Shown here: one piece after another, positions 1 through 10,461 of the stretch
How the letters are laid out: each line of letters begins with the position of its first letter
Numbering within the stretch: position 1 is the first letter of the stretch
Assembly: GCF_004365815.1 (NCBI RefSeq)
Contig: NZ_SODD01000058.1
Span: 1 to 10,461 of the forward strand
Direction: 5' to 3'
Origin: Breznakia blatticola
Lineage (GTDB): Bacteria > Bacillota_I > Bacilli_A > Erysipelotrichales > Erysipelotrichaceae
DNA: 10,461 bases
The notes under the pieces: generated by a model
What the model was told of the DNA's origin: nothing
The model's database searches: none
The model's input: only the letters and a program-made list of their open reading frames with translations
Made by a program: the position numbers and the translations under genes

Positions 1-161
1 TATGGTAACGATTCTTAATATTATTTTTACAATTTCTATTATGAATCTAAATCCACGTTTAGACAACTTAGGGGGTCACTTCATATTATCTTAATTGTAG
101 TGTAATCTAACCATTGAAAAAAGGCAAATAAAAAAACCCGCAGAAAATTATCGAAAAGTAC

Positions 162-190
162 TTGAAATGCAATATGATATTTGGTATTAT
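162..190 (+). promoter_or_regulatory. Candidate sigma-A-type promoter of the tRNA operon
   Basis: TTGAAA at 162-167, 17-nt spacer, TGg extended element at 182-184, TATTAT at 185-190. It sits about 34 nt upstream of the first tRNA. Read by eye, no experimental TSS. Confidence 0.55.
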
Positions 191-223
191 TAGTAAGCAT
201 TGCGAAAGCAAGCGATAAAAAAT

Positions 224-300
<77 letters not shown>

Positions 301-308
301 TTCGATAT

Positions 309-385
309 CGGGAAGTAGCACAGCTTGGTAGTGCACCTGGTTTGGGACCAGGGGGTCGCAGGTTCGAATCCTGTCTTCCCGACCA
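309..385 (+). tRNA. tRNA-Pro (anticodon TGG)
   Basis: Acceptor CGGGAAG/CTTCCCG, anticodon stem CCTGG/CCAGG with loop TTTGGGA (TGG), T-arm GCAGG-TTCGAAT-CCTGT, encoded CCA at 383-385. Confidence 0.93.
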
Positions 386-393
386 TTATAAAT

Positions 394-470
394 GGCTGGG
401 TAGCTTAGTTGGCTAGAGCATCCGGTTCATACCCGGAAGGTCGTGAGTTCGAGTCTCACTTCAGCCACCA
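394..470 (+). tRNA. tRNA-Met, elongator type (anticodon CAT)
   Basis: Acceptor GGCTGGG/TTCAGCC (two G-U pairs), G1-C72 paired. Anticodon arm TCCGG-TTCATAC-CCGGA (CAT) resembles Bacillus-type elongator Met. T-arm GTGAG-TTCGAGT-CTCAC, encoded CCA. Confidence 0.8.
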
Positions 471-493
471 TTTATTATTTGTAGTTATATGCT

Positions 494-570
494 GGACCCT
501 TAGCTCAGTTGGTTAGAGCATCCGGCTCATAACCGGTGGGTCACAGGTTCGAGTCCTGTAGGGTCCACCA
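494..570 (+). tRNA. tRNA with CAT anticodon, probably tRNA-Ile2 (lysidine-modified); alternatively a second elongator Met
   Basis: Acceptor GGACCCT/AGGGTCC, anticodon loop CTCATAA (CAT), T-arm ACAGG-TTCGAGT-CCTGT, encoded CCA. The acceptor stem and D-arm closely resemble my recollection of Bacillus subtilis tRNA-Ile2(CAU) (GGACCTTTAGCTCAGTTGGTTAGAGC...). Ile versus Met identity cannot be proven from sequence alone. Confidence 0.6.
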
Positions 571-592
571 ATATATAAAACTTAAGACATCT

Positions 593-683
593 GGAGGAAT
601 ACCCAAGTGGCTGAAGGGTCCGGTCTTGAAAACCGGTAGGTCGGGAAACTGGCGCCTGGGTTCGAATCCCAGTTCCTCCGCCA
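593..683 (+). tRNA. tRNA-Ser (anticodon TGA), class II with long variable arm
   Basis: Acceptor GGAGGAA/TTCCTCC, anticodon arm CCGGT-CTTGAAA-ACCGG (TGA), variable-arm hairpin GTCGG-GAAA-CTGGC, T-arm CTGGG-TTCGAAT-CCCAG, encoded CCA. 91 nt long. Confidence 0.92.
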
Positions 684-717
684 TTATTATTTAAGTTTTA
701 TGATTTATTTTATTCAT

Positions 718-794
<77 letters not shown>

Positions 795-797
795 AAT

Positions 798-873
798 GGT
801 CCCGTAGCTCAGTCGGTAGAGCAAAGGACTGAAAATCCTTGTGTCGTTGGTTCGATTCCGACCGGGACCACCA
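798..873 (+). tRNA. tRNA-Phe (anticodon GAA)
   Basis: Acceptor GGTCCCG/CGGGACC, anticodon arm AAGGA-CTGAAAA-TCCTT (GAA), T-arm GTTGG-TTCGATT-CCGAC, encoded CCA. Only 3 nt after the fMet tRNA. Confidence 0.93.
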
Positions 874-884
874 TTTGGAAAGAA

Positions 885-921
885 AGTGTCTAATCAATAT
901 TGATTAGACACTATTTTTTTA
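885..921 (+). terminator. Rho-independent terminator of the tRNA operon
   Basis: Perfect 12-bp stem AGTGTCTAATCA / TGATTAGACACT with ATAT loop, followed by A-TTTTTTT (913-920). It starts 12 nt after tRNA-Phe. Confidence 0.85.
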
Positions 922-1023
922 TTCTTCAATAATCACTCGTTTTGTCATGTTTTATCAAGTTTAATCAGGTAAATGGTGTCAAAATTACTTTGGATCAAAG
1001 CAATGTCTAATCTTATTACATGC

Positions 1024-1062
1024 AAACAGCCCATGAACGCATTATCGCTCACGGGCTGTTTT
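1024..1062. terminator. Long imperfect hairpin in the convergent intergenic region, possibly a bidirectional or back-up terminator
   Basis: Outer stem AAACAGCCC (1024-1032) / GGGCTGTTT (1053-1061). Inner partly paired TGAACG/CGCTCA with loop CATTAT. Flanked by TTTT on the plus strand and TTT on the minus strand, so both U-tracts are weak. Confidence 0.35.
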
Positions 1063-1111
1063 ACATTAATCTTGTCATTTTACGCTGTATTATGTAAATA
1101 CATTATGACAC

Positions 1112-1144
1112 CACCAAAAGGCGCGAGTATTTTCACGCCTTTTT
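1112..1144 (-). terminator. Probable intrinsic terminator of the adhesin gene
   Basis: Minus-strand reading just after the TAG stop: AAAAAGGCGTG-AAAATACT-CGCGCCTTTT-GGTGG. That is a 6-bp GC-rich stem (one G-U pair) extended by A-U pairs, an 8-nt loop and a U-tract. On the plus strand the same hairpin carries a C/A mismatch and is followed by TTTTT. Confidence 0.55.
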
Positions 1145-1154
1145 CAGTGTTTTT

Positions 1155-4100
1155 CTATTTTCTCTTTTTTGCTCTTGCAAATTTAAATGATGTTCCAGAA
1201 ATTACTACACCACTTAGTAATAACATAAATAGATAATATGGTGTATTGTTTGGATCACCTGTGTTTGGTGAAGTACTCGGACGGAATACTACTGGTTTAT
1301 CAGGTGTCTTTTTATTCTCAAACATTAAGGATACTGCAGTTGTTTGATTCGCTTTGATTTCAAAGTTTATCTTTTCCTTATTTAATTGGTATCCTTTAGG
1401 AGCTTTCGTTTCTTGGAAATAATAGTTTCCTTCATCTAAATTAGCTGCCGAGATAACTCCGTTTGCATCACTCACAAGTTTTTCAGTTACAAGCGTTCCA
1501 TCTGCTTTGTATAAACTGAATTCAGCTCCTTCTAAAGCATTCTTAGAAGCAGAGTCGATTTTATGTAAGACAACATCACCTTTCGTGATAATTGCTTTGT
1601 ATGCGTTAACGAAGCTAACTGATGGTGCATGTGTTAAATCTGTTCCAGTTTTTCTTTGAACAGCTAATGTTCCATCACCGTTATCAACAATTTCGTAAGT
1701 AGCAGTGTATGTAGTTGTATCGTATGTAATTCCATCAATACTTCCTGCTTTCTCAACGATCTTGTATGTGTACGTTTTACCTTTATCTGCAAGTGTGTAA
1801 TTCATTGTTTTAAATGTGAATGTTTCACTTGATCCATTTGTTGGGTTGATAGTTTGTGTATCCACTAAAGTTTCTACACTACCTTCAACTTTGTATAGAT
1901 CAAATGAGAATACATCTGTTGCAGTAAAGTTTCTTCCTGTTAATGTTTTTGTTCCCGCAAAGGAAACACTTCCATTAGCAGCATATGTGTTTGTAAATGT
2001 CACATCACTAGCTGATGTTAAATCTGTTCCAGATTTTCTAGTTAAACGCAGTGTTCCATCACCATTGTCAGTGACTTCATATGTCGCTGTATACTCTGTT
2101 GTATCGTATGTAATTCCGGAAATATTTTCTACTTTTTCCTTTATCTTATACGTACGTAATTGATCTTTATCAGCAAGTGTGTAATTCAACGTTTTAAATG
2201 TGAACGTTTCATTTGATCCACTTGTTGGTGTAATTGTTTTCGTATCAATTAATACATCCAATCCTCCAACTTTTGCATACAATTCAAATGTGAATGTATC
2301 TCCTGCTTTAAAGTCTCTTCCAGATAATGCTTTTGTTCCGCTGAATGCAATTGAAGCATTTGCTGCATATGTATTTTCAAATGCTACATCTGTTGATGAA
2401 GTTAAATCCGTTCCAGATTTTCTAGTAGCTACTACTGTACCATCTCCTCCATCTTCAATTTCATAACTTGCTGTATATGTAGTTGTATCATATGTAATTC
2501 CAGCAATACTTTCTGCTTTCTCAACAATTTTGTATGTGTATGTTTTACCCTTATCTGCTAAAGAGTAACTCAATGCATTAAACGTAAATGCTTCATTCGA
2601 ACCACTTGTAGGATTGATCACTTTTGTTTCCAATAATGTATCACCTGAACCATCAACTTTGTATAGTTCAAATGTGAACGTATCACCAGCAGTGAAGTTT
2701 CTTCCTGTTAGTGTTTTTGATCCCGCAAATGTAATGCTTCCAACTGCTGCATACGTGTTTTCAAACTCGACAGCTGCTGCAGATGTTAAATCTGTTCCTG
2801 ATGCTTTCGTAACACTTAATGTACCATCACCATTATCTGCAACTGTGTAATTTGCAGTGTATTCTGTTGTATCATATGTGATTCCTGCAATACTTCCTGC
2901 TTTTTCAACAATCTTATACGTATATGTTTGTCCTTTGTCAGCCAATGTGTAGTTTAACGTTTTGAATGTGAACGTTTTACTTGATCCACTTGTTGGAGTA
3001 ATTGTTTGTGTATCAATTAATTGATCTCCTGAACCATCGACTTTATATAGTTCAAATGTGAATGAATCACTAGCAGCAAAGTTTCTTCCTGTCAGTGTTT
3101 TCGTCCCTGCAAAGGCAATACTTCCAGTTGCTGCATACGTATTTGTGAATGTCACATCACTTGCTGAAGTTAGATCAGTTCCAGATTTTTTCGTTGCGCT
3201 TAATGTACCATTTCCATTATCCGTAATGTCATATGTTGCTGTGTATACTGTTGTATCATATGTTACTCCAGCTAACGTCTCCGCTTTCTCAACAATCTTA
3301 TATGTATATGTTTTCCCTTTATCTTCTAACGCATAATTTAACGTCTTGAATGTAAATGCTTCACTTGATCCACTTGTTGGGTTGATTGTTTTTGTATCGA
3401 GTAATTGATCTCCTGAACCATCAACTTTGTATAGTTCAAATGTAAATGAATCGCCAGATGCGAAGTTTCTTCCTGTTAGTGTTTTTGTTCCGGCAAACTT
3501 AATGTTACCAGCTGCACCATATGTGTTTTCAAATTCTACTGCCGCTGCAGATGTTAAATCTGTACCTGATGCTTTTGTAACACTTAATGTACCATCTCCA
3601 TTATCTGCAATCGTATAGTCTGCTGTATACACTGTTGTATCATATGTTACTCCAGCCACAGTTCCTGCTTTTTCAACAATCTTATATGTATATGTTTGCC
3701 CTTTGTCAACTAATGTGTAGTCTAACGTTTTAAATGTGAACGTTTCACTTGTTCCACTCGTTGGGTTGATTGTTTGTGTATCAATTATTTGATCTCCTGA
3801 ACCAGTAACTTTATATAACTCAAATGAGAACGTATCACTAGCTGCAAAGTTTCTACCTGTTAGTGTTTTTGTTCCTGCAAAGGCAATACTTCCAGTTGCT
3901 GCATACGTATTTGTGAATGTTACATCACTAGCTGATGATAAATCTGTTCCTGATGCTTTCGTAACACTCAATGTACCATTACCGTTATCGGTGATTGTAT
4001 AGTTTGCTGTGTACACTGTTGTATCGTACGTCACTCCAGCCACACTTCCGCTTGTTTCAACAATCTTATATGTATACGTTTGCCCTTTATCAGCTAATGT

Positions 4101-7100
4101 ATAGTCTAATGTTTTGAACGTGAACGTTTCACTTGTCCCACTTGTTGGGTTGATTGTTTGTGTATCAAGTAATTGATCTCCTGAACCAGTAACTTTATAT
4201 AACTCAAATGAGAACGTATCACCTGATTGATAGTTTCTACCTGTTAGTGTTTTTGTTCCACCAAAGGCAATGCTTCCAGTTGCTGCATATGTATTTGTAA
4301 ATGTTACAGCCGTTGAAGAAGTTAAATCAGTTCCTGATGTTTTTGTAACACTTAGCGTACCATCACCATTATCTGTAATTGTGTAGTTTGCAGTGTACTC
4401 TGTTGTATCATATGTTACTCCAGATATGTTTCCGATTGTTTCTTTAATCTTGTATGTATATGTGTTCCCTTTATCTGCAAGAGTGTAATTCAATGTCTTG
4501 AATGTAAATGTTTCACTTGAACCTGTTGTAGGTGTAATTGTTTGTGTGTCTAATGGTGTTTCAAATCCACCAACAACACCAATTAATTCAAAACTATATG
4601 TATCTCCTGCTTTAAAGTCTCTTCCCGTTAATGTTTTAGATCCCGCAAATGTAATATTTCCACTTGCTGCATACGTATTTGTGAATGTTACGTCACTTGC
4701 AGATGTTAAATCGGTTCCTGATTTTTTCGTTGCACTTAATGTACCATTTCCATTGTCAGTAATGTCATATGTTGCTGTGTACTCTGTTGTATCATATGTT
4801 ACTCCAGATATGTTTCCGATTGTTTCTTTAATCTTGTATGTATATGTGTTCCCTTTATCTGCTAACGCGTAATTTATCGTCTTGAATGTGAATGCTTCGC
4901 TTGATCCACTTGTAGGAGTAATTGTTTTTGTGTCGATTAATTGAGCTCCCGAACCATCAACTCTGTATAGTTCAAATGTGAATGTATCACCAGATGCGAA
5001 GTTTCTTCCTGTTAGCGTTTTTGTTCCGGCAAACTTAATATTACCAACAGCACCATATGTGTTTTCAAATTCAACTGCTGTTGCAGATGTTAAATCTGTT
5101 CCTGATGCTTTCGTAACACTTAATGTACCATTACCGTTATCTGTAATCGTGTATGATGCAGTATATTCGGTTGTATCGTATGTTACTCCTGCCACAGTTC
5201 CTGGTTTCTCGATAATTTTATATGTATATGTTTGCCCTTTGTCAGCTAACGTGTAATTTAGCGTTTTAAATGTGAACGTTTCGCTTGTTCCACTTGTTGG
5301 AGTAATAGTTTTTGTATCAATTATTTGATCTCCTGAACCAGTAACTTCATATAGTTCAAATGTAAATGAGTCGCCAGATGCAAAATCTCTACCTGTTAGT
5401 GTTTTTGTTCCGGCAAAGGCAATGCTTCCAGTTGCTGCATACGTGTTTGTAAATGTTACATCACTTGCAGACGTTAAATCTGTACCCGAAGCTTTTGTAA
5501 CACTTAGTGTACCATCACCATTATCCGTAATTGTATAGTCTGCTGTATACACTGTTGTATCGTAAGTTACTCCAGCTATACTTCCGCCTGTTTCAACAAT
5601 TTTATAAGTATACGTTTGTCCTTTGTCAGCTAATGTGTAGTTTAACGTTTTAAATGTAAACGTTTCACTTGATCCACTTGTTGGGTTGATAGTTTGTGTA
5701 TCAACTATTTGGTCTCCTGAACCTGTAACTTTGTATAGTTCAAATGTGAATGTATCACCAGATGCAAAGTTTCTACCTGTTAGTGTTTTTGTTCCACCAA
5801 AGGCAATACTACCAGTTGCAGCATACGTATTTGTGAATGCTACATCAGCTGCAGTAGTTAAATCCGTTCCTGAAGTTTTCGTAACACTCAACGTACCATC
5901 ACCATTGTCAGTAATTTCGTAACTTGCTGTATATTCATTTGTTGCATATGTTACACCTGAAATGCTTCCAACTTCTTCTTTAATCTTATATGTATACGTT
6001 TTTCCAGCATCTTCTAGTGTATAGTTTAGCTTTTTAAATGTAAATGTTTCACTTGACCCACTTGTCGGAGTAATTGTTTTTGTGTCTAATGGTGTTTCAA
6101 ATCCACCAACAACACCATATAATTTAAAGCTATATGTATCTCCTGCTTTAAAGTTTCTTCCTGTCAATGTCTTTGTTCCTGCAAATGTAATATCACCAGT
6201 TGCAGTATAAAGTTTATTCTCAATATCTCCAATATCTACAGTAGTTACTCCATTAGAATAGTTCTCATCTAATGTGAATGTATATTTCTCATTAGAAACT
6301 GCATACGTACTAGGAGCTACAATCTCTTTGAAATAGTAGTTTCCTGCATCTAAACGAGAAATACGTAATTTCCCTTTATCTGCTCCAGAACTAATAACTT
6401 CTAATGCATCTGTTCCTGTACTGTCGTGGAAATACCAATCTTCACCTGCAATTTGTGTTTTTGTAAATCCAGTAACTTTTGTTGCATTGTTGATATCTGA
6501 GTCATACTTATACAATTCAAACACAGCACCTGCTAATGCATCTTTTGTTTTTTCATCAACTTTCTTTAATTCCACAGATCGAGGAACGTTATTCAATAAC
6601 TTGTATGTAATGGCTGTACTTGATATTTTAAACTCAATTGACTGATTCTGCGTTTGATAGAATCCATCTGGTGATGCAACTTCCACCAATACGTAATCAC
6701 CTTCAGCTAGTTTCGTAATAATGAATCGACCACTACCATCTGGACTTGAAATTTCTGTATCCGTTGCACCAGCATTATATTCATATTTTCCATCTGCATA
6801 TTTAAATGTTAATGGTGTAGTTAAATCCGTCTTTCTATAAATTTTAAATTTCGCATTTCCTAAACCACCATGAATCGCAGAATCATCATCTTTTGACGTA
6901 CTGTTTCCATATAATGAATCGGCTTTGTAAATAACCACGTCACCGTTTACTGGTTTAGCAGTAATAGTTCCACCCCAACTGTTTAAGGCTTCTGCATTTT
7001 TACTGTTTTCTGTCCATCCACCACTTACTCTGTATCCGTTGCTTACTTTATCAATTGCTCCAGTTTCAGCTTGCGTTACTTTTACACGAGTGGTAACTGT

Positions 7101-8924
7101 CGCCTTAAAGTTAAGCGCAGGACGATCTACTTTATAGTATTCAAGAGCCTCATCACAGGCTTTAACTAATTGTTTCCATTCCTTTAATGTAAACTTAATT
7201 TTTGCCGATGTTTTATCTTGAATCAGTGTATCATCTGTTGCAGTTGAATTTTCGTCAATCAATAATTGTGCATCTGCTTTAATAGTCAAAATTTGCGTTT
7301 TTAAATCCGCTAAAGTTGTAAAATCACTTACTTTCAAATATGAGTTATCGCCTTTTCCTGGAGAACCAAAATTCACAATCATGCGCTCTCTTTGGTGACC
7401 ATACCCATCAGGTTCTGTAACTACCGTCCAGGATTTATTAGTAGCGCGTACTGTTGCCTCAACTGCTTGCATATCTGCATCTGTATCACCAGCTGGGGCA
7501 ATGTACTGCATTCCTCCTTTTTGACTATCTGTTCCACCTATCAAAACGTTATAATTCATACTAAACGCTTCGAATGTTCTATTCGAATCACTATCACGTA
7601 AATAAATCGGAGCTGCTATACGAACAGAAACACCATTATCTCTCCATTTATCCTCGGGGAAAGCATTGAATGTTTGGTGAAAATCTACATATTCTTCAAA
7701 AATCAATGGTTCATAATCATATGGTGTATTGATATCAAATTGGTGAGACGCATAATCACTTATTACTACGTTCCATTGGATAGTTTTTGTACTATCTTGA
7801 TAGTTAGTAAACACTTTCGATGAAGGTCTTGGACCATCTTGAATTACCCCAGGATTTGTACTATCAGGCCTATCAATCCAGTCAATCTCCGCAAATGTTT
7901 CTCCATTGCGATCAATAACAACTTTATCTCCCTTTTTACCACCACTAAATCTAGCATCACCTTTCATATTACCTTGCATATCGGTCAATGTAGGTAAGTC
8001 AACATCTGGTTCTGGATCAAATGTGATTACATAAAACAAAGTATATGTACCATCGCTGTTTTTTACTTTTTCTACAGTTCCAACAGCAAGTTTTCTATTT
8101 AGATTTGGATCAATTAAATCTTTCTCTCCAAAATCCAAACTATTTACTAACGCTTCTGACGCACTCAATGTCAATAACTCAAATTTAATGTAATCCCCAG
8201 CTTCATAACCTTTAGCATTAGAGTCTTTTATACCCCAATCCATTTGATAGTAAATCGCAGGATTACCAAAAGTCGCCCATTCAAGTTTACTAGATCCTGT
8301 TTTACTTCCGTTAACCTCATGATACACTTCATGTTTTACTGCACCATCATACGTAGCCATTTCTAAAATTAATTCCTTAATTATAAAATCGTTTGTTACA
8401 TCTGTTCCAGGTGAATTATTAAAATATGGTGTAATTGCTTGTTGTAAAGCCAATGTCTTCGTGTATGTTGTATCGTTGTGGTCTTTAAACACTAAGTTTG
8501 CATCTTTATCCGTATTTACTTTTGCATTTACACGCAAATTTCCCTTAAGTACTGCATTTTCATCTACTGCACTTTGCTTAATGTTAAATACAATCTTTTG
8601 ATTTGTTACATCCACAACTGCAGTTCCCACTTCAACTCCATTTGTGTTTGTTAGTGCTGCTTGCAGCGCATCAACAAGTTGTAACTCCTCTGGAAAGTAT
8701 AGTCTCTTTTCTGACAATGTATCTTCATCATTTGTCAGATCCCATGAGAGGTCCACACCTACCATTTCATCTTTTTTAAACAGCTCAGATTCATCATCAT
8801 GTGTAATGTTGATTTGAGAAATCCATTCTGTTTCTTTAGCTAATACATTTGCATACTCACTCCCTGTGAAGTATGTAGCAATGAGTAACGTAAAAGCTAA
8901 ACATAATTTTGAAAGTTTCTTCAT
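1155..8924 (-). CDS. Giant (2589 aa) sortase-anchored fibrillar surface adhesin: signal peptide, Cna/MSCRAMM-like N-terminal region, CnaB/SpaA-type domains, 12 tandem Spy0128/FctA-type isopeptide domains, SPNTG sorting signal
   Basis: Uninterrupted 7770-nt ORF. AAGGAG Shine-Dalgarno 6 nt upstream of the ATG. N-terminal MKKLSKLCLAFTLLIATYF signal sequence. C-terminal SPNTG plus hydrophobic stretch plus KKRK. Domain motifs are itemised in the sub-features below. Confidence 0.95.
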   Translation of the reverse strand: MKKLSKLCLAFTLLIATYFTGSEYANVLAKETEWISQINITHDDESELFKKDEMVGVDLSWDLTNDEDTLSEKRLYFPEELQLVDALQAALTNTNGVEVGTAVVDVTNQKIVFNIKQSAVDENAVLKGNLRVNAKVNTDKDANLVFKDHNDTTYTKTLALQQAITPYFNNSPGTDVTNDFIIKELILEMATYDGAVKHEVYHEVNGSKTGSSKLEWATFGNPAIYYQMDWGIKDSNAKGYEAGDYIKFELLTLSASEALVNSLDFGEKDLIDPNLNRKLAVGTVEKVKNSDGTYTLFYVITFDPEPDVDLPTLTDMQGNMKGDARFSGGKKGDKVVIDRNGETFAEIDWIDRPDSTNPGVIQDGPRPSSKVFTNYQDSTKTIQWNVVISDYASHQFDINTPYDYEPLIFEEYVDFHQTFNAFPEDKWRDNGVSVRIAAPIYLRDSDSNRTFEAFSMNYNVLIGGTDSQKGGMQYIAPAGDTDADMQAVEATVRATNKSWTVVTEPDGYGHQRERMIVNFGSPGKGDNSYLKVSDFTTLADLKTQILTIKADAQLLIDENSTATDDTLIQDKTSAKIKFTLKEWKQLVKACDEALEYYKVDRPALNFKATVTTRVKVTQAETGAIDKVSNGYRVSGGWTENSKNAEALNSWGGTITAKPVNGDVVIYKADSLYGNSTSKDDDSAIHGGLGNAKFKIYRKTDLTTPLTFKYADGKYEYNAGATDTEISSPDGSGRFIITKLAEGDYVLVEVASPDGFYQTQNQSIEFKISSTAITYKLLNNVPRSVELKKVDEKTKDALAGAVFELYKYDSDINNATKVTGFTKTQIAGEDWYFHDSTGTDALEVISSGADKGKLRISRLDAGNYYFKEIVAPSTYAVSNEKYTFTLDENYSNGVTTVDIGDIENKLYTATGDITFAGTKTLTGRNFKAGDTYSFKLYGVVGGFETPLDTKTITPTSGSSETFTFKKLNYTLEDAGKTYTYKIKEEVGSISGVTYATNEYTASYEITDNGDGTLSVTKTSGTDLTTAADVAFTNTYAATGSIAFGGTKTLTGRNFASGDTFTFELYKVTGSGDQIVDTQTINPTSGSSETFTFKTLNYTLADKGQTYTYKIVETGGSIAGVTYDTTVYTADYTITDNGDGTLSVTKASGTDLTSASDVTFTNTYAATGSIAFAGTKTLTGRDFASGDSFTFELYEVTGSGDQIIDTKTITPTSGTSETFTFKTLNYTLADKGQTYTYKIIEKPGTVAGVTYDTTEYTASYTITDNGNGTLSVTKASGTDLTSATAVEFENTYGAVGNIKFAGTKTLTGRNFASGDTFTFELYRVDGSGAQLIDTKTITPTSGSSEAFTFKTINYALADKGNTYTYKIKETIGNISGVTYDTTEYTATYDITDNGNGTLSATKKSGTDLTSASDVTFTNTYAASGNITFAGSKTLTGRDFKAGDTYSFELIGVVGGFETPLDTQTITPTTGSSETFTFKTLNYTLADKGNTYTYKIKETIGNISGVTYDTTEYTANYTITDNGDGTLSVTKTSGTDLTSSTAVTFTNTYAATGSIAFGGTKTLTGRNYQSGDTFSFELYKVTGSGDQLLDTQTINPTSGTSETFTFKTLDYTLADKGQTYTYKIVETSGSVAGVTYDTTVYTANYTITDNGNGTLSVTKASGTDLSSASDVTFTNTYAATGSIAFAGTKTLTGRNFAASDTFSFELYKVTGSGDQIIDTQTINPTSGTSETFTFKTLDYTLVDKGQTYTYKIVEKAGTVAGVTYDTTVYTADYTIADNGDGTLSVTKASGTDLTSAAAVEFENTYGAAGNIKFAGTKTLTGRNFASGDSFTFELYKVDGSGDQLLDTKTINPTSGSSEAFTFKTLNYALEDKGKTYTYKIVEKAETLAGVTYDTTVYTATYDITDNGNGTLSATKKSGTDLTSASDVTFTNTYAATGSIAFAGTKTLTGRNFAASDSFTFELYKVDGSGDQLIDTQTITPTSGSSKTFTFKTLNYTLADKGQTYTYKIVEKAGSIAGITYDTTEYTANYTVADNGDGTLSVTKASGTDLTSAAAVEFENTYAAVGSITFAGSKTLTGRNFTAGDTFTFELYKVDGSGDTLLETKVINPTSGSNEAFTFNALSYSLADKGKTYTYKIVEKAESIAGITYDTTTYTASYEIEDGGDGTVVATRKSGTDLTSSTDVAFENTYAANASIAFSGTKALSGRDFKAGDTFTFELYAKVGGLDVLIDTKTITPTSGSNETFTFKTLNYTLADKDQLRTYKIKEKVENISGITYDTTEYTATYEVTDNGDGTLRLTRKSGTDLTSASDVTFTNTYAANGSVSFAGTKTLTGRNFTATDVFSFDLYKVEGSVETLVDTQTINPTNGSSETFTFKTMNYTLADKGKTYTYKIVEKAGSIDGITYDTTTYTATYEIVDNGDGTLAVQRKTGTDLTHAPSVSFVNAYKAIITKGDVVLHKIDSASKNALEGAEFSLYKADGTLVTEKLVSDANGVISAANLDEGNYYFQETKAPKGYQLNKEKINFEIKANQTTAVSLMFENKKTPDKPVVFRPSTSPNTGDPNNTPYYLFMLLLSGVVISGTSFKFARAKKRK
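1158..1271 (-). other. C-terminal cell-wall sorting signal with non-canonical SPNTG motif
   Basis: 1257-1271 reverse-complements to TCA CCA AAC ACA GGT = S-P-N-T-G. This is followed by DPNNTPYYLFMLLLSGVVISGTSFKF (hydrophobic) and ARAKKRK (positive tail), the tripartite LPXTG-type organisation. Confidence 0.8.
1308..1580 (-). other. C-terminal CnaB/SpaA-type (prealbumin-like fold) stalk domain, aa about 2449-2539
   Basis: GDVVLHKIDSASKNALEGAEFSLYKADGTLV...VISAANLDEGNYYFQETKAPKGYQL matches the familiar pattern K.D....L.GA.F.L......G......L..G.Y...E..AP.GY of CnaB/SpaA domains. Confidence 0.7.
1593..6200 (-). repeat. 12 head-to-tail in-frame 384-bp (128-aa) tandem repeats, each a Spy0128/FctA-type pilin isopeptide-linkage domain
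   Basis: Exact 384-bp period with no indels. Units in gene order: R1 5817-6200, R2 5433-5816, R3 5049-5432, R4 4665-5048, R5 4281-4664, R6 3897-4280, R7 3513-3896, R8 3129-3512, R9 2745-3128, R10 2361-2744, R11 1977-2360, R12 1593-1976. Consensus F.G.K.L.GR.F..GD.F.F.L...........T....G...F....Y.....TY.Y.I.E.....G..YD...Y........G.G.L...........F.N.Y fits the pilin isopeptide linkage domain family as I recall it (TIGR03786 / Pfam FctA). Confidence 0.93.
6210..6944 (-). other. Two consecutive CnaB/SpaA-type stalk domains (aa about 661-778 and 784-905)
   Basis: GNAKFKIYRKTD...GRFIITKLAEGDYVLVEVASPDGFY and LAGAVFELYKYD...GKLRISRLDAGNYYFKEIVAPSTYAV. Both show the GA.F.L...G......L..G.Y...E..AP..Y signature. 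Confidence 0.7.
6945..8837 (-). other. N-terminal putative ligand-binding (A-like) region, aa about 30-660, Cna/MSCRAMM-like Ig folds with a helical insert
   Basis: Patterns typical of MSCRAMM/Cna A-region subdomains: W..(gap)..AGDYIKFELL...DLIDPNLNRKLAVGTVEKV...TYTLFYVITF, then KTIQWNVVIS, then a closing SNGYRVSGGW...ALNSWGGTITA segment before the first CnaB domain. Family assignment rests on remembered motifs only and ligand specificity is unknown. Confidence 0.4.
8838..8924 (-). other. Sec-type signal peptide (aa 1 to about 29)
   Basis: Positively charged n-region MKKLSK, hydrophobic core LCLAFTLLIATYF, possible cleavage after ANVLA. The cleavage site is not computed. Confidence 0.75.
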
Positions 8925-8930
8925 AGTTAT

Positions 8931-8936
8931 CTCCTT
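8931..8936 (-). promoter_or_regulatory. Shine-Dalgarno site of the adhesin gene
   Basis: Plus-strand CTCCTT equals AAGGAG on the minus strand, 6 nt before the ATG at 8924. Confidence 0.85.
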
Positions 8937-8951
8937 AACTTCTATCCTTTA

Positions 8952-10250
8952 CTATCCAATTTCTATTTCTAATCTATTTCCGGCATAATCGTAAACATAA
9001 AACAAATCATGTACATCCAGTGGGCTGTAGATTTGTATAATGTTTGCTTCTATATCGTATGTGTAGTCATTAGACAATACTCCATTTCGATATAGTTCAA
9101 TTGTTGCGTAATTGATTTGTGATGCGTTATCACCTAAATATAATGTGTATAAAAACTCTTCATTTGTATGGTATCCTGTAGGACTTTCTACATCGATATT
9201 TGAAACCGTAATTTCAAATGCATCGATAACCTTTCCATCTTTTTCCAATTGAATGGTATATGTACCATTTTGAGCAACCTGTGTAGTTTGCACACCGTCA
9301 ATAAGTAGTCGATCATAATTTGTATTACTTGTATCAACTTCTATTTCTACTACTTGATTGGTCCATTCTTGATTAAAATGAACACCAGTTATTTTTGACA
9401 TTTCTGCAATAGCTGGTTGCTGAATCATTGGCAAAGCAAGAACTCCTCCACCAACTGGCTCACTTGGTCGTGAATGAATATATGCAGCACCTGTAAAGCA
9501 AACCGCTGCTGCAGTAGCAACTGCAACTTTTGTTTTAAATGCCATACCAAATAGCGTTCCTCCACCAAGGATTTTTTGTAGAATATCAGAATTCACACTA
9601 GCTCCTTCTGAACACAGTTCACTCAATAATCGATATGCTTGCTCCAACACACCTGGCGAAAGCAACAATACACTGTAACTTTTTGGTGATATCCCCTGTT
9701 TTTGCAAATCAACTCGTAATGTTTTTTTAATTTTGTTCAATCTTGAACTTACAGTGCCTCTAGGAATATTTAAGATTTTTGAAATTTCCTCTAACGGAAG
9801 TTCTTCATAATATCGTAAAATTCCGACACTCTTTAGTGGTATACTCATCGAGTTTAGTGAATCCATGATGGCATTCATCACTTGCTTGTTTTCAATAATC
9901 GTTGAAATATCATCTTGTTTTACATCCTCGAAATTATCCACTGCGTATCCATCCTCTAACGTAGTATATTTTTTCTCCTTCCGTGCATAGTTTAAGCACT
10001 CATTGTAAACGATTCGTTGAATCCAAGCGTGAAAGTACTTGGGATCGTTTAAATTTCTCAACTTCTTGTACACTTTGATAAAAACCTCTTGTAAGACATC
10101 ACTAGCCACCTGCTCATCTCTAAAGAAATGTGTTGCGATAAAATATACCTTATTGTAGTATGCTCTATAAATTTCGGAGAATGCATCCGTATCTCCTGAG
10201 ACTGCTTTTTCTATGATGTCAATTGACACTAAGTTATAAACTTCCTCCAC
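8952..10250 (-). CDS. ECF-type (group 4) sigma-70 family factor fused in one polypeptide to a linker, a single transmembrane helix and a roughly 175-aa extracytoplasmic Ig-like domain (432 aa)
   Basis: Open frame with GTG start preceded by AAGGGGG. The next in-frame Met is aa 125, so GTG is the only sensible start. Region 2 and region 4 motifs, the TM segment and the C-terminal domain are itemised below. Stop TAG at 8952-8954. Confidence 0.88.
   Translation of the reverse strand: MEEVYNLVSIDIIEKAVSGDTDAFSEIYRAYYNKVYFIATHFFRDEQVASDVLQEVFIKVYKKLRNLNDPKYFHAWIQRIVYNECLNYARKEKKYTTLEDGYAVDNFEDVKQDDISTIIENKQVMNAIMDSLNSMSIPLKSVGILRYYEELPLEEISKILNIPRGTVSSRLNKIKKTLRVDLQKQGISPKSYSVLLLSPGVLEQAYRLLSELCSEGASVNSDILQKILGGGTLFGMAFKTKVAVATAAAVCFTGAAYIHSRPSEPVGGGVLALPMIQQPAIAEMSKITGVHFNQEWTNQVVEIEVDTSNTNYDRLLIDGVQTTQVAQNGTYTIQLEKDGKVIDAFEITVSNIDVESPTGYHTNEEFLYTLYLGDNASQINYATIELYRNGVLSNDYTYDIEANIIQIYSPLDVHDLFYVYDYAGNRLEIEIG
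8955..9476 (-). other. Extracytoplasmic C-terminal beta-rich region, probably two Ig-like/beta-sandwich modules (aa about 259-432)
   Basis: Alternating beta-strand patterns: VVEIEVD, YTIQLEKDGKVIDAFEITVSNIDVESP, LYTLYLGD, ATIELYRNG, IIQIYSP. The terminal YDYAGNRLEIEI resembles the D.AGN motif that closes many bacterial Ig-like (Big) domains, and NID..(S)P resembles the boundary between such domains. Confidence 0.45.
9477..9527 (-). other. Predicted single transmembrane helix (aa about 242-258)
   Basis: Uncharged stretch VAVATAAAVCFTGAAYI, preceded by FKTK (positive-inside) and followed by HSRPSEP. It is Ala-rich and about 17-20 residues long. Assessed by eye only. Confidence 0.6.
9711..10193 (-). 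other. Sigma core-binding and DNA-binding portion: region 2 (aa about 20-90) and region 4 HTH (aa about 125-180), no region 3
   Basis: Region 2: DAFSEIYRAYYNKVYFIATHFFRDEQVASDVLQEVFIKVYKKL...FHAWIQRIVYNECLNYARK. Region 4.2: LPLKSVGILRYYEELPLEEISKILNIPRGTVSSRLNKIKKTLR. A short 35-aa linker separates them, which is the ECF hallmark. Confidence 0.85.
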
Positions 10251-10255
10251 TATAT

Positions 10256-10262
10256 CCCCCTT
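10256..10262 (-). promoter_or_regulatory. Shine-Dalgarno site of the sigma gene
   Basis: Minus strand reads GAAAGGGGGATATA-GTG. The G-rich SD lies 5 nt before the GTG at 10250, and an in-frame TGA lies 4 codons upstream of the start. Confidence 0.7.
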
Positions 10263-10312
10263 TCAGAAACATGTAGTTTTATCACACAAAATTACGCTTT
10301 ATTTATAACGGG

Positions 10313-10384
10313 ATTAAGTTAACCCAAACATAAGACATGTAAAAAACAAAAAAGTCTCACTTTATTTTAATGTCATTAAGTTAA
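10313..10384. repeat. Two copies of a 10-bp direct repeat ATTAAGTTAA (10313-10322 and 10375-10384) in the sigma upstream region
   Basis: Exact 10-mer seen twice, 62 bp apart. On the minus strand it reads TTAACTTAAT. Chance recurrence cannot be excluded in AT-rich DNA. Confidence 0.35.
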
Positions 10385-10395
10385 GAATCCATTAA

Positions 10396-10440
10396 CCAAG
10401 CAAAATTCATCGATGAAGTGAATTTTGCTTGGTTTTTTTG
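10396..10440 (+). terminator. Plus-strand-oriented intrinsic terminator-like hairpin with no annotated plus-strand gene upstream
   Basis: 14-bp perfect stem CCAAGCAAAATTCA (10396-10409) / TGAATTTTGCTTGG (10419-10432), 9-nt loop, then TTTTTTT (10433-10439). On the minus strand the hairpin is followed only by TTAATGG, so it is directional. Confidence 0.6.
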
Positions 10441-10461
10441 TTGTCTTCTAAAAGTTGTGTT

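Follow-up and report, generated by a model that had tools for sequence, protein, structure and literature searches.

A predicted membrane-tethered ECF sigma factor with an Ig-like ectodomain, encoded directly upstream of a giant adhesin gene in Breznakia blatticola

Results

A sigma factor fusion gene directly precedes a giant adhesin gene

We analyzed a 10,461-nt stretch of DNA from Breznakia blatticola (contig NZ_SODD01000058.1, positions 1 to 10,461), referred to below as the window. All features described here lie on its reverse strand, where two genes stand in immediate succession. The first (8952–10250) encodes a 432-aa protein, starts with GTG, and ends with TAG (8952–8954); its ribosome-binding site, GAAAGGGGGA, was read directly from the sequence at 10255–10264 and ends 5 nt before the GTG at 10250. 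The second (1155–8924) encodes an adhesin of 2589 aa. Between them lies a junction of 27 nt (8925–8951), which holds an AAGGAG ribosome-binding site (8931–8936) ahead of the adhesin ATG at 8924. A preliminary description of this DNA had reported the short same-strand gap, this one element, and the lack of a terminator; our reading of the junction agrees, with neither a terminator-like site nor a sigma-70-like promoter found in it.

The adhesin, whose translation begins MKKLSKLCLAFTLLIATYF and ends SPNTGDPNNTPYYLFMLLLSGVVISGTSFKFARAKKRK, comprises a signal peptide, an N-terminal region of unknown fold, three SpaA prealbumin-like domains, and 12 FctA/Spy0128 isopeptide domains. Pfam FctA (PF12892) matches in 12 stretches (E 4.9e-211), SpaA in 3, and TIGR03786 in 12. 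At the DNA level, the FctA array is a tandem repeat of a 384-nt unit in 11.6 copies (1632–6083; Tandem Repeats Finder), and by these domains the protein would belong with the Spy0128/FctA isopeptide pilin-domain adhesins. Its translated C terminus (1158–1271) contains SPNTGD, a hydrophobic segment, and a KKRK tail. Taken with the signal peptide, the variant motif SPNTG, the hydrophobic segment, and the basic tail predict an LPXTG-type sortase-anchored surface protein.

One polypeptide joins an ECF sigma factor, a hydrophobic helix, and Ig-like domains

The preliminary description had proposed that the upstream gene encodes a complete ECF sigma factor within a single open reading frame, and profile and structure searches bear this out. 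Sigma region 2 occupies aa 27–94 (9969–10172; PF04542 Sigma70_r2, E 2.5e-14, with Foldseek matches to sigmaE region 2 structures), and region 4 occupies aa 127–179 (9714–9872; PF08281 and PF04545). Sigma70_r4_2 matches at aa 127–178 and Sigma70_ECF at aa 11–182, such that PF04542, PF08281, and PF07638 together span aa 11–182; NCBIfam TIGR02937 (sigma70-ECF) reaches 98.8 bits (cutoff 42.9). Foldseek matches of the core include AlgU, SigW, SigE, and SigH, the first three being structurally closest. The recognition helix of region 4 is almost invariant among paralogs in the family alignment, and its residues T166 and R170 are invariant across the family. Neither region 1.1 nor region 3 produced a Pfam match, and with regions 2 and 4 alone the protein is an ECF (group 4) sigma-70 factor. 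A Pfam search of the whole protein left aa 186–432 without any match.

The sigma core is followed by a juxtamembrane linker (aa 186–236; 9543–9695), predicted to be cytosolic, with the conserved motif GISPKNY...(S/T)P..I..AY..L. Residues G186, I187, P199, Y206, and L209 are nearly invariant in the family alignment, and the AlphaFold2 model places helices at aa 189–192, 199–214, and 221–228. The linker had been described as lacking an anti-sigma or zinc-binding motif, and we likewise detected none: neither FecR nor any other Pfam anti-sigma domain matched (E threshold 0.1 over the full protein and 10 over the linker), a profile search against solved anti-sigma factors in the PDB revealed no sequence similarity, and aa 186–236 contain one Cys and no His, hence no HxxxCxxC motif by eye, and no zf-HC2 match. 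Class I anti-sigma domains are bundles of helices, about 90 aa long, that bind sigma2 and sigma4. The linker, at only about 50 aa, falls below this length, and together with the lack of a detectable anti-sigma domain this weakens the case for inhibition of the sigma factor in its tethered state. A soluble extension of the ECF41/ECF42 type was not indicated either, as Pfam found no SnoaL or TPR domain in the protein and a transmembrane helix is present.

This predicted helix (aa 238–259; 9474–9539) is Ala/Gly-rich, has K237 and K239 on the presumptive cytosolic side, coincides with the hydropathy maximum, and is helical in the AlphaFold2 model. As the preliminary description had it, there is one such helix: the Kyte-Doolittle 19-mer maximum, a modest 1.47 in this member, falls at aa 238–260, which is the only hydrophobic segment, and an equivalent block (1.4–2.95) lies at the same position in 74 sigma-bearing representatives among 80 small proteins examined. 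Glycines within the segment are conserved (consensus K...G........GG). By what is established for substrates of RseP and RasP, these conserved positions would fit a site-2-protease substrate.

Beyond the helix lies a variable spacer (aa 260–283; 9402–9473) with the lowest mean identity in the protein (17%) and pLDDT below 50. It leads into two tandem Ig-like beta-sandwich domains (aa 284–432; 8955–9401; AlphaFold2 pLDDT 96.9) that end in an invariant DYAGN motif; models are all-beta with pLDDT above 90 across aa 285–432. Foldseek returned generic two-Ig-module matches, the best by TM-score being the Ca-binding BIg domains of SiiE (TMq 0.55). The two Ig halves were compared as possible duplicates of each other, and no sequence relation was detectable between them (hhalign probability 0.4%).

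The C-terminal domain had been assigned to the outside of the membrane. Its Ig-type fold is predicted with confidence, and its location is suggested by homology: the same Ig unit recurs 5–30 times in giant proteins, and a crude test calls a signal peptide in 54 of the 64, which speaks for an extracytoplasmic position. The single chain proposed earlier is thus confirmed in its architecture, with an ECF sigma factor, a linker, a hydrophobic helix, a spacer, and two Ig-like domains, and its topology is most simply read as N-in/C-out.

The fusion and its placement before surface-protein genes are conserved

Homologues of the fusion include one 99%-identical Breznakia protein and 22 full-length sequences of 426–444 aa, and the same uninterrupted architecture runs through 23 full-length homologues in the alignment. 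Of the 80 small representatives, which come from independent assemblies, 74 have the sigma-TM-Ig layout; it is thus present in no fewer than 74 clusters at 50% identity, which establishes conservation of the fusion. Six short representatives (103–226 aa) have no sigma domain. We considered whether three that consist of the helix and Ig domains (P0043, P0049, and P0051) could be split anti-sigma genes; P0043 starts inside the linker and all three retain roughly 20–35 residues before the helix, and we read the six as truncated calls. No separate anti-sigma gene adjoining the sigma gene was called in any family locus fetched. All named members come from Breznakia, Thomasclavelia, or Coprobacillaceae, and the sequences appear to define a large, undescribed family of sigma and surface-protein cassettes in insect- and gut-associated Erysipelotrichales.

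Synteny of the fusion with adhesin genes, suggested as a check on the pairing, proved to be conserved. Of 13 cassettes examined, 11 have a surface-protein gene that begins 14–39 nt behind the sigma-fusion gene and whose passenger domain is unrelated; the gap accommodates a ribosome-binding site and nothing else, and the cargo has a signal peptide and a cell-wall-anchor-type end. Cargo domains are mutually unrelated across cassettes (FctA/SpaA, Flg_new, Big_8, Lectin_L/MucBP/SHIRT), and the cognate cargoes of the other cassettes all carry a [VP]xTGD-like motif (its G sometimes replaced), a transmembrane segment, and a basic tail. The two exceptions are locus L089, where PadR is found at 239 nt in place of a surface-protein gene, and locus L094, where a PNPOx gene lies downstream and a surface-protein gene lies upstream, behind a hairpin. 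Breznakia pachnodae encodes at least seven paralogs, each immediately upstream of a different cargo gene.

The ectodomain does not follow this diversity. Its mean conservation (42–45%) is nearly that of the sigma core (53–54%) while the cargo proteins differ completely, and it accordingly does not have the appearance of a cargo-specific or ligand-diversified sensor. Self-recognition through homology was also sought: hmmsearch with profiles of the whole ectodomain, its A half, and its B half against seven cargo proteins gave a best E of 0.017 and domain scores near zero, and we rejected homology between the ectodomain and its own cargo. The invariant ectodomain residues are largely Asp, Asn, and Gly (T307, N309, N328, G329, D343, D353, D374, D421, and A423-G424-N425), as is typical of sites that bind Ca or maintain structure in the Ig repeats of adhesins.

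A promoter-like motif precedes the sigma gene and recurs among cassettes

ECF autoregulatory promoters pair an AAC-type −35 element with a CGT- or GTC-type −10 element. A candidate of this kind occurs at 10330–10360, about 80–110 nt upstream of the sigma-fusion GTG, with a −35 element (G)TGAGAC (10354–10360), a 17-nt T-rich spacer, and a −10 element TGTCTTAT (10330–10337). The window contains TGAGAC-N17-GTC a single time, where chance alone would give 0.04 occurrences, and the motif also precedes the sigma gene in loci L001, from a sister strain, and L003. Other cassettes carry the form TGAAC-N17-CxACTAA; the corresponding pattern, TGAAC-N16-18-NNAC[TA]AA, has 10 matches in 183 kb of family loci, 8 of them directly upstream of sigma-fusion genes. 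Loci of unrelated ECF sigma factors from many phyla served as the background set for motif counts. A looser pattern, TGA-N1-2-C-N16-18-GTC, gave 29 matches with only 5 upstream and was too unspecific, so we rely on the exact TGAGAC form as evidence.

These motifs qualify the idea that sigma factor and adhesin form a dedicated sense-and-express module. The adjacency to an adhesin gene on which it was based is conserved. The exclusiveness that the word implies fits less well: promoter motifs common to paralogous cassettes argue against insulated one-to-one modules, the L001 motif also precedes, at a distance of 67 nt, another surface-protein gene that is divergently oriented, and two family contexts have no adhesin gene downstream.

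Discussion

We lean, with modest confidence, toward reading this protein as a one-component ECF sigma factor that is tethered to the membrane, regulates its own operon with the adhesin, and is probably activated by proteolytic release. The conserved linker of some 50 aa would run from the cytosolic sigma2-sigma4 core to one transmembrane helix in N-in/C-out orientation, and on its outer side a flexible spacer would hold a rigid pair of Ig-like domains. We infer that the sigma gene and the giant sortase-type adhesin gene downstream would be co-transcribed from TGAGAC-N17-TGTCTTAT; as this candidate promoter lies upstream of both genes, active sigma factor would boost production of both itself and the adhesin. 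At rest, the sigma factor would be held off RNA polymerase and promoter by the tether, perhaps aided by the conserved linker helix if this packs against the sigma domains. Some event outside the membrane, affecting the spacer or the Ig domains, may then lead to site-1 cleavage, after which a protease of the RasP/RseP type would cut the Gly/Ala-rich helix within the membrane and release soluble sigma factor. Proteolytic activation of sigma/anti-sigma fusions has precedent in IutY, which is processed by Prc and RseP, and also in SCO4117 (PMC8999054). The modest hydrophobicity of the helix in this member (1.47) would count against this scheme.

What the ectodomain responds to bears on a second reading, in which it watches the cell itself, either its envelope or the way its surface proteins are assembled. 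Examples would be the integrity of the wall, the load on sortase or secretion, and contact with giant surface proteins whose Ig repeats are homologous to the ectodomain. The cassette would then be a feedback or checkpoint circuit for surface display and not a module that senses an external cue. We hold this to be unlikely, although several observations speak for it: paralogs and genera have a conserved ectodomain and differing cargoes, the invariant ectodomain residues are largely Asp, Asn, and Gly and its best TM-score match is to the Ca-binding SiiE domains, all cargoes bear the same unusual C-terminal anchor signal, and giant secreted proteins are built from the same Ig unit. Against these stand the lack of detected homology between the ectodomain and its cognate cargo and the fact that ectodomain conservation could equally reflect one common external ligand.

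Release itself may be dispensable. ToxR, TcpP, and CadC resemble the Breznakia protein in linking a DNA-directed transcription function to an extracytoplasmic domain through one transmembrane helix, and the sigma factor might, as they do, be active while tethered and draw RNA polymerase to DNA that is kept at the membrane. They are winged-helix activators, whereas the Breznakia protein is a sigma subunit; we know of no membrane-active sigma factor. A sigma factor must bind core RNA polymerase and move with it through open-complex formation, and a 50-aa tether would make this sterically demanding. We regard tethered activity as distinctly unlikely. It would draw support from the linker without a detectable anti-sigma domain and from the seven or more paralogs of one genome, which lie directly before different cargo genes, have nearly identical promoter motifs, and hardly vary in the sigma4 recognition helix. 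Because the two genes of a cassette both code for membrane or secreted products, coupled transcription, translation, and insertion could keep a locus beside its own sigma factor and so favor activation in cis, which would explain why every cassette has its own sigma factor despite common promoter motifs; such promoters are equally compatible with a deliberately cross-activating regulon. That an unreleased sigma factor fires mainly in cis, with co-translational insertion of sigma factor and cargo holding the DNA at the membrane, we consider quite improbable. If true, spatial proximity and not promoter sequence would insulate at least seven paralogous cassettes with one promoter motif, and this would be the first sigma factor to act in cis from the membrane.

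It is very unlikely, in our estimation, that the adjacency is merely positional, with the sigma factor controlling other genes and the adhesin transcribed independently or by passive readthrough. The loci L089 and L094, which lack a downstream surface-protein gene, would fit such an arrangement, as would an internal promoter within the 3′ end of the sigma gene, which is possible. However, the 14–39-nt spacing is kept in 11 of 13 cassettes despite complete turnover of cargo and flanking genes, the junction has no terminator or sigma-70-like promoter, and the promoter motif also stands before another surface-protein gene. An assembly or frameshift artefact joining ordinary sigma and anti-sigma genes, one of the outcomes by which the preliminary description proposed its reading could fail, can be dismissed: the architecture is uninterrupted in the 23 full-length homologues and 74 of 80 small representatives, making fusion the norm in at least 74 sequence clusters, and a 95.5%-identical sister strain has the same reading frame.

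ECF sigma signaling normally involves two proteins. To our knowledge, single-chain membrane-spanning ECF sigma factors are confined to a few proteobacterial and actinobacterial groups, with an established mechanism for IutY only. In the SigW/RsiW and SigV/RsiV systems of Bacillus subtilis and SigE/RseA of E. coli, an extracytoplasmic sensor, one transmembrane helix, cytosolic control of the sigma factor, and an autoregulated operon are combined, as is proposed here, but the sensor is a separate single-pass anti-sigma factor cleaved by regulated intramembrane proteolysis, whereas here sensor and sigma factor are one chain. A literature search for membrane-tethered, membrane-anchored, or transmembrane sigma factors found nothing relevant, and the main text of the ECF classification 2.0 describes no Firmicute group with a single-TM extension and an Ig ectodomain (Casas-Pastor et al. 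2021).

Membrane-spanning sigma fusions have already been characterized, namely IutY and SCO4117 (PMC8999054). IutY of Pseudomonas putida (ECF243) is, as predicted for the Breznakia protein, one polypeptide with an N-terminal ECF sigma factor, a transmembrane helix, and an extracytoplasmic C-terminal part, with no separate anti-sigma factor; it is a sigma/anti-sigma hybrid activated through regulated intramembrane proteolysis by Prc and RseP, and its truncated sigma part is constitutively active (PMC8999054). It differs in its FecR-type anti-sigma region and its role in Gram-negative cell-surface signaling with a TonB-dependent receptor for siderophore uptake (PMC8999054), whereas the Breznakia fusion has neither a FecR nor another anti-sigma domain, resides in a Firmicute, bears an Ig-like ectodomain, and has an adjacent surface adhesin as its putative target. 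The actinobacterial groups ECF48, ECF52, and ECF53 (e.g., SCO4117 of Streptomyces coelicolor) share an ECF core, a C-terminal extension with one or two transmembrane helices, an extracytoplasmic domain behind a low-complexity spacer, and proposed proteolytic activation; their extensions have a ZAS-like zinc-finger motif, and their ectodomain is of a carbohydrate-binding or glycosyl-hydrolase type (PMC5826349, PMC8999054), in place of which the Erysipelotrichales family has no zinc motif, two Ig-like domains, and expanded two-gene cassettes with sortase-type cargo. The SigI/RsgI systems of Clostridia and Bacilli also occur as several paralogs per genome, each with an extracellular sensing module, are coupled to genes for surface-displayed or secreted proteins, and are activated by regulated intramembrane proteolysis; unlike the fusion, SigI is non-ECF and separate from RsgI, which has an autoproteolytic SEAL domain (PMC10556640, PMC10575876). 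The Breznakia protein has no SEAL domain, only a 24-aa spacer between helix and Ig domains.

New relative to the known fusions are thus the Firmicute family, the Ig ectodomain, the adhesin cassettes, and the absence of a recognizable anti-sigma domain. These sequences depict a compact, repeatedly duplicated cassette of promoter, sigma factor, and cargo, in which unrelated surface proteins are exchanged behind a conserved regulator. The family offers a tractable system for how a tether alone may silence a sigma factor, and it could yield small, self-contained sensor-to-transcription parts for synthetic biology. It also suggests how gut and insect-gut Erysipelotrichales may switch their repertoire of surface adhesins.

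A single-chain ECF sigma factor with an Ig-like ectodomain precedes the adhesin gene

The minus strand of the window carries two long ORFs, which encode the sigma fusion (8952..10250; 432 aa, GTG start, stop codon at 8952-8954) and a 2589-aa adhesin (1155..8924, start at 8924). As the preliminary description held, these are separated by 27 nt bearing an AAGGAG sequence (8931-8936), and our search of this gap found neither a terminator-like site nor a sigma-70-like promoter. The sole terminator-like element past the operon is a perfect palindrome with a 12-bp stem (AGTGTCTAATCAATATTGATTAGACACT, 885-912), ~240 nt beyond the adhesin stop, that scores on either strand. Within the adhesin gene, a 384-nt tandem repeat (1632-6083; 11.6 copies, 76% matches) codes for the FctA domain array; repeats of this type are liable to copy-number change and assembly collapse. 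A 101-aa ORF at 81-386 on the minus strand, in a region kept in a sister strain (L001) where no gene is called, has no match in Pfam or NCBIfam and is probably non-coding.

The complete ECF sigma factor (regions 2 and 4) previously read into the 432-aa ORF is borne out by Pfam matches to Sigma70_r2 (aa 27-94), Sigma70_r4/r4_2 (aa 127-179), and Sigma70_ECF (aa 11-182), and by the NCBIfam ECF superfamily model TIGR02937 (98.8 bits; cutoff 42.9). None of the NCBIfam equivalog models reaches its own cutoff on the protein, and Pfam has no match anywhere in aa 186-432. Hydropathy analysis recovers the single hydrophobic helix that had been claimed, aa 238-260 (Kyte-Doolittle maximum 1.47); Lys237 and Lys239 lie at its N-terminal end. 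The linker preceding it has no sequence relative in Pfam or the PDB and lacks a zinc motif, in agreement with the earlier reading that it holds no recognizable zinc-binding or anti-sigma motif. Indeed, all descriptive statements made earlier on the ORFs, domains, helix, and junction were correct.

AlphaFold2, run with the family alignment, predicts both sigma domains, helices at aa 189-192, 199-214, and 221-228, a low-confidence helix at aa 238-259 followed by a disordered spacer, and all-beta structure across aa 285-432 (pLDDT >90). Low model confidence is usual for an isolated transmembrane (TM) segment. Modeled by itself, the ectodomain reached a pLDDT of 96.9, and by Foldseek it is predicted to comprise two tandem Ig/FN3-like sandwiches. 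Its structural matches are generic only (E ~1e-3) and include Sidekick Ig1-4, CbhA Fn3-like modules, SraP, and the Ca-binding SiiE BIg domains (TMq 0.55). For the sigma part, the matches are AlgU, SigW, SigE, and SigH.

Membrane-spanning ECF fusions are already known, namely the Pseudomonas putida sigma/anti-sigma hybrid IutY (ECF243) and groups ECF48/52/53, including SCO4117 of Streptomyces coelicolor (PMC8999054, PMC5826349, PMC7826278). Unlike these, the window protein, when tested, lacked both the FecR anti-sigma domain that defines IutY and the ZAS zinc finger that defines ECF48/52/53.

The fusion is conserved across a family of homologs

Searching 1.84 billion representatives with a profile built from just the last 150 aa yielded 510 matches. 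Among the best 150 of these, 74 of the 80 proteins shorter than 520 aa have an N-terminal sigma domain, and those 74 possess a hydrophobic 19-mer (Kyte-Doolittle 1.4-2.95) at ~aa 208-270. The other six of the 80 lack a sigma domain and seem to be truncated gene calls; P0043, one of the four inspected, starts within the linker. An annotated protein from an unclassified Breznakia is 99% identical to the sigma fusion, and 22 further full-length homologs (426-444 aa, 37-58% identity) from Breznakia pachnodae, Breznakia sp. PF5-3, Coprobacillaceae MAGs, and other assemblies can be aligned end to end. The single-chain fusion is thus real, and a frameshift artifact is excluded as its source by these full-length homologs together with the 74 representatives bearing the sigma-TM block. 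All named members, Thomasclavelia among them, are Coprobacillaceae/Erysipelotrichales, and B. pachnodae has at least seven paralogs. Databases annotate family members merely as "sigma-70 family RNA polymerase sigma factor," and our literature search found no paper describing the family or its adhesin cassettes.

Mean pairwise identity across the family is 54% in sigma2, 53% in sigma4, 45% in Ig-A, 42% in Ig-B, 32% in the cytosolic linker, 25% in the TM helix, and 17% in the outer spacer. The sigma4 recognition helix is almost invariant (T166, V167, S169, R170), as are linker positions G186, I187, P199, Y206, and L209, and the glycines of the TM segment are kept (consensus K...G........GG).

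The ectodomain's Ig-like unit also occurs, in 5-30 tandem copies, in giant proteins of 0.8-4.5 kaa (up to 4494 aa; P0038, P0040, P0042, P0047, and P0062 are examples). A crude signal-peptide test was passed by 54 of 64 such proteins, supporting an outside location for the C terminus of the sigma fusion. Three that we examined gave weak Pfam matches to BiPBP_C, Big_3_2, or DUF7743, and the unit seems to represent an Ig-repeat family not yet curated. Distant ECF cores (P0024-P0034, 548-741 aa) are likewise fused to a TM segment, here with LRR_5 (BspA-type) or Big_2 ectodomains, by way of a conserved post-sigma4 element (KLY/KLH...PF...W) and an Ala/Gly/Thr-rich tract. These relatives suggest that single-chain membrane sigma factors with adhesin-like ectodomains form a broader clade in Firmicutes.

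Sigma fusions are paired with diverse surface proteins

The proposed synteny is conserved: in ten cassettes, a surface-protein gene follows the sigma fusion after 14-39 nt. The sister strain, 95.5% identical over window positions 83..10382, has the same 2589-aa adhesin (27 nt); elsewhere the cargo is ≥937 aa and runs off the contig (L003, 29 nt), 1810 aa (L005, 28 nt), 1019 aa with Flg_new (L006, 14 nt), 1130 aa with Big_8 (L007, 25 nt), 501 aa with Lectin_L/MucBP/SHIRT (L090, 39 nt), 704 aa (L091, 35 nt), or 717 aa with Lectin_L/MucBP (L092, 27 nt). L008 contains two complete cassettes in tandem (6744-9737 and 10001-12515), 263 nt apart, with cargoes of 549 aa (Flg_new, 18 nt) and 396 aa (16 nt); each has its own TGAAC-N17-CTACAAA motif and GTGTCTATAAGGGTG element, and the pair suggests cassette duplication.

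A signal peptide is present in every complete cargo protein of these cassettes, as is a C-terminal [VP]xTGD-like motif (G sometimes replaced) with a hydrophobic segment and then a basic tail behind it; the window adhesin has SPNTGD as its motif, within a sorting signal at 1158-1271 (minus strand). This non-canonical signal is common to all cargo in the window, L005-L008, and L090-L094, in forms that include SPNTGD, VNTMD, VNSGD, VKTGDD, VVTGDK, and PNTGDT, often with NPS(T/K) before and xxNT after, ahead of the TM segment and basic tail. Exceptions to the arrangement are L089, where PadR comes next, after 239 nt, and the contig extends just 233 nt upstream, and L094 (Thomasclavelia), where a PNPOx gene comes downstream and the anchored protein is encoded on the upstream side, beyond a hairpin. 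In L093, a distant member, a 110-nt gap precedes genes for 335-, 1009-, and 291-aa proteins, the last bearing the anchor signal. Flanking genes differ at every locus, and no anti-sigma-like gene is called beside any family member in the loci compared.

Candidate promoters point to a probable shared regulon

TGAGAC-N17-GTC occurs once in the window, at 10334-10359 (minus strand), against 0.04 expected; its extended form is AAAGTGAGAC, a T-rich spacer, and TGTCTTATG. The same element lies ahead of the sigma gene in L001, and L003, the closest other family member (58% identity), has AAAGTGAGAC...CCGTCATATG. A second L001 copy on the other strand (AAAATGAGACTTTTTTAGTTTCTGCTTGTCTTAAT; ATGAGAC-N17-TGTCTTAAT, 9543-9568, minus strand) sits 67 nt upstream of a divergent gene (6415-9501, minus strand) whose 1028-aa product carries both a signal peptide and an APNTAD + TM + RRK anchor. 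It is therefore probable that the regulon in the sister strain extends to a second surface protein, encoded outside the window.

B. pachnodae-type cassettes bear TGAAC-N16-18-NNAC[TA]AA. Across 183 kb of family loci this motif is found 10 times, of which seven are ≤260 nt ahead of a sigma-fusion gene and one more is 314 nt ahead; 80 unrelated loci, most ~20 kb each, contain 9 matches. By eye, a GTGTC(T/C)-type element is also present in most of the family loci, and both promoter types, with GTC-type and xxACTAA-type -10 elements, precede one sigma gene in L003 (9858-9883, 9940-9968) and L092 (5836-5864, 5907-5933), an arrangement that may reflect hierarchical control, or cross-regulation between two subfamilies of the sigma factor. 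Position 168 of sigma4 distinguishes these subfamilies: the window clade has Ser there, and most B. pachnodae paralogs have Asn.

As judged from sequence, these candidate promoters are ECF-like in geometry (AAC/GAC -35 and GTC/xAC -10, 17 nt apart) and would fit autoregulation, yet they are common to paralogs. Given this sharing and the almost invariant recognition helix, the cassettes probably cross-talk as one regulon instead of working as fully insulated pairs.

Just upstream of the candidate sigma promoter is a strong hairpin with a 17-bp stem, followed by TTTTTGTTGT (10394-10434, plus strand), with no plus-strand gene before it. Similarity to L001 stops ~12 nt short of this hairpin; the two strains thus diverge in neighboring DNA at the very border of the promoter-sigma-adhesin block.

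A model for signaling by the sigma fusion

The architecture and conservation of the fusion, its operon geometry and synteny, and the promoter-like motifs are direct observations. We infer an N-in/C-out topology, because the sigma domain must be cytosolic, basic residues lie N-terminal of the helix, and the ectodomain shares homology with repeats of secreted proteins. The tether would silence the sigma factor, possibly helped by the conserved linker helix, and once active the factor may positively autoregulate its own gene. Activation could proceed by site-1 cleavage and then site-2 (RasP/RseP-type) cleavage of the Gly/Ala-rich helix, for which RsiW, RsiV, and RseA are further models besides IutY. 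The two-step proposal itself is modeled on IutY (PMC8999054). We place substantial weight on the cue being envelope or surface assembly and not a cargo-specific ligand, since the ectodomain is conserved while cargoes differ, and its invariant residues, which include Asp, Asn, and Gly positions, look structural or Ca-binding. Alternatively, the sigma factor might act in cis while still tethered to the membrane; if true, this would be the most novel outcome.
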